IMG/VR virus record: IMGVR_UViG_3300042891_001180
From: a virus
Reading direction: 5' to 3' (one strand)
Length of the DNA stretch: 64,000 bases
Shown: in pieces, positions 1-64,000 of the stretch
Layout of the letters: each line of letters begins with the position of its first letter
Position numbering within the stretch: the stretch's first letter is position 1
Notes under the pieces: model-generated
Seen by the model: the letters and a program-made list of their open reading frames with translations, nothing else
What the model was told of the DNA's origin: nothing
The model's database searches: none
Made by a program: the position numbers and the translations under genes

Positions 1-495
1 TGCCCCTAAGCACTTACCAGTTGAAGAAACGGTTGCGCTGTAGGTAGTACCAGTATCATTAGTAACAATGTTTTCAGCTGCACTGAATGCACCTGCAGTT
101 CTACTGGTACCTGAGTCTAGATATTTTACAAAAATTGTTGGTGGGTCTGTAGCAGTACCTTCTTCAACATTTATTACCTGTGCTCTTACCCCGGATGTCT
201 GTCCAATCATCTCTCTGTTAAGATAATTAGCAACCTCAATATCTTCTGAATTAAAGGTAGTAAGTAGTTTTACAAAGTTTACATTCTTATCAAATTTAAT
301 GTTACCAGGTATAACTAATGAACCGGGCTTAAATACATGATTACCAAATCTTGATACTTGATTTTGTAGTATTGTTTGAAGTTGATTTAATTCTCTTGAT
401 TGAACAGCCACCCCTGGTTTAAAGAGAATGCGGTGAAAGCCATCTGCTTCACTGTAATCATCAAAGTACGGGTCGGTGTTAAAATTAATCGCCAT
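1..495 (-). CDS. DUF4815/VrlC-like large virion structural protein, N-terminal part (runs off the window)
   Basis: Manual translation from ATG at 495: MAINFNTDPYFDDYSEADGFHRILFKPGVAVQSRELNQLQTILQNQVSRFGNHVFKPGS. This is the typical N-terminus of the family, and it lies downstream of gp8. Confidence 0.85.
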   Translation of the reverse strand, partial: MAINFNTDPYFDDYSEADGFHRILFKPGVAVQSRELNQLQTILQNQVSRFGNHVFKPGSLVIPGNIKFDKNVNFVKLLTTFNSEDIEVANYLNREMIGQTSGVRAQVINVEEGTATDPPTIFVKYLDSGTSRTAGAFSAAENIVTNDTGTTYSATVSSTGKCLGA

Positions 496-507
496 CTCTT
501 ACCTATG

Positions 508-2646
508 TTATAATTTGAGTACTGTTCTAAGAGTAACTAATTGTTGTTCGCTGTAACTTACCGCTGTTCTATTATCTATAAACAACAAGTCACCGCTAAA
601 TTTATTTATATCGGGAGTTCTATCAATTACGGTCACTACATAATTAAGATTAGAAGTTTCATCAGTTAAAACATTACCTACTACTAATGCGTAATTATTT
701 TTGTCTTGAAGTAGTAATTGATTAGAAGAACTTGTAATCTCTACGACTTCATAGTTACGCTTAGCTCCATGTATTGTAATAGTTAAAATATCGTCGCGAG
801 CAAGCCCAGAAACAGTATCGGTAGTTACCAAATAGCATGCGCTCCCGGTAACGTTAGCATATGCTTGATCGTTTGTAAACTTATCTATATCTCTTATGAT
901 ACCAAACTGTCTGTAATCATTCTGTACCAAGACACCATGATTCTTTTCATTATTTATAGTAGATGTAAACATCAAAGTATCTGCAAATAATTCTTTAACT
1001 GGATCACTTCCATGGCCTCCAGTAGGAGAAATAATAGCTGATACATTAGCGTTTGCACCATTACCAGTTATGGTTACATTAGCAAACGTATACCCTACCC
1101 CTGGTGCTTGCACGGTAATATAACTGATGGTGTTATTTGCAAGCACTACGTTACCTGCAAATCCTACCCCGTCTCCTGCAACTACTACATTGGCATAAGA
1201 ATAACCACTACCTACATTGGCAATTCTAAAAGCATGAATACCTCCATCAATAGCTGATAATTCAACCACCGTCTGTAAAGTATCTAGATCATCTACTGAA
1301 AGATTAGGAAAGGCATTAGCACCACTTCCTGTAGCGCTTGCAAAAGTTATTTCTAAATGAGTATAACCATTACCGCGTTCTTCAATTATAACATCTTCAA
1401 CTTGTCCAGCGGCATTAACAAACGGAGTTAAAACTGCACCAGTACCATCACCTATTAAAGAAATGGTAGTATTTAAATTTGAGGAATAATTAATGCCACC
1501 ATCTTCAATTAGCACTCTTTCCAATTGCCCATTAACCAATACAGGGGTAAGAACTGCGCTGGTAGAGAAGTTTAAATTAGCAGTAGCATTTGAAGTTGGT
1601 TGACTGCTACCGGTCGTTGCTATACTGATGGTGGTATTTGATCTTGCATCAGGCGAATAACCATAGCCTTTATTAGTTAAAGTAACCCCTACTATTGAAT
1701 TACTGGTACTACCATAAACAAGACTTGCAAATGCATTAGCCGTTGGCTGAAAGGCACCAGTAGTTGCTATAGTTACAGTAGTATTATTTCTTACATTTGT
1801 AAAGTATCCAGCTCCTGTGCTGTAAATACTGACATTACTGATATTATTAAATTCACTATGCCCAGAATAACCAGAATTGTTTATTCTTATATTTGCAGAT
1901 TTATATTTTGCGCCAGCATTATCTATCAATACCTTAATAAATTCACCAGATGTATTAAATACTGGTCTAATATTAGCAATTGAATTACCTGAGCCTCCAG
2001 TAAATTCACCAAGAACCGAAAGTGAAACCAATGCGTTACCGGTGTAGCCTGAACCGTTACTATCTATAGTTATACTACTTACTTCACCTCTAGAATAAAA
2101 AGCATTAGTTACCGCTCTCTGCACCGGCATAAATGAAGCTGTAAGAAATCTATTCTGAGCCGATAGGGGGATAGTATACATATACTTCCAAACATATCCA
2201 TCGGCTGTAGTAAGAGTGGTAACGTCTTGCCCGGAGGGTTCAACGGTTGAAGCTGCTCCATTATTATTAAAAATACACTTATATACTGCAAAGGTACTGG
2301 TCAGTACATAAAATTGAGATGCCTTTAAACTAGTTGCACCAGATTCGGAAGTAAAAGTTGAACTGTAATTACCATCGTATTGATCATATACGGTACCTGT
2401 TTCCCAATCATATCTAGGTACTACAAAAGATACGTCTCTTAAGTTTATTCTTTTAATACTTAAAATACCATTTCGCGTATAATGTTCGTAGTCCTGGGTT
2501 ACCTCAGGTGTCTGGGGGGTAGCAGGTACAGCCCATTCTAAAATATTACCAATAAAATAGTAATAGTTAGCTCTACGAGACAAAAACTCATTATAAACCG
2601 ATTCCACCAATGAGCGGTGAATGGTATCCTTTAAAAGAAAAGACAT
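508..2646 (-). CDS. gp8: Baseplate wedge subunit, gp8-like, with inserted beta-rich repeats
   Basis: Motifs VVPRYDWETGTVYDQY, VYKCIFNN, DGYVWKYMYTI, GGHGSDPVKEL, NDYRQFGII and a C-terminal SGDLLFIDNR. Confidence 0.85.
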   Translation of the reverse strand: MSFLLKDTIHRSLVESVYNEFLSRRANYYYFIGNILEWAVPATPQTPEVTQDYEHYTRNGILSIKRINLRDVSFVVPRYDWETGTVYDQYDGNYSSTFTSESGATSLKASQFYVLTSTFAVYKCIFNNNGAASTVEPSGQDVTTLTTADGYVWKYMYTIPLSAQNRFLTASFMPVQRAVTNAFYSRGEVSSITIDSNGSGYTGNALVSLSVLGEFTGGSGNSIANIRPVFNTSGEFIKVLIDNAGAKYKSANIRINNSGYSGHSEFNNISNVSIYSTGAGYFTNVRNNTTVTIATTGAFQPTANAFASLVYGSTSNSIVGVTLTNKGYGYSPDARSNTTISIATTGSSQPTSNATANLNFSTSAVLTPVLVNGQLERVLIEDGGINYSSNLNTTISLIGDGTGAVLTPFVNAAGQVEDVIIEERGNGYTHLEITFASATGSGANAFPNLSVDDLDTLQTVVELSAIDGGIHAFRIANVGSGYSYANVVVAGDGVGFAGNVVLANNTISYITVQAPGVGYTFANVTITGNGANANVSAIISPTGGHGSDPVKELFADTLMFTSTINNEKNHGVLVQNDYRQFGIIRDIDKFTNDQAYANVTGSACYLVTTDTVSGLARDDILTITIHGAKRNYEVVEITSSSNQLLLQDKNNYALVVGNVLTDETSNLNYVVTVIDRTPDINKFSGDLLFIDNRTAVSYSEQQLVTLRTVLKL

Positions 2647-2647
2647 G

Positions 2648-3088
2648 TTATGCTACAGTAACGTTCCAGGTAATAACAATAGTATCCCCAGCTGCCTTAT
2701 TAACCGTACTAAAGGTTGTACGGCATAGCATATTACCTGTAGAGGCTGCATTTAAAATAGCTGCCTCAGTCAAAGCACCTGTACCGGTACCTGCAGGAAA
2801 TGTAGCAATATATGTAAGAACGTTAGATACACGGGTTGTTGAATCTAATACTACTCGACCTAATTCTCCCCCTAATGCAGTTTGACCGGTAGCAGCAGCA
2901 GTAGCATCCGAACCCACTGCCATATGACTAGGAACTGCAATAGTATTACCAACCAGGCGAGCTGCAATAACTTGCTTTCCCACTGCTACTACAAGGTTAT
3001 CAATTCTACGATAATCTTTTTGAATACCTTTTTCATCCAGAAGAATAACTTCCAGATTACCTTTTATACTTACTGATTCTGTAAACAT
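2648..3088 (-). CDS. Virion structural protein (tail-fibre N-terminal-like: HMAVG...TALGGE...LTEAAILNA)
   Basis: 146 aa ORF in the baseplate module with its own TATAAATA promoter. Confidence 0.55.
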   Translation of the reverse strand: MFTESVSIKGNLEVILLDEKGIQKDYRRIDNLVVAVGKQVIAARLVGNTIAVPSHMAVGSDATAAATGQTALGGELGRVVLDSTTRVSNVLTYIATFPAGTGTGALTEAAILNAASTGNMLCRTTFSTVNKAAGDTIVITWNVTVA

Positions 3089-3115
3089 GTTTTTTCCTTA
3101 AAAAGTTCTTTTATA

Positions 3116-3123
3116 TATTTATA
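3116..3123 (-). promoter_or_regulatory. T4-type late promoter TATAAATA
   Basis: Exact consensus upstream of 2648..3088. Confidence 0.7.
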
Positions 3124-3126
3124 TTA

Positions 3127-5265
3127 TTAAAATACAATCACTGATGACCCAGCATAAATTTCATCAAAGTAATCTATCGCATAATCTACAAGTATGCCTG
3201 AGCCAGTATCAGTGATTGAAACATTACTTATATTATTATCAATATTCTTATTAAATACTTGCGAAAGCTCTTCAGATAATGATAAGCTATCATTTACTAA
3301 TGAACTTCCTGATATATCATTTAAAATAGATAGTACATTTACATTATCAGAAAATGCGTCAAGTGTTTGAACTATGTTAATGGATTCAGAAATAGTTACA
3401 GTATCAGATACTGGTTTAAACACATTTAATGATATAAAACTATCAGATATACTTACTACATTTGCAAGTGGTTTTTGCAATTGATATGCTCTACTATCCA
3501 GCGTACTGAATACACTGTTAAGTTGTGTAAATACATTTTTAGCAGAAACCACTTCCACATTGGCACTAACATTCGCAATAGTAGTCAGGGCTCTATTTAC
3601 AAATAAATTAGTACCAGCTTGATGTACCAATTTTTTAACAATATTATAGAAAACACTTATATCAAGCTCAGATTCAACTTGGTATGCAAATGGCTGATAC
3701 AGATTCTTATCTTGTAAACGTACATCAGGTTCGGATAAAAAGCCCTGAGTCGCCATATATTCACCTGGATACTTTGCAATAGCTCCTATATCAAACGTTA
3801 TGATAGCATCAGAGGGGTTAGAAATACCTACAGAGGTTGCTGAAATAATTGCTTGAGAAGTCGTACTTGAAGAAGCTAATAAATTACCAGTATATGCAAA
3901 AGGTGTAACATAATCTGAATCAAAATATCTGGTTGAGTCAGTTGTAGAATGAATTCCTATTAAAGTAAAACTTTCTTGGAATCCTCCTGCAGTAGTAGCA
4001 AAATATTTAGTAGATGTGGCCACTCCCAATGCATTGGATAAGGTAATAGTAAAATTACTACTATAATTATAACCAAAATTAATAAACTTTAAAGTTTGAA
4101 TTGATCCGTTAGATCCAACCTTAGTAATTCTAACTAAAGTATCTTGACCTCCGATGGTAAGATTAAATACTTCTCCTACTCTAAATCCCGTACCCCCGAA
4201 ACTAACTTGGTATGAAGTAGTAGTTGGTTTTACAATACCAGTGAAAATAGTACTAGTTAAGCTTTTTACAAATACATTATCATCTATTTCAAAAGGAACA
4301 TCAACTAAACTCTTATAAAATATTTCATAAAGATTTGTAGCTAGAGTCTTTACTCTGACTATTTCAACAGTATAAGCAATATTATTTTTTACAAGATTTA
4401 AAAACCTATCTTGAAGGTTAGTTACGCTACCAGAGGTTAATAGTACCCGTATAGATGTACGGAAACTCCATTTTCCATCGGATGGTCTTAATACAAAATC
4501 ATAAGGATGACTGGTAGTTGCAACAGTATCATATAAAACTTTAAAAAGTGTTTCTATAGAAAGGGTACTACCCTTGGCCTTATACAACCCTTCTATCTTT
4601 TTAACTAAGAGTGATTTGTTAACTTGTAGACTTATAGGTAGGTCACTTGCATAATTAGTTAAAAAATAATTTACAAAACTAGATGTAGTTTTATCTATAT
4701 CACTGTACTGTCTGGCATTTTGTACTAATTCAAGAGCACCTTGATCTTGCTCTAAAAATTTATAATAATACTCTAAAAACGCCACAAAGGTGGTATAGTC
4801 AGACCTGATAAACTCAGGTAGCTGACTGCTTATTAAATCAGATACTCGGTCTTTTATTCTTTCAGTACTTACGGTATTGGTATTAGGGGTATTATCAATG
4901 TAAAGTATACTCAATGAATCATTTATTATAGAACTATCGGTGAGAGATTGTTCTACTACCGTGCCACTTATACTCAAGACTCCCTGCATGCTGGAATGAA
5001 TTTGACAGATATAGTATAAGGTAGAGGGGGCATCATTTGGAACTGTGAAGGATATTGTTCCAACAGCAACCCCATTATTAGTAACTCCATCATTATAAGC
5101 ACTACCTGTACCAGTTACTGCAGCTGTCTTTATCCAAAAAGGATGACCAGTTGCATTAACGTTAAAGGTATAGGTATTTCCTCTGACTAAATTAAGAGTT
5201 GGATTACTATTACCATCAATGCTATAGGCTCCTGCGCCTACATTAGTTACTGCAAATGTGGTCAT
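3127..5265 (-). CDS. gp7: Baseplate wedge initiator, gp7-like, with N-terminal cupredoxin-like domain
   Basis: SSQLPEFIRSDY, YKAKGS...LFKVLY, LRPSDGKW, LQDKNLYQPFAY, KKLVHQAG; lies between gp6 and gp8. N-terminus has GHPFWI...YYICQIHSSMQG. Confidence 0.75.
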   Translation of the reverse strand: MTTFAVTNVGAGAYSIDGNSNPTLNLVRGNTYTFNVNATGHPFWIKTAAVTGTGSAYNDGVTNNGVAVGTISFTVPNDAPSTLYYICQIHSSMQGVLSISGTVVEQSLTDSSIINDSLSILYIDNTPNTNTVSTERIKDRVSDLISSQLPEFIRSDYTTFVAFLEYYYKFLEQDQGALELVQNARQYSDIDKTTSSFVNYFLTNYASDLPISLQVNKSLLVKKIEGLYKAKGSTLSIETLFKVLYDTVATTSHPYDFVLRPSDGKWSFRTSIRVLLTSGSVTNLQDRFLNLVKNNIAYTVEIVRVKTLATNLYEIFYKSLVDVPFEIDDNVFVKSLTSTIFTGIVKPTTTSYQVSFGGTGFRVGEVFNLTIGGQDTLVRITKVGSNGSIQTLKFINFGYNYSSNFTITLSNALGVATSTKYFATTAGGFQESFTLIGIHSTTDSTRYFDSDYVTPFAYTGNLLASSSTTSQAIISATSVGISNPSDAIITFDIGAIAKYPGEYMATQGFLSEPDVRLQDKNLYQPFAYQVESELDISVFYNIVKKLVHQAGTNLFVNRALTTIANVSANVEVVSAKNVFTQLNSVFSTLDSRAYQLQKPLANVVSISDSFISLNVFKPVSDTVTISESINIVQTLDAFSDNVNVLSILNDISGSSLVNDSLSLSEELSQVFNKNIDNNISNVSITDTGSGILVDYAIDYFDEIYAGSSVIVF

Positions 5266-5266
5266 A

Positions 5267-7114
5267 TTATACTGAAGAGGTTACAGTAATAGTTGTACCG
5301 GCAACCAAGCCCCCGGCCTTATTAGTTGTAGTATCATCTAGTAGTAAAATTTCATTTCTTGAAACAGTCAAATTATAATTAGCTTCCTGTATAGTTCCTG
5401 TAATCCGGATATCCGTTACTCCGGCTGGAATACCCGATGGAGTAATACCAGTTAAAGAGATAATTCCTGTTCCATAATCTACTGTACCGACATTTGAAGA
5501 TACAATAGCATTATTAACGATATTAACAAGCCTTAGTACACCAGAGCCGTTATCGTTTGGAGGGGTATCATTTGGAAGATCTGTAATTTTTACCAGCGTC
5601 GAAACTCCACTAACAGAGATAAAAAAGAAGCTAGAAAGTATAGACCCAGGCTTTAATGGATTTCTAAATTTTACAGCGGTATCCCCGGTAAATAAATTAG
5701 TAGTATTTAAAACAGGTATAATTCTACGTTGTAACTTAAGAGTAAGCAAGGCGCTGGTAATAGAGTTATTAGTACTGAGAATATCTTTTATCAAAGCTGA
5801 ATGAATATAATTCTTATTAAACTTTTGTACGTTATTAGTAAAGAAGTTAGTTATGGTAGTATTAACCTGGGCTCTTATTTGTTCAGAAGATAAGGTAGTA
5901 ATAGAAGAATTAAACTTTATATCAGCAGTAAGATTTACAAAGAATAATGAAGGATCAACAAAGACTGGGGTAACAGTAATACCTTGTTTAGACTTTAGAA
6001 TATTATTTTTGATTGATTCTTTAGTAGCATCAGAAATAGTAAAAGAGGAAAATGGTTTTAAGGATATAATTACTCTACCATAATAGGGAGGATCATTATC
6101 CTCACCACCCCATACCGAAACAGATTCTGCTCCTGCATAATTAGCTAAGATCAACGCCTCATAATCGGTAGCAGTAACTGCTCTGTTCTTTGCTGCATTA
6201 ACCCTGGGAGCATTAAACTTAATTGAGGTAATGCTTTCAGCATCCGCGCCACCTGTTGAATTACTGTTAACGGTAATTGCAATACTACTTGATCCCCCTA
6301 TTGTGGTTCCGGCGGTAAAGGATTGAGTTATCGTACTTGATACGTTAACTACAGAACCTGTAGCAACCATGTATTGTATAGTAACGATATTACCAAACGT
6401 TAAACTCTTACCTAATACTCCGTCACCGAAAAATATTTGATACTTACCCTGGGGATTCTGTTCAAGAAAATAGATTTCTGATGTATCACTTATCCCGGTA
6501 ATATCGGTAGATAGGGAATAGGTGGTAGTTGTGGTATCAGAAGATGAGGTCTGTACGCTGACTTTAATAGTAGTTGTATCTACCGATTCACTGGGTATCT
6601 CGTATTTTGCATTAGGTGTGATATCGGTAACAACATAACTAAAAGACAGCAAAGTACCTTCCGTAACATCGGTATCAGCAAAAGTGTAGGTTGTACCTAC
6701 CCTGGAAGCAGTCTTAGCCTCGGTGGTAAGGAAAGTATATGATATCCCATCTACTGTAGATGTAAAGGGAGTATATCGATCCATTGTCAAGGATGCAGGC
6801 AAGTTAGATGGATTGGTAACTACTATGTCTAAGTTTGCTACTGCCCCCCTTGCCGATACCGGTGTATAACCTAAATGCTTGGCAATAGAAACTGCAGAAG
6901 ATCTCTTAACTGCAGAATCTAAGAACATCTCATTTACCACCATATTAGCCAGATAAGCGTTGTAATGGGTATTATAGGCTAAGATATCCAATAGAGTAGA
7001 TAATCCTGATCCTTCAAAATCATAATCGGTAAATTCGGTTTGAGCGTTTAAAAACGTTTTTAAGTTTGACTTAATTTGATCAAAATCAAGTTCGGCTATT
7101 CTTAGATTAGACAT
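5267..7114 (-). CDS. gp6: Baseplate wedge subunit gp6
   Basis: LDFDQIKSNLK...FTDYDFEGSGLSTLLDILAYNTHYNA, RAVTATDY, VWGGED. Confidence 0.95.
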   Translation of the reverse strand: MSNLRIAELDFDQIKSNLKTFLNAQTEFTDYDFEGSGLSTLLDILAYNTHYNAYLANMVVNEMFLDSAVKRSSAVSIAKHLGYTPVSARGAVANLDIVVTNPSNLPASLTMDRYTPFTSTVDGISYTFLTTEAKTASRVGTTYTFADTDVTEGTLLSFSYVVTDITPNAKYEIPSESVDTTTIKVSVQTSSSDTTTTTYSLSTDITGISDTSEIYFLEQNPQGKYQIFFGDGVLGKSLTFGNIVTIQYMVATGSVVNVSSTITQSFTAGTTIGGSSSIAITVNSNSTGGADAESITSIKFNAPRVNAAKNRAVTATDYEALILANYAGAESVSVWGGEDNDPPYYGRVIISLKPFSSFTISDATKESIKNNILKSKQGITVTPVFVDPSLFFVNLTADIKFNSSITTLSSEQIRAQVNTTITNFFTNNVQKFNKNYIHSALIKDILSTNNSITSALLTLKLQRRIIPVLNTTNLFTGDTAVKFRNPLKPGSILSSFFFISVSGVSTLVKITDLPNDTPPNDNGSGVLRLVNIVNNAIVSSNVGTVDYGTGIISLTGITPSGIPAGVTDIRITGTIQEANYNLTVSRNEILLLDDTTTNKAGGLVAGTTITVTSSV

Positions 7115-7509
7115 TATCTTATTCTTGTTATTAATGTGGTTAAAGTAATGGGTCTATCGGAGTTATTTAATCTAAAAATTATATCGCAAATAATATCATT
7201 TTCATCGACTTTTTCTCGCAAACTTATTTCTAATACCGTTACTCTAGGCTCGAACTTAGAAATTGTATCTATAATAGTCTTTTTCATGACCTGTACTGTT
7301 ACAGGGTTAAAGTTCTCAAATAAAAGACCATGTATTTGACAACCAATCTCTGGATGAAAGGGACGCTCGTAATGTCTCGTAGACACTAAATTTCTAAGAG
7401 ATTGCTTGACTGCTTCTTCATCGTTCTTTTTTAATACGTCGCCGGTGACCGGATGAATAGAAAAAAGAAGATTTAAGTCTGAATATTGTCTGGTATTTCT
7501 GGTAGCCAT
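7114..7509 (-). CDS. gp25: Baseplate wedge subunit gp25
   Basis: YSDLNLLF..HPVTGD, AVKQSLRNLV, ERPFHPEIG, FEPRV. Start moved to ATG 7509, just downstream of a late promoter. Confidence 0.92.
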   Translation of the reverse strand: MATRNTRQYSDLNLLFSIHPVTGDVLKKNDEEAVKQSLRNLVSTRHYERPFHPEIGCQIHGLLFENFNPVTVQVMKKTIIDTISKFEPRVTVLEISLREKVDENDIICDIIFRLNNSDRPITLTTLITRIR

Positions 7510-7514
7510 GTTTA

Positions 7515-7522
7515 TATTTATA
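7515..7522 (-). promoter_or_regulatory. T4-type late promoter TATAAATA, 5 nt before the gp25 ATG
   Basis: Exact consensus. Confidence 0.7.
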
Positions 7523-7768
7523 TCAGTTTGCGAAGGTATTCGAGCTTCCTTCACGGATACTATCGTTTCTTGTGTCTCTATCTCCTATTCTACAAATCCC
7601 TCTTCCGTTTGCAAAAACTTTAGAGCTTCCCCCTACCATTGTATCCAGGCGTGTATCCCTATCACCGATTCTAACAACACCAAACCCGTTTACAAAAACG
7701 GTAGAGCTTCCATTATTCTTAGTATCGTTTCTGGTGTCTTTATCACCAATTCTTGCAATCCCAGCCAT
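7523..7768 (-). CDS. PAAR-like spike tip protein (gp5.4 analogue)
   Basis: Three RIGD...GSSxxFxN repeats, directly downstream of the gp5 C-terminal gene. Confidence 0.8.
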   Translation of the reverse strand: MAGIARIGDKDTRNDTKNNGSSTVFVNGFGVVRIGDRDTRLDTMVGGSSKVFANGRGICRIGDRDTRNDSIREGSSNTFAN

Positions 7769-10056
7769 TATGCTAATTGTGTTAGACCCTGGGAGTGGGT
7801 CTTATGGTTATAGAAAGTTAATACCTGACTTCTATTCTTAACAGAATAGGAAATATGAATCCAAGGATTTTTTGCATAGCTGCAATACTCTAATATCATT
7901 TGATCGTATTTAAGAACTTTTGCAAGTTTAGTAGCTATTTCAAAATATTCTTTCTTTGTAATGCCTTTAAATTGTATATCTACGCCTTGACCGAGAGGGT
8001 GCTGGGAGGTCTTAGCATTAGATGCATTCCCTGGATCCCTGAAGGCTGATGTAACAAACATATTAGGGTATATCTTCTTTACTGGTTCAAGCACATTAAG
8101 CGCTATAGCCTGTAGATTAAAAATGATTTCCCCGTAAGTAGCTTTTTCATGACCCCGGATAAGGTCCCGGGTAACTGCTGCTTTACTTGATAACATCTCA
8201 ACTGTAAAGTTTGGCGATAGATTATAATTACCTGGCAATTGCGTTACAGTTTTTAACTTAACATCTGGTTCAACAAAGTTCTGCTGCTCAGATTCCACTG
8301 TTGCATTATCTACTGCAGTCGGTGGTTCTGATAAATCAGCTGCATTAGCAAATCCTTCACTTATAATTAAATTCTTTTGACTATTAAAGTCTTCTAGAGA
8401 TTGAGTTTCTTCTTCTAATGCAATCGACCGACTATCGGCTAAAGAAAGAACCAAAGGATCATTTTTATCGTTATCGGTTATATCTTTGCGGCCTGCAATC
8501 ACCCCAATCTTAGAAGATCCTGCAATAATGCTTTCTTGAGATTCAGAAGCAGCACCGGCATTACCTGATTGTAGGTGTGTTTCACTGCCATCGAGATTAA
8601 CGCTATTACTAGCTAGTAAATTAATTGCTGCACCAGAATCAATATTAGTATTATCTCCAGCTTTAATATTGATAGCTCCGGCTGCTTGAGTGTAAACAGT
8701 ATCGGAAACAAAGTCATAGAGATTTGTTGCTTGCACTTTAATATCAGCATTACTACGCATATGCATATTTTCCTTTGAATGCATATTTAATGTAGTAGCT
8801 TTTTGATTCATGGTATAGTATGCTTCAATATTTACATTACCACTCGCTATATTAAACTCTTCTACAGCTGAAAGATTAAACGTGCCTCCTGCCTGGGCGG
8901 TAATATCGTTATGACAGGTTAAGTTAACGTCACCCTCTACCTCAATATTAGCATCATTACCAACAAAAATATTACACGCACCATTAATTGAAATATCTGC
9001 TTTACCAGCTATTGATATTTTTCCATTACGATCAATAATTTCATATGAAGATCCTTTTGTTCTTTTAACCATCGAGCCATTAGCATCTATTTCAATATAG
9101 GTACCAGACTTATGATAAATGTGAAGACGTTCTGAACCTGGGGTATCATCAATTTCAATAATATGACCAGATTCAGTTTGAGTTACTTTATTATACGGAT
9201 ATGCACCACGGTAAGCTGACTCGGGTTCATCCCATGCCTCACCTCCAGGGAGTTTGGCACCCTTCATCCTATTATTATTTTTTTCTTGAACTATTGTACC
9301 CCGGGCATCACCCTGGGCAAGTTTATTAGTCTCTGAAATACCCGCATACTCTTTAGTAGGGTAATTAGCATTAGGGTCGGTAAACCCTCTTTCTAATACT
9401 TCTAATTTTTCTCTATTTTCAGTAGAGTTAATATCAAACTGTTTAGCCTCTTGTAGAGCAGAATTAGCACCACTTGATACAAATATTTCATCTGCTTTAT
9501 TTAATGCTTCTTCAGGAGGAAAGTTACCAAATAAAGTTTCAATATTATTAGTTGTTACTTTAGGTTTCTGACCTCTACCAAATATAGCATCTGCAAAGCC
9601 CCCGACTGCAGTAGTAAGAGTCTTTCCAACAGTTGGTGTAATGCCCTGGATTAAGCTTGCTGATAATGCATCAAAATTTATAATACCTAATTTATCAGTA
9701 GGTAGAGATAGTCTTAATTGAGATTGTAATTTACTAACTATCTTATCGGTAGTTTGTAAAAGTAATTGCTGTTGAATAATACCATCAATGTTATTGCTGA
9801 TGGTAGTAGGGCTATTATTATTATTAGTAATATTTACCGGATTTATAGATCCAATAATATTTTTAGGTATATCGGTAAGTTGTTGATTCGAGGCTTGACT
9901 TACCTGCCTTACAATATCAACTGCCCCTACCTCAGCCACCCTCGATATTACCGCCCTTAGTATAGGGTTAGGTATATTTAAGTTGAGAGCAATAATCTTG
10001 TTAAAGATACTGTTCTCAAGTACACCTTGTATTTGTTTAGTTATTAAGGGATCCAT
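7768..10056 (-). CDS. gp5 C-terminal half: beta-helix spike plus C-terminal M15-type peptidase
   Basis: YPYNKVTQTESGHIIEIDDTPGSERLHIYHKSGTY is the gp5 beta-helix entry. The C-terminal SPNFT...VTSAFR...SQHPLGQGVDI...WIHIS matches peptidase M15. Confidence 0.85.
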   Translation of the reverse strand: MDPLITKQIQGVLENSIFNKIIALNLNIPNPILRAVISRVAEVGAVDIVRQVSQASNQQLTDIPKNIIGSINPVNITNNNNSPTTISNNIDGIIQQQLLLQTTDKIVSKLQSQLRLSLPTDKLGIINFDALSASLIQGITPTVGKTLTTAVGGFADAIFGRGQKPKVTTNNIETLFGNFPPEEALNKADEIFVSSGANSALQEAKQFDINSTENREKLEVLERGFTDPNANYPTKEYAGISETNKLAQGDARGTIVQEKNNNRMKGAKLPGGEAWDEPESAYRGAYPYNKVTQTESGHIIEIDDTPGSERLHIYHKSGTYIEIDANGSMVKRTKGSSYEIIDRNGKISIAGKADISINGACNIFVGNDANIEVEGDVNLTCHNDITAQAGGTFNLSAVEEFNIASGNVNIEAYYTMNQKATTLNMHSKENMHMRSNADIKVQATNLYDFVSDTVYTQAAGAINIKAGDNTNIDSGAAINLLASNSVNLDGSETHLQSGNAGAASESQESIIAGSSKIGVIAGRKDITDNDKNDPLVLSLADSRSIALEEETQSLEDFNSQKNLIISEGFANAADLSEPPTAVDNATVESEQQNFVEPDVKLKTVTQLPGNYNLSPNFTVEMLSSKAAVTRDLIRGHEKATYGEIIFNLQAIALNVLEPVKKIYPNMFVTSAFRDPGNASNAKTSQHPLGQGVDIQFKGITKKEYFEIATKLAKVLKYDQMILEYCSYAKNPWIHISYSVKNRSQVLTFYNHKTHSQGLTQLA

Positions 10057-11141
10057 TAGGTAATCAATTTAAGTAGTGCTTGTTTTTCTGATTGATAACG
10101 CGATTTAACACCAGCTCGTATAGATTCCGAACTTGATTTAAATAAAGTATCGACGTTATTAATTTTATATTCGCTTACCAGGGTTACGATGTCTTTATCT
10201 GTAAGGGTACTTTTATCTCTTAACGCCTCGGTAAAAGCCTTAATATTAGCAGGACCAAATTGTACTGCCCCTGACCAAATTAAATCCTGGACTGCAGGCC
10301 CGTACTTAGTTAAATCTAATCCTTTTCTTTGCAGATTTGATACTGCTACATCGTAATATTTCTTTTGAATATAATCGTGTTGTTCTTTTTTAAAGTCTGC
10401 AGCATTTGTAGTTGCAATCTCTTTCCATTTAGCATCAAAGGCAGCCGTGGCAGGTTCTAACCCTGCAAATTTTTCTTTAAACTTAGAGTTGTTTAAAAAT
10501 TGAATAACAGGAGAGTTTTTAGCTGATGGTCTTGCTTTACCTGTTGACATAACTGCTGGTAAGAAAGATGCAAGTTGATAGGTACCGTAAGATGCACCAC
10601 CTAGATCGCCACCTGCACCTCCATTGTACGCATTAATCGTACCTGGACCCTTGCCACCGGATTCATATTTTTCAGATGTTTGACCAAGCTCCCAACCTTC
10701 AACAGTTGGTGTACCGACCTTAACTGGCTCACCTTGACCGTCAACAACTATATTACCTGAACCGTCTTTAAGTACTCCATCGTTAGGGTTAGATACTTGA
10801 GGTTTTTCTTCTAGTACTCTAAATGCTTTATTAGCTGCCTTGGTTGCAATAGTACCAAAGATGGCCGGTTGCTGCATGTCTTCACCATCAAGGAAGAATC
10901 CAATGACCCATGTACCTTCAACAGGCCCTAGCGGTGAAGAACCAATACCTGAAATGGCAGCCGAGGTGATAGGTTGTATAGGAGTTGCCCAGGGAAGATC
11001 TTTTGTAGGAAGAATTACTTTATTGTCTGTATGATAGCCGTATATACGAACTCTACATCTACCCATTTTTTCAGGATCCATGCGATCTTCTACGACCCCA
11101 ATCCACCAATTAAAACCATCCTTGTTAAAAATTCTTTGCAT
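10056..11141 (-). CDS. gp5: gp5 N-terminal half: OB fold plus lysozyme-like muralytic domain
   Basis: WWIGVVEDRMDPEKMGRCRVRIYGYH...DLPWA...GTWVIGFFLDGEDMQQP is the gp5 OB fold. SEKYESGG...GGASYGTYQL...AVQFGP resembles a VgrG3-type lysozyme-fold domain. Confidence 0.88.
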   Translation of the reverse strand: MQRIFNKDGFNWWIGVVEDRMDPEKMGRCRVRIYGYHTDNKVILPTKDLPWATPIQPITSAAISGIGSSPLGPVEGTWVIGFFLDGEDMQQPAIFGTIATKAANKAFRVLEEKPQVSNPNDGVLKDGSGNIVVDGQGEPVKVGTPTVEGWELGQTSEKYESGGKGPGTINAYNGGAGGDLGGASYGTYQLASFLPAVMSTGKARPSAKNSPVIQFLNNSKFKEKFAGLEPATAAFDAKWKEIATTNAADFKKEQHDYIQKKYYDVAVSNLQRKGLDLTKYGPAVQDLIWSGAVQFGPANIKAFTEALRDKSTLTDKDIVTLVSEYKINNVDTLFKSSSESIRAGVKSRYQSEKQALLKLIT

Positions 11142-11143
11142 AA

Positions 11144-12520
11144 TTAAACTTTCTCAATACTTTCTTGATCGACAAATAAAGAATCTTTTATTACTTCCAT
11201 TACCATTTGATGTTCAAATTTATTTACTTTATGATGTATAGCAGTAATAAGATAGTACCCAGAATATAGTTTATCTTGAGCAGTTGAACCGGTATCACTT
11301 TCACTTTTACCACCCATTGAAGGGTACTCAAAATAAATTAATCTCCCTACTTCTGCATCCGTTCTACCTGGTACAGTCATATTCATTTTAATATTGGTAA
11401 GTTCAAGCATACTTGATAAACGATTACCATGAATCTCGCCCATTTTTTCGCTTACGTTATCAGCATAGTCATTAAATAGTTTTGGATTTTTAGGGTAAAA
11501 ACTTATGTTGGTTGCAAAATTTCTAAATGTTTCATTATTAAAAACTGGCTTAGCCTCTTTACCAATGCCTGAAGTATGAAACTGCTTATCATAATTAGTT
11601 ACATGATCATAATCAATCAGTTCATACTCTTTGTTAAATACATCTAGATATATTAATCTATTACCAAGATACCCGTTAGTATAATTTTTAATATAATCTG
11701 TTGACTCTATCATTTCAACATCTTTAGCTAAAAACATCTCTCTATTTACATTTTGAGTATTTTTATCTTCACGAACATTAGAGGCAGATATAAGATACCT
11801 ACCTAGGTAATTTTTTTCTTGGTGAGCATTTCTAAATAAGTTTTCAAGAGTACCTAGATAAAAGCTTTTATTAGATTCAAAAAATATAAAGTTTTTAGCT
11901 ACCCCATCCTTTGGTATGGCTTTAGTAGCTAACCAATTAATGCATTTAAATGGAGACCAACCAGGGGAAACAAATTTTACTTTATTAGAAGACTCATTTA
12001 AAACTATTAAATCAGTACCAGAATTACCTTCGGTTACATTTTCATTGCTTTCTGATATATTAAATTTACGTGTACTAGCTAAGAAGTCTGTAAATATCTT
12101 ACCAGCAACATCTGTAACTATACCTTCAAAAGGAGAAAATAAAGGTAAAGATATATCATAAAAAAATTCAATAGAGATAAAATGTAATGTAAAATTTTGT
12201 GTATTATTATCTCTAACTATATTTCTATCAGTTAATTTATAGACTCTAAAAGTCTTTTCTATAACTTGATTATCAGGGAAAGAAGGAGTTCTTAGTTTTA
12301 CATTTAAAAACTCTTCTCCGTGAATATTGAACTTATCGATAATATTTCTACTATCCGTTAAAACTATATTACCGTTAAGATAATTTTTAAATATATCTTC
12401 GTATATGTTAAGTTCGACTACAAATTCAGTAAGGTCTATAACTTCATCACTTGCGTTAATAAGTTTAAGTTGCTCAATTCGTACCTCCCCAGCGCGCTGC
12501 AGACCTTGTTCACCAATCAT
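11144..12520 (-). CDS. Baseplate hub protein, gp27-like
   Basis: ELNIYEDIF, PGWSPFKCINWL, FIFFES, VPG...GRLI, YSGYYLITAIHH; lies between gp53 and gp5. Confidence 0.65.
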   Translation of the reverse strand: MIGEQGLQRAGEVRIEQLKLINASDEVIDLTEFVVELNIYEDIFKNYLNGNIVLTDSRNIIDKFNIHGEEFLNVKLRTPSFPDNQVIEKTFRVYKLTDRNIVRDNNTQNFTLHFISIEFFYDISLPLFSPFEGIVTDVAGKIFTDFLASTRKFNISESNENVTEGNSGTDLIVLNESSNKVKFVSPGWSPFKCINWLATKAIPKDGVAKNFIFFESNKSFYLGTLENLFRNAHQEKNYLGRYLISASNVREDKNTQNVNREMFLAKDVEMIESTDYIKNYTNGYLGNRLIYLDVFNKEYELIDYDHVTNYDKQFHTSGIGKEAKPVFNNETFRNFATNISFYPKNPKLFNDYADNVSEKMGEIHGNRLSSMLELTNIKMNMTVPGRTDAEVGRLIYFEYPSMGGKSESDTGSTAQDKLYSGYYLITAIHHKVNKFEHQMVMEVIKDSLFVDQESIEKV

Positions 12521-13215
12521 TATTCACTCAATTTCTTTTTAAAATCATTTACTACCGCATCTACATAGGAAGCTTTTAATATTTTAATTCTGCGTTTAGA
12601 TTCATTAACTCTATCTTCATATATTAAATTAGTAACTGGGGTACCTGTAAGGGTAGTGGTAGTTGAGATATTACCAATTATAGAAGTATTAGAAGCTAGT
12701 ACAAATTGATCTCCTGAAATAAAGCCACCGGTAGTTACAGTTACAAATACATTTGAATTACTTATCTTAGATGTAATTACACCTGAACCAATATTAGTAT
12801 TATTGGTGATAGGGTCGTTAAGTGCAAAATTACCGAATGAATTATTAGATGTAAGTATTACATTCCCGTTAATGTAGTTTAGGTTAGCATCTTCATAGTG
12901 ATGTATACCATTCACATCTGTGTATTTACCAGCAACATAAAGGTTTAAATTGTTAGTACTTAGAGGCCAGTCAAATCTCGGATCTATAATATCATTATAG
13001 TGCAGTACAAGCCAGTGTAATTCAGAATTTCTATAGAACTTATCAGCTACCAGTTCCGGCGTCTCTCCATCTTTTACATCGTACTCGTCAAACAATGCTA
13101 GATTATTTTTTACCTCATCAGCAAGAGTTACCCGGGTAGTAATGTTGGTTACGACTTGTACTGTACTCGTATCATCTAAAGAATAAAGTGTATAGGGAAA
13201 ACTTTTAAAGTACAT
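12520..13215 (-). CDS. gp53: Baseplate wedge protein gp53
   Basis: MYFKSFP, YDVKDGETPELVADKFY...HWLVL..NDIIDPRFDWPL, NESKRRIKILK. Confidence 0.9.
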   Translation of the reverse strand: MYFKSFPYTLYSLDDTSTVQVVTNITTRVTLADEVKNNLALFDEYDVKDGETPELVADKFYRNSELHWLVLHYNDIIDPRFDWPLSTNNLNLYVAGKYTDVNGIHHYEDANLNYINGNVILTSNNSFGNFALNDPITNNTNIGSGVITSKISNSNVFVTVTTGGFISGDQFVLASNTSIIGNISTTTTLTGTPVTNLIYEDRVNESKRRIKILKASYVDAVVNDFKKKLSE

Positions 13216-14357
13216 TAGTATCCTTCACTTATCATATTCTTAGTGAGAATTTCAAGTTCACGGAACGTTAACGACATATTAATTTCAGTTGGTGATCCAT
13301 CTCTAAATGATGAGAATTGTTCTCCACCGTAGCTTACATCCATATTTTCTAACACACATGTTGCAAATCTATGAAAGTAACCGTTTTCATCATTACCAAA
13401 ATAGTAGGTGATGTTAAATTCTGAAGGGTAAATAAAAAATAATTTACCAGCTGACATTTCCGGATGCATATGAAATTTAAAGGTCTCTATAATTTTATGT
13501 ACATCGTCAGATTCTCTTTTATTTTTAGGATAAAATTTATATTTAAAAGCAAAAGACCTAAAATCAACAGACTCAAATACGGTTTCTCTAAAAGGGTTTA
13601 AAGCAGTTCCAGTTGATACACTTAATGCTGAAGCAATATCTGCTGCACCAAAGGCACCGGGTAACTTAGCAAGTGTGGCTCCTATTGCTGCTCCTGCTTC
13701 TACAGAGCCTGCTTTAAATCCTGCACCGTCAATAACACTACCACTTAATACCCCTAACAATGTACCTAGCTCTTTATTAGCATAGTTCATACTGTATTTT
13801 ACAGTTGGGGGACCATCAACGTAAAGAGCAATTGCATCAGAAATTCTATAGGTTGTATCAGGCTTTAAAATAGCTGAGGCTGCTACTGCACCTCCAACTG
13901 CAACTGCGGCTGCGGCGCCTGTTAAATTGGCTCCGGTGTTTATAGCAGCCTCTTTTAAATCTCTTTGAGCCGTAGTTAAATTCTTACCCCCTGTTAGACC
14001 GAAAGATTTAGCAGCTCCTTTAACTAATGCTGAAACAGCAACCCCGGCAGTAGCTCCTGCAGCTATAGCAGTAGTTGCTCTTATAGGACCACTAGCAAGT
14101 TGATCAGGAGATAGGTTAGCCGAATTAGGGTTCTTTTTTACTTCAAATTGCACCTTATCAGCATTAAACTTAGATTTCCCTCTAATATTAATATTAAATA
14201 AAATGTAATGTTTTAAATTATCTGCTATTTGAAGGTCTGAAGGATACTGCCTAATACTAACATTAAAGCGATTTTTATCAATGCTACCACCCGAGCTTGT
14301 ACTCTCCTTGTAAGCATCTAAGGCTGTTTTCTGGCGTTCTTTAATATCTGCGGCCAT
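13215..14357 (-). CDS. gp48: Baseplate tail tube cap gp48
   Basis: NPFRETVFESVDFRSFAFKYKFYPKN..ES, FIYPSEFNI, CVLENMDVSY, LTFRELEILTK. Confidence 0.85.
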   Translation of the reverse strand: MAADIKERQKTALDAYKESTSSGGSIDKNRFNVSIRQYPSDLQIADNLKHYILFNINIRGKSKFNADKVQFEVKKNPNSANLSPDQLASGPIRATTAIAAGATAGVAVSALVKGAAKSFGLTGGKNLTTAQRDLKEAAINTGANLTGAAAAVAVGGAVAASAILKPDTTYRISDAIALYVDGPPTVKYSMNYANKELGTLLGVLSGSVIDGAGFKAGSVEAGAAIGATLAKLPGAFGAADIASALSVSTGTALNPFRETVFESVDFRSFAFKYKFYPKNKRESDDVHKIIETFKFHMHPEMSAGKLFFIYPSEFNITYYFGNDENGYFHRFATCVLENMDVSYGGEQFSSFRDGSPTEINMSLTFRELEILTKNMISEGY

Positions 14358-14367
14358 AGGGAATTTC

Positions 14368-14401
14368 CATAAATAGTAGATTAAGTTATATTATATTTAT
14401 C
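14368..14401. promoter_or_regulatory. Pair of late promoters for divergent genes (CATAAATA, + strand, 14368-14375; GATAAATA, - strand, 14394-14401)
   Basis: ATAAATA cores on both strands in the gp48/gp4 gap. Confidence 0.6.
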
Positions 14402-14406
14402 CCGTT

Positions 14407-14850
14407 ATGTACAAATCAACTCACAGAGGACGTTACAGGATCTCTAACCCTGTAAAATACAGAGGTAACATTCATGATGTTATCTACAGATCGTCGTGGG
14501 AATTAAAATTTATGAAATGGTGTGATAATAATGTATCTGTACTGGAATGGGGTTCAGAAACTATGATTATACCTTATAAGTCTCCAGTTGATAGCAAAAT
14601 ACATCGTTATTTTGTAGATTTCTATATACGGGTTAAAGACAAACATGGGGGCATTACTAAGTATTTAATTGAGATTAAACCAGAAAAATTTACGAAACCA
14701 CCAGCTATCCCTCAACGCCAAACTAAAAGATTCATTGATGAGGTGTTTCAATACGGAGTTAATCAATCTAAATGGAAAGCAGCTGACGAGTATTGTGTAG
14801 ATAGAGGTATGAAATTCCTAGTTTTAACCGAAAAAGACCTTGGGCTATAA
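14407..14850 (+). CDS. gp4: Head completion nuclease gp4 (TnsA-like)
   Basis: NPVKYRG..IYRSSWELKFMKWCD, WGSE, HRYFVDF, LIEIKP, NQSKWKAA. Confidence 0.93.
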   Translation: MYKSTHRGRYRISNPVKYRGNIHDVIYRSSWELKFMKWCDNNVSVLEWGSETMIIPYKSPVDSKIHRYFVDFYIRVKDKHGGITKYLIEIKPEKFTKPPAIPQRQTKRFIDEVFQYGVNQSKWKAADEYCVDRGMKFLVLTEKDLGL

Positions 14851-14852
14851 CG

Positions 14853-14860
14853 GATAAATA
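14853..14860 (+). promoter_or_regulatory. Late promoter GATAAATA, 5 nt before the gp2 ATG
   Basis: ATAAATA core. Confidence 0.6.
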
Positions 14861-14865
14861 TTATT

Positions 14866-15435
14866 ATGGCAACTGTTAATCCTTTTCAAGATATTAGAAT
14901 GAAGGCGGGTGATGTAGATCGCTCTCTTAACTGGTATCAGGTTCAAATTAAGAACCTTAAAAACGTCAGACCTAATCAGTTGATGGCAAATACACCTGAG
15001 TTAACGACAACCATTATGCCTGGTAACATGTATATGTTCTTTTACGATGCTAAGTTAAAAGACAAATTACCTTACTGGGATATGTTTCCTTTGGTACTGC
15101 CTTTTAGAAAAGTACCGGGTGGGTTCTTTGGATTAAATTTGCATTATATACCTTACCCTGTCAGATTTAAATTACTTGCTGCGATGCATGATTTAGCTTA
15201 CGATGCTAAGGTTACTGAAAATACAAGACTTCAGTTAAACTGGAGAATATTGAATGCTTCAACTAGATATGCACCAGTTAAGGCTTGTGTAAAACATTAT
15301 CTTTTTGATCAGCTTCAATCTAGATTTTTAAAGGTACATTACCCTGATTGGGTTACTGCTTCACAACTACCTGTTGAGAGGTTTGTTGGAGCTAATAAAA
15401 CAGAGGTCTGGAGAGATTCCAGAAAAAAATACTAA
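14866..15435 (+). CDS. gp2: DNA end protector protein gp2
   Basis: PGNMYMFFYDAKLKDKLPYWDMFPLVL, GLNLHY, CVKHYL. Confidence 0.93.
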   Translation: MATVNPFQDIRMKAGDVDRSLNWYQVQIKNLKNVRPNQLMANTPELTTTIMPGNMYMFFYDAKLKDKLPYWDMFPLVLPFRKVPGGFFGLNLHYIPYPVRFKLLAAMHDLAYDAKVTENTRLQLNWRILNASTRYAPVKACVKHYLFDQLQSRFLKVHYPDWVTASQLPVERFVGANKTEVWRDSRKKY

Positions 15436-16127
15436 TGGCAAAGTCTAATTTTAATTTAAGTCAGTTTATAGGTGCAGTTAGAGAAGATAGTCTGGCCAGA
15501 GTAAATAGGTTTGAGGTCTTTATTAATGCTCCAAGCTCCCTAACCAATAAAAATATTGCTAACTCAGGTGCTATAAGTTTATATTGTGAGATGGCAAGTT
15601 TACCCCCTGTAAATATATCGACTAAGTCTTTTAAGATCTTTGGCCCTACCTATCAAAGACCGTTTAGCGCGGAGTACGGAGGCGAAGGTATTTCTATGAC
15701 TTTTCACGTTGATAGGGATATGCAGGTTAAAAAATTCTTTGATAATTGGACTGCTAAGGTGGTGGATCCTGATTCAGGATTTGTAGGGTTTCAAGAAGAT
15801 TATATTTCTACAATTAGACTTAGGCAGTTAAATGAGCAAGATGATATTACATATGAATTAGAGCTGTATGAAGCATTTCCTCGAAGTGTAAATCTTTTAG
15901 AATTAAATAATTCTGCTCAAAATCAAACCCATCGGCTTAACGTACTATTTGCATACCGTTACTGGAAAGATGTAAGCCCGGAATTTCAAACTATGCCAAT
16001 GGATATTCCTAGACAACGTTTGTTTCCTCAAGTACCGGTCGCTGATGTTAGAAATAGACAATTTAGTCCATTTACCGCACAACTTGAATTTGATACCCCG
16101 GGGTCTGATCTACCCATTTCAGCTTAA
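15435..16127 (+). CDS. gp54: Baseplate tail tube initiator, gp54-like (tail tube fold)
   Basis: LARVNRFEVFI, CEMASLP, ISMTFHVDRDM..KKFFDNW, LYEAFP, VLFAYRYW. Confidence 0.75.
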   Translation: MAKSNFNLSQFIGAVREDSLARVNRFEVFINAPSSLTNKNIANSGAISLYCEMASLPPVNISTKSFKIFGPTYQRPFSAEYGGEGISMTFHVDRDMQVKKFFDNWTAKVVDPDSGFVGFQEDYISTIRLRQLNEQDDITYELELYEAFPRSVNLLELNNSAQNQTHRLNVLFAYRYWKDVSPEFQTMPMDIPRQRLFPQVPVADVRNRQFSPFTAQLEFDTPGSDLPISA

Positions 16128-16142
16128 TAATAGGAAAATATA

Positions 16143-16838
16143 ATGGCTTTACCAAAATTAGAAACACCAACGTATGAATTGATTCTACCATCGACAGGTA
16201 ATAAACTTAAATTTAGACCTTTCTTAGTTAAAGAACATAAGATTCTTTTAACTATGTCAGAAGCCGATAATAATGAGGTAGCAAGAATTATAAGAGAGTT
16301 AGTAGATGTATGTACGTTTAAAACTATAAAGATAAAAGAATTACCGCATTTTGATATTGAATATATCTTTATGCATTTAAGAGCAAAGTCAATTAGCGAG
16401 ACGGTTGAAGTTGTAGTTAATTGTGAATGTGGCGAAAAGATAGATGCTACTTTCAATATTGATGAGCTAAAGGTAGTAAAACCTGAAGGTCATTCTAATA
16501 AGATTATGATTAATGATGAAATCGGTATTGAGTTAAAGTATCCTAATATAGATGATGTTGTAGATGTATTTGCTACTAAAGATAATCAGAAGGTAATAGA
16601 TCTTATTATCAGAAGTATTAAAGCTATCTACAATCAAGAAGAGTATTGGGAGGCATCAGATCAATCGAAAGAAGAGTTAGAAGAATTTATTTATTCTTTA
16701 ACTAAAGAACAGTTTGATAAACTTGAACAGTTCTTTGTAACTTCTCCTAAGATTGTTCAGACTATTGAATGTGATTGTCCTAAGTGTGGAAAGCATAATG
16801 TTACCAAGCTTGAAGGATTACAAAATTTTTTCGTATAA
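16143..16838 (+). CDS. gp26: Baseplate hub assembly protein gp26
   Basis: MALPKLETPTYELILPS..KFRPFLVKEHKILL, FDIEYIFMHLRAKSISE, CPKCG...LEGLQNFFV. Confidence 0.9.
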   Translation: MALPKLETPTYELILPSTGNKLKFRPFLVKEHKILLTMSEADNNEVARIIRELVDVCTFKTIKIKELPHFDIEYIFMHLRAKSISETVEVVVNCECGEKIDATFNIDELKVVKPEGHSNKIMINDEIGIELKYPNIDDVVDVFATKDNQKVIDLIIRSIKAIYNQEEYWEASDQSKEELEEFIYSLTKEQFDKLEQFFVTSPKIVQTIECDCPKCGKHNVTKLEGLQNFFV

Positions 16839-17032
16839 CCCTTTCCCAGGATAGTTTAGTTAATTATTTTACACTGAACTTTTCATTAATGCACCATCAT
16901 AAGTACAGCTTGACTGAAATTGAAAATATGATGCCGTGGGAGAGGGAGATTTATGTTTCGTTATTGATAGATTTTATTAAACAAGAAAACGAGAAGTTGA
17001 AAATACTTAAACAAAATGCGAGGAATACATGA
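16835..17032 (+). CDS. gp51: Baseplate hub assembly catalyst gp51 (not in ORF track; first ATG 16889, coding frame open upstream)
   Basis: Manual translation ITLSQDSLVNYFTLNFSLMHHHKYSLTEIENMMPWEREIYVSLLIDFIKQENEK, in the -1 frame relative to gp26. Confidence 0.85.
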   Translation: MTLSQDSLVNYFTLNFSLMHHHKYSLTEIENMMPWEREIYVSLLIDFIKQENEKLKILKQNARNT

Positions 17033-17577
17033 CTAAAGAAAATAAAAAAGAAGAAAAAGTACAGAAGAAACCAGATGAAGATTGGATGACCAAGAAATGG
17101 CGTCCAATGATGGCAATTATGTATATGACATGTTGTCTTATGGATTTTGCGATATTTCCAATTATGTTTACCATTGTTCAGTTCTGGGAAACAGCTATAC
17201 AAAATGATGCATTTAGACAATGGGTTCCTATTACGTTACAGGGCGGTGGTTTGTTCCACGTAGCCATGGGTGCCGTTCTAGGTGTTTCAGCTTACGGTCG
17301 TACGCAAGAAAAGGTAGCAGGAGCATCGAATGTCTCAACCAGTTTCCAAGGAGGCGGGGTACCAACTCCTAACCTATCTTCGTCAGTACCGTCATTCTCA
17401 GGCGGTGGGTTTAACTCTCCACAGCAATCACCAGGCTTTGGAGCACCCCAGAGTCAATCATTCGGTTCATCCCAGTCCTATAATACTACAGAAACTGTAA
17501 CTGAATTTAGCATGAGTCCTGCTCCTACATCGGCACCCGGTGGAAGAAGACCCGTTACTCCTAACTTCAACGTATAA
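17029..17577 (+). CDS. 3TM holin-like protein (GTA holin family) with low-complexity C-terminal tail
   Basis: KWRPMMA..TM..LGVSAYGRTQEK motif. Confidence 0.65.
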   Translation: MTKENKKEEKVQKKPDEDWMTKKWRPMMAIMYMTCCLMDFAIFPIMFTIVQFWETAIQNDAFRQWVPITLQGGGLFHVAMGAVLGVSAYGRTQEKVAGASNVSTSFQGGGVPTPNLSSSVPSFSGGGFNSPQQSPGFGAPQSQSFGSSQSYNTTETVTEFSMSPAPTSAPGGRRPVTPNFNV

Positions 17578-19388
17578 TGCAATCTCCAACAGCATCTGAT
17601 CCTAGCTTTAAAGCGTTTCTGGAGAAACTTCAGGAACAGAATTCTCGTAGTTTTATTACTCAGCTTATTCAGCTTAAGGCGGAAAGAGAAATTGCTGGTG
17701 AAGATAATGATAAGAGAGAAGAGCAGCTGGATGAAGTAATTAAATCTCTTAATAATTTAAGGACTGCAGTTACAGGTATTAATATAGAAATTAATATTAA
17801 ACCACTGGTTGATATCGGTGAAAATCAAACTAGACTATTAGAAGAATTATCAAGAGAAGCATCTCTAACTCGTAAACTTACTGAGGGTAGTGTCGAGTAT
17901 GATAAGGAAGCAGCTCAGTATAGGAATACCAGCGGTCGTGATATTGAAAGTAAAGTTTCCGGTAAGACATCTAAGAGCGGTGGTTTTATAGATTTTGAAA
18001 CTGCAAGAGATACCTTATCAGGTCAAGGTAAGAGGGTCAGGGAGGATAATGCCTTTGATTTAAAACCTATAAATTATACTCCTGGTAAAGTAGTAGCATC
18101 TACTGTAAAGGGATCTGGAATACCGGTCTCTAAAACAGTGAAAGAAGAAGAGAATCAAGATCGTAGTTTATTAGATGCAATAAAAGACAGTATAAATTTT
18201 GTTTTAACTGATGGTTTATCTGAAAAAACTGGTTATGATATTTTTAAGACTCCATCGAAGGATGTAGCTAAAAAAGAAAGAGAAGCTAAAGTATCTAGCC
18301 CAAGACAAGAAAACCCTGAAGCAGATAATATTAATACTACAGGTGAAATACAGGCAGATGTAGCTAAAAGCGATCTTGAGTTATCTAAACAGATGTTAGA
18401 TACAACAAGAGAGCAACTTACTGTATTAAAAGAAATAAGAGATGCTCTGGCCCCTACTACTCCTAAAGAGTTAACAGAACAAAAAAGCTCGGCTACCCCA
18501 AGCAAAGAAAAAGATGAGGATTCAACAGATTCTGGTACACTTTTACCAGATATAGATTTACCAGATCGCAGAAGACCTACTCGCAGAGCTCCACGTACAG
18601 GTACCCCTAAGCCTTCAAAGGTAGGTCTTGGATTAAAGATAGGAGGCGCGCTTGCTATTGGAGCAGGCGCCTATACTGCTTATACTGGTATTTCAGAGGC
18701 TGAGGATAGTAAGCAGGCCAAGCTTGAAGAAGTTCAGGCTCAAGTAGATGCAGGTAGTATTAAACCAGAAGAGGCTGCAATACAAAGAAAAGAGATCGGC
18801 AATACAGCTACTATTGAAAAGAGTGGAGCAGTCGGTGAAGGTACAGGGCTTGCAGGAGGAGCAATTGCAGGTGGTGTAGCTGGTGCAAAATTAGGAGCTA
18901 CCGTAGGTACTTTCTTTGGACCAGGTATAGGTACAGCAATAGGCGCAGGTGTTGGAGGTTTAGCCGGTGGTGCTCTAGGGGCTTTCGCAGGATCAGGTGC
19001 AGGTAAGTATGTAGGTGAAGCTATTGGCGGTGGTATAAACACAGCTAAGAATTTCTTTAGTGGAGGTGATTATAAACAGCCTGTTAATATTACCCCATCT
19101 ACAGTACAAGGGGTAAGTGCTGAAGAAGCAGCCAGGGTAAGAAGTAATTACGCCACGGTAGATCCAAGAAGAGTAGATTTAGCAGGTAAAAATGTAAATC
19201 AAACTTCTACGGAAAATAGAGATATGGAAAGAGACGTAAGCGGTAAAGGCGGAGCTAATAATACCATTGTGTCTAATAACGTCAGTAGTAACAATACAAC
19301 TAAATTTGTCCCAATGAAAGCTAATCCTAGACCTGAGTATACCGGGTCTTCTCTAGATCGATATACAAACCGTATAACGGTTTATTAA
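17577..19388 (+). CDS. Tape measure / baseplate hub protein, gp29-like
   Basis: 603 aa, coiled-coil N-terminus, glycine-zipper hydrophobic segment, NNTIVSNNV near the C-terminus; follows gp26/gp51. Confidence 0.6.
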   Translation: MQSPTASDPSFKAFLEKLQEQNSRSFITQLIQLKAEREIAGEDNDKREEQLDEVIKSLNNLRTAVTGINIEINIKPLVDIGENQTRLLEELSREASLTRKLTEGSVEYDKEAAQYRNTSGRDIESKVSGKTSKSGGFIDFETARDTLSGQGKRVREDNAFDLKPINYTPGKVVASTVKGSGIPVSKTVKEEENQDRSLLDAIKDSINFVLTDGLSEKTGYDIFKTPSKDVAKKEREAKVSSPRQENPEADNINTTGEIQADVAKSDLELSKQMLDTTREQLTVLKEIRDALAPTTPKELTEQKSSATPSKEKDEDSTDSGTLLPDIDLPDRRRPTRRAPRTGTPKPSKVGLGLKIGGALAIGAGAYTAYTGISEAEDSKQAKLEEVQAQVDAGSIKPEEAAIQRKEIGNTATIEKSGAVGEGTGLAGGAIAGGVAGAKLGATVGTFFGPGIGTAIGAGVGGLAGGALGAFAGSGAGKYVGEAIGGGINTAKNFFSGGDYKQPVNITPSTVQGVSAEEAARVRSNYATVDPRRVDLAGKNVNQTSTENRDMERDVSGKGGANNTIVSNNVSSNNTTKFVPMKANPRPEYTGSSLDRYTNRITVY

Positions 19389-19389
19389 T

Positions 19390-19420
19390 AAAAAAGGGGC
19401 ATTTTAAGCCCCTTTTCTTT
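19390..19420. terminator. Bidirectional intrinsic terminator
   Basis: AAAAGGGGC-attttaa-GCCCCTTTT between convergent genes. Confidence 0.85.
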
Positions 19421-19613
19421 ACTTCTTTTCAGCTGGCTTATCTGCCGGCTTTGCTGCAGGCTTTTCAGCCTTCTTTTCAGCAGGCTTCTTCTCCGCCTTC
19501 TTTACTACGTGACAGCCATCTGCTTCCGTCTGACCTTCTTTACAAGGTTTCTTTGGAGCCGCATAAGCACTAAGTGCAAATACAGAAATACAAACTACTA
19601 GAAATTTTTTCAT
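19419..19613 (-). CDS. Small exported Lys/Ala/Pro-rich protein
   Basis: Signal peptide MKKFLVVCISVFALSAYA, two Cys, KKAEKKPA repeats. Confidence 0.7.
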   Translation of the reverse strand: MKKFLVVCISVFALSAYAAPKKPCKEGQTEADGCHVVKKAEKKPAEKKAEKPAAKPADKPAEKK

Positions 19614-19621
19614 CTTAATCC

Positions 19622-20515
19622 TTAGTCGTCATTTGCCAGTTTGGCAAAGTATGAAAGAGAATCATCTGCATCGTCGAAATCAGCCTTGGGCTTGGCGGCA
19701 GGCTTTGCTGCAACCGGCTTAGGCATATCTTCTTCAAGGCTTGTGACTTCAGCACGGGGTGCAGATGCACCTGTTGCAGCCAGAACCATTTGAAGCTTTG
19801 CTTTCAACTCGTCATATGACTTAAAGTTTTTAGGATCCACAAACTCAGCTAATGAGTGTTGCTTCTTCCAGATTGACTCCATTTGATCGTCATCTGCCAA
19901 AGGTGTTGCTGAATCAAATTCAGACTTATCGTAGTTGCGATAACCTTCAACATTACGAATCTTAAGTTTAAAGTTAGCACCCTTCCAGAAGTCGAAAGGA
20001 TTAACTGGATCCTCGTCCTCAAATTGAGGTTGCATCACATCCTTGATCTTATCAAAGATCTTCTTACCAAACTTATACAGCTTAACTGTACCTTCGTTCT
20101 CAGGGTGTGCAGGATCTTTAACCACGTAGATATTAGCAACATAGGTTAGGCGACGTTTTTGCTTACGTACCAGATCTTTGTTAGCCTCGATACCAGAATT
20201 CCACAACTCAGTATTGAGTTCAGAAACAGGATCGGCTTTACCCAGGGTTGTAAGAGAGTTCTCGATGTACCACTTACCTGTAGGGCCTTGGAAGCCATGG
20301 TTCCAAATACGAACCCAGGGTAGCTCTTCACCTGCTGATGGTGGTAGGAATCGAATGACAGCGTAGCCGTTACCAGCTTTATCTACTTCCGGTTGCCAGA
20401 AGCGGTCATCTTTTGCGTTGTCTTGAGTCTGGGGTGTTGCAATCTTTTCGACTTCTTTCATCAGCTTGTCGAAGCCACCGGTACTCTTCTTCATAGAATT
20501 AAAATCTAATGCCAT
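19622..20515 (-). CDS. gp32: Single-stranded DNA-binding protein gp32
   Basis: DDRFWQPEVDKAGNGYAVIRFLP, WYIENSLTT, FGKKIFDKI, NPFDFWKGANFKLKIR, YFAKLA. Confidence 0.97.
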   Translation of the reverse strand: MALDFNSMKKSTGGFDKLMKEVEKIATPQTQDNAKDDRFWQPEVDKAGNGYAVIRFLPPSAGEELPWVRIWNHGFQGPTGKWYIENSLTTLGKADPVSELNTELWNSGIEANKDLVRKQKRRLTYVANIYVVKDPAHPENEGTVKLYKFGKKIFDKIKDVMQPQFEDEDPVNPFDFWKGANFKLKIRNVEGYRNYDKSEFDSATPLADDDQMESIWKKQHSLAEFVDPKNFKSYDELKAKLQMVLAATGASAPRAEVTSLEEDMPKPVAAKPAAKPKADFDDADDSLSYFAKLANDD

Positions 20516-20566
20516 AATTTTCTCCTTGTATGCGTAGTATAGCGTTGTATTAGTGTTGTATTTTTA

Positions 20567-20746
20567 TTATTCTTCATCATCTAGATCATCATAATTATCT
20601 ACTTCACCGTTATTAAGATCGGGACTTTCGTCCTCCTCTTCTAACATATTATATATGCTCTTCCGATATTTGCCACTCTTATCGACACCTTTAGTAACCT
20701 TACGTACCTTCTTGTCGTAATCTACTTCAAAATTTTTACGTTTCAT
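20567..20746 (-). CDS. Hypothetical protein (basic N-terminus, acidic C-terminus)
   Basis: Likely start MKRKNFEVDY at 20746, overlapping the upstream gene. Confidence 0.55.
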   Translation of the reverse strand: MKRKNFEVDYDKKVRKVTKGVDKSGKYRKSIYNMLEEEDESPDLNNGEVDNYDDLDDEE

Positions 20747-20954
20747 CTCTGTTACTGTCAACTGCAATAAACGGCCAGGCTGAAATACGTTTCGTAATTT
20801 CGGACTGGTGATGTGCAAGTTTAATCAAATATCGTTGGGTTTCTCTAATATGTTCGGACAGCTCCGTCATGCTGTCTTGCATGATACAAATAGACTTTTC
20901 AATCTCCGTGATACGGGCGTCAGAAAGGTCCAATTGCTCTTCGGTAAATTTCAT
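20736..20954 (-). CDS. Hypothetical coiled-coil protein
   Basis: ORF in the tightly packed gp59-gp32 operon. Confidence 0.55.
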   Translation of the reverse strand: MKFTEEQLDLSDARITEIEKSICIMQDSMTELSEHIRETQRYLIKLAHHQSEITKRISAWPFIAVDSNRDET

Positions 20955-21528
20955 TGTACTTGTCTTTTTTAATTTCTAGAAAAGGTGAATACTTCTTGAT
21001 AATTCTTGATGTATCCGGCCAGACTAAATCATCTTTCAGATCCTGATCTAACTGATCAGTAAAATTATTTAGCTTATTCAGGATTACAAGAGTCTCAATT
21101 GAGATATCGTTCCGAAGATACATTTTTACAATAGGTGGGTGTTGCCCATTATTGCATTCGAAGAGACCGTCAAAGGTAATATTGTTCTTATCAGCAAACA
21201 ATACAGCTTTATCTAGTTCTTTTTTAAACGTATATGAGATAGATTCTATACGCTTCTTCCATCCTTGGTAACGGTCTTTGGCTTCTACGTCAAATACACC
21301 GCCCCATCTATCACCGGACACAAAATTGGCTACCAAGAAGTCTACAATATCTTTATCCGAATAGGTTTCAGCAACACGGCGAATAGCTAAAAGATCTTTA
21401 CGTTTAAAGAAAGAGTTCTTGGTAGCACGAACTCGCCCTTTTTGTTCAATCACATTATAATTGTCTGTCGTAAAATGCAGGCGTAATGCCAAATAATAAC
21501 GATAAACTTCAAATGGTTCCATAATCAT
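20920..21528 (-). CDS. gp59: Helicase loader gp59
   Basis: YRYYLALRLHFTTDNYN, SFFKRKD, FLVANF, HPPIVKMYL..DISIETLVIL, KKYSPFL. Confidence 0.92.
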   Translation of the reverse strand: MIMEPFEVYRYYLALRLHFTTDNYNVIEQKGRVRATKNSFFKRKDLLAIRRVAETYSDKDIVDFLVANFVSGDRWGGVFDVEAKDRYQGWKKRIESISYTFKKELDKAVLFADKNNITFDGLFECNNGQHPPIVKMYLRNDISIETLVILNKLNNFTDQLDQDLKDDLVWPDTSRIIKKYSPFLEIKKDKYNEIYRRAIGPF

Positions 21529-21788
21529 ACAGGTAAGTGACCTCGGGGTTTAATCATGTTAGCCTGTTCAGCCTCCATTTGAATCTTCTCTCGAAGCTTC
21601 TGATTAATCAATGAACCGATACTATCAATATCGATTTCTTTTTCATTACAATAATTAATGACTGCATCCATATAGGTTATCTTAAATGCCGATACCTGCT
21701 CATCAATGTATAAACTAAACTCAGTAGGAGATCTAAATCGTTTAGTAATTACAAGAGCATCAGTCAGTTGTTCGTTTTCGTCCGTCAT
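21525..21788 (-). CDS. gp33: Late transcription coactivator gp33
   Basis: FSLYIDE...YMDAVINYCNEKEIDIDSIGSLINQKLREKIQMEA; adjacent to gp59 as in T4. Confidence 0.9.
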   Translation of the reverse strand: MTDENEQLTDALVITKRFRSPTEFSLYIDEQVSAFKITYMDAVINYCNEKEIDIDSIGSLINQKLREKIQMEAEQANMIKPRGHLPV

Positions 21789-22102
21789 ACAAAGTAAATA
21801 AGGCCTAGCAATACTGCTTGAATGGCGAAACCAAATCCAATTGTCACTACCATCAGCATATCTTTAAGTATAGCTGATTTCACAAAATAAAGCAATAGCC
21901 CCGTCCACAACATCAGGGTAATATCTAAAGGAGGCATCTTATCTGTTGCACCTGCCATAACGGCAATAAAGCCTGGAATAGTTGCACCGATTAATACCAC
22001 AACACTAATCCATGCAAACGTATCAGCTGTAGCTTTAGTAAAGCCTTCAAAGTAAGAGAATACTTGATTCTTTAATTGGTTAAATTTTTCCATTTTTCTC
22101 AC
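21785..22102 (-). CDS. Membrane protein with about three TM segments
   Basis: Hydrophobic segments; coupled to neighbouring genes. Confidence 0.65.
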   Translation of the reverse strand: MRKMEKFNQLKNQVFSYFEGFTKATADTFAWISVVVLIGATIPGFIAVMAGATDKMPPLDITLMLWTGLLLYFVKSAILKDMLMVVTIGFGFAIQAVLLGLIYFV

Positions 22103-22622
22103 CGTAAAATATATGACGACCGATTTGACTGATTTTTGGAAGATTCCAATTAGGATTTACATAATCGGCATGATAGTACATTGCCTTATGCATTGAAGGT
22201 AATCTAAAGTTCTCTAGAAGTACTTTCTTAGCCACCTCCATTGACTCTCTATAATGAGCATTAGATCTTACCTTAGGACCACTTTCACAGTACCATGAGA
22301 ACTGACAAATGACTCTACCGTAAACTACGTTCTTCTGATATACTACGTTACAGATATCAGATGGAAACTTACCTGACTCTGCCCGATTTATTGTAACTTG
22401 TGCTACTGCAACCTTACCTTCAAAGGGCTCTGTAGCCGCCTCGTGATAGATGTTCTTTGCAAGACAAGTTAACTGTCTGTCTCTTTCCTCCATTGTGATT
22501 GGGGTACCATTATACTGCTTAGTATTATGATATTGGATTCTACTGGCGGTAAATTTGGTAACTAAAAATACCATCAATACCACAAGACCTATTTTTAAAA
22601 ATAGATTAAAAGCTTTTACCAT
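22080..22622 (-). CDS. Cell wall hydrolase, SleB/Hydrolase_2 family, N-terminally anchored
   Basis: CLAKNIYHEA..E..EGKVAVAQVTINR..FPSDICNVVYQ, CQFSW, YYHADYVNPNW, IGRHIFY. Confidence 0.9.
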   Translation of the reverse strand: MVKAFNLFLKIGLVVLMVFLVTKFTASRIQYHNTKQYNGTPITMEERDRQLTCLAKNIYHEAATEPFEGKVAVAQVTINRAESGKFPSDICNVVYQKNVVYGRVICQFSWYCESGPKVRSNAHYRESMEVAKKVLLENFRLPSMHKAMYYHADYVNPNWNLPKISQIGRHIFYGEKNGKI

Positions 22623-22675
22623 TGGTTTTCCTTATTAAGGAGGCTCCTGAGTTAACAAGAGCCCCTACCTTCAGA

Positions 22676-22948
22676 TTACTTCTTACTAATAGTCTTAATG
22701 TTATCTTGAGGGATGTTAGAAACAAAACCATTCAAGACCTGAGCCTTGGCAATAATTTCAGTTTCTGAGGGATAGGCTGGATAGCCTGGATGCTCTGGAG
22801 GTGTCTGGCCGGCATGTTTTGCCGTCTCTACCTTTGTGGCCCAGTCGTTAGATATTACTTCGCGCTTACCGTAGTAGTCGTCACCAAGCATATCTTTGGC
22901 CATTTTGAGAAGTTCGAGACGAATCTCGAAGGGGGTCATGTTACTCAT
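22676..22948 (-). CDS. Conserved hypothetical phage protein
   Basis: TPFEIRLELLKMAKDML...YPSETEIIAKA; AAGGAG RBS. Confidence 0.75.
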   Translation of the reverse strand: MSNMTPFEIRLELLKMAKDMLGDDYYGKREVISNDWATKVETAKHAGQTPPEHPGYPAYPSETEIIAKAQVLNGFVSNIPQDNIKTISKK

Positions 22949-22980
22949 AATAATCTCCTTTGTGTGTATGAGTGTTAAAG

Positions 22981-23320
22981 ATGGTAGGTTATTCTGTTAC
23001 GAGGAAACCTACCGAAACCCTAAGCAGTGTTTAGGCTGCTAATGCGAACTTTGAGTCGTTTGCGTTTACTTTTGTTTAGTGTTAACGACAACTCTGTCGG
23101 ATCGTCCATCTTTATACTTATTGCCCTGTCGAATCTAAAACAGGCCCATCATAAAGACTCTTCCATGCGTTATGTGCTTCGAAATAACTTAACCAAACAC
23201 AATGCTCACATGCTCTACCACAACATGTCGTTGGTGGTATTGGTTCTAAGACCTTATGGTGGACCTGAAGGGATTTGCACCCTTGTCCAGAACTACTTTC
23301 GATTAACTTCATACGATCAT
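22981..23320 (-). ncRNA. ssrA: tmRNA, circularly permuted two-piece form (acceptor piece ~23320-23257, spacer 23256-23148, coding piece 23147-~22981)
   Basis: 5' GGGCCTG pairs with CAGGTCC-A-CCA and includes the G3:U70 Ala identity pair. GATTCGAC D-loop analogue; T-arm AAGGG-TGCAAAT-CCCTT; tag ANDSKFALAA* at 23063-23031. The CCA end lies upstream of the 5' GGG. Confidence 0.93.
23118..23312 (-). CDS. Putative 64 aa Oxidored-like Cys-motif protein overlapping the tmRNA precursor
   Basis: EPIPPTTCCGRACEHCVWLSYFE matches the oxidoreductase-like N-terminal (P..CC..GC..CVW..Y) pattern and is encoded inside the tmRNA spacer. Confidence 0.5.
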   Translation of the reverse strand: MKLIESSSGQGCKSLQVHHKVLEPIPPTTCCGRACEHCVWLSYFEAHNAWKSLYDGPVLDSTGQ

Positions 23321-23372
23321 AATCTTATTTAGGCGACCTAATTCTCAACCGCCCACATATGGATTATACATG

Positions 23373-24041
23373 CTAGGCAACAACTAATCCACTCTTTCTT
23401 TCATATAGGTCCCGAAAGTACATTAGCCTCTTTACATGGGTATTTCTACGTTCAACAAACACCTGGGGCTCTTCATCATCTACTGCAATTGCAACCACGG
23501 TTTGAGCAACCGGGATCTTAAACTGCTCTTCAAACATAATGGCATATGCCGAACATTGCATAAAGTAATTCTCAATATCTTTACTATCTTTGAGTCGTTT
23601 AGAAGTCTTAAAGTCAATAACAGATAATACCCCATCAAATTCTGCTACACAATCTACGGTACCAGCAATACGCAAATGATCAGAGTACATACGTAACTCT
23701 TGAGCATAAACGTTATTAATACGATGAAGAGTAGGTTTAAATTTATTAAACAGTTCTTGATCTAGAGGACTCTTAAATGCAGGTACTTTATTATCAATAT
23801 ACTGCTCACACAAAGTATGAATACGGGTACCCCGACCAGACGCCTTTTGTGATATTTTATTAGCTTCTTCTTCACCCACCCTTTTGCGCCACTCCATAAT
23901 ATAACCTATGTTATAAGCGGCAAGAACGGTAGTGATAGAAGGATACTTATTCCCCTCTGGGGTCACATAATACCGTGTACCGTTTTCGTTCAGTTGTTGT
24001 AGTTTGGGGACTTCACGGTCAAGCTTTACATGATTAAACAT
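23373..24041 (-). CDS. PD-(D/E)XK exonuclease (Cas4-like phage exonuclease)
   Basis: RYYVTPEGNKYPSITTVL, RGTRIH, AGTVDCVAEFDGVLSVIDFKTS, YFMQCSAYA. Confidence 0.9.
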   Translation of the reverse strand: MFNHVKLDREVPKLQQLNENGTRYYVTPEGNKYPSITTVLAAYNIGYIMEWRKRVGEEEANKISQKASGRGTRIHTLCEQYIDNKVPAFKSPLDQELFNKFKPTLHRINNVYAQELRMYSDHLRIAGTVDCVAEFDGVLSVIDFKTSKRLKDSKDIENYFMQCSAYAIMFEEQFKIPVAQTVVAIAVDDEEPQVFVERRNTHVKRLMYFRDLYERKSGLVVA

Positions 24042-24049
24042 ACGTTATT

Positions 24050-24697
24050 TTAATGATGTCCGGATAATACTTCAACTGCGTGGGCGAAATGTTTCTTACG
24101 GTCTTCTAAACCAATAGTACCACCGTTAATCTTTTTAGTCATCATAACGAAGTCGCCAGAATCGGCGTACTGGTTAAGATTGTTCTTATGCCAGAACCAG
24201 CATGCGGAGTGAATAGCGTAATAGGCATCTAAAAGAATATCAGGATTATCTAATAGTGTTTCATCCTGGAACATAAATCTTGAACAATTGCGATAGTTAT
24301 CTTTACCAGTCAATTGAAGGAGCCCTCGGCCTCTGAACTTCCACCCGTCACCAGATGATTCAGGTCCGTTACCCATCCTGCCACCATACGACTTATTGGC
24401 AATAAGTTCGGGCTTACCTGCGTATTGCTCCGCCACTCCAGCTGGGTACCGTTGAGGCCATATCCTCGTCAATGTAGCTGCTTTGTAGTTAAGGTTCTCT
24501 TCTAGCATTGAAAAGCCCCCTGACTCGTGTGCACACTGGGCAATGAAAGAAGCAACTCTTGGTACGGTTGTAATATTGTACTGAGGTAAAGCCTCACACA
24601 TACTTTCATACCAGTCATCAGGTCCCCCTAATGCCCGCGGCAGTAACTCTCTTACATGACTTTCAGTAAATTCGAAATCAAAACTCATATTATTCAA
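24050..24697 (-). CDS. Glycoside hydrolase family 19 endolysin
   Basis: FIAQCAHESGGF..LEENLNY, DGWKFRGRGLLQLTGKDNY, SACWFW, TKKINGGTIGLEDR. Confidence 0.93.
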   Translation of the reverse strand: MNNMSFDFEFTESHVRELLPRALGGPDDWYESMCEALPQYNITTVPRVASFIAQCAHESGGFSMLEENLNYKAATLTRIWPQRYPAGVAEQYAGKPELIANKSYGGRMGNGPESSGDGWKFRGRGLLQLTGKDNYRNCSRFMFQDETLLDNPDILLDAYYAIHSACWFWHKNNLNQYADSGDFVMMTKKINGGTIGLEDRKKHFAHAVEVLSGHH

Positions 24698-25118
24698 CCT
24701 TTGTAAAATTTTCTAATTTTTTATTAGTTTTTTTATTAATTATACCGGGTAATACTTGCAGTAGTTTTGTATCAAATTGATCCTTTAATAGCAAAGGAAT
24801 ACAGTCCGGGTCAATAATTTCTTGATCTACTGTTCTAATAGCATGAATACAGTAGCATACAGTATTATCCTCTAAGGCTGTAATCTCATGTACTGATTCT
24901 TTTCTTATAAAGATCATGTTTGGAGCTTTAAACACACTAGAAGCTATAACATTACTACTATCATCATATACATTAACTCTTACCGAACCATGTCCCACCA
25001 GAGTAGCATGATCATAAAGATGCTTATGCCCTTTTTCAATATCACCTTTACTTTTAAAATTCATAGCTCTACAAAAAACATTACTTAGCGCTAGTAGTTT
25101 AATATCTGGGGTACTCAT
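24690..25118 (-). CDS. Cupin-fold protein
   Basis: GHKHLYDHATLVGHGSV...HEITALEDNTVCYCIHA. Confidence 0.75.
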   Translation of the reverse strand: MSTPDIKLLALSNVFCRAMNFKSKGDIEKGHKHLYDHATLVGHGSVRVNVYDDSSNVIASSVFKAPNMIFIRKESVHEITALEDNTVCYCIHAIRTVDQEIIDPDCIPLLLKDQFDTKLLQVLPGIINKKTNKKLENFTKVE

Positions 25119-25142
25119 TTTTACCTTTCTTATTTAATTTAA

Positions 25143-25913
25143 TTATTTATCACAAATATCTTCGTATCTAATCTTAGCCAATATATAGTCTTTAACTAAA
25201 GAACTTCTCACAATATCAGCCGCTTCAAATTCTATTTTAGTAAACGCGCCCATGTGATAGGCAATATCAAAAAACTTAAGAATACCACTCACATCTGTCT
25301 TCTTCTTATTTAAGTCCGTTTGTCTATAGTCCCCACACCATATAATCTTCGATCTATAACCTACACGGGTCATAACAGTATCAATCTCTTCAAAGTTCAT
25401 ATTCTGCATCTCATCGACAATAATAATTGCATCGTCAAATGACATACCACGAATAAAAGAAGTTGAAATAAATTCAATATGACCTTGTTCGGCTAACCTA
25501 TCGTATGCATCTTTTCTATCAAACAAGGTAGCGCAAATTTGACGATATGGTTGTTGATATATATCCAACTTCTCGTCGATGTCACCAGGTAGGTGACCCA
25601 TCTCCCTGGACTGTACTGCCGAACGAACTATAATAATTTTATTAAAAGGATTTGTCTTATCTAATACTTCTTCTAAAGCTTTGTATACTGCGATAAATGT
25701 TTTTCCTGTACCTGCAACTCCGTGAAGAGCTAAGAAGTAATCGCCTCTTTTATATGCGTCGTAAAATAGCCTTTGATTATCTGTTAACGGATCAAATGAT
25801 TTTAGATGATCTATTTTTAATCTAAGTGCATTTGTTTGTTGAATTTTTGAACTTGTGTGTCTTTCCTCGGTATCGTGAACAATAGGAAGTTTCGCAGCTC
25901 TTTTAGTAGACAT
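25143..25913 (-). CDS. phoH: PhoH-like ATPase
   Basis: Walker A GVAGTGKT, MGHLPGD, FIRGMSFDDAIIIVDEMQN, GDYRQTDL, DIVRSSLVK. Confidence 0.95.
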   Translation of the reverse strand: MSTKRAAKLPIVHDTEERHTSSKIQQTNALRLKIDHLKSFDPLTDNQRLFYDAYKRGDYFLALHGVAGTGKTFIAVYKALEEVLDKTNPFNKIIIVRSAVQSREMGHLPGDIDEKLDIYQQPYRQICATLFDRKDAYDRLAEQGHIEFISTSFIRGMSFDDAIIIVDEMQNMNFEEIDTVMTRVGYRSKIIWCGDYRQTDLNKKKTDVSGILKFFDIAYHMGAFTKIEFEAADIVRSSLVKDYILAKIRYEDICDK

Positions 25914-25931
25914 GTTTCCCCTTAAGAAAAT

Positions 25932-25964
25932 AAAAAAGGACTACAGTATTACCTGTAATCCTTT
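25932..25964 (-). terminator. Intrinsic terminator
   Basis: AAAGGATTACAG-gtaata-CTGTAGTCCTTTTTT on the minus strand. Confidence 0.7.
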
Positions 25965-25995
25965 ACGTTAAGTTATATAACAAAGATACCCAGAA

Positions 25996-26241
25996 TCATT
26001 TTCTGGATAATTTATCCGCCAAGTTACTTTTATAATTTGCGGCATGAATCTTAGACAAAACTTCATTAAAGCCTTGATCAGGTTTTCTAATTCCTAATCT
26101 AACAGAATCACCCATGGCAGGGGCGCCCATGATGACCTCTAGATTAGGATTCTCTTTTAAGTATTCTTCACGGGAATCCCATGACATAATCTTATCAAAA
26201 ATCTCTTCATTATCTTTATTGCGAAATGTATATGTTGGCAT
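25996..26241 (-). CDS. FmdB-like small protein (Cys-less variant)
   Basis: MPTYTF...YLKENP...GFNEVLSKI; TATAAATA at 26254-26247. Confidence 0.65.
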   Translation of the reverse strand: MPTYTFRNKDNEEIFDKIMSWDSREEYLKENPNLEVIMGAPAMGDSVRLGIRKPDQGFNEVLSKIHAANYKSNLADKLSRK

Positions 26242-26249
26242 ATTTTTAT

Positions 26250-26462
26250 TTATACAAATTCAGGTGGCGATTCAAAGAGATGATCAATAGAATGTACGTC
26301 AAAAGTATTCTCAGGATTAATCTCCAGCATCTTACCCTTTGCTACTTCAATATCTTCAATAGAATCGTATACGCCAACGTGTGATGTCTTTTTAATACGG
26401 TTCATCTTATCCCGTACCTGCATCTCTAGATTATAAACTGTATGCATTTTAGTTAATATCAC
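26250..26462 (-). CDS. Hypothetical protein
   Basis: ORF in a packed operon; start uncertain. Confidence 0.55.
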   Translation of the reverse strand: MILTKMHTVYNLEMQVRDKMNRIKKTSHVGVYDSIEDIEVAKGKMLEINPENTFDVHSIDHLFESPPEFV

Positions 26463-26724
26463 CTAGGGTAGTTTCCCCAGTCAGTTGCTCATACATAGTT
26501 TCAAATTCCTCATGCTCGGCGACCTCCTTAGAGAAGTTTTGCTTATGATAAACTTTGGCAAGTCTACGAAACGTTTTTTTACTCATTTCGTATTCTTCAC
26601 AAATATTATCGATAGCTTCTTTAATAAAATCTCGTTCACCATCAATACGTGCCATAGATGCAGATAACTCATCCATACATTTCTTAATAGCTTTACGGGC
26701 GGCGGGATCAGAAGGCAAACTCAT
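26449..26724 (-). CDS. dsbA: T4 DsbA-like double-stranded DNA-binding protein
   Basis: ELSASMARIDGERDFIKE...FRRLAKVYHKQNF...FETMYE. Confidence 0.8.
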   Translation of the reverse strand: MSLPSDPAARKAIKKCMDELSASMARIDGERDFIKEAIDNICEEYEMSKKTFRRLAKVYHKQNFSKEVAEHEEFETMYEQLTGETTLGDIN

Positions 26725-27104
26725 TATAAACTCCTTAGTTTCAATTCTTCTTTAAAAGATTCTTTATATGCCGGGTGCATTGACGGTACATTCTCAAGAC
26801 ATGCACATATATGTTCAGTACTCATGTCTTTTAGTAAAATATAGGTTAACGGTTCATTACCGTCTTTCCCGTATGTACCCCACTTGACTACTTCACGTAT
26901 TTTATCATGACCGTCAGTAATATAAACGCTTAATTCCTCGTACGGGGCATCAGCGTGAACATTACGTCTGACATATTCTAGTCCCCCATCTACCATATAC
27001 TCTTTACCGTTTTTATCTACGTAGACATTATAGTCATGTCTATGCATAGACTCTAGTACGGTACCATCAGGGGTACGGATTGCATTATATACTAATGTAC
27101 TCAT
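26724..27104 (-). CDS. Conserved hypothetical phage protein
   Basis: NAIRTPDGTVLESMHRHDY...YMVDGGLEYVRR...WGTYGKDG. Confidence 0.75.
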   Translation of the reverse strand: MSTLVYNAIRTPDGTVLESMHRHDYNVYVDKNGKEYMVDGGLEYVRRNVHADAPYEELSVYITDGHDKIREVVKWGTYGKDGNEPLTYILLKDMSTEHICACLENVPSMHPAYKESFKEELKLRSL

Positions 27105-27105
27105 T

Positions 27106-27459
27106 TTATCTTCTCATCTGCGATACATCAACTGCGTTATCGTCACTAAAGATAGGTACAAGGTTAGACTTATGCATCGTAGCAACACCCAGCATCTTAT
27201 CGCCCGTATAACGCATAACAGTCTTACCGGTATTAACAGCACCCTTATGCCCGGTATCTAAACTAGGATAGCGAATAGTTTCGCGAATATAAGGCGTATA
27301 AACAGTTCCAGGTAATTTTATCATATTAGGAGTAGGCTTTTTCTTAACCTTACCTTCAGGTTTAATATCGTATTTCGCACACCACTTAGCATACGCCTCG
27401 CGCTCGGCTTTAGGCATAGTCTTAGGTTTAACTTTAGATTTAGTATTAGAATAGATCAT
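27106..27459 (-). CDS. Conserved hypothetical basic protein
   Basis: YTGDKMLGVATMHKSNLVPIF motif; sigma70-like promoter immediately upstream. Confidence 0.75.
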   Translation of the reverse strand: MIYSNTKSKVKPKTMPKAEREAYAKWCAKYDIKPEGKVKKKPTPNMIKLPGTVYTPYIRETIRYPSLDTGHKGAVNTGKTVMRYTGDKMLGVATMHKSNLVPIFSDDNAVDVSQMRR

Positions 27460-27626
27460 AATATAATTATATAATAACTAGAGAAAAAATCAACTCTTAC
27501 GGGGCTGCCGTAACCTTACCTGCCTTACGTCATAGAATCTCTCTGGTTCAGGTAAGTCGTTACTTACTGACCAAGGACTTGGTTTAGGTTTTTCGAAACG
27601 CTTAAGTAACCATACCCAAAGAGATT

Positions 27627-28106
27627 TTATTCTAAAGGGACTGATTCGTCCTTCTTTTCTGCTTTTTCTTTAACCGGTTTAGGAGTTAATGCTAGGGGAA
27701 AAGCTTCTCTTACAATATCTTCTTTTAGAGACTTATACTTAGTATGTAACTTACGGTCTTTAGCCAGACAAAGTGCTTCGGCCTCCGTCCAATGAATACC
27801 TTCAAGCATATTTACAAACAGAGACTCTTTTTTAAGCTTAGGTAAAGTAGTCCTAGGATCTAACCAAACATAGAAACGTCTAAGTTCTAACTGAAGAGAG
27901 GATTCATTATATCCAATCGGCTTATCAGTATCTTTCCTGAACGGAGGCTCACCATCAGGTAAGTCCATCTTAAGCATATGATCGTAGTTAAGACGAAGCA
28001 AAACTAACAACGGATCAGTTACGTTGTTTTGTAAGACTGCGATCTTTTCTTCTCGTGTCTTAGCTACTTCAAATTTATCTAAAATTTCGGATACTAGTAG
28101 GTGCAT
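27627..28106 (-). CDS. Conserved hypothetical protein downstream of RNase H
   Basis: LPDGEPPF...ESLFVNMLEGIH..EAEAL..AKD...VREAFP. Confidence 0.8.
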   Translation of the reverse strand: MHLLVSEILDKFEVAKTREEKIAVLQNNVTDPLLVLLRLNYDHMLKMDLPDGEPPFRKDTDKPIGYNESSLQLELRRFYVWLDPRTTLPKLKKESLFVNMLEGIHWTEAEALCLAKDRKLHTKYKSLKEDIVREAFPLALTPKPVKEKAEKKDESVPLE

Positions 28107-28990
28107 TAAAACTCCTGGATATGTTCAATCATCTGTTTCATTCTATTAGTCATAAAATAGTCAAGCAACAGGCCTTTATCCTTAACGGGATATGTCGTAA
28201 ATGTATTTATAATCTCTTCTTGAATGTGTTTAGGAATCATAGATAAATCAACTAAAGTAGCATTACGATGATAGTTACGTCTCTCCTCTTCCGTATTGCA
28301 TGCGATAAACCCGTTATCAAAGAATTCCTGAAGTCGTTTAGATGTAACAGACTTCTGTCTCTCCCCGCTTACAATAGCATCATCAGCAGTTAAGATATTA
28401 GGTACCCCGTCACCTTTATCACCCTTAACAATATGCTCCATTAAAATCTCATGAATACTGGCTTCAGGTTTAATAAACTTCTTTAGTGCAGGAGAGAACT
28501 GTTTTACATGCTTATACTTCTGTAACTGATTAAAGTCATGGTCACCGGAAATAATAAGGAACGGGTTAGGTTCAGACATTAACGTGCCTTCTTTAACATC
28601 GTTCTCTACTGACCAGTAAACTAAAGTTGCAATTACATCATCAGCTTCTGCACCTTCAATTTCAATAACTCTATACGGGAAGATAGCTTTTAATTCTTCT
28701 TTAATTAAATTAATAGAGTCAAAAATTAAAGGCCAGTTAAAGCCAGAATCTTCTCTGGCTTTCTTACGATTAGCTTTGTAATAGGGAAACACTTCCTTAC
28801 GCCAGTACTTACGGCTATCACAAGCAATAACTACCTCTCCGAATTCCTTACCGAACTTAACCTTATGGCTTCGAATGGTATTAATTACCATATGGCGAAG
28901 TAAATTTACGTCAAGCTCTACATCGGTTCTATTACCAATCTCAGCCATTAAATTAGAGATAATAGTCTGAGAATAGTCAATAACAATCAT
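28106..28990 (-). CDS. rnh: T4-type RNase H (5'-3' exonuclease)
   Basis: YWRKEVFPYYKANRK, EADDVIA, IISGDHDFNQL, KGDKGDGVPNI. Confidence 0.95.
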   Translation of the reverse strand: MIVIDYSQTIISNLMAEIGNRTDVELDVNLLRHMVINTIRSHKVKFGKEFGEVVIACDSRKYWRKEVFPYYKANRKKAREDSGFNWPLIFDSINLIKEELKAIFPYRVIEIEGAEADDVIATLVYWSVENDVKEGTLMSEPNPFLIISGDHDFNQLQKYKHVKQFSPALKKFIKPEASIHEILMEHIVKGDKGDGVPNILTADDAIVSGERQKSVTSKRLQEFFDNGFIACNTEEERRNYHRNATLVDLSMIPKHIQEEIINTFTTYPVKDKGLLLDYFMTNRMKQMIEHIQEF

Positions 28991-30045
28991 TTAATAACTC
29001 TCACAATAATACATTCATCGTTGATACGACCAGTTACATCGTACCCCTTGGTTGTGAGATCGGAGAGAAGCTTACGCAACTTCACCTTACTGGCATCTAG
29101 TAATACTTTAAGGAACGCTTCCGGGCGACGAATAGAACGACACTCACTCATATCCGGATCATAGTTCTGTAAGGTAGAACCTTTTACCTGAATGCCTTGT
29201 ACAGAGTCTGAACGATAGGCAGCCAATCTCTTATACTTAACATTATATACCCATACCTGGGAGGCTCCAACCATCTCTGAAGGATTAACTGACTTAATAC
29301 CCAGTTCAGTATCTTCTTTCTTAAACTTAATCCTAGCCACTTGAACGGCAGGGGGCTTAGCCTTGGTAACTCTAGGTTTACGATTAGCTTTCTTAAACTG
29401 CGTATACTTCTCTAGATCCACAATAAACGCACCAAACATTTTAACCAGATTAGCCTGTTGGCGACGACTGATATTCGAATATCCGTCCTTAACCTCTTTA
29501 TCTGTAGTCTTATAAACTTCGGTAAATTCCATACCGCGTTTACGAGCCCACTCGTCAATATCCTTACAGTAAGGCTTAGGAATAGAGTTAGCTTGGAGAT
29601 AATTATAGAGATCAAACTCTTTATCTTCTTTAAGAAAGGCATCTACGTGACCTTCTAGTTCACCGATTACCTCTGCAATCTTATCTTGCATATAATCACG
29701 TACCGAGAGGCGCGGCGTTTTATCTACTACAACTTTAATGACTTGCTTAGTAGTACTAAGATTAGTAATATAGCTATCTAGATCTTCATTATGACGTTCT
29801 AGTAGTGTATTGCCGTTTAATACTAAGCGCGATAACCAGCCATACGTTAGAATAATATTACTATCAGATACTTCGTCAATATCGACAGCCATACCTTTAT
29901 GCTTAATATAAGTCTTTAAATATAACCGTGCATCTTTCTTATCTTTATCTTGATTATAAAAATTAAAGGCACGGGATAGAGCCGACTTATAATTAGTTAA
30001 CTCCGGAGTAATACCATGAGGTTCCGTTACAGTAATTCTACTCAT
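28987..30045 (-). CDS. Conserved hypothetical protein of T4-like phages
   Basis: 352 aa; VGASQVWVYNVKYKRL, VKGSTL, GRINDECII. Confidence 0.75.
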   Translation of the reverse strand: MSRITVTEPHGITPELTNYKSALSRAFNFYNQDKDKKDARLYLKTYIKHKGMAVDIDEVSDSNIILTYGWLSRLVLNGNTLLERHNEDLDSYITNLSTTKQVIKVVVDKTPRLSVRDYMQDKIAEVIGELEGHVDAFLKEDKEFDLYNYLQANSIPKPYCKDIDEWARKRGMEFTEVYKTTDKEVKDGYSNISRRQQANLVKMFGAFIVDLEKYTQFKKANRKPRVTKAKPPAVQVARIKFKKEDTELGIKSVNPSEMVGASQVWVYNVKYKRLAAYRSDSVQGIQVKGSTLQNYDPDMSECRSIRRPEAFLKVLLDASKVKLRKLLSDLTTKGYDVTGRINDECIIVRVIK

Positions 30046-30368
30046 CGACCTTCCCCTAGGTTAAATCTAATTTCAGTAATAGCATCATAACGGAACGATC
30101 GCCATTCTTTCTTATCGATATCATAAACCGGGCAAGTATCTTCACTTACTGTTTTAACTCGATCAGTTTTTTTTTCATAATCTAACGTCTTACCTTCTTG
30201 CAAGGTACAATTCATAATACGAATAGATCCATCTTTTTTACGAAAATGAACATTAACGTAATGCATACGCAATACCCCACCTAACCATTCACGAAATACT
30301 TTTCGCTCGTCTTCGTTTGCATTAGTATAGTAAGTAGGTTCGTAAGCGCGAGTTTCAACTTGACTCAT
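30042..30368 (-). CDS. SH3/Sm-like beta-barrel protein (WYL_2-like)
   Basis: VHFRKKDGSIRIMNCTL...VYDIDKKEWRSFRYD. Confidence 0.75.
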   Translation of the reverse strand: MSQVETRAYEPTYYTNANEDERKVFREWLGGVLRMHYVNVHFRKKDGSIRIMNCTLQEGKTLDYEKKTDRVKTVSEDTCPVYDIDKKEWRSFRYDAITEIRFNLGEGR

Positions 30369-30370
30369 AA

Positions 30371-30694
30371 TTAACTTCCAGTTCTTAAAAATAACGTCTT
30401 ACCATCAGTAGACTTTTGAAAGTCTTCGATAAAGACATGGTGCTTATCTTCAGATTCAATTATAGCTTTATCTGCGGCAGACCACAAGTCCCACCACTTA
30501 AGGTTACCACTAGGTAATGGAATAGATACTGCTCGCTCATGACCCCAATGATCTTTATAAACGAGAGTCTCAGCATTAAAGCCAGAAGGATCGTAAATAT
30601 TACTTACTTCATAGATAGACCAAATAGACCTAAAACTTGCATCGTCTTTAATCTTATCAAAGTAACTAAACTTAACATCAAAATCATCAGTCAT
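30371..30694 (-). CDS. Hypothetical protein
   Basis: AAGGAG RBS and sigma70-type promoter upstream. Confidence 0.7.
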   Translation of the reverse strand: MTDDFDVKFSYFDKIKDDASFRSIWSIYEVSNIYDPSGFNAETLVYKDHWGHERAVSIPLPSGNLKWWDLWSAADKAIIESEDKHHVFIEDFQKSTDGKTLFLRTGS

Positions 30695-30715
30695 ATAATC
30701 TCCTTAACATACGTT

Positions 30716-30744
30716 ATTATATGCTAAAACCGAGTTACGGTCAA
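30716..30744 (-). promoter_or_regulatory. Sigma70-type early promoter TTGACC-N17-TATAAT
   Basis: Near-consensus hexamers with 17 nt spacer. Confidence 0.8.
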
Positions 30745-31151
30745 GCGTTACGTAACGGTCTAAGATGTGACTTATTTACTTTACATTGAATCCAAGAATT
30801 ATACCAGGCATTACTGTCCTCTAGAACAGCATGTAACATTTGCTCCTTGGCTTCCAAGTAGTTAGTTACACCTTTAGATGGGCACAGATGAATTATTGTG
30901 CGCTTGAAATTGTGCTCACCGATGTTTGCGATATCGGTTTTGAGCTCATCAGAAGACGACCAATACGTCTTCCAGTCTGACTCAACTTTGTACGATTTAC
31001 GTTTCTTATTAACTTGCTTTCGCTTGATAGACCAGAAAAACTTCTTCCCGATGTACTTCCTACCAGATAACAAGTTTTCGATGATATAGACAAATCCATA
31101 ATATTCTCCAGGTTCATAATAAGGTTCACCATTGTATAGCCAATCGGTCAT
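30741..31151 (-). CDS. Short GIY-YIG nuclease-family protein
   Basis: YYGFVYIIENLLSGRKYIGKK...WKTYWSSS...NYLEAKEQ...WYN. Confidence 0.8.
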   Translation of the reverse strand: MTDWLYNGEPYYEPGEYYGFVYIIENLLSGRKYIGKKFFWSIKRKQVNKKRKSYKVESDWKTYWSSSDELKTDIANIGEHNFKRTIIHLCPSKGVTNYLEAKEQMLHAVLEDSNAWYNSWIQCKVNKSHLRPLRNA

Positions 31152-31300
31152 TCGTAATCGTCCGATTCTTCTTCCTCTTCATTATCAATTTCACCACCGC
31201 AGAACGGGCAAAAGTTTACTTCAAAATAAGACTCATCAAGAGAATGTTTTAATTTAAAATCTGCTTCACAACTGGTGCAGTTATAATGGTTATTTGCCAA
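31148..31300 (-). CDS. Small zinc-ribbon protein (TTG start, not in ORF track)
   Basis: Manual translation (M)ANNHYNCTSCEADFKLKHSLDESYFEVNFCPFCGGEIDNEEEEESDDYE; GAGG RBS. Confidence 0.7.
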   Translation of the reverse strand: MANNHYNCTSCEADFKLKHSLDESYFEVNFCPFCGGEIDNEEEEESDDYE

Positions 31301-31727
31301 TTTGTTTTACCTCTACGTTACATTTTTGTAGGAATTGAATTCCATCTTCACTACGATATGTATCCCGATAAAATACCGATTTAATTCCAGATTGATATAT
31401 TAACTTTGCACATTCCAGGCATGGTGCATGAGTTACAAAAAGATCAGCACTATCGGTTGAATTAGATGATCTAGACACTTTAGCAATCGCGTTTGTTTCT
31501 GCATGAAGTACTTCGGGCTTAGACTTCATAAGTACCGTACCAGTGAAGTCTTTATGACCAACCGTCTCACATACATTATCCCACCCCGAAGGCATGCCAT
31601 TGTAACCAATACCGATAATGGTATTATCTTTTACAATGACACAACCGACCTGGAGTCGCACTGCGGTAGAGAGCTCAGCATAAACCTGAGCTGCCTTCAT
31701 GTGCGCAATAATATATTTTTCTTTCAA
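31290..31727 (-). CDS. cd: dCMP deaminase
   Basis: GYNGMPSG, HAETNAI, APCLECAKLI zinc-binding motifs. Confidence 0.95.
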   Translation of the reverse strand: MKEKYIIAHMKAAQVYAELSTAVRLQVGCVIVKDNTIIGIGYNGMPSGWDNVCETVGHKDFTGTVLMKSKPEVLHAETNAIAKVSRSSNSTDSADLFVTHAPCLECAKLIYQSGIKSVFYRDTYRSEDGIQFLQKCNVEVKQIGK

Positions 31728-32731
31728 GCAGCTCTACCCCAGACATCATCCCAAGAGCCGGTGTGAGCGGCTTTAGCGTAATCGGTTGCTCTATTCTCAA
31801 AAAAGTTAGTATGAGTAGGAGCGTTAATCATCTCTTCAACCCAGGGTAATGGGTTTCTCTTGACCTTCATAATTCCCTTAAGACCAAGGCTAATAAGGCG
31901 ACGATCAGTAATATAGCGGATGTAACGTTTAACGTCAACAGCGTCCAAACCATCCATGCCGCCCATGCTGAATGCCAGATCAATAAACCTGTCTTCGAGT
32001 AGAACCATCTTTTCAGCAATTGTATACAATTGTCCTTTAAGCTCATCGTTCCAAATCTCCGGGTTCTCTTGAATGTATGTTCTGAATAGTTTGATCATTC
32101 CTTCGCAATGTTGAGTCTCATCAACAATTGACCAGGTAACAATCTGACCCATCCCCTTCATCTTTCCATGACGAGGGAAGTTTAACAACATAATAAAAGA
32201 ACTGAATAGTTGCATTCCTTCCGTGAACGCAGAGAACACAGCAATGTGCTTGGCTGTATTTTCTTTAGTGGAGTTTTGCTGAGAAATATCCAGCACATAA
32301 TCGTGCTTCTCTTTCATCTCTGCATACTCAAGAAACTGATTGTACATTGTCTCCGGTAATCCCAGCGTTTCAATTAAGTGTGAGTAAGCAGCAATGTGTA
32401 GAGCTTCGCGAGCTGCAAAGCCAAGCAACATCATCCTTACTTCTGGTTGCGGAAAGTAAGGAAGATAGTTATTTACATAGCCGCCTGCAACGTCAATATC
32501 CCCCTGAGTAAAGAATCTAAAGATGTGTGTAAGAAACATCTTTTCTTCTTTAGACAATTTACTCTTCCAATCCTTAACATCTTCAACCATTGGTACCTCT
32601 GTATGAAGCCAATGACTTTGTTCATGCTTTAACCAGGCGTCGTATGCCCAGGGGTAGTTGAAAGGTTTAAACGAACTGCGCTCATCTGTTAGTTTTGAAT
32701 TTATTTTTTTCATTTTTCTTTTGTTATCCAA
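31724..32731 (-). CDS. nrdB: Ribonucleotide reductase class Ia beta subunit (start may be 32713)
   Basis: FFTQGD, REALHIAAY, TEGMQLFSSF, VDETQH, NFFENRATDY. Confidence 0.96.
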   Translation of the reverse strand: MDNKRKMKKINSKLTDERSSFKPFNYPWAYDAWLKHEQSHWLHTEVPMVEDVKDWKSKLSKEEKMFLTHIFRFFTQGDIDVAGGYVNNYLPYFPQPEVRMMLLGFAAREALHIAAYSHLIETLGLPETMYNQFLEYAEMKEKHDYVLDISQQNSTKENTAKHIAVFSAFTEGMQLFSSFIMLLNFPRHGKMKGMGQIVTWSIVDETQHCEGMIKLFRTYIQENPEIWNDELKGQLYTIAEKMVLLEDRFIDLAFSMGGMDGLDAVDVKRYIRYITDRRLISLGLKGIMKVKRNPLPWVEEMINAPTHTNFFENRATDYAKAAHTGSWDDVWGRAA

Positions 32732-33249
32732 TCTGCTATTAAATGTACTCTATCTTTATTTCCATGATTTACAACAGCATGGGGTAGCTGGTTGTTAATT
32801 TCCCAAATTTCCCCTTGTTTCATATGTTTTTCTTCACCACCTACAGTAAATATAACACCTGTATTTGTAATGACTGGTATATGGTGTCGATGACCAACTG
32901 TACCTCCATCAACGTGAGGGGGGATTGTAGAATTAGCTAACATTTTTACTATTAATAATCTAGCAATAAACCCAAAACCGTAAAAAGTTTTAAAAGTATT
33001 TTCTAATTCAGCAACCTCTTGTACAAAAAGATTATATTTTTCTCTACGTGTAATTGTTGTTGTCTCGTTAAAAACTATTGACCTTTCGTCGTAAATCAAG
33101 GGAATAGTTTCTGTATGACGGTGTGCTGCAAAAACCTTTTGCCGCCAGTCATAATCTAACCACTCCTCTCTTGTAAACTCATTTATTTTTGCAAGCCAAT
33201 TTACTGTATCTAAATTTGCAATGTAGTTATAAGCCATAGGTGTAGCCAT
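32710..33249 (-). CDS. Aspartyl/asparaginyl beta-hydroxylase-like 2OG-Fe(II) oxygenase
   Basis: IPPHVD...HIPVITN...GEIWEINN..PHAVVN.G..DRVHLIAD. Confidence 0.85.
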   Translation of the reverse strand: MATPMAYNYIANLDTVNWLAKINEFTREEWLDYDWRQKVFAAHRHTETIPLIYDERSIVFNETTTITRREKYNLFVQEVAELENTFKTFYGFGFIARLLIVKMLANSTIPPHVDGGTVGHRHHIPVITNTGVIFTVGGEEKHMKQGEIWEINNQLPHAVVNHGNKDRVHLIADWITKEK

Positions 33250-33258
33250 ATATTACTT

Positions 33259-35064
33259 TCAGCCTTCACATGCCAAGCACACGTCCCCGTCAACTATGGC
33301 TTTCATATCTAACTCTTTAATTACTTCTCGTTCGATACGCTTTGATACTTTATCTGCTTTACCAATTTTCTCACTACGGCAATAGTACAAAGTCTTAAGA
33401 CCAGACTTCCATGCTAGGAAGTGCACAGCATGCAGATACTTAATATTAACATCGGGTCTAAAGAACAGGTTAAGGGACTGGGCTTGATCAATAAACTCTT
33501 GACGATCGGCGGCGTGCTGGACAAGCCATCTCTGGTCTATTTCCATAGACGTTTTAAATACATCTTTCTGCCATTGATCCATCCATTCCAAGTGTTGTAC
33601 TGAACCATCATTAGCGATAATAGATGACCAGATATCATTATAGTCATTTTGATTAATTACATCACCTTCTCCTGAAAGATGTTTTTCAATGACTCTATTC
33701 AACCATTTATTCTTTGTTAAATGAGACCCCGAAAGAGTGTCTTGACGATAGGCATTAGCACGGTATGGCTCGATACTAGGAGAAGTATTACCCATGATAA
33801 TTGAACTAGAAGCATTAGGAGCAATAGCCATAAGGTGGCTAAAGCGCTGCCCTGTCCCCACTGCGTCAAGTGCTTCTCCGCGAAGTCTTCCAAGTTGTTG
33901 ATTAGCTTCATCTAGTTGCTCCCTGATGTGTTTGAAAATCTGTCTATTTCTTCCGACGGCCATAGGCGATTCAAAAGGGATTCCGCATTGTTGGAGATAA
34001 GCATGAAAGCCCAGAGCACCGATGCCAATAGAGCGCTCACGTATGGCAGAGAACCTTGCACGCTCAACGGTGGTAGGGGCATTATCAATAAAATACTGAA
34101 GTACATTATCAAGCATTTCTGCAACATCACGAAGAAATACAGTATCATTTTTCCACTCATCATAGTACTCCAAGTTCAAAGACGATAAACAACATACCGC
34201 AGTTCTCTCCTTATCTGTAGGTAGAATAATTTCTGAACACAGATTAGATTGGCGAATCTTTAAACCAAGCTTCTTTTGAAACTCCGGCATCTTTCTGTTA
34301 CTTGTATCAATAAAATGCAGATATGGTTCCCCGGTCTGCATACGCATATCTAAAACTCGTTGCCAGAGTTCACGAGCAGATACTACCTCTCTTACTACCC
34401 CGTTATGTGGGTCGACCAGGTTCCAGGAATCATCTGCATCTTTATCAATCATACTACGTTCGACCAACTGCATGAACTCATCGGTAATATTAATACCGTG
34501 GTGTAAATTCTGGGTCCTCATATTAGGGTCTCCAGTTGATTTTCTCATCTCTAAAAATAAGAGAATATCAGGGTGGCTAATATCAAGGTATGCAGCATAA
34601 CTACCACGACGAGTCCTACCCTGTCGGTAAGCAAGACTTGAAGCATCATAAGTTCTAAGATGAGGCATAACCCCAACGCTCTTGTCATCTGATGCACGAA
34701 TTCCAATTCCAATTCCAACTCCTCCACCCAGCATGCTGAGCCAATTTACTTCTGATAATGTATTTACTAACCCGGCTGAAGAGTCATCCAGATAAGGAAG
34801 AAAACAACTGATAGGTAAACCCCGGGCAGAACGTCCGAACGAAAGAATCGGGGTGCTGTAACTAAGCCAATGCTTAGAAGAATAATCATATAAACGCTGG
34901 GCATGTGCTTCATCCGTTCCAAATGCTTTTGATACAAACGCAAATCTTTCTTGCGGCGACGTCTCATCATCACGCATATACGATTCTTTAAGACGCAATA
35001 CACCTAATGTATCAAACAAAGCGTCGCGAGAATAGTCTACCGTAATACCATGTATTTTACTCAT
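33259..35064 (-). CDS. nrdA: Ribonucleotide reductase class Ia alpha subunit (compact, no obvious ATP cone)
   Basis: PISCFL, QGRTRRGS, QSNLCSEI, VCCLSS, AIAPNASSS, DQAQSLN, KTLYYCR, C-terminal CLACEG. Confidence 0.96.
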   Translation of the reverse strand: MSKIHGITVDYSRDALFDTLGVLRLKESYMRDDETSPQERFAFVSKAFGTDEAHAQRLYDYSSKHWLSYSTPILSFGRSARGLPISCFLPYLDDSSAGLVNTLSEVNWLSMLGGGVGIGIGIRASDDKSVGVMPHLRTYDASSLAYRQGRTRRGSYAAYLDISHPDILLFLEMRKSTGDPNMRTQNLHHGINITDEFMQLVERSMIDKDADDSWNLVDPHNGVVREVVSARELWQRVLDMRMQTGEPYLHFIDTSNRKMPEFQKKLGLKIRQSNLCSEIILPTDKERTAVCCLSSLNLEYYDEWKNDTVFLRDVAEMLDNVLQYFIDNAPTTVERARFSAIRERSIGIGALGFHAYLQQCGIPFESPMAVGRNRQIFKHIREQLDEANQQLGRLRGEALDAVGTGQRFSHLMAIAPNASSSIIMGNTSPSIEPYRANAYRQDTLSGSHLTKNKWLNRVIEKHLSGEGDVINQNDYNDIWSSIIANDGSVQHLEWMDQWQKDVFKTSMEIDQRWLVQHAADRQEFIDQAQSLNLFFRPDVNIKYLHAVHFLAWKSGLKTLYYCRSEKIGKADKVSKRIEREVIKELDMKAIVDGDVCLACEG

Positions 35065-35091
35065 AGCTCTTATTTTTCCTACTTGTTGTTT

Positions 35092-35349
35092 TTATTTAAC
35101 TGATTCGAAAATCTTTTTTTGTGATTGATACCATTCAATCCAGGCATCGTGTTTGATCACGCACTCATAATGTAATGTGTAGTTGTATGTAATGTTTTTT
35201 GCAACATCGCTAAGTTTTACCTCTTCATTTAATTGCTTAAGTGCAGGACACCTTTGCAACAATTCGTTTGGTGCTTCAGGAAACTTTGCAGTAACAGGAA
35301 CCGTAGTCGAGCAACCGGTAAGTAGTAAAATGAGTAGTAGGTATTTCAC
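35092..35349 (-). CDS. o-spanin (Rz1-like lipoprotein)
   Basis: Lipobox LLTGC, FPEAP..LLQRCPAL, NY..HYEC. Confidence 0.85.
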   Translation of the reverse strand: MKYLLLILLLTGCSTTVPVTAKFPEAPNELLQRCPALKQLNEEVKLSDVAKNITYNYTLHYECVIKHDAWIEWYQSQKKIFESVK

Positions 35350-35774
35350 TTTACTTCCTTGGCTGCATCGTTAACTGCTTTAACGAATTCCTTAGGTATA
35401 ATACAAGTGTTATCGTATTTAGTTATCTCACGGTCAACGTATTTAATTATGTCCTCACCCCGCTCTTTAACTATCTGTTGCTTGACAACAACTTTTTGTA
35501 CAATCTTAATATTCTCTTTCTTACTCTCCGCTTCGGCTGCTGCTACCTTGGCTTCCATTTCTTTTACCCTGGCAACCCACTCTTTATTATTGTAAATTGC
35601 ACCTTCAAAGAAAATACCAAAAGCTAATACTACAAAACCAACAATTCGAATTGGAATGTAGTAGTTATCGACGAAGGGGATTCTTTTGAGAAACATACTG
35701 GCAAGAATCGCCAGTATGCCGACTATACCGAATGCATGAAAGAAGCTGTCAGGAAGGAAGTTAAATATCCACAT
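35346..35774 (-). CDS. i-spanin (Rz-like)
   Basis: N-terminal TM segments, coiled coil, C-terminal CIIP; overlaps the o-spanin start. Confidence 0.8.
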   Translation of the reverse strand: MWIFNFLPDSFFHAFGIVGILAILASMFLKRIPFVDNYYIPIRIVGFVVLAFGIFFEGAIYNNKEWVARVKEMEAKVAAAEAESKKENIKIVQKVVVKQQIVKERGEDIIKYVDREITKYDNTCIIPKEFVKAVNDAAKEVK

Positions 35775-35803
35775 TGTAGGTTATTTATTACTCTTGAGAT
35801 TTC

Positions 35804-36817
35804 TTAGCATCTTTTCCATCCAATAAATTTCATTTTAGCAGTTAACCCGGTAAACGTATTATCTTTAATTATCTTCTTAACGTTATGACCGGCCATTACC
35901 ATTTCATTAATATCTTTTTCTGCTATTGTCTGCGGCCATAGAACTACATTATAACCTAGTTCTATATTTTTCTCAATCAACTTGCATACTTCTTTATTAC
36001 GAGGCTGATTATCAAATACCACAATTAGTTTATCTTTATCGAGACCGGTCTCATTAAGCTTTCCAAATGATGTACCGCCTACGGCAATTGCATTGTCTAA
36101 GAACAAGCTATCAATAGGACCCTCTACCACGTATATAGGTTTACTCTTATTTACAGAGTCTATACCGAATAGGAGCGGTACACCGTCCCTAACTTTGACA
36201 GTGAGGTAACGAAGCGCTTCACCACGTAAGGCTCTACAGGTAACCCCAGATAGTTGACCGTCGTTATCGTAAAAAGGGAGCACCAATCGGGGTTCTTCTC
36301 CTTGAATACTTTCTTTATATTTGTCATTTAATTGTACTATATCTTTAATATTATTAATAAAATAAAGCTGTTTTTGCTTTTCTTTAGGTATTTTTCTGCT
36401 ATTACAGAACAAAACCACCTCATGGTCTGCCGGTAGTGTATCTACTCTATCTAATAACCTATCTAGTAGTTTTTCGTTATCGTTTTTAAATACAGGCGCT
36501 TCAAACTTAAACTCAGGAACAACGTTTGCAGACTTATTATGCCCTTCACTGTACTTTTCTAACGAATACTGAGAGTACATTACCGCGTCTTGAGACTTAA
36601 GAAAGTTACCAAAACTTAACGATATGTCACAATTGTAACACTTATATCGTAAGTCGGTTTTATATGCGAAGAAGTAACCTCGCATTTTGCGTCTATTCTT
36701 TTGAGAATCACCGCATATTACGCACCTGCAGTTATAAGTATTATCCTTCTTCTTCTTAAACAGAGGAAGTCGGTTACTTATTAACATAAGATATTTTTGA
36801 TCAAGGAATACGGACAT
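35804..36817 (-). CDS. gp61: DNA primase gp61
   Basis: NCRCVICGDS..KCYNC zinc finger, PRLVLPF, YVVEGPIDSLFL, FDNQPRN, KDINEM. Confidence 0.96.
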   Translation of the reverse strand: MSVFLDQKYLMLISNRLPLFKKKKDNTYNCRCVICGDSQKNRRKMRGYFFAYKTDLRYKCYNCDISLSFGNFLKSQDAVMYSQYSLEKYSEGHNKSANVVPEFKFEAPVFKNDNEKLLDRLLDRVDTLPADHEVVLFCNSRKIPKEKQKQLYFINNIKDIVQLNDKYKESIQGEEPRLVLPFYDNDGQLSGVTCRALRGEALRYLTVKVRDGVPLLFGIDSVNKSKPIYVVEGPIDSLFLDNAIAVGGTSFGKLNETGLDKDKLIVVFDNQPRNKEVCKLIEKNIELGYNVVLWPQTIAEKDINEMVMAGHNVKKIIKDNTFTGLTAKMKFIGWKRC

Positions 36818-36820
36818 AAT

Positions 36821-36874
36821 AAAAAAGACCTCTAGAAGAGGCCTTATTATAATATAAAACTATCAAAAAGGCAA
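36821..36874 (-). promoter_or_regulatory. Sigma70-type promoter TTGCCT-N17-TATAAT (36874-36846) abutting a terminator hairpin (36845-36821)
   Basis: Consensus hexamers followed by AAGGCCTCT-tct-AGAGGTCTT-TTTT. Confidence 0.75.
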
Positions 36875-36875
36875 G

Positions 36876-37232
36876 TTAAATTAGTTTTTCTAACTTAATG
36901 TGTGCCAAAATATAACCCATTACAATTGAACCACCAACCATCATGTAACGCCATTTTTCAATAGAGCTAATCTTTTCAGCTATAGCTTTATGTTGTTCAG
37001 TACTGGCTTTGGTTTGTGCATCCAGTTTATCAATAATTTTTTCGTGCTTGGTATCAATGTCATTACGAAGATCATCTCTCATATCACTAATTCGACTATG
37101 TAACGTTGCATAATTAGAATCAATTTTTTGTTCTAATTTTGTTACGCTACCTGTAATAGAATCGACCTGGGTTTCAAGTACCGATACTCTGGTCTCTGTT
37201 TCCAGATCCGCTTTAGACATTGCTTCTGCCAT
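36876..37232 (-). CDS. Coiled-coil protein with C-terminal TM segment
   Basis: Heptad pattern, then EKWRYMMVGGSIVMGYIL. Confidence 0.7.
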   Translation of the reverse strand: MAEAMSKADLETETRVSVLETQVDSITGSVTKLEQKIDSNYATLHSRISDMRDDLRNDIDTKHEKIIDKLDAQTKASTEQHKAIAEKISSIEKWRYMMVGGSIVMGYILAHIKLEKLI

Positions 37233-37661
37233 TTACTTCTTTTTTCGAGGTTTAGTCTTCGTTGCTTTTATGGCAGGAGTTGGCTTCTTTTCAGTTGCTG
37301 TCTCTTCGCGCTTAACAAACGTACGTTTTTTCTTAACTTCTGTCTCCAATGGTGCTTCCTTAGGGAATGGCCATATAGTTGGATCAGTAGCAGGAGGTGT
37401 TAACGTAATCGTATCCGATTGCGTATTAACACTTACGTTCATATTATCAGAAATAGAAATAACAACAGTTTCAGGTTTAATTTCTTCTACCACGGGTGCA
37501 GGCTCTATAACTACCGTTTCAGCTACAGGAGCTGGCGCAGGCTCAACTACAGGGATAGGTTCAGGAGCAGGCGCAACCTCTGCCTTATAAGGGCATTCGG
37601 CAGGAGGTGCTTCCTCAACTTTAGGTTTACCGACAAAAAACTCTTTGATTGATTTAAACAT
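37233..37661 (-). CDS. Hypothetical Pro/Glu/Lys-rich protein
   Basis: ORF coupled to neighbouring genes. Confidence 0.65.
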   Translation of the reverse strand: MFKSIKEFFVGKPKVEEAPPAECPYKAEVAPAPEPIPVVEPAPAPVAETVVIEPAPVVEEIKPETVVISISDNMNVSVNTQSDTITLTPPATDPTIWPFPKEAPLETEVKKKRTFVKREETATEKKPTPAIKATKTKPRKKK

Positions 37662-38196
37662 TTTTAATTACCTTCTTTCGCTTCAGTAGTGGGGGTTGTT
37701 TACTTTTAGGTACACCTAGGGTATCAGGTGTGAATCCGGCTACACCAGGTGAGCCAGCATTATTTGCAATAGGGGCTGCTGCATCCTCGGAGTATTGCTT
37801 AAATGTATATATCTTTTTTGTATTAAAATTATCTTGAACGTATTTAATATCTTCGGTTAAATCTGTATGTAGTCTATTTAAGTATTGTAGCTCTAAATCG
37901 ATAGGTTCGCAAGTATTATGGTAATTTTCTTTTATTAATGATAATGCAGCAGCAAATGTAACAATTTTTTTATTATCAACTGGTACCTTCTCAATAATTC
38001 TCTTGATACGGTATACCATTCTGTGAAGGATGGTATAAGCAGCCAGTTCATCACCGGTATGGAGCTGACTCATTTTTTTCAGCTCTTTACCCTTAGCATC
38101 TATAATACCGAGTCTATACGCATCCGTTTCTACAAACGGAATAGTTAGCATTCTAAGAATGCGGTATGCAATAACTGAATCTACTAAACGTCCCAT
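37654..38196 (-). CDS. Conserved hypothetical late protein
   Basis: AYRILRMLTIPF..TDAYRLGIIDAKG...AYTILHRMVYRIKR. Confidence 0.75.
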   Translation of the reverse strand: MGRLVDSVIAYRILRMLTIPFVETDAYRLGIIDAKGKELKKMSQLHTGDELAAYTILHRMVYRIKRIIEKVPVDNKKIVTFAAALSLIKENYHNTCEPIDLELQYLNRLHTDLTEDIKYVQDNFNTKKIYTFKQYSEDAAAPIANNAGSPGVAGFTPDTLGVPKSKQPPLLKRKKVIKNV

Positions 38197-38585
38197 TAAA
38201 TCTTTCCTAGTGCTATGGATACTTTTTCGTCTAAAGGTATTTCATACCCCTCAACAACTATACCTTGTGCCGAAATAGGACCAATAGGCATAAAATTAAG
38301 AAAGACGAGAAAGGTTTTAAGTTGCGGCCAGAATTCTCTTTCTACTTTAAAGAAGAGCATCTTGGTTGCAGCCTCAGCACCAAATAAATTATAAATGACT
38401 ACCAGGTGATTAAGTATTAATCTTTCCTTGAGATCTTTACCGGCAGTATACTTATTAAAAAGTCTCTTAAGGTATCTGAATCTTTTTAAATCATCATTAA
38501 ACTCTGCTATGCCCTTGCATGCGGGGTTATCATAGTGTTTAATTGCATATAATGTAAAGTTCTCTTCAGTCAGATCAAGGTTCAT
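38196..38585 (-). CDS. Conserved hypothetical protein of T4-like phages
   Basis: Start MNLDLTEENFTLYAIKHYDNP at 38585; EFNDDLKRFRYLKRL, ERLILNH. Confidence 0.8.
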   Translation of the reverse strand: MNLDLTEENFTLYAIKHYDNPACKGIAEFNDDLKRFRYLKRLFNKYTAGKDLKERLILNHLVVIYNLFGAEAATKMLFFKVEREFWPQLKTFLVFLNFMPIGPISAQGIVVEGYEIPLDEKVSIALGKI

Positions 38586-38587
38586 AA

Positions 38588-39031
38588 TTAGGCGATGGTA
38601 GCGGTACCTCCGACCATGTGCCACTTACCATTGGTATATAAAAGTTGTGCAGTCTTACCGACAGCACTGAATGTAATAGTTTGAGTATTTGCAATATTCG
38701 CACTAATAGCAAATGAACCACCCGATGTTGATATCATCGTAATATATTTAATCTGGTTAACTGTGCCGGCAGGAATAGCAATAGAGCCTCCTGAAGCGTC
38801 AGCAGCCAGATGGGTCACCGGTTTAGTCAAATCAACCATGGTACCAGCAGAGTTAATAGTCTGGATAGAAGAATCCAGATTAATATTACCTTTTAATGTA
38901 ACGTTAGCGGCATTGGCAAACATAGTTGCCGCAGTCACCTTCTTACTGGTATCTGATTGTACTAGATATAGAAAATCAGCCACCCCGACAGAGGTGGCCG
39001 ATGTTAGTTCACTTACTTTACTATCAGCCAT
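38588..39031 (-). CDS. Putative virion structural protein
   Basis: MADSKVSELT.ATS N-terminus, seen in fibre/decoration proteins; beta-rich. Confidence 0.6.
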   Translation of the reverse strand: MADSKVSELTSATSVGVADFLYLVQSDTSKKVTAATMFANAANVTLKGNINLDSSIQTINSAGTMVDLTKPVTHLAADASGGSIAIPAGTVNQIKYITMISTSGGSFAISANIANTQTITFSAVGKTAQLLYTNGKWHMVGGTATIA

Positions 39032-39033
39032 AA

Positions 39034-39831
39034 TTAATCAGGGAAGATTGTTTCTTCGTCATCACTTGTAATACCGTTCTTAGAAAGCGCAACTAATACT
39101 TCTTTCTTTTCACGAATCTGACCGTGAGCATCAGTATAGGTAATGTAGCTTACCCAACCGGTGTGGGATGCGTTAGAAGTAGAACCAGAACTAAAGTTAA
39201 TGGTTGCTGTTGCGTTGGTAGTTGGCTGTGATAGACCAGTCGTTGCAATAGTAGCTGTAGTATTAGCTTGAGCGGCCGCAGTGTAACCCTTACCAGGATT
39301 AGTAACCGTGATAGCAGTCAACACGTTGCTTGTAAAAGTCAGAGTAGCGGTTGCATTAGACTGGGGCTGTGAAAGTCCAGTAGTTGCAATTGTGATAGCG
39401 GTATTAGCAGTAATTGCAGTTGCATTTGCCAGTCTCTGATATCCTGCGCCAGTAGCATTAACTGAAATTGAACTAATTGAAGCTGTAATGATCTCTGCAG
39501 CATCTACACCGTAGACGTTCTCAATAGAAAGAACGTTACTTTGTCTAGAAACTGGGTACGTATTACTAGAAAGTACGTTTTTTGGACCTTGCTGAACAAA
39601 AACTACTTTAGAAGTACCAGCTGTTCGTGGTATTGTAGTCAATGTAAGAGCAGTATTAGAGGTAATATCAGCTACCTGATATTTACCTGAAACGCCAGAA
39701 ATAGTTAGATAATCTCCAGCGTTAAGATTTTGTAAAAAGTACGTTGATGCACCAACTAGGTTGGTATTTGCAATGTAATGTGTAACAGTACCTGCAATAG
39801 TTGTATTGTCTGATAGACCCCATGCGGACAT
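39034..39831 (-). CDS. Putative virion structural protein
   Basis: MSAWG...VYGVDAAE...HTGWV...R.KKEVLVA frame with inserted Thr/Ala-rich repeats. Confidence 0.65.
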   Translation of the reverse strand: MSAWGLSDNTTIAGTVTHYIANTNLVGASTYFLQNLNAGDYLTISGVSGKYQVADITSNTALTLTTIPRTAGTSKVVFVQQGPKNVLSSNTYPVSRQSNVLSIENVYGVDAAEIITASISSISVNATGAGYQRLANATAITANTAITIATTGLSQPQSNATATLTFTSNVLTAITVTNPGKGYTAAAQANTTATIATTGLSQPTTNATATINFSSGSTSNASHTGWVSYITYTDAHGQIREKKEVLVALSKNGITSDDEETIFPD

Positions 39832-39891
39832 TTATGTCTCCTTGTTTTTCTTTTATTCCATGCCACCGTATAGGTGGCGCCCGTAATATAT

Positions 39892-41013
39892 TTAGGCTTC
39901 AGGACTTTGTGATTGGTCGCTAAACAATGTAATATCTTTGTTTTTAAATGCTTCATTAGCAACTAAAACTGCATCTTCATCAACGTATTTTGCGCGAGCA
40001 GCCTCAAGGTAATCGGCAAATGTATACTCTTCTTGCTCAACTTCTTCCTTAACACCACCTGCTTTAAGCATATCAATACGATCGCGATAGCCAGCGACCC
40101 CGGGTTTAATATCTTTAGCAGCTTTCTTAAGTGCAGGCGAAGCATTAGGAATGTGCTTCATAGTAGTCTTAGCTTGATCAGACATTGCTTCTTTAACTGA
40201 TTTTTTAGCTAAGTCCATTGCAGCACTATAGCCTGGTATGCTAGACATTTTTTTCATGCGAGCAGGATCCTTTGCAGTTTCAGTTCCAGCTGCAGCTAAT
40301 CTTTGCTGGCGCGCCATCATGTCTTTCTTTGATTCACTTTTAGCTTCATCTAAATCTGCATCTTCTTTAACTGGCTTTCTAGTATAGACTGTACCTGTAG
40401 AGATTTTCTTAGAATCAAAACCAGCTGTCTCACCTGGTTTTTTAGGTATTTGACTTTGATAATTTTTATAGTCAAATGGACTAACAGGCTTCTTCTTCTC
40501 TTCTTCTTGTACAGAGTCTTCCTTCATAGGCTTAGGCATCTTACCATCTTTTTTGCCAGCCTTAATTAATGAAATAGCAATAGCAGCTTGTTGAGCAGCT
40601 TTACCAGCTAGCTCTTGTATCTGTTCATCAGTATCTTCTTTTGTTAGACGTTTTACAGCTTTATTTAAACCTGTTTCTCTATTAGTAGCTTTTCTAACAC
40701 TATCTGAATCAGATTCATATTCTTCTGGATCTTCCCCGTGTTGATATGATAGGTCTCTCTGGTCACCAACATTCTTTTTAATATAAGACCCGAGAGTTTT
40801 TTTACTTAATTCATTAACCATCTCAGCTTCTTCTTTAGTAATCTTCCCGTTACTGTCCTTCTTCATTGCACGAAGCTTTTTAAAGTCATGAGCGGTAATC
40901 TCATCCTTCTCTGGCTCATGCACATCAATCTTCTGTTGATTGGGGTGGAGGTTAGCCTCCATCACTGCGCGAATGTCATCTTGTAATTTTTGTGAAATAG
41001 ATTTCATGTCCAT
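39892..41013 (-). CDS. Putative prohead core/internal polyprotein
   Basis: Basic modules separated by repeated (V/I/L/M)-x-E sites; LHPNQQKIDV...ITAHDFKKLR. Confidence 0.6.
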   Translation of the reverse strand: MDMKSISQKLQDDIRAVMEANLHPNQQKIDVHEPEKDEITAHDFKKLRAMKKDSNGKITKEEAEMVNELSKKTLGSYIKKNVGDQRDLSYQHGEDPEEYESDSDSVRKATNRETGLNKAVKRLTKEDTDEQIQELAGKAAQQAAIAISLIKAGKKDGKMPKPMKEDSVQEEEKKKPVSPFDYKNYQSQIPKKPGETAGFDSKKISTGTVYTRKPVKEDADLDEAKSESKKDMMARQQRLAAAGTETAKDPARMKKMSSIPGYSAAMDLAKKSVKEAMSDQAKTTMKHIPNASPALKKAAKDIKPGVAGYRDRIDMLKAGGVKEEVEQEEYTFADYLEAARAKYVDEDAVLVANEAFKNKDITLFSDQSQSPEA

Positions 41014-41048
41014 TTTGTTTCCTTTGGTTTCGTATACTTATAAGTTAA

Positions 41049-41897
41049 TTAGCAGTTCCATTTTCTAAGAGCTTTATTAATCCTAGAATCCGGGTCTCTT
41101 GCAGTCTTTGCAGATGTTAGTCTTTTCTTCATACCACCCATGCGCGCACAAAAAGATTTTCTTCTGTTAGCCGCTTTACTACCTGGTTTTAACTTAGATG
41201 GTTTGGTCGTTACAGCCATTTGTAATTTAGAGCCTGGGTTCTCTCTACGGTAAGCTGCAATACCTTTTGCATTCAGACCACCTTCAGGGTTCTTACCTTC
41301 TTTACGCTGCCAGGCTGCAACTTCAACTAACTCTTCATCTGGTATTGATTCTAGATCTTCCCAGATTAATTCAGAGTCAACGTTATTATCTTTTGCAATA
41401 TCTTCTATTACATCTTCAATAAGATCAAATAGTTCTTCTGGTAATAGTTCTTCTTTTATTCTCCAACTACCACCACGTTTTTTGTACCACTTTGCTGCAA
41501 ACCCATTGGCGTAGGCTGAAGGGTAGACATCGAATTTTTGTCTGGCCAGAGACTTAGCTCTCGACCAGAGTTCGGGGTTGGTAGGTTCATTCTTCTCTAC
41601 CAATAGACCTTCTCTTAAATTAGAAAAAGTATTTAATGATTCTGATTTTACCATTACTGGGGCGCCTCCTTTACCAGATCGATCTGCAACCGGGTCTTCT
41701 CTTCTTTTTCTTCTTACTGCGGCTGCCCTATCATCCTTCGACATAGAACGGGCCTTGGCAAGTGGAAGACACTTGGGCTTCCCCTCCCCGGGCTCTCTTG
41801 CACAGTCACCTTTTATATTACCCTTGGTATCCATTCTCACCCAATTACCTTCGGGGTGAGTTTTACTGAACCAATTTCTTAAATTTTCTAGTACCAT
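41049..41897 (-). CDS. Conserved multi-module basic late protein
   Basis: GKPKCLP, KFDVYPSAYANG, GGLNAKG, RRKSFCARM...RINKALRKWNC modules separated by acidic x-x-E linkers. Confidence 0.7.
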   Translation of the reverse strand: MVLENLRNWFSKTHPEGNWVRMDTKGNIKGDCAREPGEGKPKCLPLAKARSMSKDDRAAAVRRKRREDPVADRSGKGGAPVMVKSESLNTFSNLREGLLVEKNEPTNPELWSRAKSLARQKFDVYPSAYANGFAAKWYKKRGGSWRIKEELLPEELFDLIEDVIEDIAKDNNVDSELIWEDLESIPDEELVEVAAWQRKEGKNPEGGLNAKGIAAYRRENPGSKLQMAVTTKPSKLKPGSKAANRRKSFCARMGGMKKRLTSAKTARDPDSRINKALRKWNC

Positions 41898-41922
41898 TAA
41901 GCAAGACCACTAAGTAGGTTTT

Positions 41923-42768
41923 TCACTTACCACCCCTATAATGGGCCAGTCTCTTTTGCTCAATTGAACGCATCTTAGGTACCATTCTGGTAGCAATACT
42001 TGCCTGAATGCTTTTCATACCTTTAACTTGTTGTTCAATTCTATCTTTTTCGGAAGCAGAAAGAGCAGACTTATCCCTACCCCTTAACAATCTTTGATAA
42101 ATTGCACGACGAGCGGCTAGTTGTGCACGCTTCTGGAGTATCTGGGGTGTAGAGGCTCTTCTTAACTTAAGCCCCTTAGCAGTATTTCTTCTAGACCTAC
42201 CTCTTGCAAAACTCTGACTTCTTTTAAGTCTAGATGTTGCAGATATTTTTTCGTCTAATTGCCCTGTCTCTTCTTCAATTAAATCTTCTTCTGAGTATAG
42301 ATCAACAATATCTTCCCACTTAAGACTATCAACCATTTCATTGATATCGTCTTCGCTAATCTCTTCATTTTTTTCTGCAATGAAGTTTGCAAAAGAAGTA
42401 ACCACAGATTCATGTTTACTTGAAACTTTTTTAGATTCATCCATGCCACTAAAGTCTGCAGCAGGCAAATGGGCGTAAGGCATGTCTCCTAAATTATTAT
42501 CATCATCACCAAAAAGTTTACTCATTGTTTCAACATGGCTGGTCATATACTCTTGGTGTTGATCTAAAACACCCAGGGACTGCAATGCCTCATGCGTACG
42601 GGACATGTGATACGTAAAATCATGTATCATCGTTGGGGTAGCTTTATTAGCAGCTACCGCCTGCTTTTCAACACCTAAATAGGCATCAGTAGATTCTAAT
42701 GCTGTCTTTAATAGCTCGTGCTGTATATTTAAATCGTTTATCATTTTAGTATTGACCTTAACATCCAT
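41923..42768 (-). CDS. Hypothetical late protein (acidic middle, Arg/Lys-rich C-terminus)
   Basis: Internal SFANFIAE and LDE sites. Confidence 0.65.
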   Translation of the reverse strand: MDVKVNTKMINDLNIQHELLKTALESTDAYLGVEKQAVAANKATPTMIHDFTYHMSRTHEALQSLGVLDQHQEYMTSHVETMSKLFGDDDNNLGDMPYAHLPAADFSGMDESKKVSSKHESVVTSFANFIAEKNEEISEDDINEMVDSLKWEDIVDLYSEEDLIEEETGQLDEKISATSRLKRSQSFARGRSRRNTAKGLKLRRASTPQILQKRAQLAARRAIYQRLLRGRDKSALSASEKDRIEQQVKGMKSIQASIATRMVPKMRSIEQKRLAHYRGGK

Positions 42769-43169
42769 GCATGCTTTTCGTGAGCCTGTATTCTATCTTG
42801 AAGAAAATTAGCAATGCCTACTTCACCTGTTGTATCTGCAGTAGTATATGCGGTAAGTAAGGATGCTCTTAAAATATTATTTTCCTGAAGTAACCTGGTC
42901 ATCATAGTCTTTCCATCCGGAACATCATCTGTTTCTTCAATAGATGTTAGTTCTTTCAATCTTGTAAGGGTACCAGGAGCATATGAATCAAGTGTTCTAA
43001 TTAATTCAGCGAATGTATCAACCGATGCAAATACTTCTTGATAAAGATTCTGAAGGAAGTCATGGTATTGAGGGAAGTTAGGTCCTTCAACATTCCAATG
43101 ATAGTAATGTGCCTTTAGGTAAAACGTAAATGCATCCGCATGCACTTTTTTTAATTCATCTATTAACAT
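42741..43169 (-). CDS. dps: Dps/ferritin-like protein
   Basis: KAHYYHWNVEGPNFPQYH...DTFAELIR...HEKHAWML. Confidence 0.93.
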   Translation of the reverse strand: MLIDELKKVHADAFTFYLKAHYYHWNVEGPNFPQYHDFLQNLYQEVFASVDTFAELIRTLDSYAPGTLTRLKELTSIEETDDVPDGKTMMTRLLQENNILRASLLTAYTTADTTGEVGIANFLQDRIQAHEKHAWMLRSILK

Positions 43170-44368
43170 TATAACCCTGTGTATTGTCTAAACTGCATTT
43201 TACGGAGTGTAGATGGCTTAGAGTTAATGCCTGCCACCACATCTTGAACTGCCTTTGATGGCATATTATGACCGGCAGGTTCCCCGATGTGCTCACCTGC
43301 CCTAGCAGTTTCAATTAGTTTCTTAAATTCTTTATATGCACTGGGACATATATCCAGGTTTTTAGTCTGTATACCATCGAACTCTAGTTGATCTTGATCA
43401 ACAGCCTCAAATAATGCCCGCTTTTGATTAGCAGTCATTAATAGAAATGGTAATCTGGTTGCTTCTAATTGCATAGGTTCTACCTCTACGGACTCTTTAA
43501 CTTTGTTATCTGGTACAACCTTGTAAGAGCCACCTGTACCATATTTTGCTGGAATAAAAACTGTCTTTTTAGGACCTGACTGAGCGCTTACTTTAACTCT
43601 CTTCATCATTGACTGAAACTTTTCACCGTAGTCGGCTTCTTTGGCTTCAGCCTTAACTTTACTTTCCCCAGGGGTAATGCGCTTCATCTCTTTAGTTCCT
43701 TCTGGGGTACCCCATTCGTATTTAGAAATCTTTACTTCACCTTGTGAACCAGGTGCTACAGCCTCATGAATACCCATGTGTTGTCTTACATCGTGGTACA
43801 AAGCATCTTTGTGTTCTGGTTTCATCTTGGAAGGTAAAGCGGCATGAAATTTCTTCTTTCTACCTGCCGCCGCATGCTCGCGCATCTTAGTACCGGAGAT
43901 ACCAGAAGTGCCTTCTGCATCAGGATCTCTTTCGCCCGACGAATGCACTTTAATAGATTTAAATTTATAGTTACCGTGTGCGCTCTTTACGCCATTATAC
44001 TTATGAAGTAACTTATGGTACTCTTCTACTCTATCGGAGCCTGCAACAACGTGCAAATGCTTAACACCTTGGCTTGCCATTGCAGCTGCATGATGTAAAA
44101 TAGTGGGGTGCTCTTTAGAAGCCGCTTCAATATTAGTACCCGGAAATGCATGCTGTGCATGCTTTACCTTAACATCGGCAGGTAACGGGTTCTTAGATTT
44201 ATCTTGAGAATGAGATAGAACTACCTTGTGAACGGCATTATGTTCTTTAGCAACTTCATGAACTTTATTAATAACTTGCTCGTGCCCAGTAGTGGGTGGA
44301 TTCATACGACCGTACGCAAGTACTCCGTGTTTTTCCGGTGCTTCTGTTAAGTAGTCTATAAAGTCCAT
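43169..44368 (-). CDS. HIGH-family nucleotidyltransferase (cytidyltransferase-like) with C-terminal extension
   Basis: YGRMNPPTTGH, KNPL, VVAGSDRV, SGERDPDAEG..GISGTKMR. Confidence 0.85.
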   Translation of the reverse strand: MDFIDYLTEAPEKHGVLAYGRMNPPTTGHEQVINKVHEVAKEHNAVHKVVLSHSQDKSKNPLPADVKVKHAQHAFPGTNIEAASKEHPTILHHAAAMASQGVKHLHVVAGSDRVEEYHKLLHKYNGVKSAHGNYKFKSIKVHSSGERDPDAEGTSGISGTKMREHAAAGRKKKFHAALPSKMKPEHKDALYHDVRQHMGIHEAVAPGSQGEVKISKYEWGTPEGTKEMKRITPGESKVKAEAKEADYGEKFQSMMKRVKVSAQSGPKKTVFIPAKYGTGGSYKVVPDNKVKESVEVEPMQLEATRLPFLLMTANQKRALFEAVDQDQLEFDGIQTKNLDICPSAYKEFKKLIETARAGEHIGEPAGHNMPSKAVQDVVAGINSKPSTLRKMQFRQYTGL

Positions 44369-44390
44369 GTGTATTTAATTAGTTAACCGT

Positions 44391-44675
44391 TTATTTATCT
44401 TTCTTTTTACCTAGTGACATATTGATTCTCCAATGCGCTAATTGCTTTTCTCTGGGTGTTGCAGAGCTAGAAGATCTAACTTTCTTCAATTGAGTAATAG
44501 ATTTACCCTTAAGACCGTGTCTGGCCATGTCACCTTTATCTTGAGGGTTACGACCATCTCGGAAGTTTTCAGATACCTTAACGCAGTTGGGTACCATTCT
44601 GTTACCCTTCTTCTTCATGCCTTGTTGAGTCCAGCCATCCCAACATTTTTCTCTTAAATCTTTAAAAGTTTTCAT
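44391..44675 (-). CDS. Small basic putative internal head protein
   Basis: N-terminus MKTFKDLRE resembles the T4 capsid-targeting sequence; CWDGW..KKKG..VPNCV module. Confidence 0.65.
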   Translation of the reverse strand: MKTFKDLREKCWDGWTQQGMKKKGNRMVPNCVKVSENFRDGRNPQDKGDMARHGLKGKSITQLKKVRSSSSATPREKQLAHWRINMSLGKKKDK

Positions 44676-44724
44676 GGATTTTTAGTTGCCTTGAGTGTAT
44701 AATCTTTATGTGGGCGGTTGAGAA

Positions 44725-45942
44725 TTACCTTGGTCTAGCAGCAAAATTTGCTCTACTAAACTCTGCTCTATCTACAAACTTAGTCGGTCTGTTATTTCTG
44801 ATAACGACAAAGCCTTCGGGTTTAGCTGGCTTACCACCGGTGATCTTAGTTGAACCTGGTGCAGGTATCGAATGTTCAAACTTAGGTTTAGCAGACAACG
44901 AATGAACCAATTGATCTTTGGCAGCCTGTAAGTGATGATGCATATCTAGAATCTTCTGAAACTTATCAGAATGTTTATTTACATGGGCTAGGTCTTCTTG
45001 CATCTTATCGGTCTTAGTACCTACAGCCTTAGCCGTCTTCACTTTAGCTATACCCTTAAGATGTTGATCTCTTAAGTGCTCGGTATAGCCCTGAACTGAT
45101 GGCTTAGTATTCTCTCTCACAGTCTTATTAATATAAGTTTTCAAATGTTCTTGATGGCCTTCAATAGCACCGTAATGTTTTTTATCGGTACTATTGAAAG
45201 CTTTTCTAGCTTGTTCAACATGGTGTTCATATGTATGTGCCTGATTTGTATTAAGATCGGCTTTGTGAACATCGTCAACAGTACTTATAACATGAACATC
45301 AGAGTGTTTAGGGAAGTGAGAAAGATCGGCGCCGTATTGTGCTTTCATTCCTGCCAATGTATTACCTTCGTATGCAGTATGAACGGCTACACCAAATTTA
45401 GAACTGGCAACTTTTTTACCTTCAGCCGAGCTATGAGATGTTGAATAGGTAAGGGTATTAGGTTTGAAGTGATACTTACCACCTTCATTTACAACATCTC
45501 CATGAGGGTTATCTTTTGACTTGATACCCGAGTGCATTACATCACCTTGATAGACACCTGTCTTAGGAGTTACTTTAGGTAGGTGTATAAGAGCTTGTTT
45601 TAACTTCTGAACTAAACCAGGTGCATGCCCGTGATTCTTTTCAACGTCCTCTGGTGTATAGTTTAACTTAGGGTCTGCATTAAACGCCGATTTGGTAGAG
45701 ACAAAAAATGCTCCCGTCTCTGGGTGATGACCAAACACGATAGAAGGGGACCCGTCGTACTTAGTTGCAATCTTAGTACTGTTCTTTTTCCCACCGATCT
45801 GGTCTTTAACGTCTTCTAAGTTATGATAGGCATGGGCAAAGCCTTCCATACCAGAATTAATGACATGGTCTTCTGCATGCTCTAAGTGTTTGAGCTTTTC
45901 TTCTGAAGCAGCTTCAGCGAGATATAGGTTAAATTGCATCAT
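44725..45942 (-). CDS. DUF6267-like protein with ATP-dependent ligase/nucleotidyltransferase motifs
   Basis: HLEHAED, TKYDGSPSIVFG (motif I KxDG), YQGD (III), PEGFVV (IV), KFVDR.EFS (V). Confidence 0.7.
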   Translation of the reverse strand: MMQFNLYLAEAASEEKLKHLEHAEDHVINSGMEGFAHAYHNLEDVKDQIGGKKNSTKIATKYDGSPSIVFGHHPETGAFFVSTKSAFNADPKLNYTPEDVEKNHGHAPGLVQKLKQALIHLPKVTPKTGVYQGDVMHSGIKSKDNPHGDVVNEGGKYHFKPNTLTYSTSHSSAEGKKVASSKFGVAVHTAYEGNTLAGMKAQYGADLSHFPKHSDVHVISTVDDVHKADLNTNQAHTYEHHVEQARKAFNSTDKKHYGAIEGHQEHLKTYINKTVRENTKPSVQGYTEHLRDQHLKGIAKVKTAKAVGTKTDKMQEDLAHVNKHSDKFQKILDMHHHLQAAKDQLVHSLSAKPKFEHSIPAPGSTKITGGKPAKPEGFVVIRNNRPTKFVDRAEFSRANFAARPR

Positions 45943-45946
45943 ACTT

Positions 45947-47008
45947 TTATAGTGTACTTTTAGCAGTACCAGTTTTTTTCATTTTAAATCCAATTCTATT
46001 ATTTACAGGATAGGGGGTACTACTTGGAGATTGAAAAATAAACTCACCATCAGAAAAAGTCTTAACGGTATATTTTAAATTACTTCCTGCTTTATCTAAA
46101 TAAATTTGATTAATAGTTAAAGTGTTAGCCGCTTTGTTAAGTAAGTCTTTAGTATTATTTTTATCTGTATTAAGCCACTTAATTAATTCAGCCGTTATCG
46201 GGTAATGTAATAACCCATATCGTTTTCTAGTATAACCTTTATCTAGAATACGCTTTGTAGTACTTATGTCAATAGTGTTATTATAGCCTGACGCTTCATA
46301 ATAGTCTTTAGTTATATCTCTAAACAAATCATAACCTCCTGCATTTTCCACTGCAGTTTCAAGATGTTTTTCAGTTGGTATACCGCTGACATAACCTGTA
46401 TTAAGTTTTTTTTCTTTTAAAAGCGTAAGTAACTTTTTATAGCCTGGGAGGTCAAGATACTCAGCTGCCTGAAGAGGTCCGAGATATAAGGCATTAGGTT
46501 GTTGTTTACCTAAATGGAAAAGCACCCACGTAGCTTGTTGATATTTGTTATCTAAAGTGCGGTTAGCAACCATTGTTTCAATGATTGGCATAAGAGATAC
46601 AATAGATGGCTTACCACCTTCTCCTGCTTTTGCAGAATATTTTTCGTCTAACCCATCTTTAGTAACCATGTAATAATCAATAAGCTTTTCATTACCAGTA
46701 GGAAACTTAACTGCTTTGTATCTATTGCTTTCTTTTTTTAGTACGTAAGCTGCACCAGATACTTCACCAAAATCTTTTAGAATAATATTAAATTCTTGAT
46801 CAGTCAACTGACCCTTATCTTGAGAAAACAACCCCTTACCGCTAGCAGATTGATCGTAAATATCAATACACGTACTGTATACTGCACTATCTAATTTCAT
46901 ATTCTTAAGCTTAGTTTTAGTGGTACGTGTTAACTCAGGTAATGAAAATTCAGTACCGTCAGCTAAACCAAAGTAACTAGGAATAAGTTGTTTATCTTTT
47001 ACACGCAT
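45947..47008 (-). CDS. Hypothetical protein, possibly restriction-endonuclease-like fold
   Basis: 353 aa; DFGE...FP..NEKLIDY...KYSAK pattern; GATAAATA promoter at 47044-47037. Confidence 0.55.
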   Translation of the reverse strand: MRVKDKQLIPSYFGLADGTEFSLPELTRTTKTKLKNMKLDSAVYSTCIDIYDQSASGKGLFSQDKGQLTDQEFNIILKDFGEVSGAAYVLKKESNRYKAVKFPTGNEKLIDYYMVTKDGLDEKYSAKAGEGGKPSIVSLMPIIETMVANRTLDNKYQQATWVLFHLGKQQPNALYLGPLQAAEYLDLPGYKKLLTLLKEKKLNTGYVSGIPTEKHLETAVENAGGYDLFRDITKDYYEASGYNNTIDISTTKRILDKGYTRKRYGLLHYPITAELIKWLNTDKNNTKDLLNKAANTLTINQIYLDKAGSNLKYTVKTFSDGEFIFQSPSSTPYPVNNRIGFKMKKTGTAKSTL

Positions 47009-47047
47009 GGAGTTAGAGATTATAGTTTTAATAGTATATTTATCTAA

Positions 47048-47072
47048 TAAAAAACCCCAGCAGAACTGGGGC
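47048..47072 (-). terminator. Intrinsic terminator
   Basis: GCCCCAG-ttctg-CTGGGGT-TTTTT on the minus strand. Confidence 0.85.
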
Positions 47073-47091
47073 TTGATAAAGTAAAAAAACT

Positions 47092-47463
47092 TTAAATAGT
47101 ACTATCGTGATAGTCAACTAATCTCTTATCAGTTTTATCAGATATTTTAATACCATGATCTTCCATTTTTGATCTCATATCCGAATAGTTACTTTCAGTA
47201 GCGTTACGCCCATGGACACCTAGACTTGTAGTCTTACCGGTAGAAGAATTATGGTGAACATATTTAATGCCTCTGTCCTTCTCTGCAGCATAGATGTGAT
47301 GGGGACCTTCTGATACAATGTGGCCTACGTCAGGGTGCTTGGCATTGACACGTTTGGTAACCTCATCATCTTCTTCATTAAGAGCTTGACTTACTTTAGA
47401 AGACGTATCACGTGATAAGAATTCTAAAGCCGCGTCAATTAATGATGTTTTCTTTTGTTCCAT
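47092..47463 (-). CDS. Putative internal head protein B (leader shared with 47476..47925)
   Basis: MEQKKTSLIDAALEFLSRDTS...LNE leader, then a His-rich body. Confidence 0.7.
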   Translation of the reverse strand: MEQKKTSLIDAALEFLSRDTSSKVSQALNEEDDEVTKRVNAKHPDVGHIVSEGPHHIYAAEKDRGIKYVHHNSSTGKTTSLGVHGRNATESNYSDMRSKMEDHGIKISDKTDKRLVDYHDSTI

Positions 47464-47934
47464 ACTAACTCCAAGTTATTTTACTTTGTGCCCAGCAGCC
47501 TCAACGTCCGCAGGGTGAGCGTAGAAATGTGTCGCATTCTTTTTTAACGTATCTTGAGTTGAAGGACTACGATCGCTCGATTTATTACTGCCCTTAAAAG
47601 TACCCATAGAGCTGGAAGTGTTACCCTTGCTTCCCCCTGATCGAGCTTGCAGTTGATCTAGTGTTTCTCTCTTGCCTCTATACCGTGTACGTACACCAGG
47701 ATACTGTTTCTTGAACTCTGCATGATGTTCGATTGGCATCTTGTTCATAGGATGCTTTTTACCACCAAGAGTAATGGTAGTGTTTTTTGCATCCATAGCT
47801 TCAAAAATCATATCTTTTATGAACTGTAATTCCTCATCATCAGCTTCATTGAGCGGGCTTGTAGATGTACCTCGTGATAGAAATTCTACTGCTGACTCGA
47901 TAAGATTTGTTTTCTTTTGTTCCATACTAACTCC
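47446..47934 (-). repeat. 27 bp direct repeat (47446-47472 and 47908-47934) covering RBS and first codons of two tandem genes
   Basis: Identical tgttttcttttgttccatactaactcc; similarity continues over about 20 codons. Confidence 0.9.
47476..47925 (-). CDS. Putative internal head protein A
   Basis: MEQKKTNLIESAVEFLSRGTS...LNE leader; TATAAATA at 47959-47952. Confidence 0.7.
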   Translation of the reverse strand: MEQKKTNLIESAVEFLSRGTSTSPLNEADDEELQFIKDMIFEAMDAKNTTITLGGKKHPMNKMPIEHHAEFKKQYPGVRTRYRGKRETLDQLQARSGGSKGNTSSSMGTFKGSNKSSDRSPSTQDTLKKNATHFYAHPADVEAAGHKVK

Positions 47935-47964
47935 GATTGAATATTATGGATTATTTATATAGAA

Positions 47965-48162
47965 TTAGATCTTTAAGTAGTGATTAATGATCTTATCTTT
48001 AATCATATCAGGAATACTAAGATATGGCCATTGCAATTCGAACGGGCAACCTGGGCTATCCCATTTTCGATTAACTACAAAGTTACGATATTGATCGATA
48101 TGCTTCTTATCGTCAGGGCTAAATCGAACGCGTTGACGTTGTACTTGTGCTAGAACATTCAT
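47965..48162 (-). CDS. Hypothetical protein
   Basis: W..GCPFELQWPYLSIPDMIK. Confidence 0.7.
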   Translation of the reverse strand: MNVLAQVQRQRVRFSPDDKKHIDQYRNFVVNRKWDSPGCPFELQWPYLSIPDMIKDKIINHYLKI

Positions 48163-48461
48163 TCCTTAGTCTCCTTATCATAATTAACCACGTGAATCAA
48201 CTTCTCACCCATCCAGGGCGAACCGGTTTCGGCTTGAAAAGAGGTACCATCACCATGGTCTTCTTCTATAGCTTTATTCATCCTACGAAACTCTTCATAG
48301 GTAATTTCTTTAGTAGTTAGAATACGTTCACCTAAATTCATCTGACTGAACTGCTCGGCTTGATTCATGGTAACAGTATCACCGGCATGTTCGGCTTCTT
48401 TACATTCGATAACGTATCTGATACGAAACATCTGAATAGCATCTACAACAAATAAAGGCAT
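48159..48461 (-). CDS. Hypothetical protein
   Basis: GGAG RBS; FRIRYVIE...A.DTVT...FSQ..LGE. Confidence 0.7.
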   Translation of the reverse strand: MPLFVVDAIQMFRIRYVIECKEAEHAGDTVTMNQAEQFSQMNLGERILTTKEITYEEFRRMNKAIEEDHGDGTSFQAETGSPWMGEKLIHVVNYDKETKE

Positions 48462-48531
48462 AACGACTCCATAATAAATTAATGCCGGTTACGATATCCG
48501 GCGTCCCTTAGGAGAGACCGTTCAAGTCACA

Positions 48532-48780
48532 TCAGTTGAAAACTGTGCTACCCATTGCAGCGTAAGCGGCTGCTACCATCGCGCGTGATGGACGACCCAG
48601 GCGATAGGCCGTTTTTCCATTCTTAGCAGTATTGCTATAGATGGAATAACCCTGAGCGCGGAGCTCAGTGATTCGTGCTGCAACTGAGCCTTCAGTTGAG
48701 CGGAACAAACCAGCCATTTGACCGGCGGTAAATTGTTTACCAGACTGAAGAGTCTTAAGTACAGAAGTTTGCAATGACAT
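48532..48780 (-). CDS. Winged helix-turn-helix DNA-binding protein
   Basis: LQSGKQFTAGQM...VAARITELRAQGYSIY...YRLGRPSR. Confidence 0.75.
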   Translation of the reverse strand: MSLQTSVLKTLQSGKQFTAGQMAGLFRSTEGSVAARITELRAQGYSIYSNTAKNGKTAYRLGRPSRAMVAAAYAAMGSTVFN

Positions 48781-48812
48781 AATATTTCCTTAATATAGAA
48801 ATGCCCCACCAT

Positions 48813-48850
48813 AAAAAAAGTTACGAGAGCGGTGGTCTCTCTCTCGTAAC
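48813..48850 (-). terminator. Intrinsic terminator
   Basis: GTTACGAGAG...CTCTCGTAAC followed by T7. Confidence 0.8.
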
Positions 48851-48856
48851 AGAGAA

Positions 48857-49195
48857 TCAAGCTTCAGCTAGTTCTTTGATTGATTCAAGCTCTAGATCAA
48901 CTACTTCCTCTTTCACAGCCTTAATTATAGGCTGTTTCACAGTTTTCGTCAACTCTTTCTTTCCCAGAATCTCGATAATATCTGATGCATAAGCAACAAA
49001 CTGATCTTGATCCAACAGAAACTGGCACGCTTCTGGTTTGGTCATGGGCTTAGGAAGCTCAATCAAATCGATATCAGTATCGCCCTGCTTTTGCAAGTTC
49101 TTAATTCGAAGAACCTTATCAGAACAGAAACGAACCTTAATCACCCCGTTGTTACGGGAAACACCTGCTACTGTAAACATATCAATGCCTTTCAT
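48857..49195 (-). CDS. Hypothetical protein
   Basis: FTVAGVS..G..KVRF...RIKNL.K.G.TDIDLIELP..MTK; start may be 49180. Confidence 0.7.
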   Translation of the reverse strand: MKGIDMFTVAGVSRNNGVIKVRFCSDKVLRIKNLQKQGDTDIDLIELPKPMTKPEACQFLLDQDQFVAYASDIIEILGKKELTKTVKQPIIKAVKEEVVDLELESIKELAEA

Positions 49196-49211
49196 AATAT
49201 AAAAAATACTA

Positions 49212-49469
49212 TCAAACGCCCAGGCCTTGACCTGCCATCAGATAGTTGGTTACCTTGGTAACCATAACATCCTTAGACGTTGCTCGCTCTAACTCGTAGA
49301 TGAACTTATCTTTGGTTGTACGTTTACCAGAGGACTGCTCAATCAGTTCCTTACAGATTACTCGAAAGCTTTCCAAAGTCGCCGAATGATATTGACTAAA
49401 CAAAAATATCATACCCTCACCACCCACCATATCTTGCTTAACCCGTGCTCGTGAATTAGTTTGAGTCAT
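49212..49469 (-). CDS. Hypothetical early protein
   Basis: AAGGA RBS; sigma70-type promoter upstream. Confidence 0.65.
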   Translation of the reverse strand: MTQTNSRARVKQDMVGGEGMIFLFSQYHSATLESFRVICKELIEQSSGKRTTKDKFIYELERATSKDVMVTKVTNYLMAGQGLGV

Positions 49470-49494
49470 AATGTATTCCTTTTAAACATATGTT

Positions 49495-49523
49495 ATTATA
49501 ACCTATTTCAGGGTTACTGGCAA
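49495..49523 (-). promoter_or_regulatory. Sigma70-type early promoter TTGCCA-N17-TATAAT
   Basis: Near-consensus hexamers with 17 nt spacer. Confidence 0.8.
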
Positions 49524-49547
49524 CTTTTGGATGGTCGTTACGTCCAT

Positions 49548-49571
49548 AAAAAAAGAGCCTTATGGCTCTTC
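49548..49571 (-). terminator. Intrinsic terminator
   Basis: AAGAGCC-ataa-GGCTCTT-TTTTT. Confidence 0.8.
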
Positions 49572-49730
49572 TTTCTCTAGTTCCTCTACATCTAGTAGAC
49601 CCCTATCTATTAATTCTGTTACGGTTTCCTCAATACCCTCGTATCTCCCCTTCCAGTAACAGGCGTAACAGGCCGCAAGCATGAGGGCGATCTGAATTAC
49701 ATCTCCCACACTGAGCAGTGCATCGTTCAT
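49560..49730 (-). CDS. Small membrane protein (56 aa, not in ORF track)
   Basis: MNDALLSVGDVIQIALMLAACYACYWKGRYEGIEETVTELIDRGLLDVEELEKEEP. Confidence 0.65.
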   Translation of the reverse strand: MNDALLSVGDVIQIALMLAACYACYWKGRYEGIEETVTELIDRGLLDVEELEKEEP

Positions 49731-49744
49731 TTAAACCTTTCCGA

Positions 49745-50386
49745 TTATACAGTAACATAAGGCATCCATTGAAAGGTTTTCTTTAGAAGCCTCTTCTTTA
49801 TTCTTGACCAATCATCTCCTTTGTATATCTTTTTATAATAGTTATAAGACCAGAGTTTCTTTCTTTTATCAATGGTTCTTAAAATTTCGTAAGGATCTTT
49901 TTTAGGATAGCAGAACTTAATTTCCATAGCAATATCGTGACCGTAGGCATCTATCTCATCGATGTCCGCAAGGTACTCTTTTTCTTCTGATATTGAACCT
50001 GTTAAGTTACGGAAATCGATTGCACAGGGTTCACCATCTGTCTCCCTATTCTGCCACTGTAACTCATGAATTGTTTCGTGCTGACAAACCTGGGACACTG
50101 CAAATTTAAACTCTCTCCAATTTTCATTGGTAATAGAGTAATGCTTTTGTTCTTTAGGAAAATTAAGTATGATATATTTAACATCTTCTTCCATGTCGTA
50201 AAGACCGGAGACAGATAGATCATCAGGACCGTAATCATCGAATGTTTCGAATCTAAACTTAAACGGTATGCTAGCTCTTTTATAGCCGCGCGTTAAAGTT
50301 CCGGCAATCTGGTAATAAGTAGGACGTCCTAAAAGCTTAGATTTCTTATCTTCTAAAACTTGATCTATGACTGGCGCAAGATACAT
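49745..50386 (-). CDS. HExxH zincin-like protein
   Basis: CQHETIHELQ...YLADIDEIDAYGHDIA; GGAGG RBS; TATAAATA at 50411-50404. Confidence 0.6.
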   Translation of the reverse strand: MYLAPVIDQVLEDKKSKLLGRPTYYQIAGTLTRGYKRASIPFKFRFETFDDYGPDDLSVSGLYDMEEDVKYIILNFPKEQKHYSITNENWREFKFAVSQVCQHETIHELQWQNRETDGEPCAIDFRNLTGSISEEKEYLADIDEIDAYGHDIAMEIKFCYPKKDPYEILRTIDKRKKLWSYNYYKKIYKGDDWSRIKKRLLKKTFQWMPYVTV

Positions 50387-50406
50387 AGGACCTCCTTTTA
50401 ATTTAT

Positions 50407-51801
50407 TTATACCTTTATGCCGGAGAAATCCTTTGTCTTAAACATTTTAGACATACCAAAGTTGCTGTTCTCGTTCTCATCTTGACCGGAATCAGCTAAG
50501 TTACTTTGAGCAATATCCTCTAAGTCATACAGTCGCATCTTCGCACGATCAATACCAATCATAAACCGCTTATATAATGTTGGATCATTATACCGGTTTT
50601 TTAACTGCTTGACCATGATCTGATTGAGACCTTCGAGCTCTTCTGTACTTATTAAGGCAAACATAAAATCTGCCGTGGCGGGTAAACCGAAGGATTCGGA
50701 CGTATCGGTCAGCTCCACATCTGTATTCGAGAACCCCGAACGCGTAGTTTGTGTAGCGGAGACGATAGGTAAATTAAATTCTACAGCTAGACCTCTCAAC
50801 TCTTCAGCAATGGCTTTGATATATGTATAAGAATTGACACCGCCACCGGGCTTGAATCTAGAGGATGCGCAGATGTTCAAGTAATCGATAAAAATAACAT
50901 CTGGCTTAAATGAACGTTTTAGCGATAATTCGTTCAATAAACCCTTAAAGTGACCAACGTGAGCAGAAGCGGTAGGGTATTCTTTGATAATTAACTTACC
51001 ATGAGACTTACCGTTAATCTTACTGATTCTACCTTCGAACATCTGCTTAGGCAAGTTCTTTAACTGATCGATTTCAACGTTTAGTAAGTTAGCATCAACA
51101 CGCTCGGCAATCCTCTCCTCCGCCATCTCCATCGTAATATAGAGAACGTTCTTTCCTAGAGCAAGATTCGCAGCAGCCATGTGACACATGAAAAGAGACT
51201 TACCCACACCAGTACCAGCCAGAGCAATATTAAGCGTCTTGTTTGGTAGGCCTCCATTTGTGATTTTATTGAATAACGAAAGATCAAACGGAAGGCGAGA
51301 CTCCACCCGATTATAAAAATCAAACCGATCAGAAGAATCTTCGAAATAATCGTGACCCACGGAAGAATCAAAGCAGACACCTAGCGCCTCCTGTAACAGT
51401 GATGGTATGCCATCTTTACTAAAGTTTTTATCTCTACCTTCCATGATACCAATCGATTGAAGAATGGCATTATAAACGGCTTTATCTTTACAAAACTTTT
51501 CAGTCTCATCCAACAGCCAATCTTGATTCGGCTTTTCAAATATATCTAACTCTTTTACTAACTCACTCGTCTCTTTAAAAGTACCCTCAGGTAAATTAGA
51601 GTTTTGTAATGTAATACCCAGCGCCTCGGTAGTTGGAGGTTTATTATACTTAACTACAAATTCGCTAATTATCTTATAAACAGTTCTTTCACTCTCATCC
51701 GTAAAGTACTCCGACTTTATAAACGGAAGAACCTTTCGCATGTAGTCTTCATTGTGGACTAGATTCCTTAGAATCGTTGTTTCCAGTCTGCTTGAACTCA
51801 T
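50407..51801 (-). CDS. gp41: Replicative DNA helicase gp41
   Basis: LAGTGVGKSLFMCH, ITMEMAEE, IKEYPT, FIDYLNIC, SATQTTR, SESFGLPATAD, QLKNRY. Confidence 0.97.
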   Translation of the reverse strand: MSSSRLETTILRNLVHNEDYMRKVLPFIKSEYFTDESERTVYKIISEFVVKYNKPPTTEALGITLQNSNLPEGTFKETSELVKELDIFEKPNQDWLLDETEKFCKDKAVYNAILQSIGIMEGRDKNFSKDGIPSLLQEALGVCFDSSVGHDYFEDSSDRFDFYNRVESRLPFDLSLFNKITNGGLPNKTLNIALAGTGVGKSLFMCHMAAANLALGKNVLYITMEMAEERIAERVDANLLNVEIDQLKNLPKQMFEGRISKINGKSHGKLIIKEYPTASAHVGHFKGLLNELSLKRSFKPDVIFIDYLNICASSRFKPGGGVNSYTYIKAIAEELRGLAVEFNLPIVSATQTTRSGFSNTDVELTDTSESFGLPATADFMFALISTEELEGLNQIMVKQLKNRYNDPTLYKRFMIGIDRAKMRLYDLEDIAQSNLADSGQDENENSNFGMSKMFKTKDFSGIKV

Positions 51802-52057
51802 TAATTGCTTCTCTCAAAATATCATTTATAATTACTTCAATCACTGCTTTGAAGGTATCACTCTTTATGTCTTCATTGGTTATTAATTCTGGCTTGTGAA
51901 CTACGTGATAGTCAAGAGCAAGTTCGTTACTACCTTCGTCAGGCCAATCTAATTTTTCAATCTGAACAGTTACACCATTATACTCCCCGTCGATAATTTC
52001 AAAGCCCCAATCCTTTTCACCAACGAACCAAGGTTTAAATAAATCATTCCTCAACAT
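51749..52057 (-). CDS. gp40-like protein (position of the T4 head vertex assembly chaperone); start uncertain
   Basis: Small acidic ORF between uvsX and gp41, as in T4. Confidence 0.5.
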   Translation of the reverse strand: MLRNDLFKPWFVGEKDWGFEIIDGEYNGVTVQIEKLDWPDEGSNELALDYHVVHKPELITNEDIKSDTFKAVIEVIINDILREAINEFKQTGNNDSKESSPQ

Positions 52058-53108
52058 CAGCATACTCCTTGGTAATATCCTCATCACTCAAGATAGCACC
52101 GTTAGCAACTTGATAGGTGGTCTTTACCCATTCCTGGAATGAAGGCGACTGAAGGATAGGTAACCAGAACTCCTTAGTATCGCATTGTGCAGATCTAAAC
52201 TTCTGCTCTTCTACTTCACCGGTATCTTTATTAACGCGAGAATACCAACCGTTAGAAGGTTTAATAACGTGACCGGATTCTAAAGCCATATCCAGTAAAC
52301 CAGACCAACGACTGATACCACCATCGTGACGAACGGTAACAGGGATCTTAGATTTCTCTCTTACATAACGAGACTTCTCAACGTTAATAATAAAGTTATA
52401 ACCTACAACCTCGGTACCGTCTTTTTCCTGCTGACGACCAAGGATAAAGATATTATCAGCGGCATAATAAGAACCAGTACCACCACCTACCACATCTTTA
52501 GCATACAACTCCATTGTCTTGTAAGTATGGTTAACTACAATCATAGGAATATCTTTAAGAGACAGATGTGGAGTAATCATACGGAACAAAGACTTAATCT
52601 GCTTTGCACGTGACATATCGGCTACCGACTTACCTTCTAAAGCATCTTCGACTTCTTTCTTAGATGCCAAGTTACCAATAGAGTCAATAATAATAATCAG
52701 ATGATCACTTCTTTCAACGCCCTCTAACTGAGTCATTACATCGAACTTTAACTGCTCGATATTAGTCAGAGGCGTATGAATAACGCGCTTAGAATCAATA
52801 CCGAAAGAGTCAAAGTATGACTGAGGAGTACCGAACTCAGAATCATAAAAGAGTAAAGCCGCATCGGGATACTTATCCAGATACGACTTCGCCATCAACA
52901 AAGAGAAAGCAGTCTTAAAGTGCTTCGAAGGTCCAGCCCACATCGTTAAACCAGGCGTTAGACCTCCGTCTAATTTACCTGACAATGCAATATTAATTGC
53001 AGGAATAGAAGTAGGAATCATATCCTTCTTCTGAAAGAATTTCGAATCGGCTAGAATAGCCGTATCCTTAATCGTAGAGTTCTTCTTAATTTTATCAAGT
53101 ATAGACAT
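52044..53108 (-). CDS. uvsX: RecA-like recombinase UvsX
   Basis: NIALSG..DGGL, AGPSKHFKT, FYDSEFG, IDSIGNLASKKE, DMSRAK, VNHTY, GGGTG. Confidence 0.97.
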   Translation of the reverse strand: MSILDKIKKNSTIKDTAILADSKFFQKKDMIPTSIPAINIALSGKLDGGLTPGLTMWAGPSKHFKTAFSLLMAKSYLDKYPDAALLFYDSEFGTPQSYFDSFGIDSKRVIHTPLTNIEQLKFDVMTQLEGVERSDHLIIIIDSIGNLASKKEVEDALEGKSVADMSRAKQIKSLFRMITPHLSLKDIPMIVVNHTYKTMELYAKDVVGGGTGSYYAADNIFILGRQQEKDGTEVVGYNFIINVEKSRYVREKSKIPVTVRHDGGISRWSGLLDMALESGHVIKPSNGWYSRVNKDTGEVEEQKFRSAQCDTKEFWLPILQSPSFQEWVKTTYQVANGAILSDEDITKEYADVEE

Positions 53109-53132
53109 AGTGTAGTTCCTTATAGATCACTT

Positions 53133-53161
53133 ATTATAATATAGATCAGACGTAATATCAA
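53133..53161 (-). promoter_or_regulatory. Sigma70-type promoter TTGATA-N17-TATAAT for uvsX
   Basis: Near-consensus hexamers with 17 nt spacer. Confidence 0.8.
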
Positions 53162-53165
53162 TCGA

Positions 53166-53606
53166 TTACTGGCACCAGCTTTGCTTAGCGTCACCGTAAT
53201 ATTCACGTGCTAACCCGTTTTGAATTAGTCCTGCCCGAACACTCTGACCGTTAACTAAGATATCTCCAAGTACCCTACCACCAAATTTGTCCCATGCGTA
53301 CAATGTAACTTGTATCTTACCGCCTTGGGCGATTAACTGAGAAGTCCATTTACTGGCTAACTGTGCTCTTTGATCTTCTTGTGGACACTGTGCTCTATGT
53401 CCTTTTTCTGGTGTATCTACTCCGAAGATACGAACTGCTAGTTCTGGTTTAAGTGGAGCAGGCAAGAACGGTGCTGCAATAACAATAGTATCACCATCAC
53501 TTACACGTAAAACTTGTGTATCATAGGTAGCTGAGTTCTTGGGCATCTTTTGAGCAAATGCCTGGGTAACTAATAGCAGCGAGAGAATTGCAATATACTT
53601 TTTCAT
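53166..53606 (-). CDS. Thermonuclease (SNase) with signal peptide
   Basis: RVSDGDTI, VRIFGVDTPE, DKFGGRVLG, LIQNGLAREY; signal MKKYIAILSLLLVTQAFA. Confidence 0.9.
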   Translation of the reverse strand: MKKYIAILSLLLVTQAFAQKMPKNSATYDTQVLRVSDGDTIVIAAPFLPAPLKPELAVRIFGVDTPEKGHRAQCPQEDQRAQLASKWTSQLIAQGGKIQVTLYAWDKFGGRVLGDILVNGQSVRAGLIQNGLAREYYGDAKQSWCQ

Positions 53607-56113
53607 CCGAATAATCCTTCTAGAGATGCGGTTTCTTTAACTTGCCAGCCAATACAGCTGAGTAAAGAGTTAAGGGGTTCGAGAAAAGACTTCTCAAACA
53701 TTTTATCATAATCAATATACTCACGTATTTTAAATTCAGGAGGAACTTCACCTGCAAATGTAATGACGTGAGTACCAAGGGGATTAGGTTCACGAAGATA
53801 CAAGAACTTAATCTTATCACCCTCTTGAATCAGTTGATACTTCTTCTCCAGTCCCTTACTTGCGACCAGATGATTATATATCAACGCCCCTCTCACATGA
53901 ATAGGGGTACCCTTCCTAAAGATACCATTTGAGTCAGCATACTCCTTGATACCGTTCACACCTCGAGGGAATGCAATATCTTCAGGATCCAAGCTATGCC
54001 ACTTCACCTCTAAGTCAGCTACAAATTGCCTTAACGTCATTTCGTCTTTAGTAAGTGCAATCGATACAGCTTCCTTAAGCGCCTTACGAACCGGAGCAGG
54101 AGTAGAAGACCGAACAATCTCCATACCCAGCACTTTTAGTTTAGGGGGATCGTATGCAACACCTTCAGAGTTATAAACATTTACAGCATACCGTTTCTTA
54201 GCAATCCAGATGCCCCTATCGGCAATAATCTCACGCTTGAACTTAATCTTACGCTGGTAGATATTTAAATAATCCGAGAGAGACTCGCAAGCATCATTAA
54301 TCGTCGGTTCAATCTGAGTTGTACAATACTTGTCGAGGACGTCGACGATTGTATGCTTGTCTTTGTCTTTAAGATTCTTTTCAACAAGAGCACCAAGAGT
54401 AATATAGGTAGAATCGGTATCAGAGTAAAAAGAATAATCAACATCCTTTGTTCCCACTTCCTTATTAACAAACTCGTTTAGTTTTTTAGCCACCGAGCGT
54501 ATCAGTAGCTGACCGGTCATCGTAATACCTTCAGCAATTCTAATATCATAGAATCTAAAGTGAACGTTACCCATTGCACCGTAAAGAGAGTTCATCAAGA
54601 TCTTAGCAGCCATCTGCTTTGAGTTAAGACTAGATATCAGACCAAGGTACTTCTTGTCTTTAGTCTCCTCGTACTTGCTTTGAGCTGCAAGCATTTCCTT
54701 CTTAGCCACTTGACGAGAAGTAAAATAGAAGTCAATTAACTCCGGGAAGATACCTTTCTTCTTACGAGTAAAACATTGACCATTAGCAGTCATAGACCAA
54801 TCGTTCTTAAGTATCTCAGAAGTATTAACTTCGCCGTCAATTAACCGCTGAATACTTTTCTCGTCATCAGCTAAAAACTTCTGACCGTCTACCAGGGTCT
54901 CCGGTGACATATTCCAAGACATAATAATAGAGGGGTAAAGAGAGGTAGCGTCAAAAGATACTACCCAATCATATTGAGTCGGCTTAGGTTCCTTAACATA
55001 CGCACCCATAATAGTTCGATCCATGGCTGGATCGACACCCGGTGGGTTATGAACGATAATATTATTTCTTAACAGCTTATTATATAGAATACAATCCCAC
55101 GTTCTTACAGAAGAAAAGATATCTGTAAAGTTACACTTAGCATCATATGCCATCGTGAGAATCAGAGTAATGATTCGCATCTTATCTTCAAGACGATCAA
55201 CTAACTCTACGTCTCGAATATTATAGTCTACAAACAGTTCCCAGTCCTTGGTATAGAACTCTTTAAACGTAGCATGCGGGTTCTTTAACTTCTGCTCCCC
55301 CAGCTCCTCCATCGCAACGGTATCTAGTTTATAATTCTCAACCATCTTATAAGAGAACTTTTTATAAAGATCCATAAAGTCAAGAATAGAGATACCACAC
55401 CATTCAAAAGCTAACTGAGTACGACCACGCGCAGTAGGTACTTCATACTGCCTTATATAACCCCAGGGTGAGCATTCGTTTAGAGCTTTCTCACCCAGCA
55501 CTTTCATAATACGAGAAGACAGGTAGGCGATATCGAATAACTGACTATTCCAACCAGTCGTTACATCAGGGTAATCAGACTTATGATGGTTGATGAACTG
55601 ACGTAGAAGATCGAATTCATCTTTACACTGAACATATACCGAATTAGGTTTCTTGCTCAGATAAGGACCACAGCCAAACGTAGTAATTACCTTTGTATTA
55701 AAGTCTTGTACAGAAATAAGTGTAACTTGTTCTTGCGCAGTCCTGGGTTCAGGAAAACCGTATTCAGTTGTTGTCTCAATATCGATAGTTACAATCTTCA
55801 TCAATGAAATATCGAATTCGATAGTATCAGGAAACATCTTACTGATGAACTGATAACCATAACTTCTATTACCGAAGATAGGAAAGTTACTTACTTCTTT
55901 ATATTGATCGACAAAAGCTCGAGCCTCTTTGATCGTACTGAACTTAATCTTTTCAAGATTTTCACCCCACAACGATTTAAATTCTGATGGCTTACCAGAA
56001 CGAACATAAAGGGTAGGTTGGAAGGGAATCTTTTGATTTACGCGTTTTCCGTCTTTAAAGCCACGGAAATGCACGTAATCACCGCGCGTATAGATATTGG
56101 TATAGAAGAGCAT
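53603..56113 (-). CDS. gp43: DNA polymerase family B gp43
   Basis: DIET (ExoI), GWNSQLFD, YNIRDV, FDATSLYPS, KILMNSLYG, YSDTDS, KKRY. Confidence 0.98.
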   Translation of the reverse strand: MLFYTNIYTRGDYVHFRGFKDGKRVNQKIPFQPTLYVRSGKPSEFKSLWGENLEKIKFSTIKEARAFVDQYKEVSNFPIFGNRSYGYQFISKMFPDTIEFDISLMKIVTIDIETTTEYGFPEPRTAQEQVTLISVQDFNTKVITTFGCGPYLSKKPNSVYVQCKDEFDLLRQFINHHKSDYPDVTTGWNSQLFDIAYLSSRIMKVLGEKALNECSPWGYIRQYEVPTARGRTQLAFEWCGISILDFMDLYKKFSYKMVENYKLDTVAMEELGEQKLKNPHATFKEFYTKDWELFVDYNIRDVELVDRLEDKMRIITLILTMAYDAKCNFTDIFSSVRTWDCILYNKLLRNNIIVHNPPGVDPAMDRTIMGAYVKEPKPTQYDWVVSFDATSLYPSIIMSWNMSPETLVDGQKFLADDEKSIQRLIDGEVNTSEILKNDWSMTANGQCFTRKKKGIFPELIDFYFTSRQVAKKEMLAAQSKYEETKDKKYLGLISSLNSKQMAAKILMNSLYGAMGNVHFRFYDIRIAEGITMTGQLLIRSVAKKLNEFVNKEVGTKDVDYSFYSDTDSTYITLGALVEKNLKDKDKHTIVDVLDKYCTTQIEPTINDACESLSDYLNIYQRKIKFKREIIADRGIWIAKKRYAVNVYNSEGVAYDPPKLKVLGMEIVRSSTPAPVRKALKEAVSIALTKDEMTLRQFVADLEVKWHSLDPEDIAFPRGVNGIKEYADSNGIFRKGTPIHVRGALIYNHLVASKGLEKKYQLIQEGDKIKFLYLREPNPLGTHVITFAGEVPPEFKIREYIDYDKMFEKSFLEPLNSLLSCIGWQVKETASLEGLFG

Positions 56114-56119
56114 TTGTCT

Positions 56120-56167
56120 ATTATATATTACCTTGCTAAACGTTGCAAGCTCATTCGGTCATAAATA
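56120..56167. promoter_or_regulatory. Divergent promoters: sigma70-type TTGCAA-N17-TATAAT (-, 56148-56120) for gp43 and late CATAAATA (+, 56160-56167)
   Basis: Motifs in the gap between divergent genes. Confidence 0.7.
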
Positions 56168-56238
56168 ATAACGTAATAATGCCCGTAAATTTGAGTATTA
56201 CCTATATTATGATCGAAAGAAAGAAATAAGGAAAAAAA

Positions 56239-57414
56239 ATGCTCTACAAAAAGATCGCTGCAATAGCGCTTTTTGTTATGTTGTTTGGCAACGTACATGC
56301 TCAAACATTGATAAATCAAGGAACTTACGATAGTAAAACCCTGGTGGACACCAACAGCACTTCTAACAGTGTTAGTACCGTTAATAGTAATAGTACTGCT
56401 AATAGCAACAGTACAGCAACCAGTACCTCGACAGTTAACAGTAATTCTGTAAATACTAACAATAATAATAACGCCAGTACCAGTACAAGTACCAACGTTA
56501 ATACTAACAACAATGTTAACAGCGGAACTCAAACGTTTAATAATAACAACGTTAATTCCGGTACTCTGACGTATAATAATAACAACGTCAATTCTGGTAC
56601 AATGACTAACATTAACCAGAATACTTCTGCTTCTACAAGTAATAATACTAACGTTAATACTAACCACAATATTAACAGTGGTACCCAGACGTTTAATAAT
56701 AATAACGTCAGTACAAGTACTTCAACCAATACCAATATTAATAAAAATGAAAATACTGGTACGATGACGTATAACAATAACAACGTCAGTACATCAACTA
56801 ATAATAACGTCAATACTTCTACTAGCACTAATAATAATGTGAATACTGGTGACATGACTAATCGAAATATTAGTACGTCAACATCACAAAGTGTTAATAC
56901 AAATAATAACGTTAACCAGAATGCTAATATTAACCAGAACATTAACTCTGGTGAAGTAACTAACATTAATAAAAACGAAACCCTTATCACACAAAGAGTC
57001 ATTCAGCCTCCTCCAACAGCGGTTGCTCCTACAATGATGAGTGGGGGTAACAATGACTTGTGTTCTACAGGTTCATCTGGATCAGTTCAAACGCAAGTGT
57101 TTGGTGTTTCATCCGGTGGAACAGTTCGTGATATGAATTGTGAGCGTTTAAAGTTATCTAAGACCCTGTATGACATGGGTATGAAAGTAGCCGCAGTTGC
57201 CGTTATGTGTCAAGATGAACGGGTATTTAACGCAATGATGAATGCTGGTACACCTTGTCCTATTGAAGGTAAGATTGGTGAGCAGGCTAGACTCACATGG
57301 GAAGAAAATAAAGATAAGATCCCAAAACCACCAAAAGAAGACAAATATGAAACTGTTAAAAACGTTGGCTTTGGCTCTTTGCTTGGCGTCCTCGTTCACG
57401 CCGCTTTTAAGTAA
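56239..57414 (+). CDS. Exported protein with long Asn/Thr/Ser repeat region and Cys-containing C-terminal domain
   Basis: Signal peptide; NNNNVNSGTxTx repeats; PPPTAVAP...DLC...NCERLKLSK.L...MCQD...AGTPCP; C-terminal hydrophobic tail. Confidence 0.8.
   Translation: MLYKKIAAIALFVMLFGNVHAQTLINQGTYDSKTLVDTNSTSNSVSTVNSNSTANSNSTATSTSTVNSNSVNTNNNNNASTSTSTNVNTNNNVNSGTQTFNNNNVNSGTLTYNNNNVNSGTMTNINQNTSASTSNNTNVNTNHNINSGTQTFNNNNVSTSTSTNTNINKNENTGTMTYNNNNVSTSTNNNVNTSTSTNNNVNTGDMTNRNISTSTSQSVNTNNNVNQNANINQNINSGEVTNINKNETLITQRVIQPPPTAVAPTMMSGGNNDLCSTGSSGSVQTQVFGVSSGGTVRDMNCERLKLSKTLYDMGMKVAAVAVMCQDERVFNAMMNAGTPCPIEGKIGEQARLTWEENKDKIPKPPKEDKYETVKNVGFGSLLGVLVHAAFK
56350..56975 (+). repeat. Imperfect coding repeats, ~36 bp unit (NNNNVNSGTxTx / NNNVNTSTST)
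   Basis: Recurrent aataacaacgt(t/c)aa and ggtac motifs. Confidence 0.8.
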
Positions 57415-59176
57415 AGCCCAGACACTAGTACCAGGTCAAGTCTCTACCACCGGGAATATCGTTCAAGATACTCCCTATGGTGGTCCTACGCCTTGGGTTG
57501 GTGGAGTCTATCAAAACCAACTGACATGTTGGGCGTACGGTGACCCTGGTTATTGCGGACCAAGTCCAATTGTAAGGCCAGGTGGTAACATTAATTTCTC
57601 ATACGGGTCATCATACATATATCAACAACAGCATATCTCTACGTTATTACCTTCATCAACAGGTCTTCAAGTTAATGGTTATAACTTTGGATTTATGGCA
57701 AAAAACGGTAACGGGTGGGATAATGGTGGTACAGATAGTTTGACAGCTTTAGTTCGTTTCTGGGATAATACTAATGGTAGAGCTGCTAATAATTTATTAT
57801 ACGGGGATGCATTTTCGTTAAATTATAAATTTAATTGGACTCAATTTGATTATTCAAAAACCTTTACAACACCGCTTGCAGTACCTTCTATCGGGCAGGT
57901 ACAGTATGGTTTTATAGGTAGAGATAATAATGGGTGGGCAGGACCTTATGGACCGGAAATCTATAATGTTAGTTTTAGTTTAAAATATTCTGTAGACCCA
58001 TGTGCAACAAATGTATTCAGTAGCCCTACATGTCCCGGTTATTCAGATGCTTTGGCTAAATTAGCTCCTAAGACTACTACGACAGAAGCTACAGTATCAG
58101 CGCCACCTCCGCCACCGCCTGAAATGGTTGCAATGGCACCAGGAGCACCGCTACCTCCAGGCAGTCCTCCTCCCCCCGGTAACCCTCCTCCACCTGAAGG
58201 CTCACAACCTCCACCACCTCAACAAAGCGGTCCTGCTCCAGCTGGAGCTCCCGCACCTGGACCAATGCAACAAGCATCGGCTCAACAACCTGCACCAGGG
58301 GGGCAACAGGCGAAGGCTGGGGAGGTAAGTGACTCGTCAGGGTCATCTAAGACTACTGTTTCTTTATCTTCAGTTCTTAGTATGATTAGTTCTAATCAAG
58401 ACAAGACGTCTGCACTAGAAAAGTCTGTTGTACAATCTGCAGATGCACAAGCATTTTCTGCAGGTGAATCAGCTAAGCAACAAGCTGAGAAGATTGCAGG
58501 GGATCAACAATCACAAAGTATGAGTGCGGGGGGTGGGTCAACTAGCACTTCACAGACAGCAAGTTCCCAAGCATCATTTACTACAACACAAAGCTCAATG
58601 GCTTCCTTACAGGGAGGTCAGCAATCAAGTAATGCATCTAATACTGCAAGAGTACAACAATCTATTAACAACAGCGTTAGTTCTCAATCAAGTACTTTAA
58701 ACTTTACTGGTACAACAACTCAACAAAGTAGTTATCAAAATACAACTAGACAAGAAACTAATGTATCTGTGGCTACTCCTACAGTATCTTACAGTCTGGT
58801 TACCCCTATCAGACAGACCATTCAACCTCAAGTTGAATTACCCATGCTTGAGGGTATAAAGTTTGGAGTTAAAAATGCAGTTGACTCGGCAATGGAGTCA
58901 AGACCCTTTGTACCTCAAATGAATGATAATTCTCAACAGAATGACAGTGTAAAGAAAAATGTTGCGAATAACGAATTAGCTGGTAATGTATCGATTGAGT
59001 CAATTGCAAAACAACCTGCAAATTATGCACAATATTTTGTTATGATGCCAGATGTTGCATTTTATGCACCTAAAGAAATTTATAGAAATCAAAGAACTGT
59101 AGATAACGTCAGAGCATTAAGACAAATGAGTTCTGATAGATTACACCAACAAATGGTTGACCAACAATACAAATAA
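57347..59176 (+). CDS. Large exported protein: beta-rich N domain, DPC..P.CPGY motif, Pro-rich and Ser/Gln-rich linkers
   Basis: Start moved to the MKLLKTLALALCLA signal peptide at 57347; C-terminus SDRLHQQMVDQQY. Confidence 0.75.
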   Translation: MKLLKTLALALCLASSFTPLLSKAQTLVPGQVSTTGNIVQDTPYGGPTPWVGGVYQNQLTCWAYGDPGYCGPSPIVRPGGNINFSYGSSYIYQQQHISTLLPSSTGLQVNGYNFGFMAKNGNGWDNGGTDSLTALVRFWDNTNGRAANNLLYGDAFSLNYKFNWTQFDYSKTFTTPLAVPSIGQVQYGFIGRDNNGWAGPYGPEIYNVSFSLKYSVDPCATNVFSSPTCPGYSDALAKLAPKTTTTEATVSAPPPPPPEMVAMAPGAPLPPGSPPPPGNPPPPEGSQPPPPQQSGPAPAGAPAPGPMQQASAQQPAPGGQQAKAGEVSDSSGSSKTTVSLSSVLSMISSNQDKTSALEKSVVQSADAQAFSAGESAKQQAEKIAGDQQSQSMSAGGGSTSTSQTASSQASFTTTQSSMASLQGGQQSSNASNTARVQQSINNSVSSQSSTLNFTGTTTQQSSYQNTTRQETNVSVATPTVSYSLVTPIRQTIQPQVELPMLEGIKFGVKNAVDSAMESRPFVPQMNDNSQQNDSVKKNVANNELAGNVSIESIAKQPANYAQYFVMMPDVAFYAPKEIYRNQRTVDNVRALRQMSSDRLHQQMVDQQYK

Positions 59177-59185
59177 GGAAGTAAA

Positions 59186-59773
59186 ATGGCAGAAGAAATT
59201 AAAAACGTAAACGCTAAGATTGACGAAGCAGAAGCAGCAGTAAAGAAGTACGCTTCAAAAGATACTGTTATCAGTATTGGTGGTTATGAATTTACCCCAG
59301 CAAAATTAATGGTTGCATTTACTATTGTATCTTCTACACTTGGCGGTCTTTACGGTACTTTTGAAGTATACAAAGACTATCAAGGTATGAAAAAGAAAAT
59401 TGCCTCTTATGAAGCACCGGACCTCTCTGGATTCGATAAAAGGCTGGCTGTTATAGAAGAAAATTCTGGTAAGACGAGTGACTATACACGTGATATTAAG
59501 AATGATCTTAAAAGTGATATTCGCCGAAATGAATCTGTTACCGAACAAGTTGAACGTAGTGTAAAAACAGTACAACGTGAAACAGAATCTGAAATGAGAG
59601 AAATGCGTAAAGCAGTCAGAGAAGACTTAGAGAAAGCTCGTAACGAGGCAAATATTATTCGCAGAGAAATGGCTGATACACGTAAAGAAATTGAACGTGA
59701 AGTCGTTCAGTTGAAGAAAGAAGTCGATACCAAGATTCAAAAAGCAGTTGATAACCCACTGGCGAACAAATAA
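59186..59773 (+). CDS. Single-TM coiled-coil protein
   Basis: TM LMVAFTIVSSTLGGLYGTF, long heptad region, C-terminus KAVDNPLANK. Confidence 0.75.
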   Translation: MAEEIKNVNAKIDEAEAAVKKYASKDTVISIGGYEFTPAKLMVAFTIVSSTLGGLYGTFEVYKDYQGMKKKIASYEAPDLSGFDKRLAVIEENSGKTSDYTRDIKNDLKSDIRRNESVTEQVERSVKTVQRETESEMREMRKAVREDLEKARNEANIIRREMADTRKEIEREVVQLKKEVDTKIQKAVDNPLANK

Positions 59774-59913
59774 TGTTTGGAACCGCTCTAGCCCTCTACA
59801 TGTACATTAAACCACCTGAATGTATCAGGTGGACATGGAGTGGGGATGTTTACAACCGAAAAGTAGTCTGTTTAGAGTGGCGTAAAAAAGACAAAGAGGA
59901 GAAGAAGAAATGA
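59773..59913 (+). CDS. Small protein (46 aa, not in ORF track)
   Basis: MFGTALALYMYIKPPECIRWTWSGDVYNRKVVCLEWRKKDKEEKKK; TAATG and ATGA overlaps at both ends. Confidence 0.65.
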   Translation: MFGTALALYMYIKPPECIRWTWSGDVYNRKVVCLEWRKKDKEEKKK

Positions 59914-60407
59914 TCGATCCAATGACAGCACTTGCAGGTATACAATCTGCAATTAGCATGGTTAAGAAAGCTAGTAAAGTAGCTAACGATCTGGGATCCC
60001 TTGCTCCTATGATCGGTAAAATGTTTGATGCTAAGAGCACTGCCACAAAAGCTTTAATGGAGGCTAAAAAGTCTAAGAAAGGTTCCAACATGGGAACCGC
60101 GCTTCAGATTGAAATGGCTTTAGAACAGGCTAGGGCTTTTGAAGAAGAACTAAAGATGTTGTTTATGCAGACGGGTAAAATAGACGTCTGGAATAAGATT
60201 AAAGCACGTCAAGCAGAAATGGATGCTGATGATGCCAATGATTTAAGAATGTTTAACGATCAAGAGCGTAAACGTAAACAAAAAGAAGCAGAGCTAAATG
60301 AGTGGGCAGTAATATTAGGTGCAAGCGCATTTATTTTATTCATACTGTTTATTGGTGGTTATGAACTGCATCAGTTTTGTCAAACAGGTAATAGGTGCGG
60401 AAGATGA
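59910..60407 (+). CDS. Helical protein with C-terminal TM segment
   Basis: MIDPMTALA...; TM WAVILGASAFILFILFIGGY. Confidence 0.75.
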   Translation: MIDPMTALAGIQSAISMVKKASKVANDLGSLAPMIGKMFDAKSTATKALMEAKKSKKGSNMGTALQIEMALEQARAFEEELKMLFMQTGKIDVWNKIKARQAEMDADDANDLRMFNDQERKRKQKEAELNEWAVILGASAFILFILFIGGYELHQFCQTGNRCGR

Positions 60408-60556
60408 ATGAATACCAAAAAACATTTGATATGTGTTTAAAGATATTTGTATATGGCTGCGTAGCGTTATACTTCTTAGGGTTTCTTAAATTTCTTCCAG
60501 ATGACCTGTCTGACAGATTAGTTAATGGTTTAATAGGTAGATTTTTACCTGGTTAA
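60404..60556 (+). CDS. Small membrane protein (50 aa, not in ORF track)
   Basis: MNEYQKTFDMCLKIFVYGCVALYFLGFLKFLPDDLSDRLVNGLIGRFLPG; ATGA overlap. Confidence 0.65.
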   Translation: MNEYQKTFDMCLKIFVYGCVALYFLGFLKFLPDDLSDRLVNGLIGRFLPG

Positions 60557-60579
60557 TAAATATTTTAAAGGAGAAAGTT

Positions 60580-60696
60580 ATGTTAGATATTTTACTTTGG
60601 GTAGCAGTAGGTGCATTTATTGGCTGGAATTTCCCCCAACCATTCTGGGCTAAAATGATGCAAGAAAAAATTCAAGCAATGATTGCTAAAAAATAA
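60580..60696 (+). CDS. Small membrane protein (38 aa, not in ORF track)
   Basis: MLDILLWVAVGAFIGWNFPQPFWAKMMQEKIQAMIAKK; AAGGAG RBS and AATAAATA upstream. Confidence 0.7.
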   Translation: MLDILLWVAVGAFIGWNFPQPFWAKMMQEKIQAMIAKK

Positions 60697-60705
60697 GGAG
60701 TACTT

Positions 60706-61254
60706 ATGGCTGAAGAAAAGAAACCTCTAAGTAGGAGTGAGCGTGAAGCTCAGATCAAAGACAAAGCCGGGTGGCTTATTACCGTACTTGCTGCACTTCT
60801 GGCCATTAATACCTATATTGCTTCTGGCAATAGTTCTAAAGTATTAAACAATACTATTAAAGCAAACGATACCTGGGCTTTCTATCAGGCTAAGTCTATT
60901 AAGCAGACCCTGGCTGAAATGGCAAGAGACGATGCAGTTGAGAGAAAACAATTTGATAAAGCAGACAAATTAACTGCTAAGATTAATCGTTACGAATCTG
61001 AACCAGCTACTGGTGAAGGTAAGAAGGAATTAATGGCTAAAGCACGAGCATTAGAAGCCGAGCGCGATCAAGTTCGTAAATCTGGTCCCTGGATGACATT
61101 TGCTGGTTCAGGTTTTCAGATTTCTATCGTTCTATTATCAGCTAGTATATTAGCTGTTGCTCCTGCACTTTACGTTGCAAGTATTGTAGTTGGTGCATTG
61201 TCAGCGTTACTAATGAGTCAAGGAATATGGCTCTGGATACCAATAGTGCTGTAA
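60706..61254 (+). CDS. DUF4337-like membrane protein
   Basis: ITVLAALLAI...ANDTWAFYQAKSIKQ...FQISIVLLSASIL. Confidence 0.8.
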   Translation: MAEEKKPLSRSEREAQIKDKAGWLITVLAALLAINTYIASGNSSKVLNNTIKANDTWAFYQAKSIKQTLAEMARDDAVERKQFDKADKLTAKINRYESEPATGEGKKELMAKARALEAERDQVRKSGPWMTFAGSGFQISIVLLSASILAVAPALYVASIVVGALSALLMSQGIWLWIPIVL

Positions 61255-62018
61255 TGAGCTCAAAAAAGTATCGGAGCATCTTTATCAGTGATGTTCATCT
61301 AGGTACTAATGATTGTAAAGCCAATAAACTAAATAATTTTTTAAAATATAATACCTGTGATACTTTATACCTGGTAGGTGATATAATTGACGCCTGGCGC
61401 ATACAACAAAACAAATGGCGTTGGAAGCAGTCTCATACTAATGTGGTGAGACGGGTTCTAGGTCATGCCAAACGTGGGACCAGGGTAATATATATTGCTG
61501 GTAATCATGATGAATTTTTACGACCAATGATACCTTACGGGTTCAGTTTTGGCTTGATAGAAATTCATAATCAATTCGAACATATTGGTGCAGATGGTAA
61601 ACATTATCTTGTTACACATGGTGACATGTTTGATGGTATTACCAGACTTGCACCCTGGTTAGCATTTTTAGGAGATCGTGCATATGATGTGGTTTTATCG
61701 CTCAATAACAAATTCAATTGGATACGTCATCGCTTTGGCTTTGGGTATTTTAGTCTTAGTCAATATCTCAAAACAAAAGTAAAAAAAGCGGTTGACTTTA
61801 TATTTCACTTTGAAAAAAACTTAGCTGGTTATTGTAAAAAGCGCGGCTACGATGGAGTAATATGTGGTCATATACATCATGCTGAAATAAAAGAGATAGA
61901 CGGTGTAGTATACATGAACGATGGTGACTGGGTAGAGTCTTGTACTGCCTTAGTTGAACACTGGGATGGGCGCTGGGAAATTATTACCTGGACTAAGGAA
62001 ACAGATGAAACTATCTGA
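61254..62018 (+). CDS. UDP-2,3-diacylglucosamine diphosphatase-like metallophosphoesterase (LpxH-like)
   Basis: FISDVHLG, LVGDIID, GNHDE, HGDMFD, CGHIHHA, NDGDWVES; start 61254. Confidence 0.88.
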   Translation: MSSKKYRSIFISDVHLGTNDCKANKLNNFLKYNTCDTLYLVGDIIDAWRIQQNKWRWKQSHTNVVRRVLGHAKRGTRVIYIAGNHDEFLRPMIPYGFSFGLIEIHNQFEHIGADGKHYLVTHGDMFDGITRLAPWLAFLGDRAYDVVLSLNNKFNWIRHRFGFGYFSLSQYLKTKVKKAVDFIFHFEKNLAGYCKKRGYDGVICGHIHHAEIKEIDGVVYMNDGDWVESCTALVEHWDGRWEIITWTKETDETI

Positions 62019-62715
62019 TCAAATTACTATCGTTGTACCTTGCAAGAACGAAGAAGATTATATTCACCACTTACTAGATTCTTTCCGTTCTCAAGATATA
62101 GGTGATACTAGAATTATAATTGCTGACTGTTCAACTGATAATACTAGACAAGTCATACAGGATAACAGTCATTCCTTAAATGTAGAAATTATTAAAGGCG
62201 GTCCTGTTTCTGAAGCTAAGAATAATGGAGCTTACCTAACTAAAACACCTTATATTTTATTCATCGATGCTGATGTTCGTTTCTTTGACAATAACGTTAT
62301 TAAGGATGCTGTTAGAGAAATAATAACAAAAGACTTAGATCTTGTTGGGTTAAATATTAAATGCTACGATAATGATGTTAGAGCAGTAATTGGATTTACT
62401 CTTTTTAATATTATAAACCACACCCTAAAGTACTTCTCACCATTTGCAGTTGGTGCATTCATGCTGACTCGTAGAGATAGGTTTGAAGAGTTTGGAGGGT
62501 TCCCTGAAAAGACTGTAACGTCTGAAGACTACTTCCTATCTCGAATGTACAGCCCTAAAAAGTTTAAAATATTAAACCATTACTTCGGACAAGATTCACG
62601 CAGATTTAAAAAGATGGGATACTTTGGTATGGCAACATACCTTGTAAAGAATTTTATTAATCGCAATAACAAGGCGTATTGGGATAACCTAGATTCTTCT
62701 AAATACTGGAATTAA
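62005..62715 (+). CDS. Glycosyltransferase family 2
   Basis: IVVPCKNEE, IIIADCSTDNT, LFIDAD, GGFPE...SED; start 62005. Confidence 0.9.
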   Translation: MKLSDQITIVVPCKNEEDYIHHLLDSFRSQDIGDTRIIIADCSTDNTRQVIQDNSHSLNVEIIKGGPVSEAKNNGAYLTKTPYILFIDADVRFFDNNVIKDAVREIITKDLDLVGLNIKCYDNDVRAVIGFTLFNIINHTLKYFSPFAVGAFMLTRRDRFEEFGGFPEKTVTSEDYFLSRMYSPKKFKILNHYFGQDSRRFKKMGYFGMATYLVKNFINRNNKAYWDNLDSSKYWN

Positions 62716-63419
62716 CTTTGTGAGACAATAAACTCGGCTTCAGGTATTCGTACCTTACCATTCTTACTTCCAAGTACAATAACGATACGGCGTCCAACAT
62801 CCGTATCTACCATCATGACAATGCAGCCACCGGCTGCATTTGTAGTTCCAGTCTTACTAACAATAAAACTATGACGCTTGCCAACGATAGGGTTGGTGTT
62901 ATTGAATGATTGAGATTGCTTACCACTTTTAATAGTAAGTACGGCAGTACGACTGGCTTGAGTTATTTCTGAATAATGACTTGCCTCAAATACCAATCTA
63001 AGTAAGTCTAAGGCAGTACTGATATTCATTGGACTTAGCCCGGTTGGCTCTACAAACTTAGTCCTCAACATCCCCAGGTAAATTGCTTTTTCGTTCATGT
63101 AGCGAATACATTCAAAACGACCGCCTGGAAAATTATCACATAACACTTTAGCAGAATTATTATCTGATTTCACTAAAGCCAGTTGAATGTGTTGCTCTCT
63201 TGTATACTTACCAAGTTTCTGTTGCATGTTTTGATTACTATCAATAACAGCCATTACGGTCATTAACTTGGTAATACTTGCAATAGAACGAACTTCGGTA
63301 ATATTGTACCCCTCAATCAAGTTACCCTGATCATCAGTCTCAAGCCAACTTTGTGCCGTTATATTAACCGCAAATGCATTACTAGCAAATAGTAATACAG
63401 CGAGTATAATCGCTCTCAT
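62712..63419 (-). CDS. Serine D-Ala-D-Ala peptidase S11 (PBP7/PbpG-like), exported
   Basis: Signal peptide; SxxK (ASITKLMT), SxN (SDN), KTG; FVEPTGLS..NISTA.DL. Confidence 0.9.
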   Translation of the reverse strand: MRAIILAVLLFASNAFAVNITAQSWLETDDQGNLIEGYNITEVRSIASITKLMTVMAVIDSNQNMQQKLGKYTREQHIQLALVKSDNNSAKVLCDNFPGGRFECIRYMNEKAIYLGMLRTKFVEPTGLSPMNISTALDLLRLVFEASHYSEITQASRTAVLTIKSGKQSQSFNNTNPIVGKRHSFIVSKTGTTNAAGGCIVMMVDTDVGRRIVIVLGSKNGKVRIPEAEFIVSQS

Positions 63420-63462
63420 CAGTTATACCCCAGTATAATATTATGAGGTATAATAATAAAGG

Positions 63463-63534
63463 GTGCAGGGGAAGGAGTCGCACCTACGACCTCTGGATTA
63501 TGAGTCCAGCGCTCTTCTACTGAGCTACCCTGCG
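63463..63534 (-). tRNA. tRNA-Met (CAT), initiator-like
   Basis: Cloverleaf CGCAGGG/CCCTGCA with C1:A72 mismatch; D-arm GCTC/GAGC; anticodon arm CTGGA-CTCATAA-TCCAG; T-arm GTAGG-TGCGACT-CCTTC; CCA not encoded. Confidence 0.88.
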
Positions 63535-63542
63535 TTATCGGT

Positions 63543-64000
63543 CTACAAGTTCCAGGGAAAACCGCCGGGATAAACTTCCGCTTGTTTGCTGTTCCCGTCA
63601 ATGAAGAATTCGGCTTGAACTGAGCCATCGTTACCCCCTAGCCTGTAGTTAAGTGTGTATTTACCAGAGCATGCATAATTGTCATGCTTGATATGGTCTT
63701 TTAAAATAGTATAAAATCTTCTATCTCCGCCCCACCCGTAATCCCAGATGTGACATACTTGTCGATAGAAGGATGTCTTAAAACAATATGAACTTGTATC
63801 TATTAAATAGGCATCTTTATTTACCCATGCAGGCCACCTACCTAATGACTCACAGTTATCAACTGTAATATAATTTTTATCTTTATCAAAAATCTGTCTG
63901 AGTGAATATGCCCAGTCGAGCTTCTTACTCTCAATAGTATTTATTAAGGAGTCTATATGATCAGTTTCGAACCAATTATCTTGATCTAAGAAGAGAACAT
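63543..64000 (-). CDS. Glycosyltransferase (GT-A fold), C-terminal part (start outside the window; not in ORF track)
   Basis: Manual translation VLFLDQDNWFETDHI...LIDTSSY...WGGDRRF...YTLNYRLGGN...FPWNL*; DxD motif. Confidence 0.8.
   Translation of the reverse strand, partial: VLFLDQDNWFETDHIDSLINTIESKKLDWAYSLRQIFDKDKNYITVDNCESLGRWPAWVNKDAYLIDTSSYCFKTSFYRQVCHIWDYGWGGDRRFYTILKDHIKHDNYACSGKYTLNYRLGGNDGSVQAEFFIDGNSKQAEVYPGGFPWNL

What the first reader, a model, noticed from the sequence alone, without database searches (positions are those of the whole stretch)
23118..23332. Protein-coding ORF threaded through a permuted tmRNA precursor, with a Cys-cluster motif exactly inside the excised spacer
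Seen: the 109 nt spacer (23256-23148) between the CCA end and the 5' GGG encodes KVLEPIPPTTCCGRACEHCVWLSYFEAHNAWKSLYD. The frame has no ATG within the spacer. It opens at ATG 23312 in the acceptor piece, reads stop-free through the T-arm and CCA, and stops at 23118 inside the coding piece. A late-like promoter CTAAATA (23332-23326) is followed 5 nt later by a minigene ATG-ATC-GTA-TGA whose stop overlaps the ORF start (ATGA). Known: the P..CC..(G/A)C..CVW..Y pattern is the oxidoreductase-like N-terminal (Oxidored-like) domain, a likely metal/Fe-S binder, and two-piece tmRNA spacers are normally non-coding and removed during maturation. Inference: one transcript is either the mRNA for a small metal-binding protein or is processed into tmRNA. 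These fates are mutually exclusive, which could form a switch coupling ribosome rescue to metal or redox state.
Basis: partly seen in the sequence, partly recalled or inferred. Interest (0 to 1): 0.9.

Follow-up and report, generated by a model that had tools for sequence, protein, structure and literature searches.

The report
Cysteine mini-protein gene inside phage tmRNA
In this uncultured freshwater T4-like phage, the spacer cut out of the two-piece ribosome-rescue RNA (tmRNA) encodes a small four-cysteine protein kept by selection; it has no start or stop codon of its own, so it can only be read from the unprocessed RNA.

Summary
The core observation holds. A permuted tmRNA lies on the minus strand (ARAGORN, Rfam 110.8 and 107.5 bits). 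Its 109-nt spacer (23256-23148) sits inside a 64-codon ORF (23312-23118) that matches Pfam Oxidored-like (PF09791, 35.8 bits, cut-off 24).

Twenty-four distinct spacers in at least three diverged phage tmRNA lineages carry this domain. Pooled pN/pS for four independent pairs is 0.108 (bootstrap 0.046-0.221). The other two frames hold stops in the window's clade, and length changes are 6 or 51 nt. So the spacer is, or recently was, translated. No variant has a conserved internal start, which leaves the ATG in the acceptor piece; this is inferred, not shown.

The CTAAATA "late promoter" and the minigene are not supported. The redox or metal switch is untested.

Two wider patterns emerged:
- 38 of 95 longer spacers in this tmRNA family hold other small genes with their own ribosome-binding site and stop.
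- The Oxidored-like gene also occurs just upstream of phage tmRNA genes, once coupled to thioredoxin.

This scan had already noted protein-coding tmRNA spacers on other DNA. I found no description in the papers I could search.

The parts
23363..23370 (-). TGTATAAT, an extended -10-like element. It is the best-conserved promoter candidate for the tmRNA transcript.
   Evidence: Read. It is conserved, usually as TGTATAAT, in all close relatives shown, including L074, where a small gene lies between it and the tmRNA. Function not shown.
23326..23332 (-).
   Evidence: Present and conserved within the window's clade. The motif is not enriched in the window (11 found, 24.6 expected) and has no strand bias. 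TATAAATA, by contrast, is 8 of 8 on the minus strand.
23309..23320 (-). Four-codon 'minigene' ATG-ATC-GTA-TGA
   Evidence: Its ATG is ACG in the other 15 distinct 109-nt Oxidored-type loci. Not a conserved feature.
23257..23318 (-). tmRNA acceptor piece: P2 strand, T-arm, 3' acceptor strand and CCA (23259-23257)
   Evidence: Rfam RF04321 alignment. The fold recovers the T-arm and the acceptor stem. The T stem shows compensatory changes among relatives. The acceptor stem has G-U at its third pair (read).
23118..23312 (-). 64-codon ORF plus stop. Codons 1-19 and the first two bases of codon 20 are acceptor-piece RNA, the 36 whole codons 21-56 lie in the spacer, and codons 57-64 plus TAA lie in the coding piece.
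   Evidence: ATG 23312 is the first start after an in-frame TAA five codons upstream (read).
23148..23256 (-). Intervening sequence (spacer), 109 nt, removed when the two-piece tmRNA matures
   Evidence: Boundaries. Sixteen distinct 109-nt and eight distinct 115-nt homologous spacers were found.
23157..23246 (-). Stretch that matches Pfam PF09791 Oxidored-like (residues 23-52)
   Evidence: E 6.3e-9, 35.8 bits, cut-off 24. A profile of the spacer peptides finds 347 proteins at E <= 1e-3.
23199..23225 (-). Four-cysteine cluster CC-x3-C-x2-C (residues 30, 31, 35, 38)
   Evidence: All four Cys are invariant in a 60-sequence alignment. The window has Ala where at least 90% of sequences have Gly (residue 34).
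23247..23257 (-). 5' arm of the stem that closes the spacer and extends the acceptor stem
   Evidence: Minimum-energy fold. Across 124 distinct spacers, 10.2 of 12 positions pair, against 7.1 when 5' and 3' ends are swapped between spacers.
23150..23162 (-). 3' arm of the spacer-closing stem
22969..23147 (-). tmRNA coding piece. The tag reading frame is at 23063-23031 (ANDSKFALAA plus stop).
   Evidence: The 3' end is approximate (Rfam 22969, ARAGORN 22940).

Best explanation
The phage ssrA gene is circularly permuted: acceptor piece, then a 109-nt spacer, then the coding piece. Host tRNA-processing enzymes would cut the transcript after CCA (23257) and before G 23147 to give a working two-piece tmRNA.

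The same primary transcript is also a messenger. A ribosome starts at ATG 23312, which lies in the conserved GUAUGAAG element of the acceptor piece. It reads through the T-arm and CCA. It then translates the 36 spacer codons that form an Oxidored-like four-cysteine domain, and stops at TAA 23120-23118, 27 nt inside the coding piece.

The product would be a roughly 64-residue protein: a probably metal- or redox-active core flanked by RNA-dictated, likely disordered tails. Only an unprocessed precursor, or a nascent one, can encode the whole protein. A given molecule is therefore translated before it is processed, or instead of being processed.

Shown: the tmRNA, the domain, and purifying selection on the spacer in this frame. 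Inferred: the start codon, actual translation in this phage, and the metal or redox role.
For: tmRNA:
- Searches identify and fold it.
- T-stem compensatory changes and the G-U third pair argue that it is functional.

Domain:
- Pfam PF09791 scores above its cut-off.
- Free-standing homologues of 47-62 aa with their own start codons exist.

Selection while in the spacer:
- Variable columns fall 4:7:16 by codon position, and both other frames contain stops.
- Pairwise dN/dS is 0.05-0.23 with synonymous sites near saturation.
- Four phylogenetically independent spacer-borne pairs pooled give pN/pS 0.108, bootstrap 0.046-0.221, with 0 of 2000 resamples at or above 1.
- Spacer lengths are 109, 115 and 58 nt, so they differ by multiples of three.
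- L043 combines the window clade's acceptor piece with the 115-nt spacer type of another lineage, still in frame.

Start codon:
- No conserved in-frame start exists in any of the 24 spacer variants.
- The frame from the acceptor-piece triplet to CCA is open in 25 of 25 Oxidored-type loci.
- ATG plus open frame occurs in 23 of 25 Oxidored-type loci against 68 of 115 other loci (Fisher p 0.0009, not corrected for relatedness).
- The two ACG loci have TTG four codons upstream.
- In L165 the domain lies upstream and reads through the acceptor piece in the same frame.

Structure model: residues 1-14 have pLDDT below 50, the core scores 77-89, and there is a helix at 39-54.
Against: - No Shine-Dalgarno sequence precedes ATG 23312.
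- GUAUGAAG is an RNA feature found in 82 of 115 loci without the domain, so the ATG is not specific to this ORF.
- The ATG sits in the folded P2 region, and the ribosome would have to unwind the T-arm.
- Two domain-bearing loci have ACG in place of ATG.
- Some relatives look degraded: Cys to Tyr in L011, L014 and L064, and an in-frame 51-nt deletion of the Cys cluster in L022 and L070.
- The window's own copy has Ala at a near-invariant Gly.
- There are no expression data.
- The sample is short, 27-36 codons per comparison.
Confidence: 0.62

Rival explanations
1. Relic in this phage. The domain was functional in ancestors, or when it lay upstream of the tmRNA. In the window's phage it is an untranslated remnant, kept open only because it is young and because the spacer ends are held by the RNA stem.
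For: - No ribosome-binding site, and no start or stop inside the spacer.
- The window has Ala at a near-invariant Gly.
- Relatives carry a Cys-to-Tyr change or a deletion of the Cys cluster.
- The start ATG is explained by RNA conservation alone.
Against: - pN/pS is 0.108 across four independent spacer-borne pairs.
- Within the window's own 109-nt clade, pN/pS is 0.21 and variable columns fall 4:7:16 by codon position.
- No frameshift or stop was seen in 24 distinct spacers.
- The layout persists in at least three diverged tmRNA lineages.
Confidence: 0.13
2. Feedback device. The ORF is placed across the tmRNA processing sites so that maturation turns its message into a start-less or stop-less fragment. 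The amount of the protein would then report on precursor processing or on trans-translation capacity, as with ArfA, whose stop-less mRNA is repressed by tmRNA. The reader's redox or metal switch is one version of this idea.
For: - The stop lies 27 nt beyond the RNase P site and the start lies before CCA.
- A precursor cut only at G 23147 would be a stop-less message for the whole domain (inference).
- Where the gene lies upstream, it often also runs into or through the acceptor piece: L165, L197, L195, L202.
- Thioredoxin and peroxiredoxin are neighbours.
- ArfA precedent: abstract of PMC10107115.
Against: - No functional data exist.
- In L204 the gene ends before a separate sigma-70-like promoter for the tmRNA, so overlap is not obligatory.
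- Overlaps are common in compact phage genomes.
- Most other spacer genes keep their own stop inside the spacer.
Confidence: 0.1
3. RNA-only constraint. The spacer is conserved because its structure is needed for folding or processing of the precursor, and the open frame and the Pfam match are incidental.
For: - The spacer ends form a conserved closing stem.
- The 3' half of the spacer is also retained in the deletion variant.
Against: - Substitutions concentrate at third codon positions.
- The amino-acid motif is kept while synonymous sites are nearly saturated.
- Free-standing protein homologues with their own start codons exist.
- Unrelated spacers of 25-75 nt evidently suffice as spacers in intact tmRNA genes of relatives.
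Confidence: 0.03

Closest known systems
Circularly permuted (two-piece) tmRNA genes: Rfam RF04321 and RF01850, Caulobacter, some Betaproteobacteria, and aquatic T4-like phages such as OM43 phage Melnitz (PMC9004378)
   Same: Gene order is acceptor piece with CCA, spacer, then coding piece with an Ala-rich tag. The acceptor stem has the G-U pair. The tmRNA is phage-borne in a T4-like aquatic myovirus.
   Different: The spacer is 109 nt, against about 19 unaligned positions at that point in the Rfam beta model, and it carries a selected protein domain. The 2025 tmRNA database paper (PMC11915505) reports only a tRNA gene and a repeat element inside spacers. I found no mention of ORFs.
Self-contained small-gene cassettes in spacers of the same phage tmRNA family
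   Same: Same slot, same closing stem, same kind of phage.
   Different: Those cassettes bring a ribosome-binding site (UAAGGAG-like) directly after CCA. Their stop is usually the UGA of the last four spacer bases, so the excised spacer is a complete mini-message. The window's ORF has neither. It borrows its start from the acceptor piece and its stop from the coding piece.
Free-standing Oxidored-like (PF09791) mini-proteins next to phage tmRNA genes (L195, L197, L165, L202, L204)
   Same: Same domain, and partly near-identical DNA: the L195 gene aligns over the whole length of the 115-nt spacers. Same neighbourhood downstream of the PD-(D/E)XK exonuclease gene.
   Different: The gene lies upstream of the acceptor piece, with its own ATG. 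In L195 it is coupled to a thioredoxin gene through an ATGA overlap.
Eukaryotic Oxidored-like proteins: human OXLD1, and chain o of Chaetomium thermophilum complex I (PDB 7ZM7)
   Same: The P-x-x-P-x2-CC-x-GC-x2-CVW-x-Y motif. The profile of the spacer peptides matches 7ZM7 chain o at E 4.1e-6.
   Different: Those proteins are long and mitochondrial, and their function is poorly defined. That chain o is the NDUFV3-site subunit described in PMC9699679 is my inference from names, not checked. No phage role can be transferred.
Dual-function RNAs and ORF-bearing inserts in stable-RNA genes: SgrS/SgrT, RNAIII/hld, and homing-endonuclease ORFs in group I introns of tmRNA genes (own knowledge; introns also in PMC11915505)
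   Same: One transcript yields both a stable functional RNA and a protein.
   Different: Here the ORF is not confined to an excised element. It shares nucleotides with the tRNA-like domain and the P2 region of the mature RNA.

Membership tests
Permuted two-piece tmRNA (RF04321 / RF01850) | Covariance-model match above the gathering score, with the acceptor piece upstream of the coding piece | tested here: met
   110.8 bits (cut-off 47) and 107.5 bits (cut-off 84), full-length matches. ARAGORN calls a permuted tmRNA.
Permuted two-piece tmRNA (RF04321 / RF01850) | Encoded CCA end, T-arm, and an acceptor stem with G-U at the third pair (alanine identity) | tested here: met
   CCA at 23259-23257. 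GGGCCUG pairs with CAGGUCC, giving G3-U (read). The fold recovers both helices. The T stem co-varies in relatives.
Permuted two-piece tmRNA (RF04321 / RF01850) | Tag reading frame ending in a hydrophobic Ala-rich degradation signal | tested here: met
   ANDSKFALAA plus stop at 23063-23031. Relatives encode ANDEKYALAA, ANDSQFALAA and similar tags.
Permuted two-piece tmRNA (RF04321 / RF01850) | Processing into two pieces, and activity in trans-translation | not testable with these tools
   Needs Northern blots, RACE and a rescue assay.
Pfam PF09791 Oxidored-like | Score above the curated cut-off | tested here: met
   35.8 bits against 24, E 6.3e-9, profile positions 10-39 of 46.
Pfam PF09791 Oxidored-like | Invariant P-x2-P and four-Cys pattern followed by V-W | tested here: met
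   P24, P27, C30, C31, C35 and C38 are invariant in 60 sequences, and V39 and W40 are present. One departure: Ala at the near-invariant Gly 34.
Pfam PF09791 Oxidored-like | Metal or Fe-S binding, or redox activity | not testable with these tools
   Pfam gives no function. The structure model has no ligand. The only solved relative is 7ZM7 chain o.
Self-contained spacer cassette (ribosome-binding site after CCA, stop inside the spacer) | Shine-Dalgarno sequence plus ATG or GTG within the first 30 nt of the spacer | tested here: not met
   None in the window or in any of the 24 Oxidored-type spacers. The window starts with UAAGG, but no start codon follows.
Self-contained spacer cassette (ribosome-binding site after CCA, stop inside the spacer) | Stop codon at or before the last bases of the spacer | tested here: not met
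   The frame reads UAU-GAU-GGG across the junction and stops 27 nt into the coding piece. In 19 cassettes the stop ends 1 nt before the spacer end.
ArfA-like control by a stop-less message | The product is tagged and degraded by tmRNA when made from the cleaved message | not testable with these tools
   Only the geometry fits: the stop lies beyond the RNase P site. No data.

The most novel reading that the evidence does not exclude
The Oxidored-like mini-protein is a functional partner or sensor of the phage tmRNA, not a passenger. It is linked to phage tmRNA genes in at least three layouts. In most of them its reading frame crosses a tmRNA processing site. Maturation would then convert its message into a start-less or stop-less fragment, so the protein's level would inversely report processing or trans-translation capacity (ArfA-like), possibly with a thiol or redox input through thioredoxin.
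Probability: 0.12. Interest if true: 0.9.

Novelty: new variant of a known kind. Interest (0 to 1): 0.7.

Why it matters
tmRNA spacers have been treated as throw-away RNA. Here a spacer, together with parts of the mature tRNA-like and P2 regions, is under protein-level selection. The same nucleotides therefore serve two codes, and one transcript must divide its time between being a messenger and becoming a stable RNA.

The family as a whole shows the spacer to be an exchangeable gene slot in abundant aquatic phages. Gene finders and tmRNA annotators both tend to mishandle it.

The repeated linkage of a four-cysteine domain of unknown function with ribosome rescue RNA, thioredoxin and peroxiredoxin gives a concrete way to study that domain, which also occurs in human mitochondrial OXLD1. 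The ArfA-like reading is directly testable with a cloned 450-nt locus.

Tried and rejected
- **DNA search of GenBank phages.** blastn of the locus against 50,697 GenBank phage records found no match. tblastn of the ORF and of a free-standing homologue also found none. The layout is known only from metagenomes.
- **PHROGs.** No family for the ORF.
- **Whole genome.** None is held for the window.
- **Late promoter.** CTAAATA is not enriched and shows no strand bias, so it was rejected as evidence. A sigma-70-like TTGAGA-18-GATTAT match is no better than shuffles give.
- **Minigene coupling.** Rejected, because its ATG is unique to the window among the 109-nt loci.
- **Internal start codons.** Only a non-conserved ATA in the window and a TTG in L072/L073.
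- **Bacterial linkage.** The one genome-contig hit (Variovorax) has the domain gene far from any tmRNA. Four of the 151 Burkholderiales genomes searched had a beta-type tmRNA over the cut-off, and none has the Cys motif in the roughly 1.5 kb fetched on either side of it. The linkage therefore looks phage-specific in what was searched.
- **Fold search.** Foldseek against the PDB found no match for the model.
- **Conserved hairpin inside the spacer.** By eye, changes are only partly compensatory, so this was not pursued.
- **Origin of the free-standing start.** The first five codons in L195 (MKPNE) resemble the acceptor-piece codons of L096 (MKPSE). That stretch overlaps the end of the thioredoxin gene, so I treat this as suggestive only.

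Full report
**What is there.** The window comes from an uncultured T4-like phage. Nearby genes on the minus strand are:
- gp32 (19622-20515)
- gp59 (20920-21528)
- a cell-wall hydrolase (22080-22622)
- a PD-(D/E)XK exonuclease (23373-24041)
- an endolysin-like protein (24050-24697)
- PhoH (25143-25913)

The nearest GenBank phages are cyanomyophages, matching at about 72-76% identity over gp32 only. Related contigs come mostly from JGI/IMG metagenome records, plus a few marine ones.

ARAGORN and Rfam both call a circularly permuted tmRNA on the minus strand. The acceptor piece runs from about 23318 to CCA at 23259-23257. The spacer is 23256-23148, and the coding piece starts at G 23147. The tag frame encodes ANDSKFALAA at 23063-23031. 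The acceptor stem has the G-U third pair. The T stem changes in a compensatory way among relatives. A plain energy fold recovers P2, the T-arm, the acceptor stem and a further stem formed by the two ends of the spacer.

**The ORF.** Translation of 23312-23118 gives 64 residues and a stop.
- Residues 1-19 and most of codon 20 are dictated by acceptor-piece RNA.
- The next 36 codons lie wholly in the spacer.
- The last 8 codons and the TAA lie in the coding piece.

Pfam scores residues 23-52 as Oxidored-like, PF09791, at 35.8 bits against a cut-off of 24.

**Is it coding?** I collected relatives in three ways: by protein pattern in IMG/VR, by a DNA pattern for the acceptor piece in IMG/VR, and by a T-loop plus acceptor-strand pattern in metagenomes. 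This gave 125 distinct spacers of 25-491 nt.

Twenty-four of them carry the Oxidored-like frame: sixteen of 109 nt (the window's clade) and eight of 115 nt. They sit in at least three diverged acceptor-piece lineages.
- Within the 109-nt set, 27 columns vary, 4:7:16 by codon position. Pooled pN/pS is 0.21, and both other frames contain stops in every pair.
- Between lineages, dN/dS is 0.05-0.23 with synonymous sites close to saturation.
- Four phylogenetically independent spacer-borne pairs pooled give pN/pS 0.108, bootstrap 0.046-0.221.
- Length differences are 6 nt, or 51 nt in a deletion variant.
- L043 joins the window clade's acceptor piece to the other lineage's 115-nt spacer, still in frame. 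The spacer has therefore been exchanged as a unit.

The spacer has thus been kept as protein-coding sequence while sitting inside the tmRNA gene. There are caveats. The comparisons are short. The two spacer ends are also held by the RNA stem. A few copies look damaged: Cys to Tyr in three loci, an in-frame loss of the Cys cluster in L022/L070, and Ala for a near-invariant Gly in the window itself.

**Where does translation start and stop?** No spacer variant has a conserved in-frame start. The only start upstream is ATG 23312, the first start after an in-frame TAA. It belongs to GUAUGAAG, an element of the acceptor piece that also occurs in 82 of 115 loci without the domain. The ATG therefore exists for RNA reasons, and the ORF appears to exploit it.
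- ATG plus an open frame to CCA is found in 23 of 25 domain-bearing loci and in 68 of 115 others (p 0.0009, relatedness ignored).
- The two exceptions have ACG, with TTG four codons upstream.
- No Shine-Dalgarno sequence precedes the ATG.
- In diverged loci, a TTGACA-17-TATAAT promoter ends 15 nt before the ATG. The leader would then be only about 8 nt (my reading).
- In the window's clade, the best-conserved promoter candidate is TGTATAAT at 23370-23363.

The minigene ATG is unique to the window among the 109-nt loci. Stop positions vary from 3 to 19 codons past the spacer. That fits a tail of no importance.

The structure model agrees with this picture. Residues 1-14 have pLDDT below 50, the 10-residue blocks over residues 21-50 average 77-89, and there is a helix at 39-54.

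**Consequence.** Start, domain and stop lie on three different processing products. Only the precursor can encode the protein. That is a matter of geometry, not evidence of regulation. A molecule could be translated first and processed afterwards, since the acceptor stem cannot form until the coding piece has been transcribed. A precursor cut only at the RNase P site would be a stop-less message for the whole domain. This invites comparison with ArfA (abstract of PMC10107115), but nothing here tests it.

**The wider slot.**
- Short spacers of 25-75 nt (30 distinct) are plain hairpins.
- Of the 95 distinct spacers of 76 nt or more, 38 begin right after CCA with a UAAGGAG-like ribosome-binding site and an ATG or GTG, and hold an ORF of 15-122 codons.
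- In 19 of these, the stop is the UGA in the last four bases of the spacer.
- The reverse-complement control gives 0 of 95.
- The ribosome-binding site and the stop lie in the two arms of the closing stem, whose ends co-vary (10.2 of 12 positions paired against 7.1 when ends are swapped).
- Contents include many membrane-type peptides, an 86-residue CxxCxxCC (PF03692) protein and a 122-residue protein.

The window's ORF is the unusual case that uses neither built-in signal.

**Linkage of the domain with tmRNA.** A profile of the spacer peptides finds 347 proteins at E <= 1e-3 among 1.84 billion. The best non-spacer hits are 47-62-residue proteins with their own start. For six of the seven examined, the gene lies directly upstream of a permuted tmRNA or a remnant of one.
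- L195: thioredoxin, then the domain gene (ATGA-coupled), then the tmRNA. The stop is the TGA inside GUAUGAAG.
- L202: the same stop arrangement.
- L197, seen on 19 contigs, and L165: the frame reads through the whole acceptor piece and stops 12 nt after CCA.
- L203: a remnant of the acceptor piece.
- L204: the gene ends before a separate promoter.

The L195 gene aligns with the 115-nt spacers over exactly the spacer's length.

A second small gene family occurs in both positions as well. It lies upstream of the acceptor piece in L074 and L043, and inside the spacer in L129. L045 has two acceptor pieces flanking it. This suggests a route into the spacer: duplication of the acceptor piece followed by deletion (inference).

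I found no such linkage in the bacteria searched, and no copy in 50,697 GenBank phages.

**What the protein does** is unknown. The four invariant Cys suggest a metal or disulfide centre. Thioredoxin and peroxiredoxin as neighbours of the free-standing copies suggest thiol-redox biology. The only solved relative is chain o of Chaetomium complex I (7ZM7).

**Novelty.** Phage two-piece tmRNA genes are known (PMC9004378). The 2025 tmRNA database paper mentions a tRNA gene and a repeat inside spacers, but no ORFs. I found no paper describing coding spacers.

This scan has already recorded the phenomenon on other DNA: 86 notes in at least 64 genomes, including one about a four-cysteine domain threaded through a tmRNA. 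Those notes agree with what I found independently. I do not count them as evidence.

Noticed in passing
L045 9770-10400 (same contig as L030): Two tmRNA acceptor pieces lie in tandem. The first is followed by a hairpin-type spacer remnant and a 42-codon gene with a TATAAATA just upstream. The second is followed by a membrane-peptide spacer and the coding piece. It looks like an intermediate by which an upstream gene could end up inside a spacer.
   Followed up: partly
L129 70-225; L074 2930-3060: The same small gene family (starts MYKVNF/MYKVKY) sits inside the spacer in L129/L154/L172, with a ribosome-binding site and a stop 1 nt before the spacer end. In L074, L043 and L045 it sits immediately upstream of the acceptor piece.
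   Followed up: partly
L089 4860-5117; L086 648-905: A 284-nt tmRNA spacer holds an 86-codon Cys-rich ORF that matches Pfam PF03692 (CxxCxxCC, putative zinc- or iron-chelating domain; 26.6 bits, cut-off 23). This is a second, unrelated cysteine protein in the same slot.
   Followed up: partly
L109 1804-2169; L138; L194 7805-8257: Spacers of 382-491 nt carry ORFs of 122-151 codons with no family match above cut-off. They are the longest cassettes seen in this tmRNA family.
   Followed up: no
L195 2253-2653: In a related phage, a thioredoxin gene and the free-standing Oxidored-like gene overlap by ATGA. Both lie between the PD-(D/E)XK exonuclease gene and the tmRNA, the same neighbourhood as in the window.
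   Followed up: partly
window 22676-22948 (-): A 90-codon ORF with a strong ribosome-binding site follows the tmRNA. It is conserved directly downstream of the tmRNA in many relatives (L039, L053, L056, L047, L072). No Pfam or PHROG match.
   Followed up: no
window, whole: All 8 copies of TATAAATA (the T4 late-promoter consensus) lie on the minus strand, the main coding strand here, although the count is not above chance. A tRNA-Met gene lies at 63461-63534 (-).
   Followed up: no
G001 (Variovorax sp. KK3) C1:5336339-5336652 = L211: This bacterium gives a beta-type permuted tmRNA match just over the cut-off (84.9 bits), far from its Oxidored-like gene. It could be prophage-borne.
   Followed up: no
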